A stretch of DNA of 64,000 nt from assembly GCA_963781885.1 (NCBI GenBank), contig CAWAHW010000002.1, forward strand, positions 1,440,001-1,504,000. The letters run 5' to 3'. This stretch comes from an uncultured Spirochaetota bacterium. GTDB taxonomy: Bacteria > Spirochaetota > Spirochaetia > SZUA-6 > Fen-1364. Below are positions 1-64,000 of the stretch, one piece after another. Below the pieces are notes generated by a model that had not been told where the DNA came from, ran no database searches, and saw nothing but the letters and a program-made list of their open reading frames with translations. Each line of letters begins with the position of its first letter. Positions within the stretch are counted from its first letter, which is position 1. The translations under genes were made by a program, and so were the position numbers.

Positions 1-2337
1 ACCCTCGGCGAGTGCTATGAGAACCGGGACGAAGAGGACAAGAAGCTCGAGATCTGGGACCGGCTGATCCGCGTGGATTATGAAGAGGCGGACATCGTCA
101 AGACCCTCGGGGAAAAGCGCGAAGCGTCCGGTGACCTTGCCGCCGCGGTGGACTACTACAAGAAAGCCATCCACCGCTTCATCAACAAGAAGCAGTTCGC
201 AAGCGTCAAGGAGCTCTGGGACAAGCTCATCAAGCTTTCCCCCGAAGACATCGATTTCTTCTTCCATATCGAGGGCCGCATCGCGCGCGCGCTGAACGGG
301 GAGCGCGCCGCCTCCCTCCTCGTCACGCTCATCCCCCACTACAAGGAAAAGGAGGACTGGAATACCTCCATCGAGATATTGAAGAAGATCCTCGCCTACG
401 ACTCGAAGAACAACGCGGCGCGCAAGGACATCATCGAGTGCTATCGCAAGAAGTACGCGGACCACAGCCAGCTGGAGGAGTACGTGAAGATATCCAACCT
501 CACGCAGAACTGGCGCAGCGTGCATGAAGCCCTGGCGGATTTCGAGAAGCATATCGGATTCGACACGGGCAACTACGTCTTCCATCGCACGTGGGGCATC
601 GGCCGCATCTCGGCGAGCAAGGACGACACGTTCACCATCGATTTTGCCAACAAGACGTCGCACAAGATGTCGCTGAAGATGGCCGTGAGCGCCCTCGAGG
701 TGCTCTCCCCCGAGCACATCTGGGTCCTCAAGCGCACGCTCCCGAAGGAGGAGCTCTCGAAAAAGGTGAAGGACGATGCCGCCTGGGCGCTGCGGACGAT
801 CATCAAGAGCTTCGGCAACCTGGCCGACATGAAGCGCATCAAGGCGGAGCTCGTGCCGGACGTGCTCACGCCGGGGGAGTGGTCGCGCTGGAACACGGAG
901 GCCCGCTCGATCTTGAAGAAGGATTCCGCCTTCGGGAATCTCCCGGACAAGATCGACCAGTTCATGGTCCGCGAAAAGCCCATCTCCTTCGAAGAAAAGA
1001 CCTTCAACAAGTTCAAGGCGGAAAAGGGATTCTTCGAGCGCGTGAAGACGCTGGAAGACTACCTCCAGGCGGCGCACGCGGAGCCCGATTCCGACTATTT
1101 CACGGAGATGTTCGCCTACTTCACGGGCTTCCTGAAGGGATACACGGCCGTTTCCGAGACGGTGCTGTCGAGCTGGCTGCTGCTGCAGAAAATAATCTCG
1201 CGCTACCCCTACCTGTCCTCGGGGGTGCAGACCACCTTCGAGGAGCTTTTCGGCCGCATCGAGAAGCTGGAGGAGGTCTTTTCCCGGATCGACGACCCCG
1301 ATCTGCGCAAGGATTTCATGGTCGCCGTGAAGAAGAACATCGCGGACTGGCCGGCGGTTTTCGCGCGTCTTTTCCCGCTTTTCCCGACCCGCTTCATCGT
1401 GGACGAGCTGGTGGCGGCCGTGGAGTGGGACGCCCTCACGTCGATGCTGTCGTCGGTCACCTCGCGCTACCGCGAGCAGCGCGATTCCTTCGTCTGGATC
1501 GCCAAGAACCTCCTTGGGGAGCGCTGGCTGCCGAAGACGAACGTCCAGAAGGAGAAGGTGTACATCGGGCTCATCCACCTGCTGGACATCACGTATCGGG
1601 ACATCGCCAACAAGCAGAATGCAAGCGGCAACCGCAAAACCAACCGGCAGATCCACGAGTTCCTCTTCGACGAGGGCAAGCTCCTGGAGTTCCTCATGGC
1701 CGCCGACCGCGACTCCATCACGCGTCTGTACACCCTCGTGGACGACGTGAAGGAGCTCGATCCCTCCATCAAGATCCAGCTGAAGCACCGGATCAAGGAG
1801 AAGCATCCGGACTTCCACTTCCTCGGCGAGCCGGGCGCGGAAAAGGTGAGCCTCGGTCTCATGGTGACCCGCGCGAGCTTCGAGAAGAAGCAGCAGGACC
1901 TCAAACGCGTCATCGACATGGAGATACCCGAAAACTCGAAGGAGATCGGCGTCGCCATGGCAAAGGGCGACTTGAGAGAGAACGCGGAATACAAGGCCGC
2001 CCTGGAAAAACAGGAGATGCTCAAGGTGACCGCGTCACGGCTGAAAGAGGAGGTCCAGCAGGCCCAGATCTTCAACGAGAACGAGGTGAAGACGGACCGG
2101 ATATCCTTCGGCACGCGCGTCCACCTGTTGAACAAGAAGAGCGGCCAGCCGGAAGAATACGTGATCCTGGGACCCTGGGAGTCCAACCCGAGCCGCAACG
2201 TGATCTCCTACCTGTCGCCGCTGGGCAACGCGCTCTGGGACAGGAAGCAGGGGGAAGAGCTGGAGTTCACGCTCAACCAGAACGCCTTCCACTACGTCGT
2301 GGAAAGCATAGAAAAGGCGGATCTGAAAAACCTATGA
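1..2337 (+). CDS. greA: Transcription elongation factor GreA, long spirochaete type with N-terminal helical/TPR-like extension (5' partial)
   Basis: Frame open from base 1; C-terminal Gre motifs IGVAMAKGDLRENAEYKAA and ILGPWESNP..ISYLSPLG. Confidence 0.92.
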   Translation, partial: TLGECYENRDEEDKKLEIWDRLIRVDYEEADIVKTLGEKREASGDLAAAVDYYKKAIHRFINKKQFASVKELWDKLIKLSPEDIDFFFHIEGRIARALNGERAASLLVTLIPHYKEKEDWNTSIEILKKILAYDSKNNAARKDIIECYRKKYADHSQLEEYVKISNLTQNWRSVHEALADFEKHIGFDTGNYVFHRTWGIGRISASKDDTFTIDFANKTSHKMSLKMAVSALEVLSPEHIWVLKRTLPKEELSKKVKDDAAWALRTIIKSFGNLADMKRIKAELVPDVLTPGEWSRWNTEARSILKKDSAFGNLPDKIDQFMVREKPISFEEKTFNKFKAEKGFFERVKTLEDYLQAAHAEPDSDYFTEMFAYFTGFLKGYTAVSETVLSSWLLLQKIISRYPYLSSGVQTTFEELFGRIEKLEEVFSRIDDPDLRKDFMVAVKKNIADWPAVFARLFPLFPTRFIVDELVAAVEWDALTSMLSSVTSRYREQRDSFVWIAKNLLGERWLPKTNVQKEKVYIGLIHLLDITYRDIANKQNASGNRKTNRQIHEFLFDEGKLLEFLMAADRDSITRLYTLVDDVKELDPSIKIQLKHRIKEKHPDFHFLGEPGAEKVSLGLMVTRASFEKKQQDLKRVIDMEIPENSKEIGVAMAKGDLRENAEYKAALEKQEMLKVTASRLKEEVQQAQIFNENEVKTDRISFGTRVHLLNKKSGQPEEYVILGPWESNPSRNVISYLSPLGNALWDRKQGEELEFTLNQNAFHYVVESIEKADLKNL

Positions 2338-4067
2338 TGCACGCACCACGTGGAGCCAGGGGCCGCTCGCGGCTCCTGCTCGTCGGTCTGGCGGTCGTCC
2401 TTCTTGCAGCGGGCGCGGCGTCCGTGTCCGCGGCCAATATCGACCTCGTGGTGATGATCGACACATCGGAGAGCATGTTTCCCTATTTCGACGATGTCAC
2501 CAATTACCTCATCCAGGACCTGCTCACCGCCAAGCTCCACGCCGGCGACACCTTCCACTTGCTGAGCTTTTCCGGCACCCCCGAGCTGGAAATCGCCCTG
2601 CCCATAAACAGCGAATCCGCGGCGCAGCAGGCGTTCGGCCGCATCCTCCTTCTCCACGCGCTGGGCAGGTACACCAACCTTGTCGCCGCGCTCCAGTTCC
2701 TCGGCAGCTACGTGAAGGAGCTGCCGGAGACGAATCCAAAACAGATCATCCTCATCACCGACGGCGTGCACGATCCCCCGCCGGGGAGCCCGAACAAGAC
2801 GGATCCCGCCACCGTGCAGGCGGCCGTCGTGAACGCCGCATCAGCGATGCGCAAGGATGGATGGACGTTTAACATCCTGAAGGTGCCGCCGCAGCCGGCC
2901 CCCGGAGAGGAAGGGGAAAAGAGCTACCTGGCGGACATCGCGCAGGCGCTGGGCGTTGCCATCGTCCCGTACAAGGTGAACGACAGCGGCAACCTCACCG
3001 GTCGCACCACGGGCTTTCCCGACTTGAGCTTCCCGCCGGCCCTCGGCAAGGTGGGCACGGTGTTCACGGCCCCCTTCCACGTTAAAAACTGGAAGGATGA
3101 GCCCATCATCCTGAAGCTGTCCAGCATCCAGAGCGACGGCGCGGAGCTGCTGGAGCGCCACGTATCGGTCCCGGTGCCCGCCTCGGGAGAGGCGACCCTC
3201 AACGCCACGATTCGCCTTCCCCTCTCCTATCCCAAGGGCGATCACCAGGCGAGCGTGCAGCTCCTCTTTGAAGACGATCCCCGGATCTCGCCGACGTCCG
3301 GCACGCTCACCTTCACCTACACGGGCAAGGGTGGGCTCCCCATCCCCCGGCTGACGTTCCTGTACGTGCTTTACATCATCCTGGGGCTTGGGGTCATCTA
3401 CCTCCTCGTCCGCCTGTTCCTTTACATGCGGAAAAAGCTCTCCGAGGCGCCCCTCACCGGCATCGCGCGCGGACAGGCCATGCGCGCGGGGGCCACGGCG
3501 GGCGCGCCGCCCTCCCCGGCGTCTTTCCGCGGCAGAGCAAAGCTGACACCTGAGGCCGCTGCGCAGGCGTCAGCCCTCCGTGCGCCGAAGCGTGTTTCCC
3601 TCATGGCCGTCCCCTCATCCACGATTTCCCCCGACCATGTGCGGCCCACCGTGGCGAGCATCCGCCGGGCGATTCCGCGTCAGCCCGTGCAGCAGGCGGA
3701 GCTTCCGCCGCTCATCGAGATGCGTGTGGATCTCCAGAACCACCGTGTCGGCTTCCGCAACGTCCATCGCATCGCACCCGGATCCGCGCGCACCGTTGGG
3801 GGCCGCTTCTCCTCGTACCTGGTCTTCATCGTGCAGGTGCCGGCGGGGATAGGTGAAATACGCAACGTGGACGGTAAGTACGTCTTCACGCCGCTGCGGC
3901 CGGAGATGTTCCCCGCCCTCTCCGGGCCTCTGGACGACTGCCTGGATACCGACATTCCGTTCCTGGGACCGAAGGGCCGCGCGCTCGTCCTGCATTTCCG
4001 CCAGTGGGTGTCCCCGCTGGAGGAGATCAACAGGATCATGCGCCAGGCGCGGAGCTCCGACGGCTAG
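2334..4067 (+). CDS. VWA-domain membrane protein (signal peptide, VWA, Ig-like region, TM helix, cytoplasmic tail)
   Basis: ATGA overlap with greA stop; DLVVMIDTSESM MIDAS motif and ILITDG; TM LTFLYVLYIILGLGVIYLLVRLF. Confidence 0.82.
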   Translation: MMHAPRGARGRSRLLLVGLAVVLLAAGAASVSAANIDLVVMIDTSESMFPYFDDVTNYLIQDLLTAKLHAGDTFHLLSFSGTPELEIALPINSESAAQQAFGRILLLHALGRYTNLVAALQFLGSYVKELPETNPKQIILITDGVHDPPPGSPNKTDPATVQAAVVNAASAMRKDGWTFNILKVPPQPAPGEEGEKSYLADIAQALGVAIVPYKVNDSGNLTGRTTGFPDLSFPPALGKVGTVFTAPFHVKNWKDEPIILKLSSIQSDGAELLERHVSVPVPASGEATLNATIRLPLSYPKGDHQASVQLLFEDDPRISPTSGTLTFTYTGKGGLPIPRLTFLYVLYIILGLGVIYLLVRLFLYMRKKLSEAPLTGIARGQAMRAGATAGAPPSPASFRGRAKLTPEAAAQASALRAPKRVSLMAVPSSTISPDHVRPTVASIRRAIPRQPVQQAELPPLIEMRVDLQNHRVGFRNVHRIAPGSARTVGGRFSSYLVFIVQVPAGIGEIRNVDGKYVFTPLRPEMFPALSGPLDDCLDTDIPFLGPKGRALVLHFRQWVSPLEEINRIMRQARSSDG

Positions 4068-5392
4068 AGCTGGAGGAGTGCGCGGGCCGCCTCCGTGCGC
4101 GTACCGGGGTTCGGGTCTGCGTCGGCCAGCTTTTTCACCCGGTCCTTGAGATCGCTCATGCCGTTGGCGGCAATGCCGCGCACCGCGTAGGAGCGCACGA
4201 TGGGATTCGGGCTGTCGAGGAATTTCACGTAGAACTCGCGCAGGGACGCATTCTTCATCGTCGAAAGGATGCGCGCCGTGGACTCCATGACACGCGTGTC
4301 ATAGGAGGACCATTCCGCGGCGACCACGGATCGAACGGCATCGAGGCTTCGCGCAAGGGCCTGGGTAGTGAGTATCGTGAGTGCGGCGTCCCTGCTGTCC
4401 GCGGGGTTGTTGCCGCCGCTGTAAATCGCCACCAGCAGATTGATCGCCGCATCGCCACCAATCGCGCCCAGCGCCTGGATGGAGGCGATTTTCACGCTGG
4501 CCTCGGGATCGTTTTCCGCCTTGTAGGACAGAATGGGAACGGCCGTGGCCGTCTGCGAGGGGCTGAGCGTGCGCGACAACGCCTTTGCGCTCTGCTCCCG
4601 GACCTTGACGTTCTCATCGCGCAGCCCCTGGATGAGCAGGGGGAAAGCCTCGTCCAAGCTGAAATGCGCGATCGCGGAGGCGGCATAGAGCCTGATGAGC
4701 GCGTCCTTTTCCTGGAACATGCCGCGCAGGACCGGGAGAGCCTTGGCGTCCCCGATTTTCCCCAGCGAATCCGCGGCATACATGCGCCGCACCTTGTCCT
4801 CGTCCTGGTTTTTCGCGATGGCAAGAAGGTCGTCCACGGGGGCGGGATCCTTCAACGCGCCCAGCGCCAGGATGATGTCCGTCTTTCTCCCATCGGGATA
4901 GTCGGGGCTCTTGAGCTTCTTCAGAAGGAGCGCGGCGGAATCCGCGCCTCCACCCGTGCCGAGGGCGGCGATGGAGGCCAATGCAACCGCATTGTCCGTG
5001 GAGTCGACGAGAGGTCCGAGCAACGCGGGCAGGCCGTCCGCAGCGATGGCGGCAACATACTGGACCGCGGAGACCACGAGCGTGCCCGACGTGTCCTGCC
5101 AGGCGGCAAGAATGGCGCGCGCGCTTGCCTCCCCGTCTTTCACCTTCGTGTCACGAAACAGATCGAGCACGGCCTTCTGGACGTCCGGCGAGCGCTGGTC
5201 CGCGAGTATCTGCGCGAGCTCCGGCGTGAATGTCGCGTCCTGCGCCTGACGTATCGTGCCAATTGCATCGATGACCTGCGCGTCGATGCCATAGAGCAGC
5301 GTCTGACGCACACGGTCGTGCGCGGTCGCGTCAGCTCCCGCAACGGGCATCGCAGAAAGCGCCATGAGGACCGCGACGACGAGCCTCCTCAT
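4064..5392 (-). CDS. Exported HEAT-repeat protein
   Basis: Signal peptide MRRLVVAVLMALSAMPVAG; repeated VRxxAAxALG helices; start overlaps murJ stop. Confidence 0.8.
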   Translation of the reverse strand: MRRLVVAVLMALSAMPVAGADATAHDRVRQTLLYGIDAQVIDAIGTIRQAQDATFTPELAQILADQRSPDVQKAVLDLFRDTKVKDGEASARAILAAWQDTSGTLVVSAVQYVAAIAADGLPALLGPLVDSTDNAVALASIAALGTGGGADSAALLLKKLKSPDYPDGRKTDIILALGALKDPAPVDDLLAIAKNQDEDKVRRMYAADSLGKIGDAKALPVLRGMFQEKDALIRLYAASAIAHFSLDEAFPLLIQGLRDENVKVREQSAKALSRTLSPSQTATAVPILSYKAENDPEASVKIASIQALGAIGGDAAINLLVAIYSGGNNPADSRDAALTILTTQALARSLDAVRSVVAAEWSSYDTRVMESTARILSTMKNASLREFYVKFLDSPNPIVRSYAVRGIAANGMSDLKDRVKKLADADPNPGTRTEAARALLQL

Positions 5393-6966
5393 TCCTTCCT
5401 CCTCCGCCTGACAAGATCGGCAAGAAAGGGGATGCGGAGCAGGACATACATCCCGATGGTAAGGCCGACGCAGGCCAGCACAACGGCGGCCACGAGAGCC
5501 GTGGCGCGGAGCGACCCGCCGTGCAGCCAGAGGTCCGGCTTCCACCGGAGAAACGCCACCAGGAGCGCCGTCATGGGGACAGAGCCGACCGCCGCCTTGC
5601 CCAGCGTCAGGAGGATCGAGCGAATGCCGATTCCGCCCAGGCGTCGGCGCGCAAGATAGCCGAGGAAAAGCATGCCGACGGTGAAGGCAATGGAGTTCGC
5701 GTAGGCGAGTCCGCTCACGCGAAGCGGCGTTTCCTTCAGGACGAGCGACAGGATGATGTCGATCACCGCGATCAGGGCGGCGCTCGCGAGCGGAACCACG
5801 AATGTCTTGTAGGAGTTGAAAAGCTTCTGGAGGAACGTGTAGATGCCCATGCTCACAAGCCCGATGGCGTATCCCGTCAGCGTGCGCGCCGCCATGAGCG
5901 TGTTGACGGAGGTGAAATGCCCGCGCTGCAGCGTTGCCGCGATGATCTCCCGTCCCATGACGGAGAGGAGAATGGACGAGGGAACGAGCAGCACGAGGAG
6001 AAAGTTGATCCCGTACGCCACCGTGCCGCGCAGGGCCTCCGTCTGGCCCTGGGCCACCTGCCGGCTCATCGTCGGGAACGTGACGGTGGCCACGGACGTC
6101 GTGAAGATGCCGATGGGGATCTGCAGGAACATGATGGCATTCGTCAGCGCGGAAACACTGCCGTCGTCCAGCCCCGTGGCGAAGAACTGCGCCACAAACT
6201 GGTTGATCGTCACGATGGATGCCGCGGCCAGATAGGGGATCCAGAGACGCGCCGTGCGGGTGAAATCGGCATTGGCAAAATGAAAGCTCACCCGGAACCT
6301 GTAGCCCTGGCCGCGGAACGCCGGGATATGGAAGGCGAGCTGAAGGATGCCGCCGACGAGCACGCCGACACCCATGGCCAGGATGCCCAGCCGACCGTGG
6401 AAAAAGATGAGCGAAAGCACGGTGGGCAGTGTGAACATGAGCGGGCTCAGCGCGGGCACCGTAAATCTGCCGTGCGTGTTGAGGACCGCCATGACCAGCG
6501 CACCAAGGGAGACGAAGAGGACGTAGTTGAACGTCCAGCGCATGAGTGTCGCCGCAACGGCAACCTTGCCCGGATCCTGGAAGGCAAAAAGCAGCGTGAC
6601 CAGCGAGCGGGGAAAAGCGAGGCTCAGCGCGACGAGCGGCAGGAGCACACACAGCTCAAGCGCGATCAAGGTCCGCACGAGTGCCTGCGATCTCTCCCGC
6701 GTCGGATCCTCCGCGAGCGTGGAGGAAAGAACGGGTATGAAGGCAGCGGAAAATGCACCCTCGGCGAAAAGCTTTCTTAGATTATTGGGGATGTTGAAGA
6801 CCGCGTTCAGCGCATCCGCCGCTCCGGAAGCGCCGAAATAGTAGTTGAAGAGGGCCTGCCGCACGTACCCGAAAAGACGGGAGGCCGCCGTGCAGATCAT
6901 GACGATCACGGTGCTCACGGTGCTGCCCCGGCTCTGCGCGCCCCGCTTTTCCGCTTCCTGCGACAT
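5389..6966 (-). CDS. murJ: Lipid II flippase MurJ (MviN)
   Basis: SRLFGYVR, FNIPNNLRKLFAEGAFSAAFIP motifs; many TM helices. Confidence 0.93.
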   Translation of the reverse strand: MSQEAEKRGAQSRGSTVSTVIVMICTAASRLFGYVRQALFNYYFGASGAADALNAVFNIPNNLRKLFAEGAFSAAFIPVLSSTLAEDPTRERSQALVRTLIALELCVLLPLVALSLAFPRSLVTLLFAFQDPGKVAVAATLMRWTFNYVLFVSLGALVMAVLNTHGRFTVPALSPLMFTLPTVLSLIFFHGRLGILAMGVGVLVGGILQLAFHIPAFRGQGYRFRVSFHFANADFTRTARLWIPYLAAASIVTINQFVAQFFATGLDDGSVSALTNAIMFLQIPIGIFTTSVATVTFPTMSRQVAQGQTEALRGTVAYGINFLLVLLVPSSILLSVMGREIIAATLQRGHFTSVNTLMAARTLTGYAIGLVSMGIYTFLQKLFNSYKTFVVPLASAALIAVIDIILSLVLKETPLRVSGLAYANSIAFTVGMLFLGYLARRRLGGIGIRSILLTLGKAAVGSVPMTALLVAFLRWKPDLWLHGGSLRATALVAAVVLACVGLTIGMYVLLRIPFLADLVRRRRKE

Positions 6967-6968
6967 CC

Positions 6969-7811
6969 CTACTCCACCACCGTGAAGGTCACCTTGCCCA
7001 GCTCCCTGCCCCTGTAGATGCGGGAGAGGCGCACGGTCCAGACGCCGATGTCGGGCACGAATGAAAGCTCCGCCGGCTTTGCGACGCTGGGCGCCACCCA
7101 CTCCGACTGCACGTTCGTGTCTCCGTGGGAGAGCTCCAGGTTGATCGGGCCGCCGCCGCTCATTTCGTTGATCACCCGGATTGTCAGGAGCTCGTGAGAG
7201 GGAAAAGGATCCGTATCCACGACGGCGCTCGGATCGTCTTTCAGCACGACGTCCAGCACCGGCTTCCTCCATTCGATCACCCGCCGTGAGCCGATGAAAC
7301 GATCCCGGTAGTACGATTCCGCCAGCGACGAGACGATGACGCCGGTAAAGGGTCCTTCGGATGCCGCGTGCACGAATTTCCCCTGGCCGGCATAAATGCC
7401 GACGTGCGAAGGCTCATTCAGGAGAGGGTCCCCATCCGTGTCGAAAAAAATCAAGTCTCCAAGATGGAGCCGGTACCAGGTGCTTTGCTCGGAACGGAAG
7501 AGGGCGCGCACGCCGCGCGGAAGATCTATTCCCTCCACGTCGCTGTAGACCCTGTAGATCAGCCCGGCGCAGTCAACGCCGTCACGGGAAATCCCGCCCA
7601 GCACATAAGGGACCCCGCGATAGGTCATGGCTGCCTTGATGATGCTTTCCGGCAGGGACAGCGCAGCCGCCACGGGCTTTGCCGTCGGGGAGGTCATCGA
7701 CGGTCTGCTCGCATTGGAAGGAGGGGCTGCCGGGCTCACCCCTTGCGCGGAGAGCGTCACGGCAGAGAGGGCGGTCACACCAAGAAGGATCATGCCGAAA
7801 CGCTGAAACAT
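6969..7811 (-). CDS. Exported NlpC/P60 (C40) peptidoglycan peptidase with C-terminal extra domain
   Basis: PYVLGG, GVDCAGL (catalytic Cys), GDLIFF, SHVGIY, FVHAAS. Confidence 0.88.
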   Translation of the reverse strand: MFQRFGMILLGVTALSAVTLSAQGVSPAAPPSNASRPSMTSPTAKPVAAALSLPESIIKAAMTYRGVPYVLGGISRDGVDCAGLIYRVYSDVEGIDLPRGVRALFRSEQSTWYRLHLGDLIFFDTDGDPLLNEPSHVGIYAGQGKFVHAASEGPFTGVIVSSLAESYYRDRFIGSRRVIEWRKPVLDVVLKDDPSAVVDTDPFPSHELLTIRVINEMSGGGPINLELSHGDTNVQSEWVAPSVAKPAELSFVPDIGVWTVRLSRIYRGRELGKVTFTVVE

Positions 7812-7814
7812 GGC

Positions 7815-8972
7815 CTATGTCCTCTCTCTTTCCATCGGCATTGCCGCGTTGGTCCCCGCCTCATAGCGGCGCAAAAACTGCGCCTTGTAGTGCAGGAAGG
7901 TCCCCCGCGATACCGCATCCCGGATCTCCCGCAACAGGCACTGAAGGAAGCTGAGGTTGTGATGCGTTGCAAGCACCGCAGCCTCGATCTCCTTGGCCTT
8001 GAACAGGTGGCGCAGATAGGCGCGGCTGTGCTGCCGGCAGGTGGTACAACCGCACTCGGCATCGATGGGGTGAAAGTCCGTGCGAAAGCGCTCGTTGCGC
8101 AGGGAAAGCCGCCCGTCGCGCGTCATGACCATGGCATTGCGCGCGATGCGGGTCGGGTAGACGCAATCGAAGAGGTCGATTCCCGCCTCCACCGCCTCCA
8201 GGATGTAGGACGGCGTGCCGATGCCCATCACGTATTTCGGCTTGTCGGAAGGCAGGAGAGAGGCTGAATAATGGAGCATTTCCCTGAACACGCTGAAATC
8301 CTCGCCAACCGAAAGGCCGCCGATTGCGTAACCCGGAAGATCGAGCGCCGCGATCTCTTCCGCGCTGCGGGCGCGAAGGTCTTTGTAGAAGTTGCCCTGC
8401 ATGATGCCGAAGAGCTTTCCCGGCATCGCCTTGTCCACGCCTCGCCAGCGGTCGCGGCTCCGCTGGAGCCACAGCGTGGTGCGGCGCACCGCCTGTTCCG
8501 CCTCCGCGCGGGGGAGACCGGGCGCGGTGCACTCGTCCAGCGGCATGAGGATGTCGCTTTCCAGCGTCGTCTGGATGTCGACAACGTCCTCAGGCGTGAG
8601 GCGATGGGAGGAGCCGTCGATATGGGAGCGAAACGCCACCCCTTTGTCTTCGACCGTTCGAAAGGAGGCGAGCGAAAAAACCTGGTAGCCGCCGGAGTCG
8701 GTAAGGATGTTGTGGCGCCAACCCATGAACTCGTGCAGGCCCCCCGCGGCGCCGATCACGTCCGGGCCCGGCCTCAGGTAGAGATGATAGGTGTTGCCGA
8801 GGATGAGATTGATCCCCAGCTCCTCCAGGTCGGAATTCCGCATCGCCTTGACGGTGGCGTTGGTGCCCACGGGCATGAAGCAGGGCGTGGAGACGGTGCC
8901 GTGATTCAGCGCAAGCGATCCCGTCCGTGCGGCGCAACCCGGGTCGTACTGCCCGAGGGAGAGAAGCATCAT
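7815..8972 (-). CDS. tgt: tRNA-guanine transglycosylase
   Basis: TPCFMPVGT, LGNTYHL, TDSGGYQVFSL, GGLSVGE, zinc site CGCTTC. Confidence 0.96.
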   Translation of the reverse strand: MMLLSLGQYDPGCAARTGSLALNHGTVSTPCFMPVGTNATVKAMRNSDLEELGINLILGNTYHLYLRPGPDVIGAAGGLHEFMGWRHNILTDSGGYQVFSLASFRTVEDKGVAFRSHIDGSSHRLTPEDVVDIQTTLESDILMPLDECTAPGLPRAEAEQAVRRTTLWLQRSRDRWRGVDKAMPGKLFGIMQGNFYKDLRARSAEEIAALDLPGYAIGGLSVGEDFSVFREMLHYSASLLPSDKPKYVMGIGTPSYILEAVEAGIDLFDCVYPTRIARNAMVMTRDGRLSLRNERFRTDFHPIDAECGCTTCRQHSRAYLRHLFKAKEIEAAVLATHHNLSFLQCLLREIRDAVSRGTFLHYKAQFLRRYEAGTNAAMPMERERT

Positions 8973-9910
8973 GCTTCAAGCCGCCCGAATGCCTGGGCGG
9001 CTGCGCCGAGTATGCCCGCGTCGTTTCGAAGCTCGCCCGCGCGCACCTGCACGCCCTGCCCTATCTGGGGCCAGCAGAAGTCGGGAAGATGGCGCCGGAC
9101 GGGGTCCAGGAGCATGTCGCCCGCCTCCGAGACACCGCCGGAGACGATGCACGCCTCCAGGTCGAGCACGTTGAGGATGCTGCCGAAGGCCTGCGCGATC
9201 CACCTCCCGGCCTCCTCCAGCGTGTCAGCGGCAAGCTCATCACCGGATAGTGCCGCATCGACCACCGCTTTCGCCGTGATCTCGCCCGCCGCCCTGCCGC
9301 GCTTCCCGAGCTTTTCCCTGTAGACGCGCGCAAGCGCGGTGCCTGAGGCGTACTGCTCGAAACAGCCGCGGCTGCCGCAGTTGCACCAGAGCCCGCCGGG
9401 ATTCACGCAGATGTGCCCGATCTCGCCGGCAAAGCCGCGCCAGCCCCGGTACACGCGGCCTCCCATCACCAGCCCGCCGCCGATGGCGGTTCCCACCGTG
9501 ATCAGCACGAAGTCGGTGAACGTTCGGCCGGCGCCGAATGCAAGCTCACCTGCCGCGGCGCAATTGGCGTCGTTGTCGGCAAAAGTCGGGAGGGAGAATG
9601 CCGCGCCAAGCCGGGCCTGCGCCGACTGATTCTTCAGAGCGGGGATGTTCTCGCACCCGCCGAGCACCATGCCCTCTTTCTTGTCGATGAAACCAGGGGT
9701 GCCGATTCCGATCGCGGCCAGGGTGGTGCCGTCCGCTCGGGCCGCAAGGAGCCCCTGGAGGCAGCGGGAGACCTGCGCGACGATATCATCAAAGCTGTCC
9801 TTCGCGCCCATCGTCACGGCAGCTTTTGCGCGTATCACTCCTGCCCGATCGACAAGGCCGATCTTTGCCGAGGTTCCGCCAAAATCGATGCCTGCCGCGA
9901 GCTCCTTCAT
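8969..9910 (-). CDS. ROK-family sugar kinase (glucokinase-like)
   Basis: GIDFGGT, DNDANCAA, AGEIGH, CNCGSRGCFE. Confidence 0.9.
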   Translation of the reverse strand: MKELAAGIDFGGTSAKIGLVDRAGVIRAKAAVTMGAKDSFDDIVAQVSRCLQGLLAARADGTTLAAIGIGTPGFIDKKEGMVLGGCENIPALKNQSAQARLGAAFSLPTFADNDANCAAAGELAFGAGRTFTDFVLITVGTAIGGGLVMGGRVYRGWRGFAGEIGHICVNPGGLWCNCGSRGCFEQYASGTALARVYREKLGKRGRAAGEITAKAVVDAALSGDELAADTLEEAGRWIAQAFGSILNVLDLEACIVSGGVSEAGDMLLDPVRRHLPDFCWPQIGQGVQVRAGELRNDAGILGAAAQAFGRLEA

Positions 9911-9918
9911 CGTCTTTC

Positions 9919-11004
9919 CTATGTCCGCGCCGTTCGGAATAGCATGAAACCGAGGATGAGGAAAAGTACGAAAGGCGCCCAGGCGCCGGCGAGAGGCGGG
10001 ATGACCCCATTCTTCGACAGAATGCCGGTGACCATCTGCGAGACGTAAAAGCCGACGGAGATGACCAGGGCAGAAAGCAGGCTCATCAGGAGGATGTTTT
10101 TCTTGAAAGCGCTGCCCAGACTGCTCGCAATGAATGCGACGATGAGGGGCGTGCAGGCAAAGGAAAACTTCCGGTAGTAATCGGTGAGAGCCTGGCGATA
10201 GGGCTCCACGGCACCTGCGCGGCGGATAAGCGCGACGTAGCGCAGCGAATCCTCCCTGCTCATCTCTTCCACGTTCTGCGAAGGCTTGCGAAAAGCCTCC
10301 GGGGGCTCCACGAAGAGCGGCGATTCATAGCTCTGCGGCTGCGCGTCGGTCATCAGCTCCGCGGACGGATCCCACGTGAAGACCCTGCATTTCTGGAGCA
10401 CCCAACGTGTGTCCTTCCAGTCCGCCCACTCCGCGTCGATCCTCGCGGAAAGCTGCATGCCGGCGTCCCGCACGACCACCGTCACGCCGGTGAGGCGCTT
10501 GAGCGCGTCGTTGTAGTAGTCGGCATAGTAGACCACACGCTGGTCCGGGCTTGTCACGACCACATTATTCTGGCTCAGGGTGGTCACCTGCTTGACCGCC
10601 TGCGCGTAGACCTGGTTTTTCAGCTGGTAGGAGGGGATCACCACGGCATCGTCGAAGAAAAATCCGAAGGCGCTGATGATAACTCCCACCACGATGAAGG
10701 GAACGACAAGACGATGCAGGGCGATGCCGGAACCGAAAATGGCGAAAAGCTCGTTGTTCGCATAGAAAAGCCCGAGGGTGTAGGAGATGCCAAACAGAAA
10801 CGATACCGGCAGCGCGAAGGAAATGCATTTCGGCATGTAGAGGAGCGCGATCCAGGCGACCTCGCGGATCCCCACGTCGTGCGCAAAATAGCGCCAGATG
10901 TTGCCGAATATGTCGATGAGCTGCAGGAGCAGCACGAAGAAGACGAGCGCCACGCAGAATATCGGCATGAATTGTCCCAGAAGCATGCGCCGCAGACGAT
11001 TCAT
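9919..11004 (-). CDS. lptG: LptF/LptG-family permease (second of pair)
   Basis: YjgP/YjgQ architecture: 3 TM, periplasmic beta domain, 3 TM; NELFAIFGSGI motif; PPLAGAWAP end. Confidence 0.8.
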   Translation of the reverse strand: MNRLRRMLLGQFMPIFCVALVFFVLLLQLIDIFGNIWRYFAHDVGIREVAWIALLYMPKCISFALPVSFLFGISYTLGLFYANNELFAIFGSGIALHRLVVPFIVVGVIISAFGFFFDDAVVIPSYQLKNQVYAQAVKQVTTLSQNNVVVTSPDQRVVYYADYYNDALKRLTGVTVVVRDAGMQLSARIDAEWADWKDTRWVLQKCRVFTWDPSAELMTDAQPQSYESPLFVEPPEAFRKPSQNVEEMSREDSLRYVALIRRAGAVEPYRQALTDYYRKFSFACTPLIVAFIASSLGSAFKKNILLMSLLSALVISVGFYVSQMVTGILSKNGVIPPLAGAWAPFVLFLILGFMLFRTART

Positions 11005-12289
11005 CGCCGCGCTCCCGCTGCAAAGAGGATGCCTCCCGCGACGAGCACGAGGGCGTCGGGGAACCACATCGACAGGCCCGGTGCCAGCGACATCCGCACG
11101 CCGAAGGTCTGTCCCGCGATGAGAAGCCCCCAATAGACAATGGCGACGAAAAGACCGACGCCGAAACCGACGGTGCGGCCGCTCCGCCGCGCGCGCAGAC
11201 CCACGGGAAACGCGAAGAAGGCGAAGATGAGGCAGGCCACCGGCATGGAGAATTTTCTGTGCATTTCGACCTTGTACGATTGAAGCGTCGCATCGGCGAC
11301 GCTGCGGTTCTTTTCCGCATCGAGGTCGCGCAGGAGCGCGGCGACGGTGGAGCGCTGCGCTCCCGCCTGACTGGCATCGGCGGCCAGTCTTCCTTCCGCT
11401 GCGCGGAGACCCCCGGCCAGCGCCTGCGCAAGGCTGCCGACTTTCTCGTCCTTCTGGCTTTGCGCCGCTTCCTGGTCCTTCCGCTTCGCGACGATCTGCT
11501 TCCAGACGTCAGCCGAGCTCATCGTGGAGGGCGTGAGCCCCCCGATGGTCGCATTGGAGATGTTTTTCAGCAAGTATCGTGTAGATCATCGAATCGGAAA
11601 CGGTGTAGTCGAACCTGTCGCCTTCCTTCGGGTAGCTGAGCTCGGAAAAGACCTTGTCGAGGGTCAGGGATACGGAACCCTGCTGATCGGCGCTCGCTTC
11701 CAACCGCGCCTGGCGTGCCGTGATGATCCGCCTGTTGCCCTCGGACGGGGCGTCGATGATGAGGATGTCCTTGATCTGCCCGGCCTTCGACGGCGCCGGT
11801 CACGATCCACGACTTCTCATAGTGCTTGACCGAGTACGGCTCGAGCTCGAGCGCCGGGTTGGAGAAGAGGATGCGCCGATAGAGCTCTGCGAAACGCATG
11901 TTGCCCAGCGGCATGAGGTAATCGTTCATGCCGAAGGACGCCAGGGAAAACAACACGCCGATGACCAGAAGCGGCGCGACGAGCTGGCGCGGCGGAACCC
12001 CGAGGGATCCGAATGCAAGGAGCTCATTGTCCGACGAGAGGCGCCCCACCGCCATGAGCGCGCCCACGAGAGACCCGAACGGGAAGGAGAACGCGCAGAC
12101 GATGGGAAGGGAATACGCGATGAGACGGACGACGTCCCAGAAGGCGACCTTCTTGGAAAATATCTCCTCCGCCATGACGAGGATCTGGTTCAGGAAAAAC
12201 AGGAAAAAAAAGAAAAGAAACGCGACAACGAACGCCAGCAGGAATTCCCTGCCGACGTAGATCCAGGCGCGCCTATGGGACCGCGCCAT
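11001..12289 (-). CDS. lptF: LptF/LptG-family permease (first of pair); two apparent frameshifts at ~11780 and ~11570
   Basis: RLSSDNELLAFGSLG motif; C-terminal EMHRKFSMPVAC; three ORF pieces join after removing single bases. Confidence 0.75.
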
Positions 12290-13784
12290 CCGCTGCCTCG
12301 TCGTAGACGGAGACCCCTCCGCCCAGGGTGCCGAAAAAAACATACGGTGCGCGCCAGGCGATGGACGTGACGTCCAGCGCCGTCAGCCCGTCCGCAATGC
12401 CGATTCGCCTCCAGGCGCCTGTCGTCTTCGACAGCGCGCTCACCCCGCCGCCGAAGCTCCCGAAATAGAGCGCCTTGTCCGTCTCGATGCTCGCGAGGAT
12501 CCAGTCGTCGGCGAGCCCGGAGCCGTCCTTGCTGAAATGCCGAAGGCTGCCGGAATCCGGCGACCATGCATACAGCCCGTCGCCGTACGTGCCGATCCAG
12601 ATCACGCCGTCACGGGCAGGGAGTATCGTCGTGATATTCTCCGCGGCAAAGCCCGGGCTTGTCTCCGAGAGGGCGCTCATGGCGCCCGTTTTTTCGTCCA
12701 TGATCAAGAGCCCGAAGCTCATCGTGCCGATGAGCAGGCTGCCGTGCACGGTGTCTTCCGCCAGGCTCGTGACGAACGACCCGGGAAGGCTTCCGTCGCT
12801 CACGGGGCTCCATCCGGAATCCCCGCGGCGGAAAAGCCCTTCGCCGAGGGTTCCCGCGAAAAGCCCTGCCGTGGTGGCGCGCACCACCTGGACCTTGCTC
12901 GGCGTCGGCGGACCGAAATCGCTCTCCGTGCCCCAGCGTGCCGTTCCCTTGCCGTACCACGCCAGCCCTTCGGCCGTGCTGATCCAGACGCGTCGATCCG
13001 CGACGTCGATCGAGCGCGAAAAATGAGGCGCGTCGAAGGAATCAGCCACGCCGGCCGACACGGAGTAGCGCGCCACTCCCCCGTTCCAGGTGCCGATCCA
13101 CAGGTCATCGCCGTCCACGCGGAGGCAGGAGATGTTGGAGTCGTGGATGCCAAGGTAATCTGCGGAGAGAGCGGACCACAGGAGCCGGATGCTCATGGAC
13201 CGATAGAGGGCGGCTTCACCGGCCGGAAGCACTTTCGGATCGATGCGCTGGAAATAGCCCCGCGCTCGATCCATGTCCGCACCGTGATACAGCGAAAGCT
13301 CGGCGGCCCGCTGCAGCGCGAGTTCGATGTCACCGGGCGTCCCGCTCACGCCGACGCGGAAGCCCGCGATCGCTTTTCCGTAGTAGTCCAACGCAGCCGA
13401 CCACACGCGGGCGTCGTAGTAATGGCGCGCGAGCGCCACCCCCGCTCTGAATGCGGCAGCAGAGCTCGGAGCGGCATCTGCGACCTTCTGGTAGTAGTAG
13501 CGGGCAAGGTATTCGTCTCCGGTTTGAAGGGCCCAGGCGACGCCCAAGACGTATGAATCGTTGACAAGCGGCGAGCGCGGGAAATCGGAGCGAAACCGGC
13601 GCAGCCTGTCCAAGGCTCCCGCCGTGTCACCGTGCGCATAGGCATCCTTCGCGGCGGCAAGCGCGACGGCATCCGATGCGCCGCCTCCGGCGGCCTGCGC
13701 AAAGAAGGCCGGCGCGCCACAGAGGAAAAGCGCGAGGCACAGCGCAACGCCGCTCACGCGCGGCACGGCGGGCCAGCAAATCAC
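12273..13784 (-). CDS. Exported TPR + beta-propeller protein (two-component-regulator-propeller-like repeats)
   Basis: Signal-like N-terminus, TPR helices (FPRSPL), repeated LWIGTxxGGV / IWIGTYGDGL blades; start codon uncertain. Confidence 0.68.
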   Translation of the reverse strand: MICWPAVPRVSGVALCLALFLCGAPAFFAQAAGGGASDAVALAAAKDAYAHGDTAGALDRLRRFRSDFPRSPLVNDSYVLGVAWALQTGDEYLARYYYQKVADAAPSSAAAFRAGVALARHYYDARVWSAALDYYGKAIAGFRVGVSGTPGDIELALQRAAELSLYHGADMDRARGYFQRIDPKVLPAGEAALYRSMSIRLLWSALSADYLGIHDSNISCLRVDGDDLWIGTWNGGVARYSVSAGVADSFDAPHFSRSIDVADRRVWISTAEGLAWYGKGTARWGTESDFGPPTPSKVQVVRATTAGLFAGTLGEGLFRRGDSGWSPVSDGSLPGSFVTSLAEDTVHGSLLIGTMSFGLLIMDEKTGAMSALSETSPGFAAENITTILPARDGVIWIGTYGDGLYAWSPDSGSLRHFSKDGSGLADDWILASIETDKALYFGSFGGGVSALSKTTGAWRRIGIADGLTALDVTSIAWRAPYVFFGTLGGGVSVYDEAADGAVP

Positions 13785-13794
13785 CCGTCGCCGG

Positions 13795-14232
13795 TCACAT
13801 CCCTGTCGATCCAAAACCGCCGCTCCCCCTCGCCGTTTCTTCTATCTGCGTCTCCCGCACGAAGGTCACGCGGGAGACGGCGCCGAAGACGATCTGGGCG
13901 ATCCGGTCGCCTGACCTGATGCGGAAATCCTCCTCCCCGAGATTGACGAGCAGCACCTTGATCTCTCCCCGATAGTCGCTGTCGATCGTGCCCGGGCTGT
14001 TGAGCACCGTGACGCCATGCTTCACCGCGAGACCCGACCGCGGCCTGACCTGCGCCTCCAGTCCGGAGGGGATCTGCAGGCGGATGCCCGTCGGCACGAG
14101 CGCGCGGGCGCCCGGCTTCAGCACCAGCTCGTCGGAAAGCAGGGCGCGTAGATCTGCGCCCGAGGCTCCATCGGACTGGTATTCCGGAAGGGCCGCCTGC
14201 CGGCCGACGCAGCGGATGATCGGCGTCTCCAT
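13795..14232 (-). CDS. dut: dUTPase
   Basis: [34 protein letters not shown]. Confidence 0.96.
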
Positions 14233-14235
14233 GGG

Positions 14236-15525
14236 CTATCTCCGGGTGGCGCCCCGCGTCTTGCCGTTGGCGAATGTGAAATCGAATCCGCGCATTCTGC
14301 CCAGGCCCCTGCTCCCGTAGGCGAGGAGGCTGAAGGAATCCGCGCGGAGACATTTGTGCGCATAGGCCTCGATCTCCTCCGTTCGCACCGCACGAAGCGC
14401 GCTCACCGACTCGTCGAACTCGAGGATGCGGTCCATCATCATGAACTGCCGTACGAGGCGCTTCATGCGCGTCTCCATGTCTTCGCGGGAGAGGATCATG
14501 CTCCCCACGAGATGGCTCTTCGCGTCCTCGATTTCCTGCGCGCTGAGCGGCTCGGCCAAAAGTCGTCCCAGCTCCTCGTCGAGGGAGACGAGAAACTTAC
14601 GCGCCTGGCCGGGCGTCGCGTTGGCGTAGATCGTCCACATGCCGACGTCGGAAAAGAAGGTGCGGAAGGAATATACGGTGTAACAGAGGGCCAGCTCCTC
14701 CCGCAGGCGCTGGAAGAGCCGCGAGCTCATCGATTCGCCGAAGGCCGTGCTGAAGACCAGGGACGTGTAATAGTGCGGGATGTCGTGCTGGAGGGGATAG
14801 CAGGTGCCCGCGTAGATCTGCACCTGGTTGAAGCGGTCGGCGACAAAGGCGGCGCGCCGGCGCCAGTCGGGGAGCTTCCGTACGGGACGCGTCGGTCCGG
14901 CCGGGGCGGCGTAGACGGCTGCGGCAAGCGAACGCGCTTCTTCAGGGTCGAAATTGCCGGCAACGGCGAAGACAGTATTCGACGCCACGAGGCGCTCGCG
15001 GTAGAAGCGCGCAAGGGAGTCGCGGTCGATCCCGCGCACGTCGTCAACCTCGCCGGTGATCTTGTACGCCAGGGCATGATCGCCCCACATCTCGCGCAGG
15101 TAGCGGTCGTGCCCCTTTTCTTCGGGGGAGTCGTCCACGGAACGGATTTCGTTGATGATGACCGCCTTCTCCTTCTCCATCTCCTCCGCGTCGAGGAGCG
15201 AGTTGACGGTCATGTCCGTGAGCACGTCGAATGCCAGCCGCAGGTGATCCCGCGGCATGATGGCATAGACGCAGGTGGTTTCCTTTTCCGTGAAAGCGTT
15301 GATGATGCCGCCGACACGGTCGATCTCCTGGGCGATGGCGCGAGCCGTCCGGCGGGCGGTTCCCTTGAAGAGCATGTGCTCGAGGAAATGGGAGTACCCC
15401 TTTTCCCCGTCCGTCTCGTCGCGGGAACCGTGCAGGAACCAGAAACCGATGCAGAGAGTGTCGGTGCGGTCGACTGGCTCGAGGAGCAGGGTCGCCCCAC
15501 TTGCCAGCCTCTCCGTGTGGATCAC
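14236..15525 (-). CDS. M16 (pitrilysin) family zinc peptidase
   Basis: Inverted zinc motif HFLEHMLFKGT, INAFTEKE, SSRLFQRLRE. Confidence 0.92.
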   Translation of the reverse strand: MIHTERLASGATLLLEPVDRTDTLCIGFWFLHGSRDETDGEKGYSHFLEHMLFKGTARRTARAIAQEIDRVGGIINAFTEKETTCVYAIMPRDHLRLAFDVLTDMTVNSLLDAEEMEKEKAVIINEIRSVDDSPEEKGHDRYLREMWGDHALAYKITGEVDDVRGIDRDSLARFYRERLVASNTVFAVAGNFDPEEARSLAAAVYAAPAGPTRPVRKLPDWRRRAAFVADRFNQVQIYAGTCYPLQHDIPHYYTSLVFSTAFGESMSSRLFQRLREELALCYTVYSFRTFFSDVGMWTIYANATPGQARKFLVSLDEELGRLLAEPLSAQEIEDAKSHLVGSMILSREDMETRMKRLVRQFMMMDRILEFDESVSALRAVRTEEIEAYAHKCLRADSFSLLAYGSRGLGRMRGFDFTFANGKTRGATRR

Positions 15526-17753
15526 CCGTCTCTCCGCGGCGGACGATCGGAATAACCGCCGGGCCGGCGGTCCCCCGAGTGGCCGCGCGGCCTGTCATAG
15601 CCGCCGCTGCGGGGCCTGTCGCCGTCACGACGCGGCGGTCTGCGTTCCGCGTGCTCCGTGAGGAGGGCGGGATTGGCGTCCACGGCCTCCTTGGTGGCAA
15701 GATTGACGCGGCCCATGTGGTCGATCTCCGTCACGATCACGGTGAGCTCCTGGCCTTCCTTCACCACGTCCTCCACCTTTTCCACCCGGGTGGCGGCGAG
15801 CTTGGAGATGTGGACGAGCCCTTCCTTGCCCGGAAGTATCTCCACGAAGGCGCCGAAGTCCATGATGCGCTTCACCGGTCCGACATAGGTCTTGCCGACG
15901 ACGGCCTCCTCGATGAGGCCTTCCACCATCTTCTGGGCCTTCTCCGCGCCCTCCTTCAGATGGTTGTAGATCGTCACGGTTCCGTCGTCGTCGATGTTGA
16001 TCGTGGACCCGGTCTTTTCGCTCATGCCCTTTATGTTCTTGCCGCCCGGCCCGATGATGAGCCCGATCTTTTCCGTCGGGACCTTGATGCTGATCACCTT
16101 GGGGGCGAAATCGGAGATGTCGGTTCGGGGCTGGGAAATGGTCTGGTTCATGATGCCCAGGATGTGGAGTCTGCCCTCCCGCGCCTGTGCGAGCGCTTTT
16201 TTGAGGATCTCCGCGCTCACGCCCTCGATCTTGATGTCCATCTGCAGCGCGGTGATGCCGTCTTCCGTGCCGGCAACCTTGAAGTCCATGTCCCCCAGGT
16301 GATCTTCCTCACCGAGGATGTCGCTCAGGACGACGAACTTGTCCCCCTCCTTCACGAGCCCCATGGCGATGCCCGCGACGGGCTTCAGCATGCGGACACC
16401 CGCATTCAGGAGGCTCAGCGTGCTCCCGCACACCGTGGCCATGGAGGACGAGCCGTTGGACTCGAGGATCTCCGAGACGATGCGCAGCGTATACGGGAAG
16501 TCCTCCTTCTTGGGAAGCACCATGCCGATGGCACGCTCGGCCAGGTGCCCATGGCCGATCTCGCGGCGCCCGGGCGAGCCCAGCCTGCCCACTTCGCCGA
16601 CGGAGAAGGGGGGGAAGTTGTAGTGCAGCATGAAGTTCTTCCGGCTGTCGCCGTCGATATTGTCCATGATCTGCTCGTCCAGGGCGGTGCCGAGCGTGGT
16701 CACGACGAGCGCCTGGGTCTCCCCGCGCGTAAAGAGCGCGGAGCCGTGCGTCCGCGGAAGAACGTCTATCTCGCACGTGATGGGCCTGATCTGCGTGGGG
16801 CTCCTGCCGTCGGTCCGCACGCCCTTGCCGGCGATGGAGGCGCGCATGATCTCCTGCTCCATGTCTTCGAAGAGCAGCTTCACGGGCTTGATGTCGGTGG
16901 GAGCAAGCTTCTCCGCGAATGCCTTCAGCGTCTCATCGCGCACGACGCGCATCGCCTTGACGCGTGTTTCCTTCCCCTTCACGAAGCATGCCTCTTCGAG
17001 CTTCGCGAATGCGAAGTCACGGACTTCCTTGCCGAGCGTGAAGGTTGAAGGTTTCTCCACGAGCGGCAGCTTCGCCTTGCCCACCTTCTGCGCCAGCTCG
17101 ATCTGGATCCGGCAGAGCTCCTTTATGGTCTTGTGCGCGATTTCAATGGCCTCGACGATGAGGCTTTCCGGAAGCTGCCGCGCGGAGCCTTCCACCATCG
17201 TGATGCCCTTCAAGGTTCCCGCAACGATGATCTCAAGCGAACTGCTCTGGATCTGGTCAAAGGTGGGATTCACGACAAGGGCGCCGTCCACGTAGCCGAT
17301 TCTCACCGCTCCGATGGGTCCCTCGAAGGGGATATCGGAGATGGTGATTGCCGCGGATGCCGCATTCATGGCCAGGATGTCCGGCGTATGGACGAGGTCC
17401 GTGGAGATGACGATGGGAATAACCTGGATCTCCCGACGGAAGAGCCGGGAGAACAGAGGACGAATGGGACGGTCGATGAGGCGGGAGACCAGGATCTCCT
17501 TGTCTTTCGGACGGCTTTCCCTCTTGATGAAGCCGCCGGGGATCTTTCCCGCGGCGTAGTACTTTTCGATGTAGTCCACCGACAGGGGGATGAAATCCAG
17601 GTCCTCTTTTTCGCTGTCCGCACAGCAGGCGGTCGCAATGACCGCGGAGCCCCCGAGCCGGGCGAAAACGGCCCCATTGGCCTGTTTTGCCATCTTGCCC
17701 GTCTCGAGAATGAGCTCCTCATCCCCGATTGTGAATGATACGCGTTGTTCCAT
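15522..17753 (-). CDS. pnp: Polynucleotide phosphorylase
   Basis: [37 protein letters not shown] and S1 domains. Confidence 0.97.
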
Positions 17754-17773
17754 TTCTGCCCTTGCTTTCGCGC

Positions 17774-18043
17774 TTACTTGCGCAGGTTGAGCCGGTCGAT
17801 GATCTCGCGGTACTTCTCGAGGTCTCTCTTGCGCAGATACGCAAGCAACCGGCGCCTCTGGCCGACGAGCTTCAGAAGCCCCCGGCGTGAGTTGTTGTCC
17901 TTGGGGTGGCGCTTGAAATGCTCCGTGAGCTCTTCCACGCGCTTCGTGAGGAGAGCCACCTGGACCTCCGTGCGCCCCGTATCCTTGTCGTTTGCACCGA
18001 ACGTTGTGATCACTTCCTGCTTGACTTCCTTCGTCAGTGACAT
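17774..18043 (-). CDS. rpsO: 30S ribosomal protein S15
   Basis: [35 protein letters not shown]. Confidence 0.97.
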
Positions 18044-18062
18044 GCGTGAAACTCCTTTCGTT

Positions 18063-18848
18063 TCATTGTGAGAAATACATCGCCGTGATGCCGCTGCATC
18101 CATCGGCTGTCATGGTCAACCAATCGCTCTGGACCGTGAGCAATGCCTCGCGCGCGCCCGCCGGCCCTTCGCCCCGGACCTTGTAGCTGCCGACCGGCGG
18201 CACGACCTGGGTGATGTCGGCGCGCGCGAACCGCGCGGTGCGGTCGTCCACAAGCTCACGAGCAACGCCGGAAACGTCCAGCGCGTACGCGATGGCGAGC
18301 ATGGAGCGCGCGTCGGCGAACTCCGCCCGTTCCAGCGATTGCCGTATGCGGGAGCTCGACACCATGCCGCCGCCCCAGTACACGGGCTCCGTCACGGTGA
18401 CCTCTATGCGTGAATCGGAAAGCATCCCCTTCAAATCGTCGGTACCCGAGTTCCTGTTCTTACCAAACCTGAAGTTCTGCCCTACGACGATTTTCTGGAT
18501 GGTAAGATTTTCCCTTAATAAACCGACAAAATCCTCGCCGGATAGATTACTCAATTCCTCGGAAAAGTCAATTGCCACCACCGCGCCGACGCCCAGCATG
18601 GCGAGCCGGTCCAGCTTCTGCGGGTAGGAAAGGATGAAACCCGGGAACGGCCGCGGCTTGTAGCGGACCGCCGGGCCGCCGCGGAACGTAATGACGAGCG
18701 GCACCCCCTCCGCGGGGCCCGCGGCGATCTCTTCCATCAAGCGCCGATGCCCGAGATGGAGGCCGTCAAAAACACCGATCGTGAGCCGGACGGGTCGATC
18801 CAGGGGCGGGGCGCGGCGGATCAGATCCTCCCAGCTCATGACGGTCAT
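18063..18848 (-). CDS. ribF: FAD synthetase (FMN adenylyltransferase domain; kinase domain degenerate)
   Basis: [27 protein letters not shown]; short C-terminus lacking PTAN. Confidence 0.82.
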
Positions 18849-19761
18849 GCGCCGTCCCTCCCGCGCCCGGACGCTGCGGGCATTGCCGCCGTCTGGGGAA
18901 AGGCTGCTGCGTAGCGGAGCATGCCCCCCCGGCACTCGATCACGGCCACGAGCGCGCGCTCGGTCGTGAATGCGCCGAAATAGCCGTCCCGGGTCGGCTC
19001 CTCCGTAAAGAACTCCCCCACAAGCTGCCTGCCCGATCCCAATGCATCCACGTACTGCGGCTTCACGAGGAGTCTCCCCAGCGAGGGGGCGGCATCGAAG
19101 AAGACCGCGGGACGCAGAACGTCGGCGTCCGGATCGAAAAGCGCGGGCGGCCGCGCGTCGATCACCTGGAAACCTCCAATGCGGATGCGCCGAAGCTGCG
19201 AAAGGTGCGCACAGGTGCCCAACGCCTGCGCAATGTCGCGCGCAAGGGCGCGGATGTAGGTCCCCTTGGAGCAGGAAATGCGGAGCGTGGCCTCCGCGCC
19301 GTCGAATGCGCACAGCTCAAGCTCGTGGATGGTGATGCGGCGCGGAGCCATCACGGGGTTTTCGCCGGCCCGCGCAGCCTCGTAGGCGCGCTTTCCGCCG
19401 ATGTGAATGGCTGAAAAGACGGGGGGATCTGCACGATGCTGCCAAGGAAGCGCGGAAGCACCTCCTCCAACTCCGCGCGGCCGGGCACGGGGCCTTCCTC
19501 CGTCACGGCGCCCTCCGGGTCGAGGGTATCGGTACCTTTGCCGAACGCAACCACCGCCAGGTATTCCTTGTCCAGGTCCGTGGCGAATGCGCAGAGGCGC
19601 GTCATCCTGCCCGTGAGGACGACGAGCAGGCCGTTTGCGAACCTGTCGAGAGTGCCGGCATGCCCGACCCTCCCCGTCCCGAGCCGGCGCTTGATCGTGG
19701 AAAGCGACTGGAAGGAGGTCTCTCCGGGCGGCTTGTCGAGAAGAACGATGCCTTCCGTCAA
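18845..19761 (-). CDS. truB: tRNA pseudouridine-55 synthase; apparent frameshift in G-run at ~19421
   Basis: GHAGTLD, PPVFSAIHIGGKRAY, CSKGTYIRAL motifs in two frames. Confidence 0.88.
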
Positions 19762-20105
19762 TGCATGATGTCCCGCAGCTTTTGCGCGATGCGGAACCCG
19801 TTTTCCATGGCATCGTCGCGGTAGAAGGCAAGCCGGGGGAACGTGCGCAGGGATATCCGCTTGGACAGGACCTGCTGAATGAAGCCCGCCGCGTGATTGA
19901 GGGCCGCGACGCTCCCGTCCACCACGTCCCGCTCGCCGAATCGCGAGACCCAGACCTTCGCGTGCCCGAGATCGCGCGACAGCTTCACTTCGGTCACGGT
20001 GGTCAGCGGCTCCACGCGCGGGTCCTTGATCTCCCCCCGCTGGATCATGCCGCTGATCTCCGACCTCAGCAGGCTCTCAATTCGCCGCAGCCTTATTTCC
20101 GGCAT
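19758..20105 (-). CDS. rbfA: Ribosome-binding factor A
   Basis: IKDPR, TVTEVKLSRDL, LRTFPRLAF; between infB and truB. Confidence 0.93.
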   Translation of the reverse strand: MPEIRLRRIESLLRSEISGMIQRGEIKDPRVEPLTTVTEVKLSRDLGHAKVWVSRFGERDVVDGSVAALNHAAGFIQQVLSKRISLRTFPRLAFYRDDAMENGFRIAQKLRDIMH

Positions 20106-22638
20106 CCCGGCTTCCCTCCAGCTTCTTGGCGAGCTCCCGGGTCTCGTATGCCTCTATCGTGTCCCCGACCTTGATGTCGTGGAATCCATCCAGACCGATG
20201 CCGCACTCGAATCCCTCTTCCACTTCCCGCACGTCGTCCTTGAAACGCTTCAGGGAGTTGATCTTTCCCTTGAAGATCTCCACACCGTCGCGGATGAGGT
20301 GCACGTCCGCATTGCGGCGCACCTTTCCCGTGATGACCTGGCAGCCGGCGATGGTGCCGATCTTCGGTATCTTGAAGGTGTTGCGCACCTCCACGGTGCC
20401 CGTCTGCTCTTCCCGCAGCTCGGGCTTCAGGAGCCCTTCCATGGCGGAGCGGATGTCCTCCAGCGCGTCGTAGATGATGTTGTACTTGCGGATGTCCACC
20501 TTCTCCCGGTCGGCGAGGCTCTGCGCCGCGGAGCTCGGACGGACATGGAACCCCACGATGATGGCATTCGACGTGGAGGCAAGAAGCACGTCTCCCTCGT
20601 TGATGGCCCCCGCGGCGGAGTGGATGACCTCCAGCTTCACTTCCGAGGTTGACAGCTTCTGGAGCGACGTCTTCAGCGCTTCCACCGATCCGGCAACGTC
20701 CGCCTTGATGATGACGTTCAAGCCCTGGATCTGCCCTTCCTTGATCTGCTCGTAGAGGTTGTCGAGCGTGACTTTCTTCACGCTCTTCATCTCCTCCTGC
20801 TTGCGCAGCTCCTGGCGCTTGCTGCCGATGTTGCGCGCGGTGGACTCCGAATCCGTGACCTGGAACGGGTCGCCGGCGTTCGGGATGCTCCCGAATCCGA
20901 TCACCTCCACCGGCAGGGACGGCGTGGCTTCCGGCACCTTCTCACCGCGATCGTTGAATATCGCGCGCACCTTGCCCGAGTAGATGCCGGCGACGAAGGA
21001 GTCGCCCGGGCTCAGGGTGCCTTTCTGGAGGATGACGGTGGCCACGATGCCGCGGCCCATGTCCACACGGGACTCCAGCACGATGCCGGACGCCCGGGCC
21101 TTTCGGCTGGCCTTCAGCTCCAGCACCTCGGACTGCAGCAGGATGCTCTCCAGCAGCTCCTTGATGCCCGTTTTTTTCAGGGCCGAAACCTCGTTGTAGA
21201 TCGTCGTGCCGCCCCATTCCTCAGGCGTGAGCCCCTGCTCCGAGAGCTGGCGCTTGACAAGCTCGACATTCGCTTCCGCGAGGTCGACCTTGTTCACCGC
21301 CACGATGATGGGCACGTCCGCCTGCTTGGCGTGGTTGATCGCCTCAATTGTCTGCGGCATGACGCCGTCCACGGCGGATACCACGAGCACGACGATGTCG
21401 GTGACCTGCGCGCCGCGCGCGCGCATCATGGTGAACGCCTCATGGCCCGGGGTGTCCAGAAACACGACGCGTCCCTGGGAAACGCCGTCCCCCGTCACCG
21501 AGGGAAGGTCGACGCAGTAGGCGCCGATATGCTGCGTGATGCCGCCGTATTCACCCTCCGCGACGTTCGCGCTGCGGATGGCATCCAGAAGCTTCGTCTT
21601 GCCATGGTCGACGTGGCCCATGATCGTGACGATGGGCGGCCGCGGCTCCAGGTCCTCCGCCTCTTCCTTGTCTTCCTCGATGACCGTCTCGTCATAGAGG
21701 GAGACGACGTTCACCTTGCAGTCGTATTCAGCGGCGAGCAGCGACGCGGTATCCGAGTCGATCTGCTGGTTGATCGTCACCATCATGCCCATTGCGATGA
21801 GCTTGTGGATGAGATCCGATCCCTTCAGATTCATCTTCTTGGCCAGGTCGGACACGGTGATCCCCTCGGTGATGGCGATCTCCTTGGGCACCGGGTTGGC
21901 CATGATGACGGTCTTTTTCTTTACTTGCAGGTACTTCTCTTCGGGCTGATCGTGCTTCCTCTTGGGATATTCGATCTTCCGCTTTGCCTTGGAGAAGAAC
22001 TTTTTTGCCGGTGGTTTCTTCTCATCCGAGCCGGAGGAGGGCCCCGACGAGCCGGGGCGCGAAGGGGGGCGCATGCCGCCCGAGCGCGGAGGTCCATAGC
22101 CGCCCGATCCCGACCGACCCGAAGGAGCGGACGGCCGCGTGGCGCCGGCAGGACGCGGAGGAAGCGGTGTAAGGCGCATCTTCTCGCGAACGGATTCCCG
22201 CACCGACGGACGGACGTCGGGCCGCCTGTCTTGTGGAATGAAACGAGGCCTCTCTGCTTCTTTGTGCGCCGCAGGAGCATCCGGGGCGGCAGGCGCCACC
22301 GGAGAATGCGCGGCGGCAGCCGCCGGGCGCACGACGTGGGTCGCATGGTGGGGAGCCGTTTCCGCGGCTGCAGGGGCCGGCGTGGGCGCATGGGCCTTCG
22401 GGGCAGGAGCGGCCGGGGAGACAGGCTCGGCGTGCGGTGTTGCGACAACCACCTTCGGGGCGGATTTCTTCACCGGCACGACGACCTTTTTCTTCACCAC
22501 CACCACTTTCTTCTTCTCAGCGGCGGCAACCGGAGGCGGAACGGTCTCTTCCACGACGACCGGGGTCTCCTCCTCCCCCTTCTTGTGCTTGATAAGGGTT
22601 GTCTTGAGCTTTTTTTTGCTGTCCAATTCCTCGGCCAT
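20077..22638 (-). CDS. infB: Translation initiation factor IF-2
   Basis: [20 protein letters not shown]; low-complexity N-terminus. Confidence 0.97.
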
Positions 22639-22648
22639 ACCTATTCTC

Positions 22649-24235
22649 TTACTCTCCCTGCGCAGCTCCACCCGCCCCCGCCGGTCCGGGCGTGGTGTCT
22701 GGCGGCGCGTCTTCCGCGCTTTCCTCGAAGGTTAAACCGACTCCGCACTTTGGACAAGTAGCCATGTCCGGTGTGACGGCCGTTCCGCACTCGGGGCACT
22801 CGTAGGTATCTTCCCCGGCTGCCTCGCCTTCCGGCTCGGCTGTCGGCGTCGCGGGCTGCTGGTCCTGCGCCGCGGGAGCTGCCGTTTCCGCCTCGGCTTC
22901 CTCTTCCTCCTCCGCCTGCTCCACGGCTGCCGGCTCCTCCTCCACGATCTCGACGTTCTCCTCGATGATCTTGTGCAGGGTCAGGATGTCTTCCGCCGTG
23001 ATTCCTTCGAGACCGGCGAGCTGCTCGGGGCTGAGGGCCACGAGCGCCTCTATATCGCTGATGTTGTCCTTTTCCAGGATCTCCACGAGGTGCGGCGTGA
23101 TGCCCGGCAGCTCCGAAATCTTCTGGATCTCCTCCTCAGGCTCGCCGAAGAGCGCGGACACCGCCCGCTTTGCCTCGGCCGAGATATCCATCTCGGAGAA
23201 CTGGCTCTCCGTCTTCACGTCGATGTTCCAGTCGGTGAGCCGATTGGCAAGACGGACGTTGAGCCCCTGCTTTCCGATGGCCAGGGAGAAGGAGGCATCA
23301 GGCACGATGGCGAGGGCGAGCTTCTTCGATTCGTCGAGGATGATGACCTGGTTCACCTCCGCCGGCGACAGGGCGTTCTTGATGAAGCTGCGGGAATCCA
23401 GCGAATAGCGCAGGATGTCGATCTTTTCCCCTTCCAGCTCGCGGACGACGGCCTGGATGCGCACGCCCTTCAGGCCCACGCACGCGCCGACCGGATCCAC
23501 GTCCTCCCGGGTGGAGCGCACCGCGATCTTCGTGCGGTAGCCGGGCTCGCGCACGATCTTCATGATCTCTATCGTCTTGTCGTAGATCTCGGGGACTTCC
23601 AGCTCGAAGATCTTCTTCACGAACTCGGCATGGTTGCGCGAAAGCACGATCTGCAGACCCGTAGGGGTCTTCACGACCTCGAATATCAGCGCCTTGATCC
23701 TGTCATTGGGATGATAGATCTCGCGCGGGGACTGGTACTTCTTGGGCAGTATTCCCTCGGTCTTTCCAAGGTCGACGTAGATGTTCCCGTTGCGCTCGCG
23801 CTGGTAGTAGCCGATGATCATCTCACCGACCTTGTCCTTGTACTCGGAATACAACGTGTCCTTCTGGATCTCCCGCAGGCTCTGGCGCGCTTTCTGCTTC
23901 GCGCTCTGCACGGAGACCCGGTCGAACTCCTTGGGATTGATCTCGATGAGGAGCTCGTCCCCGACCTCGCAGTCCTCGTTCATTTCGAGGGCTTCGGAGA
24001 GCGGGATCTCGTAGACGGTGTCGTCCAGGTCGTCATCCGGCACGATCTTCTTCTTCGCGAAGAGGGTGACCTCCATCGAATCGTCGCTGAAACGGACCAC
24101 GGCATTGTCCACGACCCCGTACTTCTTCTTGTACGCGGCGAGGAGAAAGTTCTCGATGGTGCTCATGACGAGGTCCTCGGGGATGCCCCGCTCCTGCACC
24201 AGTTGCTTGATGGCCTGCGAGAGTTCAGACTGCAT
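22649..24235 (-). CDS. nusA: Transcription factor NusA with acidic tail and C-terminal zinc ribbon
   Basis: REPGYRTKIAV, DPVGACVG, LAIGKQGLNVRLA; CPECG..CPKCG at C-terminus. Confidence 0.95.
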   Translation of the reverse strand: MQSELSQAIKQLVQERGIPEDLVMSTIENFLLAAYKKKYGVVDNAVVRFSDDSMEVTLFAKKKIVPDDDLDDTVYEIPLSEALEMNEDCEVGDELLIEINPKEFDRVSVQSAKQKARQSLREIQKDTLYSEYKDKVGEMIIGYYQRERNGNIYVDLGKTEGILPKKYQSPREIYHPNDRIKALIFEVVKTPTGLQIVLSRNHAEFVKKIFELEVPEIYDKTIEIMKIVREPGYRTKIAVRSTREDVDPVGACVGLKGVRIQAVVRELEGEKIDILRYSLDSRSFIKNALSPAEVNQVIILDESKKLALAIVPDASFSLAIGKQGLNVRLANRLTDWNIDVKTESQFSEMDISAEAKRAVSALFGEPEEEIQKISELPGITPHLVEILEKDNISDIEALVALSPEQLAGLEGITAEDILTLHKIIEENVEIVEEEPAAVEQAEEEEEAEAETAAPAAQDQQPATPTAEPEGEAAGEDTYECPECGTAVTPDMATCPKCGVGLTFEESAEDAPPDTTPGPAGAGGAAQGE

Positions 24236-24704
24236 TTTTTTCTTCCTCAACCTCCACGGCATGATCCAGTCGCGCCTTGCGGATGCCGCTCAGCGCGAAC
24301 CCACGTCTCTCCCTGCCCTTGCGGAGCCAGAGCGTGTCCCCTTCGACACGGTCGATGATCCCGCACTGCCACTCCGTCTCCGTTCCCGCGAGCAGGCGCA
24401 CGCCGCGCCCGGCAAAGATGCCATACTCCGCGGGGCTGCGGATGCTTCGCTCGATGCCCGGCGAGCTCACCTCCAGGGTCACCCCGGAGGGGAGCTGCTC
24501 GATCGTTTCCAGCCGCGGAAGGATCATCCCGGACACCTCCGCGCAGTCGTCCACGCCCACGCCCGCCGCGCGATAGATGACCACGGAGACGTGGGACACG
24601 CCTTTGCGCCGGCCGACGGCAAGCTCCACGAGCGCGTAGCCCATGCCGTCGAGCACGGGGACGATCGTGTCGTGGATATCCTGCTGGAGACGATCGGAAT
24701 ACAC
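24225..24704 (-). CDS. rimP: Ribosome maturation factor RimP
   Basis: VDDCAEVS, LEVSSPGIER; GTG start after GGAGG; upstream of nusA. Confidence 0.9.
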   Translation of the reverse strand: MYSDRLQQDIHDTIVPVLDGMGYALVELAVGRRKGVSHVSVVIYRAAGVGVDDCAEVSGMILPRLETIEQLPSGVTLEVSSPGIERSIRSPAEYGIFAGRGVRLLAGTETEWQCGIIDRVEGDTLWLRKGRERRGFALSGIRKARLDHAVEVEEEKNAV

Positions 24705-24779
24705 ACCCTCCGCCTTTGGCCCGGTTGCCAGGGGCACGGATAATAAAAAAAGAGTCTTGGCCCGACTCTTTCTTCTACA

Positions 24780-24808
24780 AACATAAACCAATACGCGCCA
24801 CTTGTCAA
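24780..24808 (-). promoter_or_regulatory. sigma70-type promoter for rimP-nusA-infB operon
   Basis: TTGACA-17-TATGTT on minus strand. Confidence 0.6.
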
Positions 24809-24837
24809 TCGAGGCGGGCACGCCCCTATAATCCCGC

Positions 24838-26094
24838 GTGAAGAAGACGCCTGCGCCGCAAGGTCCTCCCGCCCTGGATCCGCTTGTCGAATCCTCTACA
24901 AACAAGATCGTCATATTTCGCTTCATGGGAAAGGAGCTTTCGTTCCGCCTCTCCCACGCGTTGTTCAGCAGTTTCGACGTCGACGAGGGAACCCGCCTGC
25001 TCCTGAAGACCGTCGCCCAGAGAGTCGACCTCGGACGGGTCCATACCGCGGCCGACATCGGCTGCGGCGTCGGCGTCATTGGCGCCTGCCTGCGCGCCGT
25101 GTCTCCCGGGTGCGAGGTCCTTCTGCAAGATCGTGACGCGCTGGCGGTCGCATTTGCCCGGGAAAACTGGCAGGCGAATCGTCTCGGTGCCGCACACGTG
25201 GATTGCGGTCTTGCCTTCTGGCGCCAGCGGGACCGGGCATTCGACCTTGTCGTGTCGAATCTGCCGGCAAAGGCTGGCAGGCCCGTGCTCGAATCGTTTT
25301 TCCGCCAGGCCGTGCGCTGCCTTACGCCGGGCGGAACCATCGCCATCGTGATCGTGGCGACTTTGGCGGACCTCGCGAGGTCCGCGGTCGATCGCATGGG
25401 ATGCACGGTCCGCCACGCAGAAAGCACCCGCGACTATTGCGTGCTGCACGTCGCAAAAGGCGATGCAGAGCCGGCCCCCGCCGTGCCCGATGACATCGGA
25501 CCCTATATCAGGGCCAAAAATCGGTTCACGCACGCGGGAACCTCGTACGAGCTGGAAACGGCATATTCCCTGCCCGACTTCGACACGATCGGCTACGGCC
25601 TGGCGCTCCAGATGGATCTTCTTTCCGACATCGCCGGCGGCATAAAGATGCTCATATGGAACCCCGGCCAGGGTCATCTTCCCGTGTGGCTTTCAAAACG
25701 CCGAAGCCCGCCGCAGGAGATCTCTATTGCCGCGCGGGACTGCCTGGAATGCGAGATAACGTCAAGAAACATGACGACCCAGGGCCGTTCTCCCGTCGTC
25801 GCCGCGGCCATCCCCGCCGAGCCGACCCTTGCAGGGGCATTTCCCCCGGCAAGCTTCGACCTGATATGCGCCGCCCCGCACCCCGTTCCCCGGGCTCCGT
25901 GGTACGGCGGCTTGTTGGCGTCTGTTCTGCCGTTGCTGAGCCCCGACGGGAGGCTCTGCCTCACCGCGCCAAGCACGGAAATACACCGGTTTCTCGAGCA
26001 GGTAAAAGGGATCGAGGTGCTTTCCAGCCTGAAGCATCGCCGGCTTTCGCGCCGTCATGCTCGCACGCCGCTGAAGGCCGCTACTCCTCGATGA
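24838..26094 (+). CDS. Class I SAM methyltransferase (RsmC/MTS-like, tandem Rossmann); 3' end may be extended by an indel at ~26040
   Basis: FSSFDVDEGTRLLL, DIGCGVG, DLVVSNLPAK. Confidence 0.8.
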   Translation: MKKTPAPQGPPALDPLVESSTNKIVIFRFMGKELSFRLSHALFSSFDVDEGTRLLLKTVAQRVDLGRVHTAADIGCGVGVIGACLRAVSPGCEVLLQDRDALAVAFARENWQANRLGAAHVDCGLAFWRQRDRAFDLVVSNLPAKAGRPVLESFFRQAVRCLTPGGTIAIVIVATLADLARSAVDRMGCTVRHAESTRDYCVLHVAKGDAEPAPAVPDDIGPYIRAKNRFTHAGTSYELETAYSLPDFDTIGYGLALQMDLLSDIAGGIKMLIWNPGQGHLPVWLSKRRSPPQEISIAARDCLECEITSRNMTTQGRSPVVAAAIPAEPTLAGAFPPASFDLICAAPHPVPRAPWYGGLLASVLPLLSPDGRLCLTAPSTEIHRFLEQVKGIEVLSSLKHRRLSRRHARTPLKAATPR

Positions 26095-26797
26095 CGAGCG
26101 TGAGGGAGTAGACCCGCGTGCACCCCGCGGCGCGCAGGACCCGGCCGCAGGCATCGAGCGTGGCTCCCGTCGTGAAAACGTCATCCACCAACAGGAGCTC
26201 ATCCGGCACGGCGCGCCCGGCGCAGCGGGCGGAAAGATGGATACGCTGCTTCAGGTTTTCCTGGCGCTCGGCAAAGTTTAGAGACTTCTGAGGAGCCCCG
26301 CCGCGCCTCTCCAAGAGCGGGGCCACGCTCATCCCGTGATTGCGCTGGAGGCAGGCCGTCACCTGGGCGACAATGCCTCCCGCGCCTGCGCGGTTTCGCG
26401 ACGGAACAGGTACGATCGGGAAGAGCCTCTCCGCGCGGCTCAGCGCCGACCATGCAAGATCCGCGAACCACGGCGCAAGCCTTCGTCGTGCGCTGAATTT
26501 CAGACTCCGCAGCAGGGTCCTTGCCGCCGCGGCATGGGGAAACAGGGCGATATTGGATTCGAAAGAGTAGTCCGTGTCCCGACACCGCGTGCAGGTGCCC
26601 TGCTCCACGACGAGGCGCAGCCCGCAGCGCGCGCAGACGGGGTCTTGCGGAATGGTGATTCCCGCCCTGCACCGGGCGCAGAGCGGAACCCGGTGATCGC
26701 TTTGCAGGAGCAGCCATTCGCCGCACAGCAGGCATCGACCAGGGAAGACAGTTTCAAGAAGCATCATGCCGGCGTCGCGGGCCCGCGAGAGCTTCAT
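26081..26797 (-). CDS. comF: ComF-family amidophosphoribosyltransferase-like protein
   Basis: Double zinc ribbon N-terminus; LLVDDVFTTGATL. Confidence 0.88.
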   Translation of the reverse strand: MKLSRARDAGMMLLETVFPGRCLLCGEWLLLQSDHRVPLCARCRAGITIPQDPVCARCGLRLVVEQGTCTRCRDTDYSFESNIALFPHAAAARTLLRSLKFSARRRLAPWFADLAWSALSRAERLFPIVPVPSRNRAGAGGIVAQVTACLQRNHGMSVAPLLERRGGAPQKSLNFAERQENLKQRIHLSARCAGRAVPDELLLVDDVFTTGATLDACGRVLRAAGCTRVYSLTLVIEE

Positions 26798-29427
26798 TTC
26801 CGCGCGTCCCCGTCGGCAAGCTCCTTCTTCCAGCGGGCGATCAGCGTAAGCGCCTCCAGCGGCGTCAGCCTGTCGGGCTGCACCCCCTTTATCTCGCGGA
26901 CGATCAGCTCCTCGGCGGGAAAGAGCTGCGGCTGGGGGGACGGCTTTACGGAATCCCGCGCGGCGCGCGAAAAGGCGTCCGCGTTCCCGTCTGCTGCCCC
27001 GGGCTCGGCGTTCAGCTTTGCAAGCATCGTCTCGGCCAGGCGCAGCGTCTCTCCCGGGACTCCCGCGAGACGTGCCACGTGGATGCCGTAGGAGTTGCTG
27101 GAAGGGCCCGGCCGCACGCGCTTCAGGAAAACGACCCGACCGTCCGTGTCATGCACCTCCATGGAGAGGTTGGCGGCGTTGGGATGATCCAGATGCGTGA
27201 GCTCGTGAAAATGCGTGGCAAAGAGCGTGCGGGCGCGGATGTGCGTGAGGATGGACATGCAGACCGCCCAGGCGATTGCAAGACCATCCCGCGTGCTCGT
27301 GCCGCGTCCGATTTCGTCCATGATGATGAGGCTGCGCGTCGTGGCGGCGCGCAGGATGTGCGCCGTTTCGTTCATCTCCACGAGGAATGTCGATTCGCCC
27401 CGCGCAAGGTTGTCGGTCGCCCCGACGCGGCAGAAGACGCGGTCCACGATGCCGATGGTCGCGCGCGCGGCCGGAACGAACGAGCCCATCTGCGCCATGA
27501 GGGAGATCAGCGCCACCTGCCGCAGGTACGTGGACTTTCCCGCCATGTTCGGCCCCGTGAGAAGCACGAAGAATTTTCCCGTGCCGGGGCAGTCCAGGCT
27601 GTTGGGCACGAACGCCCCGCCGGGCAGATTCGCCTCCACGACCGGGTGCCGTCCCTCTTCGATCGAAAGCTCCGTGCCGTCCGTCATGTGCGGCCGGACA
27701 TAGCCGTGCACGGTGGCGGCGAATGAAAGAGCCTGGAGCACGTCCAACTCCGCAATCGCATTGCAAACCGCCTGGAGCCATGGCACGGCGTCGCGCACTT
27801 TCGCCCTGACCTCCAGGAAGAGCGTGCGCTCGATGTCGACGATGCGCTCCGATGCATCGTTGATCTCCGATTCAAGATCGGCCAGCCGGTCCGTGGTGTA
27901 GCGCTCGCCGCCCACCAGCGACTGGCGCCGGATGAAGCGCGCCGGCACGTGCGCCAGGTACGATTTCGTCACCTCGAAGTAGTAGCCGATGATCCTGTTG
28001 TAGCGCAGCTTCAGCGACCCGATGCCGGTCGCGGCGCGCTCCTCCGCCAGGTACTTCTCCAATATGTCGCGCGCATTGTCCTTCAGCGCATGCAGACGGT
28101 CGAGCGCCTCATCGTAGCCGCGGCGGATGAGATTCCCTTCCGTGAGGAGTATCGAAGGCTCGTCGCAGATCGCGCGCTCCAGGAGCCCGGTGATCTCCGC
28201 GATGTCGGCGGCGCGGGCGGACAGCGGGTCGAGCATCCCCGCAAGACGGCCGCGAATGCCCGCGCCGGCCTTGCCCTCGAAAAGACGGGCAAGCGAGCTC
28301 GCCGCCGCGAGAGTGGACTTTATCGACAGCAGGTCCTTGGCGTGCGCGCGCTCCATGGCGACACGCGCAATGAGCCGCTCCAGGTCGAGCACGCTTCCCA
28401 GACATTCCCGCAGCCGCGACAGAAGTATCTGCTCGCCGTGCAGCGCGGCAACGGCGTCGAGTCTTCGGTCTATGGCGGCCGCATCGAGCAGCGGAGTCAG
28501 CATCCACCGGCGCAGCCGGCGCGCGCCGGGGGAGGTGCGCGTGTGATCCAGCACGGAGAGAAGCGTGTATTTCGTGCTCCCGTCCTGCAGATTCGCAAGC
28601 AGCTCGAGATTCCGCTGGGTCGCCTCGTCCAGCTCGACGAAGCTGCGGTCCGCATAGACCTCGATGCTCGTGACGTGTTGCAGGGCGCGGCGTGAAGTCT
28701 GGCCCAGGTATTCCAGCAGGACGCCGGCGGCAACGACCTCGGGGGAATCGTCGGTGAGACCGAAGCCCTTGAGGCTCGCGACCCCGAGCTGACGGAGGAG
28801 CCGCTCTTTGCAGGCGGAAGGGTCGAAGCTCCAGTCGGGGTAGCGGTTGACCAGGAGTCCCGCGCGCTCGCCGAGAAGCCCGCGTATCACGGGGTCGTCA
28901 ACCAGCAGGGATTCCTGCGTGAGGGCTTCACGCGGATCCAGCCGGTGCAGCTCCCGCTTCATCATCTCACCCCGCTCCTCGTAGGGGAATGAGGTCGCGG
29001 CAAGCTCGCCGGTCGAGACGTCGGCGTAGGCAAGACCGATCGCCTGCCCCACCCTGCCTACTGCGACGAGATAGTTGTTCGCCGTCCGCGAGAGATAGGT
29101 GTCGTCCAGTACCGTGCCGGGCGTGATCACTTCCACGATCTCGCGGCTCATCAGGCCCTTGCCCGGCGGGGTCGTCTGCTCGCAGACGGCCACCTTCCGC
29201 CCTGCGGCGAGGAGCCGCGTGATGTAGGACGGCGCGGCGTGGTAGGGGATGCCGCACATCGGCACGCCGGCCCTCTGCGTGAGGGTGAGATCGAGGATCG
29301 ACGACGCCTCCCGCGCGTCCGCTTCGAACATCTCGTAGAAATCCCCCAACCGGAAAAAGAGTATCGATTCGCCGACCTCGCTTTTCACGCGCCGATATTG
29401 CGCCATCAGGGGGGTTGTTTCGGCCAT
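26794..29427 (-). CDS. mutS: DNA mismatch repair protein MutS
   Basis: TPLMAQY, RLGDFYEMF, TGPNMAGKST, DEIGRGTS, ATHFHEL. Confidence 0.97.
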   Translation of the reverse strand: MAETTPLMAQYRRVKSEVGESILFFRLGDFYEMFEADAREASSILDLTLTQRAGVPMCGIPYHAAPSYITRLLAAGRKVAVCEQTTPPGKGLMSREIVEVITPGTVLDDTYLSRTANNYLVAVGRVGQAIGLAYADVSTGELAATSFPYEERGEMMKRELHRLDPREALTQESLLVDDPVIRGLLGERAGLLVNRYPDWSFDPSACKERLLRQLGVASLKGFGLTDDSPEVVAAGVLLEYLGQTSRRALQHVTSIEVYADRSFVELDEATQRNLELLANLQDGSTKYTLLSVLDHTRTSPGARRLRRWMLTPLLDAAAIDRRLDAVAALHGEQILLSRLRECLGSVLDLERLIARVAMERAHAKDLLSIKSTLAAASSLARLFEGKAGAGIRGRLAGMLDPLSARAADIAEITGLLERAICDEPSILLTEGNLIRRGYDEALDRLHALKDNARDILEKYLAEERAATGIGSLKLRYNRIIGYYFEVTKSYLAHVPARFIRRQSLVGGERYTTDRLADLESEINDASERIVDIERTLFLEVRAKVRDAVPWLQAVCNAIAELDVLQALSFAATVHGYVRPHMTDGTELSIEEGRHPVVEANLPGGAFVPNSLDCPGTGKFFVLLTGPNMAGKSTYLRQVALISLMAQMGSFVPAARATIGIVDRVFCRVGATDNLARGESTFLVEMNETAHILRAATTRSLIIMDEIGRGTSTRDGLAIAWAVCMSILTHIRARTLFATHFHELTHLDHPNAANLSMEVHDTDGRVVFLKRVRPGPSSNSYGIHVARLAGVPGETLRLAETMLAKLNAEPGAADGNADAFSRAARDSVKPSPQPQLFPAEELIVREIKGVQPDRLTPLEALTLIARWKKELADGDARK

Positions 29428-29452
29428 GGGAGGGGAATTATAGTATGCCGTT

Positions 29453-29977
29453 ATGCCGGTGGGCAACACGCACGACGCGCTGCTCGTGGGGAAGGACGAG
29501 CGGGGCTATTTCCTGCAGGCCGTGGGCGCCATCCGGGCCACGCAGTGTTACCCGCTGCGGGAAACCCTGCTTTCGCGCCTGGAGGAGCCATCCGGCATTC
29601 CCGCCATTTTCGTCGATCTCTCCCGCTGCACCTACATGGATTCCACCTTCATCGGTCTTCTCGTTGCGATGGACAAGCGCCTGCAGAAAGGGTCCGGCGG
29701 ACGCCTCCATGTCCTTCGTTCCAGCGAGGAATGCCTCGAGCTCCTGCGCCAGATCGGGCTGGTGGATTTTCTGCTGATCGAGGATACGAACGTGGCGCCG
29801 CCGGACAGGATGGAGGAGGTGGACTCCGACTCCCTCAAGCCCGGCGCGGAGTTTGTCCTGCGTGCCCATGAGGCGCTCATGGAGACCTCGGAGGAGGCGC
29901 GCAAGAAGTTCGGCCTCCTGAAGGAAATGCTGGAGCGCAAGCTCAAGTCCGAGAAGCCCCCTCGAGATAATCCCTGA
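29453..29977 (+). CDS. STAS (anti-anti-sigma-like) domain protein with C-terminal extension
   Basis: DLSRCTYMDSTFIGLL phosphoserine motif. Confidence 0.85.
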   Translation: MPVGNTHDALLVGKDERGYFLQAVGAIRATQCYPLRETLLSRLEEPSGIPAIFVDLSRCTYMDSTFIGLLVAMDKRLQKGSGGRLHVLRSSEECLELLRQIGLVDFLLIEDTNVAPPDRMEEVDSDSLKPGAEFVLRAHEALMETSEEARKKFGLLKEMLERKLKSEKPPRDNP

Positions 29978-30401
29978 GGGTGAGCGATGCCGCGATGGCA
30001 TCGACCTTTTCTTTTGCGTTCCGCCTCGTCTTTCCCGTCTTTCGCAGCGCATCTTCCGCGTCGCGGCTGCTCCAGCTCTCATCGTGCAGCACGGAGGGAA
30101 TGCCCGCCCGGAGAAGCGCGGCGGCAACGCGTCGTGAGCGCGCGCATCCCGGTCCTTCGCTTCCGTCCGCGCTCAGGGGCAGGCCGATCACGACGAGGCT
30201 CACCTCGCGATCGCGGCACAGGCCGGCAAGAGTGACCGCGAGCTCGCTTTCCGAGCGCATCGGAATGGTCTGGAGGGGGGAGCTTATCGTGCGCAGCGGG
30301 TCGCTCAGCGCGAGTCCGACGCGTCGGGTGCCCAGGTCGACACCCAGGACCCGGCCGGGGATGCGCCCGGGTTCTCTGTCGGGTGTCAGCTCCTCCGGCA
30401 T
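29943..30401 (-). CDS. ruvX: YqgF/RuvX pre-16S rRNA nuclease
   Basis: LGVDLGTRRVGLALSD, VIGLP, DESWSS, VDAIAA. Confidence 0.92.
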   Translation of the reverse strand: MPEELTPDREPGRIPGRVLGVDLGTRRVGLALSDPLRTISSPLQTIPMRSESELAVTLAGLCRDREVSLVVIGLPLSADGSEGPGCARSRRVAAALLRAGIPSVLHDESWSSRDAEDALRKTGKTRRNAKEKVDAIAASLTLRDYLEGASRT

Positions 30402-30403
30402 GG

Positions 30404-30958
30404 CTAGTTGCCGGACGAGCCTTTGCCCTGCCGGCTCTGTATCTCGGCGATCACGTCGTCGGTGATGTCGATCTCGGGGATCTTGAAAAGGATCACCCCT
30501 TTCATCGCATCGGCGTCGGACCGCATCACGAGCGCGAATCCGTCCTGCTCGGAGATGAACTGCACGACGTCGAGTATCTCCGCAAGGACAGGGCCGGTCT
30601 GCAGCGTGCTGTACTGCTGCTGGAGAATGGATCCCTTGATCGTGCGGAAGGTCGTGAGGTCCTTCTGCTTGTCGCCGATGCTCTTTTCCAGCGTCAGGGA
30701 GAGCGTCGTGTTGTTCGCCTTGTCCGCGTCGAGCTTCTGGCTCTGCAGGTCGGTGATTTCCTTTGTCCGCGCCGCGATCTCTTTCGCGTAGTCGCTCTGC
30801 GCGGCGTCATAGTCGCGGTACGCCTTTGTATCCTTGTAGGCCGTGAGCAGCACCTTCTGGAAATCGATGATGCCGACCTTCGTCACCTGCTGGGTCTGTG
30901 CCGCAAGAGGCAGGGCGGAGAGACTGAGCGCTGCAAGCAGAACGGCGAGTCTTTTCAC
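30404..30958 (-). CDS. skp: OmpH/Skp periplasmic chaperone
   Basis: Signal peptide, KVGIIDFQKV, DITDDVI; downstream of bamA; AAGGAGG RBS. Confidence 0.85.
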   Translation of the reverse strand: MKRLAVLLAALSLSALPLAAQTQQVTKVGIIDFQKVLLTAYKDTKAYRDYDAAQSDYAKEIAARTKEITDLQSQKLDADKANNTTLSLTLEKSIGDKQKDLTTFRTIKGSILQQQYSTLQTGPVLAEILDVVQFISEQDGFALVMRSDADAMKGVILFKIPEIDITDDVIAEIQSRQGKGSSGN

Positions 30959-30971
30959 GGCCACCACCTCC

Positions 30972-33536
30972 TTAGAACACGTTCCCGCCGAGCCCGATGA
31001 CGAAGCCGAAGTTGAAGCCATTGATGATGAAGTCGCCGGACGTATACGGCTTCCACTGGAAGGGCTGATCGGGATGGAGATTCGGCTGGTACTGGAACCC
31101 TTTGGCCAGGTAGAGACGGATCGGGAACTGGGGGATGGTGAAACGGATGCCGATCCCGAATGAGAAGAGAAAATCGTCGATCTTCATCTGGTCAAAGCTG
31201 CTGCTGGCTCCCAGCGGCAGTGACGAGAACGGCTGTGCCCAGAGGGCGGCCGCGTCGAAGAATCCCGCCAGCCAGAGGGCGTCCTTCACGAGTGGCATGC
31301 GCAGCTCGAACTTGTTGTCCCACAACGCGTTTCCATAGGAGACGGTCCGCCAGCCGCGGGCAACCGTCATGCCGTCGATGTAGAGCTGGTCGGTCGTGTC
31401 CGTATTTGTCTCCCATGCTCCATCGATTAAGGAATAGTTCGGAAGGATCAGCGAAACCGATGAATGGGCGGCGGCGACCAGCTGGAAGTCCCAGTTATCG
31501 GTGACGGGGACGTCGAACAGGCTGAGGAAAGCCTCCGCGGTGCTATCGGTGCGGATATAGTCGCGATTGCCGAACAGGAAGCCGCCGACCAGCGTCAAGC
31601 CCTGGGAGAGATAGTATCCCTTTGTCGGGTTCCAATAGATGTCGCGGCCGTCGAGCGTCGTGGAAAAGCCCACACGGTCAATGAAGTCCCAGACGTTATT
31701 GTTGTCGCGGATATCCTTGTCGAACGGCCGGTAGAGCATTGCGTTGTACGAGACGTAGCGGATCTGGGGCGAATAGGTGGCCTGCAGACCCAGACGGCCC
31801 ACGGGCAACGTGAAGGTGTAACCCGTGTTGCCATTGAGGGTGATGTCATAAGAGTCATAGCTCATCAGGTACTGCGCGGGGATGGTGTTGCCCGCCTCGA
31901 TGTATGCCTGGTACTGGGCCAGGGACGTGATCTCGGGCGGACCGTCGGGATAGGCGCTTGGATCCTGGTTGTTCGCGAACACCGGTGCGGCGGAATCCTG
32001 GAGCACGTTCTGCTCGAGGATGTGATCGAACGAGATGGACGCCCCGACGAGCCAGGGAATGCCCGTGAACCAGGGCTCGGAGAAGTTGAACGCGAGGGTT
32101 TGCGTCGTCAGGGACGATTCCAGGTCGATGCCCAGCGTCTGGCCCTTTCCCAGGAAGTTCCGCTCGTTCCATTTGATCGTTCCCGAGATCGGCGGCGTGC
32201 CGCCGGAGAAGACGACCCCGAAATTGATGTCCGCCGTGCTCGTTTCCTCGAGGTTGAAGACGATGTTCATGAGACCCGGCTCCGACCCGATCGGCGTGTC
32301 GGGCACCACAGTCTTGAAGTACTGCAGGTTCTGCAGGTACTGGATGCCCTGCACGATCTTGTCCCTGTTGAAGATGTCGCCCTCTTCGAAGGGAAGCCCG
32401 CGCCGCAGGACGTAATCCTTCGTCCTCGTGTTGCCCTTGAAGATGATGTTTTCGATGTGCGCCTTGTCGGCTTCCGTGATCGTCAGGGTGTAGGCGATGG
32501 TCTTCGCGGCGTTGTCGCGCGTTTCAGAGGTCGTGAAATTGTTGAAGATGTAGCCGCTGTCGTAATACAGCCCGCGCACCTTGTTGATGTCCGCCTGCAT
32601 CTTCTGGAGGCTGACGAATTTCCCCTTCTTCTGCGTGACAAGCTCGGAAAGCTTCTGCGTGTCAAAGACCGTGTTGCCGGCGAATGTCATGCCGTTGTAG
32701 GTCCACTGATCCCCTTCGGTGATGTAGAGGGTGAGCACGAGGTAGTTGCGCCCCTGCTGCGACTGCACCGAGCGGTCCACCTTGTCCACCTTCGCGTCGA
32801 TGAATCCGCGGTCGGTGTAGTACGCGACGATGGCCGTTTTGTCGTCTTCCAGCTTCGATTCCTGGAAGACGCCGCTGTCGAAGAGGAACTGTGCCTTCGT
32901 CTTCATGACGCCACGGAGGGTGCTCGCGGAGGCATAGACGTTGCCGGAGAAATCGATCTCCTTGATCGTCGTCGGCGCGCCTTCCGTGATCGTGAAGACC
33001 GCTTTTACCGTGGTTTCCGTGTCGCCGGGAGCAAATGCGCCGGTCACGTTCGCTTCCGTGTATCCCTTTTCAAGGTAGAGGCTCTTCACCGCCTCGACGT
33101 CGGCCTGGAGCTTGCCCTGGTTGGAAAGGTCCCCTTTCTTCATGAGGATCTTGTCCGTGATCTCGGTCGTGCGCACCGACGTGTTGCCGGTCACCTCGAT
33201 GGCCGAAATCGATGGCCGTTCCTTTGCAGTGAACTGGATGATCAGGGTCGTGCGGGAATCGTCGCCCGGGGTGGCGCTTGCAACGAGCGATTCGAAATAG
33301 TCCAGGGCGTACAGCTTCGCCTGCGCGTCGATGAGCAGGTCGGACGTGTATTTCTCCCCGATGTACGGCTTGAGGATCGCCTGGAGGTCGGCTTCCTTCA
33401 CCGTGATGAGCCCCGTGAAGGTGAACGCCTTGATCGGCTTGTCCACGTACCAGTCCTCCTGCGCCACGGCGGCTCCGACGCAGAGCACACCGAGCGCGAG
33501 GCAGGCGATGAATGTCTTCACGACACGGCTTCTCAT
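30972..33536 (-). CDS. bamA: Outer-membrane protein assembly factor BamA
   Basis: POTRA repeats (GNTRTKDYVLRR), ERNFLGKGQ, VARGW loop, C-terminal Phe. Confidence 0.94.
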   Translation of the reverse strand: MRSRVVKTFIACLALGVLCVGAAVAQEDWYVDKPIKAFTFTGLITVKEADLQAILKPYIGEKYTSDLLIDAQAKLYALDYFESLVASATPGDDSRTTLIIQFTAKERPSISAIEVTGNTSVRTTEITDKILMKKGDLSNQGKLQADVEAVKSLYLEKGYTEANVTGAFAPGDTETTVKAVFTITEGAPTTIKEIDFSGNVYASASTLRGVMKTKAQFLFDSGVFQESKLEDDKTAIVAYYTDRGFIDAKVDKVDRSVQSQQGRNYLVLTLYITEGDQWTYNGMTFAGNTVFDTQKLSELVTQKKGKFVSLQKMQADINKVRGLYYDSGYIFNNFTTSETRDNAAKTIAYTLTITEADKAHIENIIFKGNTRTKDYVLRRGLPFEEGDIFNRDKIVQGIQYLQNLQYFKTVVPDTPIGSEPGLMNIVFNLEETSTADINFGVVFSGGTPPISGTIKWNERNFLGKGQTLGIDLESSLTTQTLAFNFSEPWFTGIPWLVGASISFDHILEQNVLQDSAAPVFANNQDPSAYPDGPPEITSLAQYQAYIEAGNTIPAQYLMSYDSYDITLNGNTGYTFTLPVGRLGLQATYSPQIRYVSYNAMLYRPFDKDIRDNNNVWDFIDRVGFSTTLDGRDIYWNPTKGYYLSQGLTLVGGFLFGNRDYIRTDSTAEAFLSLFDVPVTDNWDFQLVAAAHSSVSLILPNYSLIDGAWETNTDTTDQLYIDGMTVARGWRTVSYGNALWDNKFELRMPLVKDALWLAGFFDAAALWAQPFSSLPLGASSSFDQMKIDDFLFSFGIGIRFTIPQFPIRLYLAKGFQYQPNLHPDQPFQWKPYTSGDFIINGFNFGFVIGLGGNVF

Positions 33537-33568
33537 TCAGGCTCCTTTGCGAACTCCGCGCAATCTCA

Positions 33569-36500
33569 TCAGTAGGAGTACCTCCAACTGAAGGAGAGGC
33601 TGTTGTCGCTGAGAAACAAGCTTCCCGGATGCTGCGGGATGAAGCTCCAGTCGAGCAGGAAAAACGGGGTCGCCCACTCCATGCTCAGCTCCAGGTCCGG
33701 TTGCAGGCTCATGCCCGGGCCCGTGAGCGTCGACGACTGGTCGACCAGACCCTGCGGGATCGGCTGCTGGAGCCGGACAAGTATTTCCAGGAAAATATCG
33801 TTTCCCAGATACTTTCCAAGAGAGACGCTGGTGTTGTCAAGTGGATTGATGTTGTAGGCGAGCCATTTCTGCGCAATGACGTTCTGGATGATCTGCGTGC
33901 GGACCGAGAACATGTCCAGGTTGAGCACCTGGCGCACCTTCTGCTCGAAGGGGCGCAGGATCCAGTTCTGCGCGAGGTAATCGCTGTAGACCAGCGCCGC
34001 GAGCTCCAGGCCCTGCGAAGGGGTCGATGCCCTGTCGAAGATCGGCGCCCCGATCATCGACAGGATCTGCGCGTCGGTGCGCGACGGGTCCGAGCTGAAC
34101 CGGGGGAAAACTTGCTCAACGTGCTGTCGGCGTCCAGGTAGATCTTCACTTCCTCCGCCGTCGACGCGTCCCATTCCCGCGTCTCCGCACGCGCCGTGAT
34201 CCACGGGTCGAAATTGTCCTGGTTCTCGTTGAATGTGATCGAGCCCTTTTTCATGATGAAGCTGCTGTCGAAATAATAGATCTCCCCGCCCTGCACGCCC
34301 GTGCTGCCCTTGACGGTGTATCCTCCCGTGTCCCCGCGGTACGTGATGGCGATCTTCCCGCCCGGGCTCGCCGTCGTGCGCAGCACGGGCAGATCCGCGG
34401 ACGGCCACGTGAACTCGACGCGTCTGCCCGTTTCCGCGGTGAGATTCACGATCGTCGGCGGATCTTCGGGCGTGAACTTGCCCTGCTGCATTGGCCCCAG
34501 GGCAATGCGGCAATCACCGACAACCAGGTCCCCCGTGACATTCGTCGCCTGACTGTCCCCGGCGATGCGCACCTGGCCCGCTACGGTGCCGTCAGCGATC
34601 AGGCGGCCGAAACGCGCCCGCAGGTGTGCCGCCGTGTTCCCCTCCGTCGCGATGCTGATGTCATAGGCGGTCGGAGACCAGTGATCGAGCGTGAAGCTCG
34701 CCGTCGCGGAAAGCTTTGCCGCGCCGGCGGCCACGGACGTCTTCGCGGCATAAAAGCCCTTGCCGTCGAATATGAACGTCGTGCGGATGGGTCCCGCCTC
34801 ATCGGGTGAATACGCGCTCTGAATGCCGCCGCCCACCACGTCGAGCTGGCCCGTGAAGTCCGGATCGTTGACGTCGCCGGCGATCTGGAGGCTCCCCGTG
34901 GCGACGCCCGAGGTGACCGTGAAGATCGGGAGGGGGCCCGCGGGCGTCGCCACGGTGCCCGTGTTGAGCATGTCATTGAGAACGAGCAGGTCGATCGATT
35001 CCACCGCGAGCGTCGCGCCGATCTTGTCGCCGGTCACTTTTCCTTCCAACGTGCCGGTCAATGGCAGGGGATCGCTGAGGGCGATATTGAAGGCAAGCTG
35101 CGGACTCAGCCATCCATGCATCGAATTGCCCGGCCCTCCGTCGAACCGGATGCGGTCCGCCTCGGCCTTGTACCCGATGCTCCAGGATGGCAACGGCGAG
35201 CCGGCGACGGTGATCGCCGACAGGGAAAGCTTGCCTGGCTGGACCCGGCCGAAGAGATCCACGGGAACGGGCGAGCCGCTGCCCAACAGGATGCTTCCGT
35301 CCACCGCGGCGCTGAGGTTCACCGGGTCGTCGAAGTACTCCCCCTGGTAGCGCGCGCGCGCGATGTAGGCGCCGCTCTTCAAGTCGAAACGCCCGCTGCC
35401 GTCGGAGACGCGATGCGTGAGATACCCGACCGACAGGTTCTGCACGCTCAGCGCATCGGGGGTGAGCGTGACCCGCCCCCCCAGCGCCAGGCTGTCGGAG
35501 CCCAGTTTGCCGTTGCGCAGCGCCACCGTTGCATCGAATGCCGGATTCTCCACCGTCCCGGTCACGTTTGCCGAGCCTGAAAGGCTGCCCTGCACCGCCG
35601 TGGTCCCCAGTCGAGAGAGCGGCGAGCTATCAAACACCACGGCCAGCGACAGGGCGCCGTTCTGCACGGCTCCCTTCACGCTGTAGGACTCCGCCCCGCT
35701 CGGAGACGAAAGATGCGCGTTTCCTTCGAGCTTCAAGGCGCCCAGGGAACGAATATCCAGCATGTCGGCGGGCAGCGTGACCGCGGCGTTCGCGGCGCCC
35801 ACGAGCGTCGAGAACGCGTCGGAAAATGCGAGCCGTGAGACGACGAGCTCCCCTTTCGCGAAGCTTCCGCGAAGCTCGATGTTGTTCGTCTTCGACTGCA
35901 GGAATGGCAGGTCGTAAAGAATGATGGAGGGGAACTGCGCCGACCACTGCCCGTTGCGCGGGACGCTCCCCGTCACGTCGAAGCTCACCGGCAGCGATTT
36001 TCCGCCCACGGGAAGGGGAAAGTGCTCGCCTTTCGCCGCAATGACCACACCGCCGGCCCGGTCGGGCCCGACCGCAATCGAAAGACCGTACGAGCCATTC
36101 GCCGTGAATCCTGCGCCCGGCGTGTAATGCCCGGGTAAACGAATAGGGCGTGCCCAGGAACATGAGGCTGGACGTGAAGGCGAGGTTGCCGTCCGGGGCG
36201 ACGTCCCCTTCGAAGCCGCCCTGGATGCTCAGCCCGCGCCAGCTCCCCGAGAAGGTGGAAAGGGAGATATGCGACGAGTCGGCCGCGAGCCCGAAATGCA
36301 TCGTGGTGCCGGGGTCGCTCAGGCTCGTCACCACGACCTGCCGACTCGACGCGGCGATCTGCGAAAAGTCGGTGGAAACCCTCACGTCCGCGCTGACGGA
36401 GAATTGCGCCAGGATGTTGAAAACATCCTCCTGCTCGCGGGTCAGGGCCCCAGCCCCCATGAACAGGTGATACAGCTGGCTCGGGGGGACGCTCTTCAGG

Positions 36501-37960
36501 CTGGCGTCCACGGTGACCAGGGGCGCGGCAATTGCCGGCGCTGCATCGGCGATGACGGCCTGACCCACCGACTGTCCGAAGTGCAGGTCCCCCTGCGCCT
36601 GGAGCTGATCCTCCGGGGGGAAACCGGCAAAGGAGGTGGTGAGCCGGAATGCCGTGCCCGTGGCCGACGGCTGCAGGGAAAGCTGCAGGGAATCAAAGGC
36701 CACCTCGCCGATGACGAGCTGTGTGCCGTGGACGTCGAGACTGCCCTGGAGACGGTCGATAGAGAGCTGCGCGCTCACTTTTTCGCCGCCGCCCGGCGTC
36801 ACATTCGCCAGGGTGAGGAGCCCCGAGGGGTACATGGTGGCAAACAAAAGGCTCCCCTCGAACTGCAGGTCACCCTGGTCGGATGAAAGACGAAGCGGCT
36901 GGAAAAAGGCCTCCTTCTCCGTGCCTCGAAAGCTTGCGGCCAGCGTCACCTGTCGGATCGGGAGCTGATCCTCCAGGTAGGCCGAGACATCCGCCTCGTA
37001 CTCCAGCGTGCGCGAATCCATGCGGTAGAGCACGTGACCCGATGCGGTGAGCGGCAGGGCCAGCCATTTTGCGTAGCGGGCATAAGGCTGCGCGAACGTG
37101 AAAAGCCGGTCCAGCCGCATGTCCTGGGACTGGAAGCCCAGGAGAAGCTCGCGGGTTCCGAGGTCCGCACGAAGCGAAAGCTCGATGGGCGACCGGTCCT
37201 GTATCTTCCGCGCTTCGATGATGTTGCCCTTCACGACAATCTGCAGCGTCTGGGCCCCGGCATCGAGCACGGAGCTCTGCAGCGACTGGAGGCGCACCGT
37301 CATGTCGGCCGAGGTGAGCGCCCGGTCCACGGAGCCCTGTGCGGAGAGCGTGGAGGCATAGGTGAGCCCGCTGGCAAGCCGGCCCTGGGTGTTGCCGCGG
37401 AACGAAAATGCAATTGTGTGGTCCTGCGCGTCGAGCTGGAAAAAGAGATTGTCCAGCGAGACAGAGCCCTGGCGGGATGTGAGGGCAAGACCGATGTTCG
37501 CGCCGGTGATGCGCGCGCGCAGGCCCGCGCCCGTGCCCTCCGCCTGAAGCATCTTCTGGAGCAGGTCGACGACGTCGCGGTCTTCATCGAGGTTGAGCGA
37601 AAAGCGGGTATTGAGGAGACGGATCTCGCGGATCGCGCCGACGGGATCCCGATCCAGGAGCACGTGCAGGAGGCTGTAGGAAACACGGACATTGTGGATC
37701 AGGAGCAATGTCTGATCCGGATGCTCGGTTCCGTGAACCGCAAGCTCGCGGATTTCAATGGAGCGAAAAAAGGACGGGGCAATCTCTCCGTATGTGACGG
37801 TGCGCCCCAGGGCCGTTTCAAGACTCTTCATGGCACTGGATTTCAGCTCCGCCATGCGCGCCGTGAGCAACGTGTCCAGCGCACGCGCGCCGAACGCCGT
37901 GAAGGCGATGACTGCAATGCAACTGATGGTGGTGATCAGGGCGCGGACGGTCTTCTTCAA
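33569..37960 (-). CDS. tamB: TamB-like translocation/assembly protein; apparent frameshifts at ~36130 and ~34103
   Basis: N-terminal TM, long beta-rich body, DUF490-like C-terminus (SLGKYLG, W-R-Y-S-Y end); directly upstream of bamA. Confidence 0.78.
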
Positions 37961-38670
37961 TCCTGCTTCTCCAGGCGGAAACGGAACCTCACCGTCCCGA
38001 TTGCATTCTCCCTGCCATCAATACGCGAAAAGAGGTAGTCGTGGAGGGCTTCTACCACGCTGGCGTCAATTTCAATATAGCCGGAACTCCTCGTTATTTC
38101 CACGCGAATGACGTCTCCCGACGGCGCCACCGTGATGCGCGCCTCCCCTTCTATCTCCTGTCCCATGGCGCTCAGAAGCGGCGGGAAATCTGGGTCCCTC
38201 CTCCGCAAAAGCTTCCGTTGCGCCCCTTCCCAGCCGATCTGAGCTCCCTGCGATAATGTACGCGCTCCGGCCGCCTCCGTCGTGGGGGAAGCGGGCGATG
38301 ACGGCCCCAGCGATGCCAGGTCCGCAAGCACATCCTGCGCGGAGGGCAGAGGCAGCGCGCCGGGATCGGGAGCGTTCTGCCCCCCAAGCGGTGCAACACG
38401 CCCTGCCTGCGCATCTGCCACCGCGGCATCGCTGCCTGCCGGGTTTTGCCGCGCGTTGCCCGAGGATGCGCCGACAACCGCTCCGCCGACGCGCGGGGGC
38501 CCCGTGCGGACGGCCTCCGGGCTTGCACCTCCGACCAGGGAGATATCGACGGCAAGGAACGGGGCAGGCCGGGCAGCCGGTACGGCCACGAGGCCGACCA
38601 GAAGCAGAAGGGCGGCGCAGTGGATGCCAAAGGATATGAGCCAGGGCAGCGCCTTTGCCCGCAGCGTCAT
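37957..38670 (-). CDS. TonB-family protein
   Basis: TM with SFGIH motif, low-complexity linker, TonB-C (P-D-F-P, EGE, ITRSSG..ID). Confidence 0.8.
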   Translation of the reverse strand: MTLRAKALPWLISFGIHCAALLLLVGLVAVPAARPAPFLAVDISLVGGASPEAVRTGPPRVGGAVVGASSGNARQNPAGSDAAVADAQAGRVAPLGGQNAPDPGALPLPSAQDVLADLASLGPSSPASPTTEAAGARTLSQGAQIGWEGAQRKLLRRRDPDFPPLLSAMGQEIEGEARITVAPSGDVIRVEITRSSGYIEIDASVVEALHDYLFSRIDGRENAIGTVRFRFRLEKQD

Positions 38671-38981
38671 TGCAGCCCTTCCTCCCGGAGCACGGTCATC
38701 GGGCCGTCCATCGATTCCACGTCAAGCACCCCGGGCGGCGGCGTGATGGCGGGGAGGGCAAAGGGCGGCAACGGGGTGAGGTCAAGATCGGGGAGTGCCG
38801 GCTCCGGCAGTGGCGGGGGCGGCGGAAGGGGAATGACGGTGTCATCGCGTCCCACGATCGTGACGTCCGTATCCACGGAACCAAGGTCGCGGGCGGGGGG
38901 GGCAGCCTCCTGCGCCGGCGCGTGCGGGCAAGCGGCAAAAAAAAGCGCCAGTGAAAGCATGACACGCAAAACCGTTCTCAT
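38667..38981 (-). CDS. Small exported Pro-rich hypothetical protein
   Basis: Signal peptide, PLPPPPPLPEP tract; stop overlaps the tonB start. Confidence 0.5.
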   Translation of the reverse strand: MRTVLRVMLSLALFFAACPHAPAQEAAPPARDLGSVDTDVTIVGRDDTVIPLPPPPPLPEPALPDLDLTPLPPFALPAITPPPGVLDVESMDGPMTVLREEGLQ

Positions 38982-38992
38982 TACAATCTTCG

Positions 38993-39628
38993 TTGGTGAG
39001 CGTCACTATACTTCAGAAATTTATCGTGCTGGAAGGCCTTGACGGGGCCGGCACGACGACGCAGCTCCGCCTCCTGTCGGAGAGGCTCGCCCGCGAAGGC
39101 ACGCCGCACCTGGCCACCTGTGAGCCGACCGACGGCCAGATCGGAAAGATGCTGCGCGCCATCCTTGCCCGCGACGTGCGCGCCCATCCTCGCACCGTGG
39201 CCCTGCTCTACGCGGCGGACCGCAGCGAGCACGTGCACGACCCGGCAACCGGCATCGAGGCCGGCGTGAAGAAAGGCCAGCTCGTGATCTCCGACCGCTA
39301 CCTCTTTTCCAGCCTCGCCTACCAGTCGATCGAATGCGGTCGGGATTTCGTCCTCGCGTTGAACGCGGGCTTCCCCCTGCCGCAGCTCCTTCTCTTTCTC
39401 GACACGCCCGTGGAGGTATGCCAGGAAAGGCTTTCCGCGCGCGGGAGAAAGGAGCTCTACGACGGGGCGACGTTCCAGACGCGGGTCCGCGACGCCTACC
39501 TGCGCGCGATCGAGCGCTACGCGGGCACGGGCATGCAGGTGTCGCTCATCGACGGCGACAGGCCCGCGGGTCTCATCCACGGCGACTTGTGGAAGATAAT
39601 CGCCGGAATGCCGATAACCAGGGTGTGA
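38993..39628 (+). CDS. tmk: Thymidylate kinase
   Basis: FIVLEGLDGAGTTTQ, LLYAADR, ISDRYLFSSLAYQ. Confidence 0.94.
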   Translation: MVSVTILQKFIVLEGLDGAGTTTQLRLLSERLAREGTPHLATCEPTDGQIGKMLRAILARDVRAHPRTVALLYAADRSEHVHDPATGIEAGVKKGQLVISDRYLFSSLAYQSIECGRDFVLALNAGFPLPQLLLFLDTPVEVCQERLSARGRKELYDGATFQTRVRDAYLRAIERYAGTGMQVSLIDGDRPAGLIHGDLWKIIAGMPITRV

Positions 39629-40224
39629 GGAAAGTCCCCCTCATCCTCCTTTTCCTCGTGGTTCCTCTCCTCTCCGCGAGCGCGTACCGCATCATGTACG
39701 CGGAGGAGTACTATCAGCTCTACCACGAGCATCTCCACCACTACCCCGACGACACCATGGAGGACATCTTCTACCTTGAAACGGCGCTGAAGGTGGATTT
39801 CGCCAATCCGCTCTACGCCCTGGCGCCCATCAAGGACAAGACGGAGTGGGAGCGCTATCGCGATCTCTTCTCCATGCACGTGAACCTGAAGCTCGTTGCC
39901 GCCTACCTGACACTCGGCGTGAAATATGAGAAACAGGACGCCTTCTTCTACAACTACCCGTGGAAGCAGCAGAATCTCGACAGTCTGAATATCGCGGAAA
40001 AGGCCTACCAGGCAGCCTATGCATACTGGGCCAAAGCGCAGGAATGGTCGACAAAGGCCTGGGCGATGCGCGACATCAAGCTGGAAAAGATCGAGGACTG
40101 GGAGGACGAGAACTTCCGCATCGAAACGGGGGATCTCGACTACAAGGACACGATCGACCGGCAGCTCGCGCATCTCGCCAAGGTCAGGGCCGATTTCCAG
40201 GCGATGGGACCCGGCACCTACTGA
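39625..40224 (+). CDS. Exported hypothetical protein
   Basis: GTGA overlap with tmk stop; signal peptide; coding-like codon usage. Confidence 0.7.
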   Translation: MRKVPLILLFLVVPLLSASAYRIMYAEEYYQLYHEHLHHYPDDTMEDIFYLETALKVDFANPLYALAPIKDKTEWERYRDLFSMHVNLKLVAAYLTLGVKYEKQDAFFYNYPWKQQNLDSLNIAEKAYQAAYAYWAKAQEWSTKAWAMRDIKLEKIEDWEDENFRIETGDLDYKDTIDRQLAHLAKVRADFQAMGPGTY

Positions 40225-40244
40225 CCGCGAACTGCTGCCTTGAC

Positions 40245-41262
40245 CTATCGTATCAGCATCGCATCGCCATAGGAAAAGAACCGATAACGCTCGGTCACGG
40301 CGTGCCTGTACGTCTTCAGGATCAGGTCCGTGCCGGCGAATGCGCCGACCAGCACCAGCAGGCTCGAATGCGGGGTGTGGAAGTTGGTGAAGAGCCTGCT
40401 CACGACCCTGAACGTGAAACCCGGCGTGATGAAGATCCTCGTGCGTCCCGGCCCTTCCCGCAGCCCTGCCTCCGACCAGGCCGACTCCAGCGTTCGAACG
40501 ACGGTGGTCCCCACGGCGAGCACCGGCCTTCCCTCGCGGACAGCCGCGTCCACCACGATCCTTGTCGCGGCAGGAATGGAATACGCCTCCTCATGCATGA
40601 CGTGCTCTTCGATGTGCTCCGTTCGTATGGGCAGGAAGGTGCCCAGGCCGACATGGAGTGTCACCCACGCCACGTGCGCCCCGCGCTCGCGGAGCGCGTC
40701 CAGCAGGCGGGGCGTGAAGTGAAGGCCTGCCGTGGGAGCAGCGGCAGAGCCCGTTTCCCGCGCGAAAACCGTCTGGTACCTCAGCTCGTCAACGGATTCG
40801 TCAGGCCTGCGTATGTAGGGCGGCAGCGGCACGTGGCCGTTTCGCTCGAGCCAGGCCTCATCAATGGACGGATTGAAGCGCAGAAGCCGGGACTCTCCAT
40901 CAGCGCTTTCAAGCGTGCCGCGCACGTCTTCTGGAAAACGAAAGCTCACGCCCTTCCGCGCGTGGCGAACCCTGCCGACAAGGGTCTCCCACAGCCCCGG
41001 CTCTTTTTCCGAGAGCAGCACGAGCTCCGCCCGACCGCCGTCGGCCCGTTCGCCGAACAGGCGCGCCTTGCGCACCCGCGTGTCGTTGAGAACGACGACG
41101 GTACCGGGATCGACCCATCGAGGCAGATCGCGGACGCTTGAGTCCGCCGTGCTGCCGTCCGTCCTGTCCAGCACGAGCAGGCGCGCGGCTTCGCGCTCCG
41201 CTGCGGGCGACTGGGCGATCAGGTCATCCGGGCAGGTCAAAAGAGAATTGGCTGGTCTTCAC
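40245..41262 (-). CDS. queA: S-adenosylmethionine:tRNA ribosyltransferase-isomerase; +1 indel near 41230
   Basis: KTSQFSFDLP..LIAQ N-terminus in adjacent frame; PLPPYI, GSAAAPTAGLHF, TNFHTP, YRFFSYGDAM. Confidence 0.92.
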
Positions 41263-42277
41263 TTCCGGTACGGCGGACGCCCAGGTGCTCCCAGGCGCCA
41301 TTCGTGGCAACCCTGCCCCGTGGCGTGCGCTTGATGAAGCCGATCTGGATCAGGTAGGGCTCATAGACGTCTTCCAGGGTATCGACGGGCTCTCCGATCG
41401 ATATGGCGATGGTTTCCGATCCCACCGGTCCGCCGCCGTACTTCTCCACGAGCGTGCGCAGTATTTCCCGGTCCACCTTGTCCAGGCCGCGCGCGTCGAT
41501 CTCCAACGAATCGAAGCCGCGCGTCACGATGGGAAGATCGATCGTGCCATTGCCCCAGACCTGCGCAAAGTCGCGCATCCGCCGCAGGATCCGGTTGGCG
41601 ATGCGGGGCGTGCCGCGCGAGCAGCGGGAAAGCATGTCCGCCGCATCGTCCTTGATGGCGACGTCAAGGATGCCCGCGGAGCGGAAGACGATTGCCCGCA
41701 GGTCCGCCGGGTCGTAGAAGTCCAGGCGCAGCGGGATGCCGAAACGCGAGTGCAGCGGTCCCGAGACAAGTCCTGTCTTCGTCGTGGCGCCGATGAGCGT
41801 GAACGGCGGCAGCGGAATCTTTATTGTGCGCGCGCCAGGGCCCGCGCCGATCACCACGTCGATCTCGAAATCCTCCATGGCCGAGTACAGCATCTCCTCC
41901 ACCACGGGCTTCAGCCGGTGTATCTCGTCGATGAAGAAGATGTTCCGCTCTCCGATGCTGGTGAGGATGGCTGCCAGGTCGCCCGGCTTCTCCAGGGCGG
42001 GCGCCGAGGTGGCGCGGAACTGTACACCCAGCTCATTCGCGACGATTGCGGCAAGCGTCGTTTTCCCAAGGCCAGGCGGCCCTGAGAGAAAGACATGGTC
42101 CAGGTGCTCGCCCCGCTGCTTCGCGGCCTCGATGTACACCGCGAGATTCTCCTTCATTTTTTCCTGGCCCACGAACTCCGAAAGAAGGCGAGGCCGGAGT
42201 GTCACCTCTTCCTTGTCGTCGGACTCCCGAAAGGAGGGGTCCGGGATTCGGGGTGCGGGCTCGCGGGGCTCTTTCAT
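41237..42277 (-). CDS. ruvB: Holliday junction branch migration ATPase RuvB
   Basis: GPPGLGKTT, FIDEIHRL, RGTPRIANR, RTPRGR. Confidence 0.97.
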   Translation of the reverse strand: MKEPREPAPRIPDPSFRESDDKEEVTLRPRLLSEFVGQEKMKENLAVYIEAAKQRGEHLDHVFLSGPPGLGKTTLAAIVANELGVQFRATSAPALEKPGDLAAILTSIGERNIFFIDEIHRLKPVVEEMLYSAMEDFEIDVVIGAGPGARTIKIPLPPFTLIGATTKTGLVSGPLHSRFGIPLRLDFYDPADLRAIVFRSAGILDVAIKDDAADMLSRCSRGTPRIANRILRRMRDFAQVWGNGTIDLPIVTRGFDSLEIDARGLDKVDREILRTLVEKYGGGPVGSETIAISIGEPVDTLEDVYEPYLIQIGFIKRTPRGRVATNGAWEHLGVRRTGSEDQPILF

Positions 42278-42879
42278 GCGCCCGTCCCTTCGCCACCGGC
42301 AATCGCAAGCGAACGCTTGAACAGCTCACGCTCCAGCTCCTCACCCTTGAATGAGGACGCTGCCAGCGCTTTCTGGGCTGCGGCAACGGAATTCCTCGCC
42401 GTGCGCCTGTCGAATCCCATGCCAACGAGCGCCGTGGTGATGTCGTCTTCCATGGATCGGGTCGGTCCGTCACCCGACGGCGTGAGCTTTCCTTTCAGCG
42501 TGAGGATGATCTTCTGGGCTGTTTTCTTTCCAACGCCGGGCACCGTGGAAAGGAGCTCGACGTCGTCTGCGTCCAGCGCCGCGGCGAATTGCTCGCGGTC
42601 CATGCCGGAAAGCATCTTCAAAGCGCCCCGCGGTCCCACGCCGTCCACCTTCTGCAGATCCATGAAAAGGGCGCGCTCGGCCATGTCGCAAAAGCCGTAG
42701 AGACGCATGGAGTCCTCTCGGTGGAGCAGGTGGGTGTAGACACGGGCGACCTCACCGATGCCCGGCAGGCGCTCCAGCGCCTTGCGGGAGACGGTCATCT
42801 CCCACTCCACCCCGCCGGTCTGGAGGCAGAGCCGCTCCTCCCCCTTCTGGGTTATCTCACCGGTGAGGCTGTTGAACAT
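42274..42879 (-). CDS. ruvA: Holliday junction binding protein RuvA
   Basis: RED..LYGF, VDGVGPRGAL, VPGVGKKTA. Confidence 0.95.
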   Translation of the reverse strand: MFNSLTGEITQKGEERLCLQTGGVEWEMTVSRKALERLPGIGEVARVYTHLLHREDSMRLYGFCDMAERALFMDLQKVDGVGPRGALKMLSGMDREQFAAALDADDVELLSTVPGVGKKTAQKIILTLKGKLTPSGDGPTRSMEDDITTALVGMGFDRRTARNSVAAAQKALAASSFKGEELERELFKRSLAIAGGEGTGA

Positions 42880-43354
42880 GAACGGGTGTCCTGTTGGCGT
42901 GGCAAATGGCGATGGCAAGGGCATCAGCCGCGTGGTCGGGCGCCGGTATCTCGGAGAGACCGAGCACCACGCTCACGAGCCGCTGGACCTGCTCCTTGTC
43001 AGCCCGGCCCCTGCCGATGACCGCCTGCTTCACCTGCTGGGGGGAGTAGCAGCCGACGGGGATGTCGCGCTGCCCGAGGCTCATGAGCACGACCCCGCGG
43101 GCCTGTGCCACGAGCATCGCGCTGGAGACATTCTTGGAGAAAAACAGGTCCTCCACGCCGGCTTCCGCCGGCTTGAACCGCGTGAGGACCTTTCGGATTT
43201 CCGTGTGGATCTTCAGAAGCCTGTCAGAGAGAGGCGTGTCGGGATCCGTGACGATCACCCCGTGTCCGGCGTGGGAGAACCGCGAGCCGTCGAAGCGCAC
43301 GACGCCCCATCCGGTGGAGGCGAGCCCGGGGTCGATCCCGATCACCGTCCTCAT
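42857..43354 (-). CDS. ruvC: Holliday junction resolvase RuvC
   Basis: IGIDPG, VEDLFF, QARGV, DHAADALAIAICH. Confidence 0.96.
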   Translation of the reverse strand: MRTVIGIDPGLASTGWGVVRFDGSRFSHAGHGVIVTDPDTPLSDRLLKIHTEIRKVLTRFKPAEAGVEDLFFSKNVSSAMLVAQARGVVLMSLGQRDIPVGCYSPQQVKQAVIGRGRADKEQVQRLVSVVLGLSEIPAPDHAADALAIAICHANRTPVHVQQPHR

Positions 43355-43460
43355 TCCGGCGACGCGCAGCGGCGCATTTGTTTACTCGGCGACGCGCAGC
43401 GGCGCATTTGTTCACCCAGTGACGCGCAGCGGCGCATTTGCCAACCCGGCGACGCGGCGC
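43351..43460. repeat. 30-bp tandem repeat, ~3.5 copies (invariant core GACGCGCAGCGGCGCATTTG)
   Basis: Core at 43361, 43391 and 43421, partial at 43451, separated by related 10-mers. Confidence 0.9.
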
Positions 43461-43463
43461 GTC

Positions 43464-44207
43464 CTAATCGCTCATCACGAAGCCGGCGGGGATCTCCAGA
43501 TTCGTGGCGACATTCTGGACGTCCTCGTGATCTTCGAGGTGCTCGACGAGGCGCAGGGCCTTTTCCGTCTTGTCGTTGTCCAGCGTGACATTCGTATCGG
43601 CCACGCGCACGATTTCCGCCATGGAGTGCTCGAATCCCTTTGCTTCCATGGCCTTCACGACCGCCTCGAAATCCTCCGGGGAGGTCGTCACCTCGATGGA
43701 GTCCGCGTCCGCGCTCACATCCTCCGCGCCCGCGTCGATGGCGACGGCAAGGATGTCATCCTCCTTGTACTTGGTGGCGTCGTAGTTGATGAGACCCTTG
43801 CGCTTGAACAGGTAGGCGACGCTTCCCGCCGCCCCGAGATTGCCGCCGCCCTTGTTCAGGAGGTTGCGTATCTCCGCGGCCGCCCTGTTCTTATTGTCCG
43901 TGAGGATGTCGATGAGAAGCGCGACGCCCCCCGGGCCGTACGCCTCGTAGAGGATTTCCTCATACGTGACGCCTTCAAGCTCGCCGGTGCCCTTCTTGAT
44001 GGCGCGGTCGATATTGTCCTTGGGCATGTTGGCGGCCTTGGCCTTCAGGATGACGGTGCGCAGCCGGGGGTTCATGTCCGGATCTCCCCCGCCCTGCCGC
44101 GCGGTGATGCTGAGCTCCTTGATGAGCTTCGTGAATGCCTGGCCTCGCTTCGCGTCCGCGATGCCTTTCTTATGCTTGATTGTATGCCATTTGCTATGGC
44201 CTGACAT
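43464..44207 (-). CDS. yebC: YebC/PmpR family protein
   Basis: MSGHSKW, NPRLR, YEAYGPGG, LTDNKNR, DVQNV. Confidence 0.96.
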   Translation of the reverse strand: MSGHSKWHTIKHKKGIADAKRGQAFTKLIKELSITARQGGGDPDMNPRLRTVILKAKAANMPKDNIDRAIKKGTGELEGVTYEEILYEAYGPGGVALLIDILTDNKNRAAAEIRNLLNKGGGNLGAAGSVAYLFKRKGLINYDATKYKEDDILAVAIDAGAEDVSADADSIEVTTSPEDFEAVVKAMEAKGFEHSMAEIVRVADTNVTLDNDKTEKALRLVEHLEDHEDVQNVATNLEIPAGFVMSD

Positions 44208-44237
44208 GTTTCCCCTTCTCCTGTTGAAGTTTGAAAA

Positions 44238-44267
44238 AGAGTATCACACAGCCAAAAAGGTAGTCAA
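44238..44267 (-). promoter_or_regulatory. Putative sigma70 promoter for yebC-ruvCAB-queA
   Basis: TTGACT followed by TG-TGATACT / TACTCT at 16-18 bp. Confidence 0.45.
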
Positions 44268-44500
44268 GGTATGCGGGTTTTTGCCAGCAATTGTCGGTTT
44301 GGCAACCGAATGATGCAGTTCTCATTTTGTCCCATGGTAATAGGCCATTCTTGCGCAAGAATGCCCGGTCGTCAGCTCCCGATGGTGCAAAATGAGACAA
44401 TATGAAGTGCCCCCAGGTGGTTGCTACAACGTGGATCGGCCGTATCATGAGATTGGCGTCTCGATGCGGCACGCCACAAACAACGCACAAGGGGGCAGTC

Positions 44501-45595
44501 ATGGGTATTGTACATTACGTTGGCATGGACGTCGACAAAGAAAAGATCGCCATAGCGATCCTGAGCGGGCGCGATCAGAAGCCGAGGGCCGAGACGGTGA
44601 TTCGCAATGAAAAGAGCGTAATCCAGGCCTATTTCAAGAAGCTCCAGTCCGCGGGGGACTTGGTGACATGCTACGAGGCGGGATGTCTAGGGTATTCCCT
44701 GTATCGACAATTGACGGAACTGGGTGTGCCGTGTGCGGTGCTGGCTCCGTCTCAGATTCCACATCGTCCGGGAGATCGCATAAAGACCGATAGAAGGGAC
44801 GCTGTGATGCTTGCTCGCGCACTTCGGAGCGGGGATGTGAGTGCCGTTCATGTACCCACGCGGGAAGACGAAGCGGTTCGCGACTATCTACGAATGCTGG
44901 AGGACATGAAGTCCGATCTGCGCAAGGCCAAGCAGCGCGTGCTGGGTTTTCTTCTGCGGAGGCGGATACGTTATGAACAAGGAGCCACATGGACGCAGCC
45001 GCATCGAGCATGGTTGCAGGCTCTTGAGTTGGAGGATCCGCTGGAGCAGTTGACTCTCACCGAGTACCGCTGCCAAGTCGACGAGCTGGAGGAGAAGTGT
45101 CGGCGGATCAAGGCGGGCATCGAAGAGATCGCGGCACGTAAAAGCTATGCCGAACCTGTAGCCAAGCTGAAGGCGTTCAAGGGCGTGGAGACGCTGATCG
45201 CCTTGTCGCTTGTTTCGGAGATCGGGGACTTTCGGCGCTTTGCAGGTGCGGATCAATTCATGGCGTTTTTGGGGTTGGTGCCCTCCGAGCGATCCAGCGG
45301 AAACAAGAGGCGCTTGGGAGGAATCACAAAGGCGGGTAATTCCCACCTGCGCAAACTTCTGGTGGAGGCCGCCTGGCAATACCGCAGCTACCATCCCAGT
45401 AGCACTCGGTTGATGAAACGACGCGAGGGTCTTTCTCCATCCTTGGTCAGCTATGCCAACCGTGCGTGCAGGCGGCTAAACAAGAAATTTCTGCGTCTGC
45501 TTTTTCGCGGCAAAGCTTCTCAGACCGTGGTGACGGCGGTGGCGCGAGAGCTCTCGGGGTTCCTGTGGGGCGCGATGGTTGATCGGGTGGCTTGA
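44501..45595 (+). CDS. IS110-family DEDD recombinase/transposase
   Basis: VGMDVDK, CYEAG, IKTDRRDA (D-E-D-D); C-terminal GLVPSERSSG..GGITKAGN. Confidence 0.95.
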   Translation: MGIVHYVGMDVDKEKIAIAILSGRDQKPRAETVIRNEKSVIQAYFKKLQSAGDLVTCYEAGCLGYSLYRQLTELGVPCAVLAPSQIPHRPGDRIKTDRRDAVMLARALRSGDVSAVHVPTREDEAVRDYLRMLEDMKSDLRKAKQRVLGFLLRRRIRYEQGATWTQPHRAWLQALELEDPLEQLTLTEYRCQVDELEEKCRRIKAGIEEIAARKSYAEPVAKLKAFKGVETLIALSLVSEIGDFRRFAGADQFMAFLGLVPSERSSGNKRRLGGITKAGNSHLRKLLVEAAWQYRSYHPSSTRLMKRREGLSPSLVSYANRACRRLNKKFLRLLFRGKASQTVVTAVARELSGFLWGAMVDRVA

Positions 45596-45610
45596 GGAGG
45601 CTGCGTATGC

Positions 45611-45819
45611 AATCGAGGCAACCGGGACGGATGGGGAAGGTTCGTGGCGAACGGAGAATCCTCGAGCGGTTCTGCAGGCAGACTATGGTCTGATCCTGGT
45701 AATGAGACGGAGGCAAGCTCCTGACGATCACATTGGCCTGCGGTAACCAATCCACGCATATCAGACTGGTCGATCGTCGGTTATGCCCTTCTCCATCTCT
45801 TCGGGTTGGCCTCGATGTT
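45611..45819 (+). ncRNA. Predicted bridge/seek RNA of the IS110 element
   Basis: Long closing stem (45612-45640 with 45787-45816) enclosing two internal-loop hairpins carrying target- and donor-matching segments. Confidence 0.75.
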
Positions 45820-45902
45820 CAGAAGGAGTTCTAAAGAAAAAAGGAGGCTTTTAGAGCTTGACGGGGGCACATCATATCAGAACTGCTGGGGTTTTTGCCC
45901 TG

Positions 45903-47141
45903 TCATGGCCACTGCACCGCGAGCTCCGGCAGGCCGTCTCTCTCGATTTGCACGGCGGCGTCGGCCAGGAGAAGGTCCAGGAGCATGAGGCCATCACCCG
46001 TCAGCCGTATCCGCGGCCCTCCCTCTTCTGGCACGGCCCATCCCTTTCGCTCCCACTGCTCCCACAGCCCGGGCAAGAGCTCTGCGAAGCTCCTGCCGAA
46101 TCGTCTTTCAAAATCCTTTCCCGCGATGCCATCGGCAAGCCTCAGCCCCATCATGAGTGTCTCCAGCAGCAGGTCCCGCGGAGAAACGGTCTCCACCTCG
46201 GCGCCCCACTGTGACTCGGCTCCCTTCAGGAATGCCTCGATGCTCTTGGGGTTGGAAAGCCGCACCGCGGCGCCTTTCTCCGTCCGGGCGCCGAGCAGTC
46301 TCTCCGCGGCTTCCATGGGCAAAGTCGAGACCGCCGCGGGCCCCGCACCTATGTATGGCTCGATCCTCCAATAGCGGATGTTGTGCCGACATTCCTTCCC
46401 TGCCCGCGCGAAATTGGACACCTCGTACTGCGCATACCTTCGGTTCTGCAGGGCAGCCCGACCGGCAAACCAGAGCTCCTCGTCTTTTTCCGCCGGATTC
46501 ATGACGATCTCTCCGCTTTCAACCAGCGCCTCCAGAGGTGTCCCCGGCTCGGTCGTGAGCTGATAGAGCGACACGTGGCCCGGCCAGGATTCGTCGACCA
46601 GCGCAAGGTCGCGCTCAACTTCCGCGACGCTCTGCCCGGGGATGCCGGCAATGAAGTCGAGGCTGAGCTCCCCGCGCCAGGCACGGTGAAGGAGCTCAAC
46701 GGCGTCGAGGCAATTCTTCCGCGATGCGTGACGGCGCAGGAGTGACAGCAACCGGGGCTGCAGACTCTGGATGCCGACGCTGAGGCGTGTGACGCCGGAA
46801 TCGCCGCAGAGCATGAGAAAGTCGCGGTCCAGGGTTTCCGGGTTCGCCTCGACCGTCCATTCCGAGGGCTGAAGCGGTGAGACGAAATCAAGCAACGACT
46901 TGAGCGTCGGTTTTGCGAGCACGCTCGGAGTGCCACCGCCGAAGAATACGGTCTGAACCCGGGGGTTCCCCGCGGCATCCAGCAGACGACGCGCCTGGAG
47001 CAACGTCTGTTCCGCCACGGCTGCCTGCACACTCTCCGTGACGCCGCGTTGGGGAACCGAGTAAAAGTCGCAATACAGGCACTTGTCCGTGCAGAAGGGA
47101 ACGTGGAGGTAGAGTGAAATGCCCTTTTCAGAGCGTGCCAA
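45903..47141 (-). CDS. hemW: Radical-SAM heme chaperone HemW (HemN-like)
   Basis: LYLHVPFCTDKCLYCDF, GGGTPS, TVEANP, YEVSNFA, HNIRYW. Confidence 0.9.
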   Translation of the reverse strand: MARSEKGISLYLHVPFCTDKCLYCDFYSVPQRGVTESVQAAVAEQTLLQARRLLDAAGNPRVQTVFFGGGTPSVLAKPTLKSLLDFVSPLQPSEWTVEANPETLDRDFLMLCGDSGVTRLSVGIQSLQPRLLSLLRRHASRKNCLDAVELLHRAWRGELSLDFIAGIPGQSVAEVERDLALVDESWPGHVSLYQLTTEPGTPLEALVESGEIVMNPAEKDEELWFAGRAALQNRRYAQYEVSNFARAGKECRHNIRYWRIEPYIGAGPAAVSTLPMEAAERLLGARTEKGAAVRLSNPKSIEAFLKGAESQWGAEVETVSPRDLLLETLMMGLRLADGIAGKDFERRFGRSFAELLPGLWEQWERKGWAVPEEGGPRIRLTGDGLMLLDLLLADAAVQIERDGLPELAVQWP

Positions 47142-47879
47142 TGGAGCGCGGCGGCCAGTAGCGGTAGATGACCTTGCCCACGATGCGATCGCGGCTCAGG
47201 GGGCCCCACGACCTGCTGTCGCTGGAGGAAGGACGATTGTCCCCCAGGACAAAGTACTGGCCGTCGTTGAGCTTCGTCTCTTCGATGTTACCGGAGAGCG
47301 GGAAAGAGTCCTGCCAGCCGCGCGCATCGAGGGAGGTGCGGATGACGTAGTGGTCGGCGACGAGCTGTTGCTCGGGAACGAAGTCCGCCGATCCGCGCAC
47401 CTTGATGGAGAGAACGAAGTGGCTCATGCGGACCGTATCGCCGGGCATGCCGATGACGCGCTTCACCATGTAGCTGCTGACGCGCCCGCCGTAGAGGTCG
47501 CGCCGCAGAGTTGCCCGCTGCAGGGTGAAGAAGCTCACGAAAGGGCTGGAGGATCCGGGAGGCGACGGTGTTCTCCTGCAGGAACGGGGGCACGATCACC
47601 ACGAGCTCGCCGCGGGTGGGGCTTTCCAGTCCCGGCAGGCGCGTGGTCGTGAAAGGGAATGCGCGGCCCGTATGCCAGAGAGCTCACAATCACCCTGTCC
47701 GCGGGCATGAGGCCCGTCTCCATCGACTCCGATTCGATGCGGAACGTGGAAAAGAGCAGCGGCGAGACGAGAAGATAGAGGATCAGCGCGATGACAACGA
47801 TGCGCAGCAGTCGACCGCCGATCAGGCCCGCCCGTTTCCTGCCGGCCGGGGAGGAGTAACGCTCGACGGAACCGAACAT
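47128..47879 (-). CDS. lepB: Signal peptidase I, second paralogue; apparent frameshifts at ~47655 and ~47540
   Basis: IESESM (Ser), YMVKRVIGMPGD (Lys), LGDNRPSSSDSR. Confidence 0.82.
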
Positions 47880-47884
47880 CGCTG

Positions 47885-48937
47885 CTATCTGACACCCCCG
47901 ATGCGTCCCAGCGGCCAGTAGCGGAAGAGCCCCTTGCCGAGCACCTTGTCGAGCGCCACCGGTCCGAAGTAGCGGGCATCGCGCGAGTTGTCGCGGTTGT
48001 CGCCCATCGGGAATATCCGACCCTCCGGCACGTCGTAGCCTTCGTGAAGGCCGCGCCAGTCCGCTGCCGCCGCGAAGTTATCCGGCTCGATTGCCCAGGC
48101 AGTGGCGTCGTGCCAGAGGTTCACGTATTGCTCATCCGCCAGCACGCGCATCTGGTTGGTGTAGCCGGTCACCCGGCCGCTGGAATCGGCGTTTGCCACG
48201 TAATACGTCTTGATTGCCTTCTCCTGGTCGGCGGAGGCGGAAAATCCGTTGTCCAGCAGGCCTTCGCCGATGCCGACGGCTTTGAAGTCGGCGTACTGCT
48301 CGGGCTGGATGAGACGCGCACGGGGATAGGTGAATCCCAGCGCGGTCTTCATCTGATCCTCGGTCACCCACGCGGAGGCGCCGGGCGTGAGATACTCCAC
48401 GAGGCCTTTGTTCATGCGGATGCGGTCACCGGGCATCCCGATTGCGCGCTTGATGAGGAAGTGATGCTTCGGCTGGCCGTTTTCATCCTTGTCGATGTCC
48501 ACGAATGACAGCGTCACCATGTAGACGACGCGCTGGAGGATGTCCTTCAGAGGCCCGCCGCTGGAGAGGTACTCGGGACTTTCGAAGATGATGACGTCAC
48601 CGCGCACCGGTTGCCACGGCCCGGGGAGCTTCAGCATGCCGGGGATCAGCTCGGGTCCATAGACGTACTTGTTGACGAAGATACGATCCGTGACGAGAAG
48701 GCTCGGCTCCATCGACGCGGAGGGGATCTGGTAAGCCTGGAGGAGATACTGGTTGATGACCAGAACGATCACAACCGCCGAAAGTATCGCGTCCAGCCAG
48801 TCAACCACCGGGTTGCGCTTCTTCTGGCGCGCTTTGCGTGCGTCACGCCGCTTCTTGCGCCACGTGAGGTAGCGTTCGGTGACGCGCTGGATCCAGATTT
48901 CCCATTCAGACCACGTACCGGCCGTGCTTTCCGTCAT
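47885..48937 (-). CDS. lepB: Signal peptidase I
   Basis: QIPSASMEP, IKRAIGMPGD, MGDNRDNSRDARYFG; start uncertain. Confidence 0.92.
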   Translation of the reverse strand: MTESTAGTWSEWEIWIQRVTERYLTWRKKRRDARKARQKKRNPVVDWLDAILSAVVIVLVINQYLLQAYQIPSASMEPSLLVTDRIFVNKYVYGPELIPGMLKLPGPWQPVRGDVIIFESPEYLSSGGPLKDILQRVVYMVTLSFVDIDKDENGQPKHHFLIKRAIGMPGDRIRMNKGLVEYLTPGASAWVTEDQMKTALGFTYPRARLIQPEQYADFKAVGIGEGLLDNGFSASADQEKAIKTYYVANADSSGRVTGYTNQMRVLADEQYVNLWHDATAWAIEPDNFAAAADWRGLHEGYDVPEGRIFPMGDNRDNSRDARYFGPVALDKVLGKGLFRYWPLGRIGGVR

Positions 48938-48975
48938 AGATTCTCCGGCAGGACGATAGCACGCAACGAGAAACA

Positions 48976-49004
48976 TTGACAAGCGATTGAGCCCTCCCTA
49001 TACT
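48976..49004 (+). promoter_or_regulatory. sigma70 promoter, apparently leaderless, for PEGA-FGE gene and smpB
   Basis: TTGACA-17-TATACT then 6 nt to ATG at 49011. Confidence 0.7.
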
Positions 49005-49010
49005 CGCCGC

Positions 49011-50667
49011 ATGCCGAAAAACGACAGGCAGGAGACACGAGCACCCGTTGCGGACGCGTCCGTCCACCTGAAGCCCATACTCGGTGTGCGGCCGGGCACG
49101 TATCTCAGCGTGTTCTACGGTGTCGTCCTCCTTCTGCTCATCTACCTCTTTCTCTTCCTCCCCGGCCTGCGGCATCGAGGGTCCTATCTCACCCTCACGA
49201 CCTATCCCGATCACGCGAATGTCACGATCGACGGCACATATGCGGGAAGCACACCCTGTACGATCTTCATGAAAACGGGTGAGCGTTCCGTGGAGATCAG
49301 CAGGCCTTTCTATACGCCTGTCACGCTGCAGGAGAAGGTGGGCGGCCGCGTATTCGGGACGCTTTTCGTGATGGACAGGAAACGGGTGACAGCCACGCTC
49401 TCGCCCGCTGATCTTCAAGGGCTTTCCGCCGCGGCCCTCCTGGATTTCCAGAAGAATCCCGGCATCCCCCAGATCATTTCTGACGCGGCGGAAGCTGCAT
49501 TCGACACCGACGGCCAGGATGCGCTCTATGGCCTTGTCGCGAACAGCATGCTGGTCGGCTCGGACGATCCGCTCTTGCGCGAAGCGCAGCTGCGGGAGCT
49601 CCTGCTCGCTGTCTCCCGCGTTGCATCCCGCGGGGAGTTTCTGTCGCCCGGCTCTCTTGTCGCTCTCGTCCAGCATGTCGCTCTGGACGCGCAAACGCGA
49701 TCGAATTACCCCGCGTGGCTCTACTACGTGCTCTCTCGATCGAACCAGGCAAAGATCGAAAAGAGCCCCTGGCTCATCGGCTACCTTGCCGCGTACAAGG
49801 AATCGGTTTCCAAGTATTACCAGCCCGGCGAGCTTCCCCCCGCGGGAAGCGGAGGCCGCACGTCGATCGGCTCCATCGCTTTCCATGCCATACCGGCCGG
49901 CGATCTCGTGATGGGAAAGGACGAGAACCTCGACACATTCGGCACGACGCGCGCCATCGACAAAATGCTCGCGCATCCCGTTCACGTGGACGCATTCTAT
50001 CTCGGCGACACGGAAGTGACGAACGCCGCTTTCTTCTCATTTGTGCAGGCCAATCCCGACTGGGCGCCGGCAAACAGGGACGTACTGGCGGCAAAGGGAT
50101 TGGCGACAGACACGTACCTGGCGGACTGGACGGGCGACAGGGTGCCGGCGGGCAAAGAGGACTTTGCCGGTGACCGGCGTTTCGTGGTACGCCGCTTCTG
50201 CTTTCTGCACGTGGCTCTCAGAAAGGACGGCGTCGGCGATGCCCGGATACATCGCGCGGCTTCCGTCGGAGGCCGAGTGGGAATGGGCGGCGCGCGGCGG
50301 TTTGCGCGGCATGTCCTACCCTCTGGGCGGCAAGCCCGGCGCGGCCGTCTTCTTCACCAAGGGCATCCGCGGTCCGAGCCCGGTCGGAGCTTCCGAGCCC
50401 AACGCGTACGGTCTGCGCGACATGCTGGGCAATGTGTGGGAGTGGTGCGCCGATGCTTTCAGCCCGAACGCGGGCCTTCTCTCATCTTTCGACCCCCAGG
50501 TGAATGCGGCGCTTTCCCAGAGTCTTGTCGATGGTCCCGATCGCGCCGTGCGCGGCGGCTCCTGGGCCGACCAGTCCGGCACCGACAAGGTCTATACGCG
50601 CGGCGCCCAACCCGCGGAGTGGTGCACGCCATACCTCGGATTCCGGGTTGCGCTGGTCCGTCGCTGA
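49011..50667 (+). CDS. Membrane-anchored PEGA + FGE-sulfatase (SUMF1-like) domain protein; +1 indel at ~50165
   Basis: TM, PEGA (VTIDG..GSTP), TEVTN, RLPSEAEWEWAARGG, DMLGNVWEW, RGGSW, GFRV. Confidence 0.82.
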
Positions 50668-50676
50668 AAGGGTCGC

Positions 50677-51144
50677 ATGGCCAAGACCGGTGAGGGCGGC
50701 ATCAAGGTCCTCGGCGTCAACAGGAAGGCGCGTTTCAATTACACCATCGACGAGACATTCGAATGCGGGCTCTCCCTCGTCGGCACGGAGGTCAAGTCGA
50801 TCAAGGACGGCCGTCTTTCCTTCGCCGACTCCTATGCGACCGTGCAGAACGACGAGCTGTGGCTTGTCGATTTTCACGTCACCCCGTACGCTTACGGAAA
50901 CCGCGTCAATCATGACCCTCTGCGCCGCAGGAAGCTTCTCGTGCACCGCAAGGAGATCAAGCGCCTGAAACGCCTGATCGATGAGAAGGGATTGACCCTT
51001 GTTCCGCTGAAGTTCTATCTTAAGAGAGGAATGGTGAAGTGCGAGCTGGGCATCGCAAAAGGCAAAAAGCTCTTTGACAAGCGTGATGACATTCGCAAGA
51101 GAGACCAGAAAAGAGAGCTGGAGCGCGAATACCGGGTGAAGTGA
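50677..51144 (+). CDS. smpB: SsrA-binding protein
   Basis: NRKARFNY, GTEVKS, RRKLL, AKGKKLFDKR. Confidence 0.97.
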   Translation: MAKTGEGGIKVLGVNRKARFNYTIDETFECGLSLVGTEVKSIKDGRLSFADSYATVQNDELWLVDFHVTPYAYGNRVNHDPLRRRKLLVHRKEIKRLKRLIDEKGLTLVPLKFYLKRGMVKCELGIAKGKKLFDKRDDIRKRDQKRELEREYRVK

Positions 51145-51274
51145 GGATGTGCGCCGCTTGGGCGCGCTCGCCCTTCCGCCGTCTGCTTCGCAGCCGGCTA
51201 CGGGCTTCGCACGCTGCCTTCGGCGTTTCCTTCGGAAACGCCTGCGGGCTGCGTTTCGCATTGGCGAAACGCTC

Positions 51275-51622
51275 GGGGGTGTAACGGTCTCGACTGGGGT
51301 CGGTTCGGCCCTGGGCTGCAGGTGGAGCGCCAGTCTCCTAAAAATGGCAAAAAAACAACTGCCAACAACGCAGATTACGCACTCGCCGCTTAGTTGCGAC
51401 GACGGGTCCCTGGAGCGTGGTACCGAGCATCCGGGGGGGCCTGTAACAAACCGGGACTCACCTGACCGCATGCCTGTGGGCGGCTAGGGAAAACAAAGCA
51501 GGCTCTGGCGATGAGCGGGATGCCGCCTCCCACACTCACCGCCGAGGCTTCAACGCGCGGATAAACCTGTAGACGTTCTTGGCTAACACTCTAGGACGCG
51601 GGTTCAACTCCCGCCACCTCCA
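51275..51622 (+). ncRNA. ssrA: tmRNA; tag (A)ANNADYALAA at 51361-51393; CCA not encoded
   Basis: GGGGGTG/CACCTCC acceptor stem with G3.U, T-arm GCGGGTTCAACTCCCGC, tag ending ALAA-stop, downstream of smpB. Confidence 0.95.
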
Positions 51623-51836
51623 CGAGCGTGTTTTTTGTAAAGTAGAAAGTTAATTATCTTGCGATTGCGGCCATGGCTCATCGGGCAGCCGCTCGAAGCC
51701 ATGGCCAGAAGAAAAGGCGCATTCTCTGCCTACTTTTGCGTCACGCCTTGTCATGGCAAGAAAACGGCCGGCAAACGTGTTGTGCTCAATTGAAAAGCTT
51801 CTGATAGCAGATTCCCGCCCCAGGTCGGGAGGCCAC

Positions 51837-54800
51837 ATGTACGCGCGCTTTCATGTTCTTCTGCTTTTCCTTGTCGCCGCCGGTGTGAGCGCTCAGACGC
51901 CCGCGACGCTTCGCCTTTTCAATGCCGTTGACGGAGGCACGCTCGCCGAAGTACAGGCCGCGATCCTCCAGGGCGCCGACGTCAATGCACATCGCGCGGG
52001 CGATGGATTGAGCTCTTTGTTCATTGCCGCCGGCAGCACCGACGATCCCCTCATCATCACGGCGCTCCTGAAGGCAAAGGCAAATGTCGCCGAGCGACTG
52101 TTTCCTTCACGGTCCTACTCCCCTGATGTTCGCCGCGGGCGGCAACCCGCATGCACGCATCATCTCGACGCTCCTCGCCACAGGCCTCAAGCTGGAGGAC
52201 GCGGACGCGGATGGCTACACGCCGCTGTATCGCGCGGCCCGCTTCAATGCCGCGTTGGAGGTGACGAAGGCACTCCTTGCCGCGGGCGCCCGGGTTGAAG
52301 GATCAGCAAAGGCTCCTGAGACCCCCCTGATGGGCGCCCTCTTGAACAACAACCCCGACGTCGCCGCCACGCTGCTGGCCGCCGGCGCGCACTTCGACCC
52401 CCGGCAGGTATCAGGAGGCACGGTGCTTCTCGGTGTCTTGCGCACGGCAGTGCGTCCTTCCGTGCTCAAAGCCCTGATCGTCGCGGGGGCGGACGCGAAA
52501 GCCATCGACGATGATGGCTCCACGACCCTGATGATTGCTGCCGCCTCCGGCTCCGGGCCGGAGGCGATCCGCATTCTTGTCGGCGCAGGCGCTGCGGCGA
52601 ACGCGACGAATGCCGACGGAGTGACCGCGTTGATGCTTTGCGGGATTTCCTACCAGGCATCAGACGAAACGGTCCAGGCCCTCGTTGCCGCCGGGGCAGA
52701 CGTGAACGCAGTCACCCCGGATGGGCTCACGCCCCTCATGTTCGCGCTGGAAGACTCTGCCAGGATCGACCTCGTCCAGGCCCTTCTCGCCGCGGGCGCG
52801 AGGCCGGGCGATGCAGACAAGGACGGCATGACCGCCCTGATGCGTGCTGCCCGTGACAACGCCACCGACGCGATCGACGCCCTGCTGCACGCGGGGGCGG
52901 ACAAGGAGGCGCGGGACAAGGACGGCGACACGGCGCTTCTTTGGTCCCTCCGGGAAAGACCCTCCCTGGAAGCGGCAAGGGCCCTTCTGCAGGGAGGTGC
53001 CCGGGCCGACGTGTCCGCAAATGACGGACGGACCGTCCTCATGGAGGCTGTCCGATTCGACATGCCGGACGATGACATTCTCTCCACGCTGCTCGCCGCC
53101 GGTGCGGCTATTGAGGCGCGCGACAATAACGGCGAAACCGCGCTCATGGAAGCCGCACGAACGTATTCCGTGTCGGCGATTGCGCGCCTCCTTGCAGCCG
53201 GTGCCAAAGTGGCGGACCAGGACGTCAACGGCCGTACTGCCCTGCACTTCCTCGCCGCGGCAGAGACCGAGGCGCTGGACCGAGGCAATTCCGGTGATGC
53301 GCAGGAAGGCTACGACGCGCTGCTCCAGGCGGGCGCGGACCCTCAGCTCAAAGATCGTGAAGGCAAGACAGCGCTCGACCTTGCGCCCCCGGGAGGAGCT
53401 CTTTCCCAGTTGCTTGAGGCCCGCAGTCAGAAAATCCTCGATGCGTTCAAGGACCAGATTCTCTATGGGACCGCCGAAAGCGTGGATCAAGCGCTTCGTG
53501 ACGGAGCCAGCGCCACGAAGCTGCTCGACAACGGCCAGTCTCCACTAGGCTTTTCTGCGGAATCGGCGTCCGACCCCGGAGTCCTTGCTGTTCTTGTTGC
53601 ACACGGTGCGGACCCGAACGGCGAGGACGCGCAGGGGAACACGCCCTTGTTCCTCGCGTTTCACAGCCGTCATCGGCTGGAGATGTTGCGCGCCCTGATC
53701 GGTCTCGGCGCCGACGTCAACAGGAAAAACAAGGCAGGGGACACGGTCATCTCCTATTCGCTGGGTCAGGGCCCTGTCGAGGAGCTTCGGCTCCTTCTCT
53801 CGGCGCACTTGGACATCGATCTGCCCGACCACGATGGGGTAACCCCGCTGATGCAGGCATTCCGCTGGGGTCGAAAATCGGACATCATCCAGGTCCTGCT
53901 CGATGCCCACCCGTCGATCGATGCGCGCGATCACTACGGGAGAACGGCGCTCATGGCCGCCGTTTCCGCTCACAACCTGTTCGGCGTCCGGAACCTGCTT
54001 GACGCCGGCGCACGGGCAGAGGACCTCGACTCATCCGGGTGGAGCCCGCTCATGATGCTCGGACAGGTCGAAGGGCAGGACGTGCTGGATATCATCGCGC
54101 TGCTTCTCTCCCACGGCGCGCGGGCAGGCGATCGTGATCCCACGGGCCGTACGGCTCTCCATCACTGGATGGACAGGGATCCTCCGACGACCGCGGCAGT
54201 AGCCTTGCTGCTTGCCGGCGGCATCGACGTCGAGGCGCGCGACCCCGACGGCATGACGCCGCTCATGCTGGCATGCCATCTCTCGAGCGCCGATCTCGTC
54301 CGGCAGCTCATCGCCGCGGGCGCGCGGGTGACGGACCGCAACAACGCGGGCGACGCGCCTCTGTTCATCGCGCTCACGGGGCAGTGGGACGCCGCGGATG
54401 TTATTGGAGCCCTGCTCGACGGAGGCGCATCGCCCAATGACAGGGACAAGGACAGGGTGTCGGCCATATTCGCGGCCATCAAAGCGAGGTCGCGCAGCGC
54501 GGTAAAGGTTCTCGTTTACCGCGGCGCCGACCTCCGCGCCCGCGATTCCCAGGGCGCGACGCCCTTGATCGCGGCAATGGATTGGATGCTCGATACCGGG
54601 GTCGTGAGCGTCCTGCTTGCCGCAGGCGCCGACATCAACGCGCAGGACGCGCAAGGCTGCACGGCCCTCATGCGCGCAGGAGAACGCGCCCCGGGGAGTG
54701 ACGAGGCATCGAATGTCGCCTCGTTCCTTTTCAAGGCCGGCGCCGATCCGCGGATTCGTGACGTTGAGGGACGGACCGTCCTGCACCTGGCCGCCTCCTC

Positions 54801-56760
54801 CCGCGACGACCGTGAGGACCCGGCCGTGCTTCTTGCGATGATCGCGGCGGGCCTCGGTGTCAACGACCGTGACGCGCACGGCATGACCCCTCTCATGTAC
54901 GCCGCGGGCGCGACGCAGCGGCCCGGTGTCATTTCGGCGCTACTGGGGGCAGGAGCGAACGCGGCACTGCAAAGCAACGACGGCCGCAGCGCATTCGCCT
55001 ACGCCAGTGGCAATATCCGTCTCAAGAGCGCCTCACCGTCCGAGTATGAAAAGCTGGACAAGGGCCGAAAGTCTGCCGTAAAACCAGTGATCACGGCCTC
55101 TGCATCGACGCCATACCCCGGCTCGTTCTTTCTTGGATCGGCATACGATCAGGACCAGGACACGACCAGGGTGGCGGCTGCGAGCTCGGTGCTTCGCATC
55201 GAACGCGGAGACATGATCCTGGCAGGCGCCGCCTATTGGTCGGGCCACCAGGGGGACGCCCACACCGATCCGAAGGATGCGCAATACATCGCGCGTGTCG
55301 ACGCCCATGGAAAGATTGTGTGGCAGAGGGAAATCGGCGCGGAAGTGGAAGAGGCGGTATTCCCTTCCGTTGTCGGCGGGCTCAACGGCACATTCTACCA
55401 TCTTGGACGCCGCGAAAAAAGGAGCACGACATTCGACGGCAGGGACACTTATAGCATTATGGTCTCCCGGTGGAGTGAGAACGGGACGTCGCTTTGGACG
55501 AAAAACCTCACGCAGGAAGGAATGTTTCAGTATCCCATCAGTGCGGCGGCTCCAACGCGGTCGGGCGATCTGCTCATCGCCTCTCCCCGCAGCCGCAATG
55601 GGTCTGTTTCGCTCACAGTATGGCGCATCACACCCGATGGGACCATCGCGTGGCAGCGGGACTTCCAGGGCGTGGCCCGCGGCAGCTTTGACGTCGATCG
55701 CATCCTGGAGCTTGCCGACGGGTCCATCCTGCTCGCCGGTTCTACGTCGCGAGACGGCGGAGCACGCGGCGCGTTCCTTGCCTGTCTCGATGCGGGAGGC
55801 GCACTGAAATGGTCGCGCGGATTCACCTGCGCGTCCGACACGCTTCGCGACAACCCTCACTGGAGCGTGATGGGATTGCGAGAGGTTGACGGATCAATCC
55901 TTGCTATCATGACCAAAGACAGCACCCTGCTTCTTGCCCGCTACGCGCCGGACGGCACGCTGCTTCGAGTGGCGGCATGGGACGCCGGCAAGTCGAGCCT
56001 CGGGCGCGTCGAAGTGCAGGGTACGCCCGGGGGAGGATTGATGGCCATTGTCGCCACAAGCAGGTCTTTTTACAAATGGAAGGAATCGCTCGCGCACCTG
56101 AGCTTCGACCGCGACTTGCGCCTCACGGCAACGGCCGGTTTCGAATGCGCCTTCGGGCTTTCTCCGGTGAGCATCGCGATTGATGGCAGCCAGGAAAATG
56201 TCGTTGCGAACGTGTTCGCGAGGTGCTACACGGACAATCCGGGCTCTTGTCCCTTTGGAGTCGTCATCTTCACTCTCCCGCCGGAACATTCGCCTGTCGC
56301 TCCCGTGACATTTACGCCTTCTCCGGCAGAATGGCCAGTCTTTCAGGATGTCCTTCAGCCGGTGACGACGCCCGACATGCCGGCAGCCATTTTGCAGGCA
56401 GAAAATGACTCCTGGCCGAACGGGTCCCTTGTTTCCTACGCCACGGTGCCGTGGACTGCCGGCTTCAGCGGCCTCCAATGGCTTGTCAGTCACGGCCTGA
56501 CTGACGAGCGCAATCAGAATGCAACCCGGACGTACGTCACAATGGCAGAGTCGGAAGTGCCCGTCCGATCCGCTCCGCGCGCGGACGCCCCCGTGATTGC
56601 AAAGCTTTCCGGAGGGAAGAATACATCGGTGCCGCTGCAGAACATGGGAAGCATGAGCGACCACGTCGGTGACGTGGACGCGCCCTGGTACAGGGTTCCC
56701 GTGGGCCGTCTCGTCGGTTGGGTTTTCGGCGCGTATGTCACCGAGTGGGGAACTTATTGA
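51837..56760 (+). CDS. Giant exported ankyrin-repeat protein (~30 repeats) with beta-propeller-like and SH3b-like C-terminal domains; +1 indel at ~52105
   Basis: GGAGG RBS, signal peptide, repeated TPLM/TALM..GAD motifs, W-x-R/K propeller blades, VRSAP..WYRV..GWVFG.YV. Confidence 0.82.
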
Positions 56761-56926
56761 GACTGGCGCACAAGAAGGCGTGACGTTCGGCCTGTACACG
56801 CCTTTCATTCTTGCAATCTTGATTTCCGGGCGGTGGGGCGCAATAGGAGTCGCCACTGCCCGCAGGAGATGAGGTCTCTCGGCAAAAAATAAAACTTGCT
56901 CCCGGCGGTCTCACATGACTACATTC

Positions 56927-56960
56927 CCTTGATATATAGACATATCTCTATATAACAAGG
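56927..56960. promoter_or_regulatory. AT-rich 34-bp inverted repeat overlapping lipoprotein RBS
   Basis: CCTTGaTATATAGA-catatc-TCTATATAaCAAGG. Confidence 0.5.
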
Positions 56961-56969
56961 AGGGATTAT

Positions 56970-57335
56970 ATGAGACTGAATAAGAGAGCAAGGATCATCG
57001 CGATTCTTGTTGTCGCGTTCGTCCTCGTTTCCGCCTGCAGCGTCCTCTGGGATGTGTTTCCGCCGGATATCTCAGGCACATGGAACTTCACATTCACGTG
57101 GCCGAACAGCTCGCCGGGCAGCGCGACATGGGTGTTGGCGAGTGGCGGCACCTTCACGGACCCCAATGAAGGCGGCAACGGCACATGGGTGCTGAACTCG
57201 AACAAATTCACGCTCACCTACACCGTCAATGGAAATGCCATCTATTCCGGCACGCTGGCCGACTCGGCAACAACCATGTCAGGCACCATGACGTCCGGCG
57301 GCAGTACAGGTACGTGGACTGCATCCAAGCAATAG
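56970..57335 (+). CDS. Small beta-rich lipoprotein
   Basis: Lipobox LVSA-C, ISGTW / GTWTA strands, AAGGAGG RBS. Confidence 0.75.
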   Translation: MRLNKRARIIAILVVAFVLVSACSVLWDVFPPDISGTWNFTFTWPNSSPGSATWVLASGGTFTDPNEGGNGTWVLNSNKFTLTYTVNGNAIYSGTLADSATTMSGTMTSGGSTGTWTASKQ

Positions 57336-57372
57336 GCACCTGACCGTCCTTGAATTGTCTATTCGGCTGACG

Positions 57373-57400
57373 GAGAGGCCGCCTTTTTCGGCGGCCTCTC
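57373..57400 (+). terminator. GC-rich hairpin, probable terminator
   Basis: GAGAGGCCGCC / GGCGGCCTCTC 11-bp stem after the lipoprotein stop; no U-tract. Confidence 0.5.
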
Positions 57401-57541
57401 TGACCCGCGATGCATGTATCTTCGTATTGCGATGTCAGCCGCATGACGTTTTGCCTTGAATGCCGTCTTGATTTCTCATCCGCCTTGTAGGACATTGTAT
57501 CCAGAGAGTGGAGGCGCAAGGATGCGCCGGGAGGTGGGTAT

Positions 57542-57805
57542 ATGATCGACCCAATCCGATCCAGCGGTGTGCAGGTGACCAAGATCGCGACGCCGAGCGC
57601 CGCGCCGGTAAAGGCTCCGGACCAGTTCACAACGACGCCCGTGCGGGCGGACGTTCCGACGGGCGACACGGTTCAGCTTTCCTACGCGGCGCAGGCCCTC
57701 GCTCTGCGGCAGCAGGGATTGAGCATTCCCGAGATCGCGATGCAGCTCAAGCTTGACATCAAGACCGTGACCAGCTATTTCCCCGAATCGGCGCCGCCTG
57801 CCTGA
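57542..57805 (+). CDS. Small protein with FlgM-like DxVxLS motif and C-terminal HTH-like segment (paralogue 1)
   Basis: GGAGG RBS; DTVQLSYAAQALALRQQGLSIPEIAMQLKLDIKTV. Confidence 0.7.
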   Translation: MIDPIRSSGVQVTKIATPSAAPVKAPDQFTTTPVRADVPTGDTVQLSYAAQALALRQQGLSIPEIAMQLKLDIKTVTSYFPESAPPA

Positions 57806-57918
57806 ACGTCTCCTTTTCCTTCAGCGCCGCGCGCGCAGACTGGCGGAGGCCCTCTTCTTATTACGCCCGCTGCTTCCGATAATAAGCCAGGCGCGTGAAT
57901 GCGCCTGGAGGAACGCAA

Positions 57919-58182
57919 ATGGTCAATCCCATTTCTTCAAATAACGCCGCGATGAACAAGCCCGCCGATATCGCGCAGATCGATCCGAGCACGAAGCTTG
58001 GGGCCGCTCCGGCAAAAGCCGTCCTATCGAACGCGGACGTGGTCTCACTTTCCGACTCGGCCCAGGCCAAGCTGCTCAAGCAGGAGGGTCTGAGCGTTTC
58101 CGAGATCGCGTTGAAGCTCGGGCTCGACGTCAAAACCGTTTCAAGCTTTATTCCTTCGGTCGACATCAAGGAAACCTCTTGA
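57919..58182 (+). CDS. Small protein with FlgM-like DxVxLS motif and C-terminal HTH-like segment (paralogue 2)
   Basis: GGAGG RBS; DVVSLSDSAQAKLLKQEGLSVSEIALKLGLDVKTV. Confidence 0.7.
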   Translation: MVNPISSNNAAMNKPADIAQIDPSTKLGAAPAKAVLSNADVVSLSDSAQAKLLKQEGLSVSEIALKLGLDVKTVSSFIPSVDIKETS

Positions 58183-58207
58183 AGCGCTGAGCCGCGCCTC
58201 TGACGAA

Positions 58208-58232
58208 TCGGCGCGCGTCTCCTGCGCGCCGA
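58208..58232. terminator. Hairpin between convergent genes
   Basis: TCGGCGCGC / GCGCGCCGA 9-bp stem. Confidence 0.4.
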
Positions 58233-58243
58233 CTCCTCCTCCG

Positions 58244-59092
58244 TCACCTTGCGATCGTTGGGTACAGGATCGATCCGACCGACACCAGCACCGCTGTGGC
58301 AAGAGCAAGGATCAAGAAATCTACCCCCACCCCGTAGGAGCTCACCCCTCCTGACAACATGAGCGTGCGCAAGGCGTCCACCTGGTAGGTGAGCGGATTG
58401 GCATGGGAAACGATCTGCAGCCAGCGCGGCATGATCGATATGGGATAGATCGCGTTGCTTGCAAAGAAAAGGGGCATCGTGAGGATCTGCCCGATTCCCA
58501 TGAAGCGCTCCCGGGTCTTTACCAGGCATGCGATCACCAGGGAAAACGTGGAGAAGAATGCCGCCCCCAGCATTACGGCCAGGATCACGCCCAGCAGGGC
58601 CAGGGGGTTCCAGTCCATGCTCACACCGAGGAGCAGGGCGAGGAGATAGACGATGATCCCCTGCGACAGGCCCCGCAGGCCGGCCGATATCGCCTTTCCC
58701 AGGACGAGCGCGGATCGCGGCGTCGGGCTCACGAGGAACTTGTGCAGGATGCCGAGGTCACGCTCCCAGATGATCGAGATGCCGTAGAAGATCGCGATGA
58801 AGAGCACGCTCTGGGAGAGGATTCCCGGCGCCATGAAATCGATGTAGCGCATCGTGCCGGTCGGTATCGCGCGGATGCGCGTGAACACCTGGCCGAATAT
58901 CAGGAGCCAGAGTGCAGGCTGCACGGCGCGCGTGAGGAGCTCCGTCGGGTCGTGAAGAAGCTTCCGCGCCTCCATGCCGGCGATTGTGAGCGTCCTGCCG
59001 AAATAGCGCCGCATGAAAATGAATGGGTTGTCCGGCCCCGGCAGTGCGTCAGCCGAGCCTTCGTACAGATCTGCGCGTCCGTCGCGTCTCAC
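58244..59092 (-). CDS. ABC-2 (DrrB-like) exporter permease
   Basis: FMAPGI, WERDLG, LVSPTPR, PLTYQVDALR; start uncertain. Confidence 0.88.
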   Translation of the reverse strand: MRRDGRADLYEGSADALPGPDNPFIFMRRYFGRTLTIAGMEARKLLHDPTELLTRAVQPALWLLIFGQVFTRIRAIPTGTMRYIDFMAPGILSQSVLFIAIFYGISIIWERDLGILHKFLVSPTPRSALVLGKAISAGLRGLSQGIIVYLLALLLGVSMDWNPLALLGVILAVMLGAAFFSTFSLVIACLVKTRERFMGIGQILTMPLFFASNAIYPISIMPRWLQIVSHANPLTYQVDALRTLMLSGGVSSYGVGVDFLILALATAVLVSVGSILYPTIAR

Positions 59093-59846
59093 GATAGGTT
59101 CCTCCCGATTCCAGCTCGCTTCCCGTGTAGTGAATAAAGACGTCATCAAGCGTCGCTCCGCGCCTGCCGATCGTCGATTTCAGCTTCCGCGGCGTGCCCA
59201 GGGCAACAAGATTGCCCTGGTGCATGATCGCCACCCTGTCGCACAGCGCATCGGCTTCCTCCATCTGGTGCGTCGTGAGAACGACGGTCGCGCCGGTCCG
59301 CTTCCGCAGCTCCTCGATATGCCCCCACACGGCGCGGCGCGCGGCAGGATCCAGGCCGACGGTCGGCTCATCCAGAAAAAGCACGCGCGGGCTGTGGATC
59401 ATGGACTGCGCGATCTCCAGCCTGCGGATCATGCCGCCCGAATACTGCCGTACGAGCTTGTCCGCGGCATCCCCGAGCCCCATGAAGGCGAGCGCTTCAT
59501 CGACGACGCGACGCTGCGCGCGCCGCGGCACGTCGTAGAGCCTCGCGAAGACGAGCAGATTTTCCCTGCCCGTCAACGTCCCGTCCGCGGAGAGCATCTG
59601 CGGGACGTACCCGATGATGCGCCGCACGGCGCCGGCATGGCGCACGATGTCCAGGCCGCCCACGCGCGCGCTCCCCGCGGTTGGTGGCAGGAGCGTCGTG
59701 AGCATCTTGATCGTCGTGCTCTTGCCGGCACCATTGGGCCCCAGCAGGGCAAACATTTCGCCCTGCTCGATCTCCAGGCTGAGGGCATTGACGGCAACGA
59801 GCGCGGAAAACCTGCGCGTCAGTCCATTCAATTCGAGTATTGGCAC
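59049..59846 (-). CDS. ABC exporter ATPase (DrrA-like)
   Basis: GPNGAGKST, YSGGM, LFLDEPTVGLD, TTHQMEEA. Confidence 0.93.
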   Translation of the reverse strand: MPILELNGLTRRFSALVAVNALSLEIEQGEMFALLGPNGAGKSTTIKMLTTLLPPTAGSARVGGLDIVRHAGAVRRIIGYVPQMLSADGTLTGRENLLVFARLYDVPRRAQRRVVDEALAFMGLGDAADKLVRQYSGGMIRRLEIAQSMIHSPRVLFLDEPTVGLDPAARRAVWGHIEELRKRTGATVVLTTHQMEEADALCDRVAIMHQGNLVALGTPRKLKSTIGRRGATLDDVFIHYTGSELESGGTYRETRRTRRSVRRLG

Positions 59847-59898
59847 GGAAGCGGGTCCTCCCACCTGATTATGAGATACTCAAAATCCAGCAGACGCA

Positions 59899-60336
59899 TC
59901 AATCCCGCCAGGCATCCGGCAGCAGCGCCACGGCGCGCCGGAGGATGCTCGTGAGCGCGGCTGTCTCATCCTTGGTCAGGGAGCCGAGCATCACGCGCAG
60001 GGTGCGATTGCGGGACCGTCGGCTCCTGTCCAGCGCGGCCTTTCCGGCAGCGCTTGCCACGAGAGCGGCGGACCTCCCGTCCTCAGGGGACCGGGTGCGC
60101 GTGATCAGGCCGCGGTCGACGAGCTGATCGACGATCTTCGTGATGGCAGCCGGCGTGACGCGAAGCTGCGCCGCAAGCTCCCCCGCGCGCGCGGCCTGCT
60201 CAGAGGACCGCTTCAGCACCTGCATCTGCATGAGGCTCAAGCCGCTGAATCCCTTTTCCCGCACGGAGCTCCAGACCTGCCGCGCGAGCTGCAGGAGGAG
60301 CCTATCCAGCTCGTCCAGATCAGGATTCGAGGCCAT
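59899..60336 (-). CDS. MarR-family regulator
   Basis: ELAAQLRVTPAAITKIVDQLVDRGLI..DGR winged helix. Confidence 0.9.
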   Translation of the reverse strand: MASNPDLDELDRLLLQLARQVWSSVREKGFSGLSLMQMQVLKRSSEQAARAGELAAQLRVTPAAITKIVDQLVDRGLITRTRSPEDGRSAALVASAAGKAALDRSRRSRNRTLRVMLGSLTKDETAALTSILRRAVALLPDAWRD

Positions 60337-61948
60337 CGGCGTTCTTCCGTGACGGTTCCTGGTAGAACTCGTCCCGCTTCAGCGCGATCTCTTTCAGCAG
60401 CAGCGCCGACACGAGCGTGAGCGCGGCGAAAATGAGGCCGAAAAGGAAAAGCCGCTGCACGCCCTGCGCGAGCGAGGCTCTCACGCCCTGGATGAACCGC
60501 CCGTAGAGCGTCTCACCGACGGTGCCATAGCGGGCGAACATCAGCTTCAGGGCATTCTGCGCCTTTGAATCGATCAGCGCCTGAGGGTTCGCCACCACGC
60601 TCTTCATGGAGTCCGGCATTTTGTCCATCGCCGCAACAAGCTGCGACGGCAGCTCCTTTTTCAGGGCGGTGTTGAACGTGTTCGACAGGATGGTGCCGAA
60701 TATGGGCGACGCGATGATGCCTCCCAGCGAGGTGACAAATTGCTGCGTCGAGTTGACGACGCCCATCTGCGAATAGGGAAAGGCGTTCTGGATCACCACG
60801 TTTGCCAGCGGCATGACGGCTCCCATGGCCAGTCCGACGACCATCATGTTGCGCACGACGATCCCCCACGTGGTGAGCACGTCCATTCGCTGGAGCAGGA
60901 AGACCCCGAGCAGCATGACGGCGGAGCCGATGATCGCCTGGAGCTTGTACCTGCCCAGCCGGCTCACGAGGATGCCGCCGATCGTGCTCCCGACGATGAA
61001 GCTCAGCATCATGGGGGTGAGCAAGGCTCCCGAGTTCGTCGCCGACAGCCCGACGACACCCTGGACGAAGATCGGCAGGAACATGAGCCCGGCGTACATC
61101 CCCACGGAGAGAAAGAAGCTCATCAGCACCGTCGTCGTGAAGATGCGGTTGCGAAACAGGTTCGGGTTGAGAATCGGCTCGGCGGCGCGCCGCTCGACGA
61201 AGACAAAGACGACGATCACCACGATCCCGGCCGCAAAGAGCGTGAGGATCTGCGGCGATCCCCATCCGTACTTGCTGCCGGCCCACGTGAAGCCCAGAAG
61301 CAGGGGGATGAGCCCCGCCATCAGGGTGGCGCTTCCGAACCAGTCGATGCGATGCTTCGTCGCCGTGCGCACGTTCGGCAGGGCGACCGCGACGGCGACA
61401 AAGGCCAGAAACGCCACGGGAAGGTTGATGTAGAATATCCATCGCCAACCCAGCGTGTCGGTGAGCCAGCCCCCAAGGTAGGGCCCGATGATCGCCGATA
61501 CCCCGAAAACCGCGTTCAGGAGCCCTATCCAGTTGCCGCGCTCCTTGGGATTGAAGATGTCTCCCACGGTGGCCCGGGGCATGCTCATCATGCCGCCGCC
61601 GCCGATTCCCTGGAGGGCGCGCGCCGCGATCAGCCATTCCATGGAGCGGGACAAGCCTGCGAGAGCCGAGCCTGCGATGAAGACCGCAAGCCCGAACAGG
61701 TAGAAGGGCTTGCGCCCATAGACGTCCGAGAGCTTACCGTAGAGAGGCACGGTGATCGCGGAGGTCATCATGTAGGCGGTGAAGACCCAGGCGTAACTTG
61801 CAAGACCGTTCAGCTCGCCGATGATGGTCGGCAGGGCGGTCGTGACGACGGTCTGGTCGAGGGAGGAAAAAAACATCGTGACCATGACGGCCGACAGGGC
61901 AAGCCATCGCCGTTGTCCCGTGATCTGGTTGGTTGCCTGGTAGATCAT
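60320..61948 (-). CDS. DHA2 (14-TM) MFS efflux transporter
   Basis: LDQTVV, GKLSDVYGRK, RALQGIGGG, WRWIFYINLP. Confidence 0.93.
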   Translation of the reverse strand: MIYQATNQITGQRRWLALSAVMVTMFFSSLDQTVVTTALPTIIGELNGLASYAWVFTAYMMTSAITVPLYGKLSDVYGRKPFYLFGLAVFIAGSALAGLSRSMEWLIAARALQGIGGGGMMSMPRATVGDIFNPKERGNWIGLLNAVFGVSAIIGPYLGGWLTDTLGWRWIFYINLPVAFLAFVAVAVALPNVRTATKHRIDWFGSATLMAGLIPLLLGFTWAGSKYGWGSPQILTLFAAGIVVIVVFVFVERRAAEPILNPNLFRNRIFTTTVLMSFFLSVGMYAGLMFLPIFVQGVVGLSATNSGALLTPMMLSFIVGSTIGGILVSRLGRYKLQAIIGSAVMLLGVFLLQRMDVLTTWGIVVRNMMVVGLAMGAVMPLANVVIQNAFPYSQMGVVNSTQQFVTSLGGIIASPIFGTILSNTFNTALKKELPSQLVAAMDKMPDSMKSVVANPQALIDSKAQNALKLMFARYGTVGETLYGRFIQGVRASLAQGVQRLFLFGLIFAALTLVSALLLKEIALKRDEFYQEPSRKNADGLES

Positions 61949-62117
61949 GCGTGAATGCTCCTCAGGGAATTTGCTTAACCTGGTAAAGTATATGCCGAAA
62001 ACGGCGTCGTGTCACCCCCCACGGTACAAGACCCTTTTTGCGCACTTCCCTGTTTCCGAATACCACGGCGTGTTTGTATCTTCTCACCCGCACAGTCGAT
62101 GTGAACCCGGGAGGGAA

Positions 62118-63209
62118 ATGATGGTGAAAAGACTTTTCAGCCTGACGCTCTGCCTGCTTCTGCTCGGCGCGGGCCTTGCCGCGGCGTCGGGAAACAGCGA
62201 GCCGGCTGCCGCACCCGTGACATGGACAGTCGTGGCGGGCGCCGAAACAGTCATGGAGCAGACCGAGCACGGCGTGATGGGCGCGTGGCAGTTCGCCAAG
62301 TTCTACCCCGACGTCCTCACCATCCATGTCGGTGACACCGTGAAGTTCACTTTCCCCACGACAATGGGTCATAACGTTGTCTTCATGCCGGCCGGTCAAC
62401 GCGCGGCGGAGCAATTCATCCCGGACGCCGCCGACAAGACGCGCATGCTGGTCAATCCGCTGGCCCTCACGCCGACCGCAGACGGCACATTCGATGGGTC
62501 AGCGGCCGTCAGCTCCGGGGTGCTTGCCGGTATGGATGGCATGGCGAAGGATTTCTCCGTCACCTTCACGAAACAGGGCACGTTCGGCTACGTCTGCACG
62601 CTGCATTCCGCGGTCGTGCCCATCGTGGGACCGGTCGGGATGGTGGGCAAGATCATCGTGAAGGGAGCGGGCGGCGGGCTTCCCATGACGCCGGACCAGG
62701 TGATGGCAAAGGAATCGGCGGACATCACCAGCGATATTGCAAGCGCGCAGGCCGTTGACGCCGAAGCGCGGACCGTGGCACAGCGCCCCGGCCCGAACGG
62801 CACGACGATCTACACGGTCAATATCGGTTATGCGACAAAGACGGAAGGCGAGTTTCTCCGGTTCGGGGCAAGCGATCTCGGCATCAAGGTGGGAGATACG
62901 GTCGAATGGGTTCAGAAATCCGCCCAGGCGCCGCACACGGTGTCATTCTTCTCGGGAGGGACCGAGACGCCGGAGACCATCGATGACGGCGGCACGCAGT
63001 ACCAGAACCCCGCCGCGCTGGCCCCTGTCGGAGGGAAAACGTACGACGGAACGGGGGTCGTGAGCTCGGGCTTCCTCAACGGAACGAAAAACCCGGCGCC
63101 GGGACCACGAACGTACAGCCTCACCTTCACGGCCCCCGGTCATTTTGAATACATCTGCATCCCCCATGATGAAATGGGAATGATGGCGTACATTACCGTG
63201 ACACAGTAG
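62118..63209 (+). CDS. Exported tandem cupredoxin (two putative type-1 copper sites)
   Basis: Signal peptide; HNV..YVCTLH..GM and HTV..YICIPH..GM. Confidence 0.82.
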   Translation: MMVKRLFSLTLCLLLLGAGLAAASGNSEPAAAPVTWTVVAGAETVMEQTEHGVMGAWQFAKFYPDVLTIHVGDTVKFTFPTTMGHNVVFMPAGQRAAEQFIPDAADKTRMLVNPLALTPTADGTFDGSAAVSSGVLAGMDGMAKDFSVTFTKQGTFGYVCTLHSAVVPIVGPVGMVGKIIVKGAGGGLPMTPDQVMAKESADITSDIASAQAVDAEARTVAQRPGPNGTTIYTVNIGYATKTEGEFLRFGASDLGIKVGDTVEWVQKSAQAPHTVSFFSGGTETPETIDDGGTQYQNPAALAPVGGKTYDGTGVVSSGFLNGTKNPAPGPRTYSLTFTAPGHFEYICIPHDEMGMMAYITVTQ

Positions 63210-63224
63210 ATTGGAGGCGGGCAG

Positions 63225-63809
63225 GTGAAAAGGAAAGTTGCGATCATTGGCAAGGGGCACGCGGGAAGCGCTCTGCAGGAGGGAGCTTCTCGCGCAGGCT
63301 ATGAAACGAAGATGGTGGGAAAGGGGCCGGGAGTGACCGAGGCCGCCGCCTGGGGTGACCTCATCATTCTTGCCGCTCCCTTCAGCGCGGTCGAATCCAT
63401 CATCGCGGAGATCGGATCGCTCGTCCGTGGAAAAACGGTGGTCGACGTGACAAATGTCCTGGGGCCCAACGGGCAGCTTGCGCTGGGATTCAGCACGAGC
63501 GGCGCGGAGCAGCTGCAGAAAAAGGCCCCCTCCGCGAAGATCGTGAAGGCATTCAACGCCGTTTTTTCGGCGAATATGGCAAGCGGAAAGATCGATGGCA
63601 CGCCGATTTCCTGTTTTGTTGCCGGGGATGACGCAGCCGCCAAGGCGGAGGTCATGACGCTCGCGCGCGACATCGGCTTCGAAGCGGTGGACGCCGGCCC
63701 TCTCACGGGAGCGCGGTGGCTGGAGGCGATGGGCTTCGGCATGATCCAGCTCGGCTATGTCGTGAACAAGGGCCTGGGCACGTCCATCGGCTTCGTGCTC
63801 AAGAAATAG
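63225..63809 (+). CDS. F420-dependent NADP oxidoreductase-like Rossmann protein
   Basis: IIGKGHAG, VVDVTN, VKAFN, AGDD, DAGPL. Confidence 0.85.
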   Translation: MKRKVAIIGKGHAGSALQEGASRAGYETKMVGKGPGVTEAAAWGDLIILAAPFSAVESIIAEIGSLVRGKTVVDVTNVLGPNGQLALGFSTSGAEQLQKKAPSAKIVKAFNAVFSANMASGKIDGTPISCFVAGDDAAAKAEVMTLARDIGFEAVDAGPLTGARWLEAMGFGMIQLGYVVNKGLGTSIGFVLKK

Positions 63810-63899
63810 AGCCCTCCAGATCACGCCCCTCCCCGATTCTTCGTGGCGCGCGACCCGGGGTGCTTTTGCGTGCTATAGTGCGTGCAGAGCGCGCCGGAG

Positions 63900-64000
63900 A
63901 TGAGGCTGCACGGAGACGAAATCCCCCCTTCCTTTTTGCCTCCCGGTTGGCGGGATGCGTTGCGCATCGCGGGCAGCGCCGCCATTTATTTCCTTGCAAT
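63900..64000 (+). CDS. Possible 5' end of a membrane protein (runs off window)
   Basis: Upstream TATAGT; ATG-open frame to window end ending ...RIAGSAAIYFLA. Confidence 0.3.
   Translation, partial: MRLHGDEIPPSFLPPGWRDALRIAGSAAIYFLA

Follow-up and report, generated by a model that had tools for sequence, protein, structure and literature searches.

An IS110-family element nested in the terminal repeat of a MITE between hemW and yebC of an uncultured Spirochaetota bacterium, and its predicted guide RNA

Anatomy of the insert between hemW and yebC

The window analyzed here (the whole stretch of 64,000 nucleotides) contains a hemW-like gene and yebC, separated by a spacer in which a 1604-bp insert is bracketed by the direct repeat GGGTTTTTGC, present at both 44275-44284 and 45889-45898. 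The insert comprises a 120-bp MITE (44285-44396 plus 45881-45888) and a 1484-bp IS110-family element of IS1111-like type, and the locus includes the following features:

43464-44207, minus strand: yebC (TACO1/YebC family), downstream neighbour of the insertion site (Pfam PF01709, 7e-56; PF20772, 4e-34)
44275-44284, no strand: left copy of the TSD, GGGTTTTTGC, abutting the MITE start as set by 13 other copies
44285-44302, plus strand: left TIR of the MITE, CAGCAATTGTCGGTTTGG, fitting the TIR family CAGCAATTC.CA.TATGG of an autonomous DDE IS
44285-44396, plus strand: left part of the MITE, 112 bp, whose last two bases (44395-44396) are the core AG (MITE profile by nhmmer, 1.4e-33; 14-copy alignment)
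44316-44329, minus strand: inverted internal copy of the IS target 14-mer (CAGTTCTCATTTTG), unoccupied in 14/14 copies
44397-45880, plus strand: IS110-family (IS1111-like) IS, 1484 bp including one core AG (nine genome copies; junctions compared with empty MITEs)
44400-44414, plus strand: left subterminal inverted repeat of the IS, ATATGAAGTGCCCCC, complementary to 45863-45877 at 14/15 positions
44501-45595, plus strand: DEDD transposase/recombinase, 364 aa (PF01548, 3e-13; PF02371, 4e-22; NF033542)
45863-45877, plus strand: right subterminal inverted repeat of the IS, GGGGGCACATCATAT (window sequence)
45881-45888, plus strand: right tip of the MITE, AACTGCTG, separated by the IS from the remaining right TIR (window sequence and empty MITEs)
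45889-45898, no strand: right copy of the TSD, GGGTTTTTGC (window sequence)
45903-47141, minus strand: hemW-like radical SAM gene (HemN_C domain), upstream neighbour (PF04055, 1e-20; PF06969, 9e-11)

The 10-bp direct repeat had been reported in the original prediction and is present at those positions; since the element ends were defined independently on 13 other genome copies, it is not a chance repeat. The base following either copy is C, which extends the repeat to 11 nt, the left C being the first base of the MITE. The left end of the MITE reads CAGCAATTGTCGGTTTG (44285-44301), and the 17-mer that had been set against it is composed of CAAAATGAGA (44388-44397) and ACTGCTG (45882-45888); a recount on the window sequence gave the same 13/17 matches between its reverse complement and the left end, and the same length of 120 bp without the IS. 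The IS lies at AATG-AG-AACTGCT, 8 nt short of the right tip of the MITE. Because AGA occurs at both junctions (44395-97 and 45879-81), the IS boundaries may be shifted by up to 3 nt and the cut may be placed at any distance between 7 and 10 nt from the tip. The core common to relatives, AG, leaves 8 nt (AACTGCTG) to the right of the cut. All eight readable right junctions are CATATCAGAACTGCT.

The 364-aa protein matched PF01548 (N-terminal, DEDD/RuvC-like) and PF02371 (C-terminal, Transposase_20), both above cutoff, which places it in the IS110 family, and NF033542 (IS110 family RNA-guided transposase) with 237 bits for a cutoff of 140. In keeping with this family, the IS uses a single target in a single orientation (9/9 copies) and makes no duplication. 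A long non-coding region 3' of the transposase gene is a criterion for IS1111 elements (PMC11187229), and the non-coding stretches of the present IS measure 104 nt upstream (44397-44500) vs. 285 nt downstream (45596-45880) of the gene. The subterminal inverted repeats (15 bp, 14/15) are a bit longer than the 11-13 bp typical of IS1111. The asymmetric terminal extensions of that family, 7 (or 6) bp on the left and 3 bp on the right (PMC11187229), are absent: beyond the 15-bp repeats lie ACA (3 nt) on the left and, on the right, a single C and then the core AG, and the 7/3 pattern appears on the left side only, and only with the repeat trimmed to 11 bp. The protein contains GLVPSERSSG, comparable to the IS1111 motif GL-P----S/TG, and its length is outside the 330-350 aa of IS1111-type transposases (PMC11187229).

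In all ten loci of relatives examined hemW adjoins yebC, with a short spacer that contains neither the MITE nor the IS. An exact empty hemW-yebC allele was not found among these ten loci, all of other species (82-89% nucleotide identity in yebC), and their spacers, unalignable across the site, are silent on a single GGGTTTTTGC. A metagenome scan with a 22-nt probe that covers the hemW stop and right TSD retrieved 0 contigs, and no contig spanning the insertion site was found in the Logan contigs of four out of seven listed sequencing runs, where one IS-carrying X1 contig corresponds by its flank to the C1 copy. A circular intermediate with abutted ends is characteristic of the IS110 family, and these contigs, in which rare circles would escape notice, contained no such joints.

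The MITE family, its occupancy and the autonomous partner

Fourteen copies of the MITE were detected in the genome by nhmmer, nine of them holding the IS at an identical site and in identical orientation and five empty, with 9-bp TSDs; the 120-bp unit thus recurs in filled and empty form, as sought in the original prediction, and the proposal made there of an IS110 element inside the terminal repeat of a MITE stands. Every one of the IS junction strings (8 left and 8 right) is located within a MITE, and AG(A) is carried at both junctions by occupied MITEs and once by empty ones. After removal of the IS the right end is readable as AATGAGAACTGCT in 12 copies, 9 of which are filled; the empty copy at C1:386571 shows an intact CAAAATGAGAACTGCTG and a 9-bp TSD. 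Flanking repeats are exact over 9 bp in seven of the 14 copies, over 10 bp in two (the window copy and C1:281318) and over 11 bp in one; two copies have an 8-nt exact match, read as 8/9, one repeat is degraded (6/9) and one is unreadable, the far end being in N. An 8-bp TSD, suggested earlier as another possible reading, is not the norm of a family in which 9 bp prevails. In two congener genomes (G005 and G019) the IS gave 0 matches, and the standard-type MITE copies inspected were empty in 7/7 cases; the copies inspected there are flanked by 8-9-bp repeats. The small size (120 bp), the multiple copies, the TIRs (13/17 in the window copy) and the mostly 9-bp TSDs are those of a MITE.

The nine IS copies (7 full-length and 2 partial) differ at 0-2 positions in 1484 nt and are at least 99.87% identical, and the MITE parts of the occupied copies, according to the alignment of the 14 copies, are 64-95% identical and belong to distinct subfamilies. 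Such near-identical IS copies in diverged MITEs indicate that the IS entered old MITEs independently. It is extremely unlikely that the whole 1604-bp unit (44285-45888) constitutes one transposon with TIRs and a 10-bp TSD whose parts move together, either as an atypical relative of IS110 with duplications of its own making or as a composite of MITE and IS moved by a DDE transposase. The unit is indeed seen as a single repeat of ~1606 bp in 7 places, every occupied copy has a flanking duplication of its own and the 8-nt MITE tip persists at the far end; however, the 120-bp element occurs empty with its own TSDs, five times in this genome and in the 7/7 copies inspected in the two congeners, and the contrast in identity between IS and MITE parts is not obtainable by copying a composite.

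The genome also encodes a candidate source of the mobilizing enzyme, an autonomous IS of 1653 bp present in three copies that are identical (1653/1653), each with its own exact 9-bp TSD (3/3). Its TIR, CAGCAATTC.CA.TATGG, is common to the MITE, the individual repeats reading CAGCAATTCGCATTATGG and CAGCAATTCTAACTATGG, and the likeness between both elements is limited to ~18 bp at the ends. An autonomous transposase with the same ends, as anticipated in the original prediction, is therefore present. The ORF of this IS specifies a 437-aa DDE protein that scored below cutoff with PF01609 (DDE_Tnp_1; 20 bits, cutoff 23) and PF13808 (DDE_Tnp_1_assoc; 20.1 bits, cutoff 32.3), and 16.9 bits with the IS4 model NF033592 (cutoff 115). 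Some among its 120 listed homologues have precomputed PF01609 and/or PF13808 assignments, and the combination of DDE_Tnp_1_assoc with DDE_Tnp_1 is a mark of ISAs1-type DDE transposases. Judged by these weak Pfam matches and the domains of its homologues, the partner transposase is classed as DDE-type, and with Pfam scores below threshold the earlier label "IS4-like" is valid at the superfamily level, and no closer.

The shared termini bear on another origin of the 120-bp unit, namely that it is a palindrome similar to REPs or terminators, spread by means other than a DDE transposase and recognized by the IS as a hairpin in the manner of ISPa11, ISPpu9 and IS621. The unit lies between two genes and contains a 14-15-nt inverted repeat (44316-29 vs. 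the reconstituted right end) which could form a hairpin, and REPs are classic IS110 targets. Nevertheless, this origin is very improbable, considering that direct repeats of ~9 bp, specific to each site, bracket nearly all copies, a feature foreign to REPs, and that the terminal 18 bp agree with those of the 1653-bp IS of the same genome, which also makes 9-bp TSDs.

The predicted guide RNA and the choice of target

The non-coding region 3' of the transposase gene contains a predicted bridge/seekRNA with these features:

45606-45822, plus strand: predicted bridge/seekRNA, 3' non-coding region (MFE -87.5 kcal/mol, z = -3.0)
45665-45673, plus strand: 5' strand (T) of the predicted target loop, AGCGGUUCU, the complement of the top-strand AGAACTGCT with one G:T wobble
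45701-45708, plus strand: predicted target loop, 3' strand (B), AAUGAGAC, equal to the top-strand AATG-AG followed by 2 nt from the start of the IS left end
45757-45766, plus strand: tentative candidate donor-binding segment, CAUAUCAGAC (9-nt exact match)

The consensus fold derived from five relatives has 58 pairs, 21 of them with compensatory changes; folding of the entire 3' non-coding region (286 nt) gave a z of -1.8 only. No bridge-RNA family of Rfam was matched, the sole match being at chance level (PK-BYV, E = 3.2). The sequence complementary to the T strand, AGAACTGCT, comprises the core AG and the 7 nt of MITE tip next to it, and the register of the T-loop is constant in relatives with other targets. 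In IS1111-family seekRNAs the top-strand match is located 5' of the bottom-strand match and both overlap in the target (PMC11187229), an arrangement also present in the predicted RNA, where T precedes B and the overlap falls on the target AGA. The candidate donor segment CAUAUCAGAC matches the terminus of the right end, the core and the first bases of the left end, and the ATATCAG within it is invariant across the five aligned relatives.

Plain k-mer matches of the non-coding region to the target have no significance of their own, as a 7-mer was reached in 273/500 shuffles, so the argument for a guide is built on structure and on the comparison with relatives. On their own targets the T-loops pair over 9 nt in 5/11 elements, and those of three further elements reach 7, 6 and 6 nt, vs. 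means of 2.5-4.3 nt on the targets of other elements; the pairing of the window T-loop covers 9 nt with one rG:dT wobble and 5 contiguous nt without it. Two elements are misfits, their T-loops pairing with the actual right flank over only 4 nt (L040) and 5 nt (L046). The T-loop varies with the target beside a conserved stem for five different right flanks. The signal of the B-loop is weak (4-8 nt on own targets, up to 4-7 nt on others), and it appears that in relatives with other targets the first loop strand clearly changes with the flank and the second one only weakly so. Homing on the MITE end through a protein or a DNA structure, with coincidental loop matches, would be in line with the shortness of these matches and their frequency in shuffled sequences, with a B-loop signal scarcely above the cross-controls and with two near-perfect sites that are unoccupied. 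It is nonetheless a very unlikely explanation, given the T-loop that shifts with the target in constant register beside its stem, the compensatory pairs that conserve the fold, and the RNA guidance demonstrated experimentally for IS1111- and IS110-type elements (PMC11187229; PMC11208160).

The chance expectation for the target 13-mer is 0.04, and all its exact copies except one are MITE right ends; the exception (C4:720262) is the single exact 13-mer outside a MITE and is unoccupied. The inverted target inside every MITE agrees with 12/13 of the positions read by the guide and is never occupied. These two types of near-perfect but unoccupied sites imply either that recognition needs more than the positions read or that the sites have not yet been reached. 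A perfect Watson-Crick target of the guide (C for T at the wobble) is absent beside AATGAG in the whole genome. The TIRs of the autonomous IS differ from the 14-mer target by 3-4 mismatches and 0/6 of its ends are occupied. The predicted guide fits the right-end variant of the MITE and does not fit the terminal repeats that the three autonomous copies carry; the earlier idea of a guide aimed at the end of a DDE element family holds in the former sense, with a conserved fold, and fails for the autonomous TIRs.

The evidence strongly favors the arrival of two mobile elements in succession, one nested in the other, with the IS placed in the MITE end by an RNA guide. In the first step the 120-bp MITE would have inserted into the short hemW-yebC spacer with duplication of 10 bp (GGGTTTTTGC). 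The anatomy of this step is read directly at the locus, and its proposed mechanism, deduced from sequence, is mobilization in trans by the 437-aa DDE transposase of the 1653-bp IS, with which the MITE has the 18-bp TIR in common. In the second step the 1484-bp IS would have entered the right TIR of the MITE at ...AATG-AG-AACTGCT-G, 8 nt from the tip, by recombination at the common core AG and with no duplication of its own. The specificity for this site is evident from the genome copies, and comparison with relatives suggests that the site was chosen by a bridge/seekRNA from the 285-nt region 3' of the transposase gene, with an internal loop in which AGCGGUUCU would pair with the top strand of the core and right flank and AAUGAGAC with the bottom strand of the left flank and core. 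Specific insertion into repeated MITE ends makes the MITE family a multicopy landing site that avoids genes. The IS parts the tip from the inner stretch of the right repeat, and an occupied MITE is probably disabled as a substrate of the DDE transposase.

Relatives of the IS and comparison with known systems

Two sister ISs from other phyla (L040 and L042; 67% and 62% amino acid identity to the window IS) lie ~100 nt from the start of homologues of the DDE transposase (52% and 47% identity, respectively). The flanks of L042 are the TIR tip of that DDE family, again at a distance of 8 nt, and its T-loop reads the tip. For L044 and L045, relatives of the G018 type that have a target in common, no transposase was found in the right flank. 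It is conceivable, albeit doubtful, that this IS1111-like clade is a specialized parasite of one DDE transposon lineage across Spirochaetota and Planctomycetota. Its members may reside in or beside the terminal repeats of the lineage, 8 nt from the tip in the resolved cases, and may follow variants of the repeat by retuning both strands of the guide loop. The guide may have moved from the autonomous AG-AATTGCT to the more numerous AG-AACTGCT of the MITEs, where 9/12 usable copies are filled, and active autonomous copies may be spared and still be making landing sites. If the occupied end were also disabled, a transposon-on-transposon arms race would be legible in the guide sequence.

The locus offers a natural case of an RNA-guided IS110-type element that would reach a harmless multicopy site in the miniature derivative of a transposon, with predicted guide strands that are legible from the sequence and can be checked against relatives with different targets. 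The five right flanks within one IS clade provide a natural set of guide/target pairs, and the occupied MITEs lend themselves to testing whether a mobile element may restrain another one. In annotation, the 112 bp to the left and 8 bp to the right of such an IS belong to another element and are not IS ends. These observations are of interest to specialists and no surprise in view of the precedents.

A search of the literature for IS110-family elements in MITE TIRs yielded the precedents named here, and the present element is undescribed in the sources covered. The phenomenon has direct precedents, and the locus clearly exemplifies the homing of a mobile element on another one. In Pseudomonas putida H, IS1383 has its specific integration site in the inverted repeats of IS1384 (Muller, Lauf and Herrmann 2001, Mol Genet Genomics 265:1004, as cited in PMC11208160). 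As in the window, an IS110-family element occupies the TIR of a DDE IS family, a likeness by description; the host of IS1383 is a full-length IS, whereas here it is the 120-bp MITE of such a family and the autonomous copies are spared. In Coxiella burnetii 20/21 copies of IS1111 are in QMITE2, whose direct repeats vary from 7 to 11 nt and which has strain-to-strain empty and filled counterparts (Wachter et al. 2018, PMC5896051). This is likewise an IS1111-family element nested in a MITE, although its target is a GTAG REP inside the MITE and not, as here, the MITE TIR at 8 nt from the tip; the present genome, unlike the QMITE2 case as described, also contains an autonomous partner that shares the ends of the MITE.

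The elements IS4321 and IS5075 (Partridge and Hall 2003), for which PMC11187229 mentions a target logo, resemble the IS of the window in being IS1111-family members with subterminal inverted repeats and a fixed position and orientation within a TIR. Their hosts are the 38-bp terminal repeats of Tn21-family elements, that is, of a Tn3-family transposon instead of a MITE, and the extensions of their family are 7 and 3 bp, as opposed to 3 and 1-3 nt here; the transposase of the window IS, with 364 aa, is also longer than the IS1111 type (330-350 aa). The predicted RNA shares with the ISEc11, ISKpn4 and ISPa11 seekRNAs its position downstream of the gene and the order of the matches, top strand before bottom strand. 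The protein of IS621, which uses a bridge RNA, is a remote relative of the 364-aa transposase (E = 1e-7, residues 222-289).

The nested insert between yebC and hemW

The nested structure described in the original prediction, an IS110-family element (the IS) within the terminal inverted repeat of a non-coding MITE, is confirmed. The direct repeat GGGTTTTTGC occurs at both predicted positions of the window, and the enclosed sequence begins with CAGCAATTGTCGGTTTGG, abutting the left repeat copy, and finishes with ...CATATCAGAACTGCTG, abutting the right one. The agreement of these inverted ends (13/17) and the size of the unit (120 bp) were likewise correct. The IS was said to split the right end 7 bp from its tip, which holds with the qualification that, AGA being present at both IS junctions, the distance between cut and tip can be set at any value of 7-10 nt.

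Features of the insert and flanking genes (window positions)
43464-44207, minus strand: yebC, flanking gene
44275-44284 and 45889-45898: direct repeat GGGTTTTTGC
44285-44396 and 45881-45888: MITE
44397-45880: the IS, 1484 bp
44501-45595: IS110-family DEDD transposase ORF (PF01548 and PF02371; NF033542 237 bits, cutoff 140)
45903-47141, minus strand: hemW-like radical SAM gene, flanking

In relatives, yebC was directly preceded by hemW in the same orientation in 10/10 loci examined (compared with window 43464-47141; loci L029-L039), with identities of only ~47-58% for the HemW protein and 82-89% in DNA for the yebC 5' region.

MITE copies, their DDE partner and the order of insertion

Comparison of the region by BLAST against the genome containing it (G000; 4.64 Mb in 7 contigs) detected a ~1606-bp repeat in 7 full copies, one copy running into N and one internally deleted, besides 2 solo matches, each ~115 bp long. 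With a profile built from the 116 nt at the left, the total came to 14 MITE copies, nine of which carry the IS at identical position and in identical orientation; AATGAGACAATATGAAG and CATATCAGAACTGCT occur 8 times each in the genome, exclusively within these IS-bearing copies. The remaining five are empty and flanked by direct repeats; a search for such copies had been proposed with the prediction. Sequence comparison of these copies establishes both the nesting and the site specificity of the IS. The flanking repeat is mostly of 9 bp, reaching 10 bp at the window copy and C1:281318 and 11 bp at C3:73078.

Empty MITE copies in G000 and the repeats flanking them on both sides
C1:386571: uninterrupted ...CAAAATGAGAACTGCTG; CGATGCCGC
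C6:136292: GGATGAGTG
C2:564281: GCCATTGAC
C3:41794, divergent: GCATGAGCC
C2:799678: GGTGGACG (8 exact)

The divergent subfamily (G000:C3:41792-41913 and loci L004 and L005 of relatives G015 and G014) was empty in the three copies seen; its ends read CGGYAAT.CTC... and ...GCAAAATGAGAA(G/T)(C/T)GCTG, the right one having 2 mismatches to the IS target, and the flanking repeat at C3:41792 is an exact 9 bp. At G000:C2:775866-776873 a MITE with the 9-bp TSD TGATGAAAC hosts a defective IS, whose left end is reduced to its first 4 nt and continues at approximately IS position 600; its transposase gene has thus lost the 5' half, and the right part equals the window copy.

The MITE is present in 4/40 other genomes searched, all of the same genus. 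No near-identical IS was detected among these 40 relatives, including the congeners G005 and G019, in which standard-type MITE copies were empty in 7/7 inspected, with flanking repeats of 8-9 bp.

A self-copying composite of MITE and IS was considered and rejected, as it predicts equally similar MITE parts: the IS copies (7 full-length and 2 partial) show 0-2 differences from the window copy in 1484 positions, whereas occupied copies have MITE parts of 64-95% identity that belong to at least two subfamilies, each with empty members too. The near identity of the IS within such MITE parts therefore argues that it entered pre-existing, long-diverged MITEs singly, at the same place. The IS may immobilise the MITE, and the MITE may offer the IS a "safe harbour".

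An autonomous transposase with MITE-like ends had also been proposed as a check, and sequence comparison established such a partner. Searching G000 with the outer 18 nt of the MITE (up to 3 mismatches) revealed 3 further inverted-end pairs, each 1653 bp apart. The element at locus L013 starts with CAGCAATTCGCATTATGG, finishes with the complement of CAGCAATTCTAACTATGG, is flanked on both sides by ATTCCGCGC and contains a 437-aa ORF; the three copies are identical at 1653/1653 positions, and each is flanked by a separate 9-bp duplication and keeps its frame open. Their similarity to the MITE is limited to the ~18-bp ends. The 437-aa protein scored below threshold against DDE_Tnp_1 (20 bits, cutoff 23), DDE_Tnp_1_assoc (20.1 bits, cutoff 32.3) and the IS4 model of NCBIfam. 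Its homologues at E <= 0.001 number more than 7000; PF01609 and/or PF13808 are precomputed for some of the 120 listed, one of which has a source name starting with "Transposase IS4-like". On these scores and annotations, the assignment "DDE-type, possibly IS4-like" is valid at the superfamily level, the IS4 model itself remaining below threshold.

At G000:C1:278043-281330 (locus L014), an autonomous copy (278052-279704) lies next to an IS-occupied MITE (279715-281318), and GCTTCTCGG occurs three times: before the former, between the elements and after the latter. The arrangement suggests that the two inserted in succession at one stretch of 9-10 bp, one of them 1 bp from the end of the other.

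The predicted guide RNA and its targets

The non-coding region of the IS matched no family in an Rfam search and its simple word matches to the target were not significant; structure and comparison were therefore used. When folded, the segment 45606-45822 (217 nt) is closed by a long stem (MFE -87.5 kcal/mol, z = -3.0; full 286-nt region, z = -1.8). Relatives of the IS (41-67% protein identity) were collected from congeners and from a scan of species-representative genomes (11 loci). The 3' regions of five align with conserved blocks, giving a consensus fold of 58 pairs, 21 with compensatory changes, and an internal loop whose 5' strand follows the conserved GAAUCCUCG and whose 3' strand precedes the conserved GGAGGCAAGCUCC, with a variable hairpin between them.

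Segments of the predicted guide RNA, window copy
45665-45673: loop 5' strand, AGCGGUUCU, complementary to top-strand AGAACTGCT
45701-45708: loop 3' strand, AAUGAGAC, equal to AATG-AG of the top strand and the two bases that open the IS left end
45757-45766: candidate donor segment, CAUAUCAGAC, matching the right-end terminus and core

Top-strand AGAACTGCT comprises the core AG and 7/8 tip nucleotides. Loop-target pairing was compared across 11 elements: pairing of the 5' strand to its cognate core and right flank reaches 9 contiguous nt in five (L041, L042, L043, L044, L045) and, with one G:T wobble, 9 nt in the window copy; it covers 7 nt for G006, 6 nt for both G016 copies, 5 nt for L046 and 4 nt for L040, the means for targets of other elements being 2.5-4.3 nt. 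The 3' strand discriminates less (own targets 4-8 nt, others up to 4-7 nt). This comparison strongly suggests that target choice is RNA-guided. The guide had been proposed to be aimed at the end of a DDE-type family; in this genome the predicted guide corresponds to the MITE variant and not to the ends of the autonomous copies, which have 3-4 mismatches to the target 14-mer and hold an IS110-type element in 0/6 cases. The donor-side assignment is tentative; ATATCAG within that segment is invariant in the alignment.

Some observations do not agree with this reading, as several sites that the predicted guide could read are unoccupied. Every MITE has a second, inverted target copy ~30 nt inside its left end (window 44316-44329) matching 12/13 guide-read positions, empty in 14/14 copies. 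A lone exact 13-mer, AATGAGAACTGCT (G000:C4:720262-720274), lies unoccupied outside any MITE, the chance expectation for an exact 13-nt target being 0.04 per genome, and three MITE targets in G000 are intact yet empty.

TTGACG occurs at 45858-45863, 17 nt before the IS end, and CTTGAC is kept in 4/5 aligned relatives. It could be the -35 of a promoter completed by end abutment in a circle; the IS left end held no convincing -10 hexamer as its partner.

Sister elements and known systems

The sister IS of a Pirellulales MAG (L042, 62% aa) has flanks ...CATTT-AG-AATTGCTG, which read as the terminal repeat CAGCAATTCT... of the G000 DDE family, likewise cut 8 nt from the tip, and place the insertion in the transposase-proximal terminal repeat of a DDE element. 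In that of a Spirochaetaceae MAG (L040, 67% aa), the left flank reads as the inner part of the DDE terminal repeat and the right flank is not the tip. Here the 5' strand, AGAATTGCA, does not fit the right flank, AGAAGCTTAC; left flank and 3' strand agree, and replacement of the right flank after insertion may account for this. By tblastn, homologues of the DDE transposase of G000 start ~100 nt from both (L042 1-1103, 47% aa; L040 1-1100, 52% aa) and were absent from the other 7 loci tested. The L042 flanks and these homologues therefore tie at least part of the IS clade to the ends of one DDE lineage.

The G018-type relatives (L043, L044, L045 and L047), from MAGs with the labels Terriglobales, NC10 and Spirochaetota, have the target CATAG-AG-TTCAGTTGC in common. 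Rightward, L043 1610-1670 and L045 2322-2380 are similar by eye over ~60 nt, and only ~12 nt are common leftward, as if these copies, too, lay close to the tip of a different repeated element; the right flanks of L044 and L045 showed no transposase.

The IS agrees with the IS110 family in protein domains and target use. With the IS1111 subgroup it shares a non-coding region downstream of the gene, subterminal repeats, the GL-P----SG motif and the order in which the two matches follow each other; it is termed IS1111-like rather than a proven member because it departs from the subgroup in its terminal extensions (7/3 bp in the subgroup) and protein length (330-350 aa in the subgroup). According to Siddiquee et al. 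(PMC11187229), IS1111-type seekRNAs lie 3' of the gene, with the top-strand match first and matches overlapping in the target, the same RNA place, match order and overlap as predicted here; IS1111-type elements likewise have their bridge RNA in the right end according to Durrant et al. (PMC11208160).

The earlier interpretation is supported. This particular element did not appear in a literature search for IS110-family elements in MITE terminal repeats. IS1111 lies inside the MITE QMITE2 in 20/21 copies in Coxiella burnetii RSA 493 (PMC5896051), at an internal REP in contrast to the terminal repeat used here. Homing of IS110-family elements on the terminal repeat of another transposon is already in print: IS1383 is reported to target the inverted repeats of IS1384, and IS4321/IS5075 to target Tn21-family terminal repeats; the present finding is a well-documented case of this known phenomenon.
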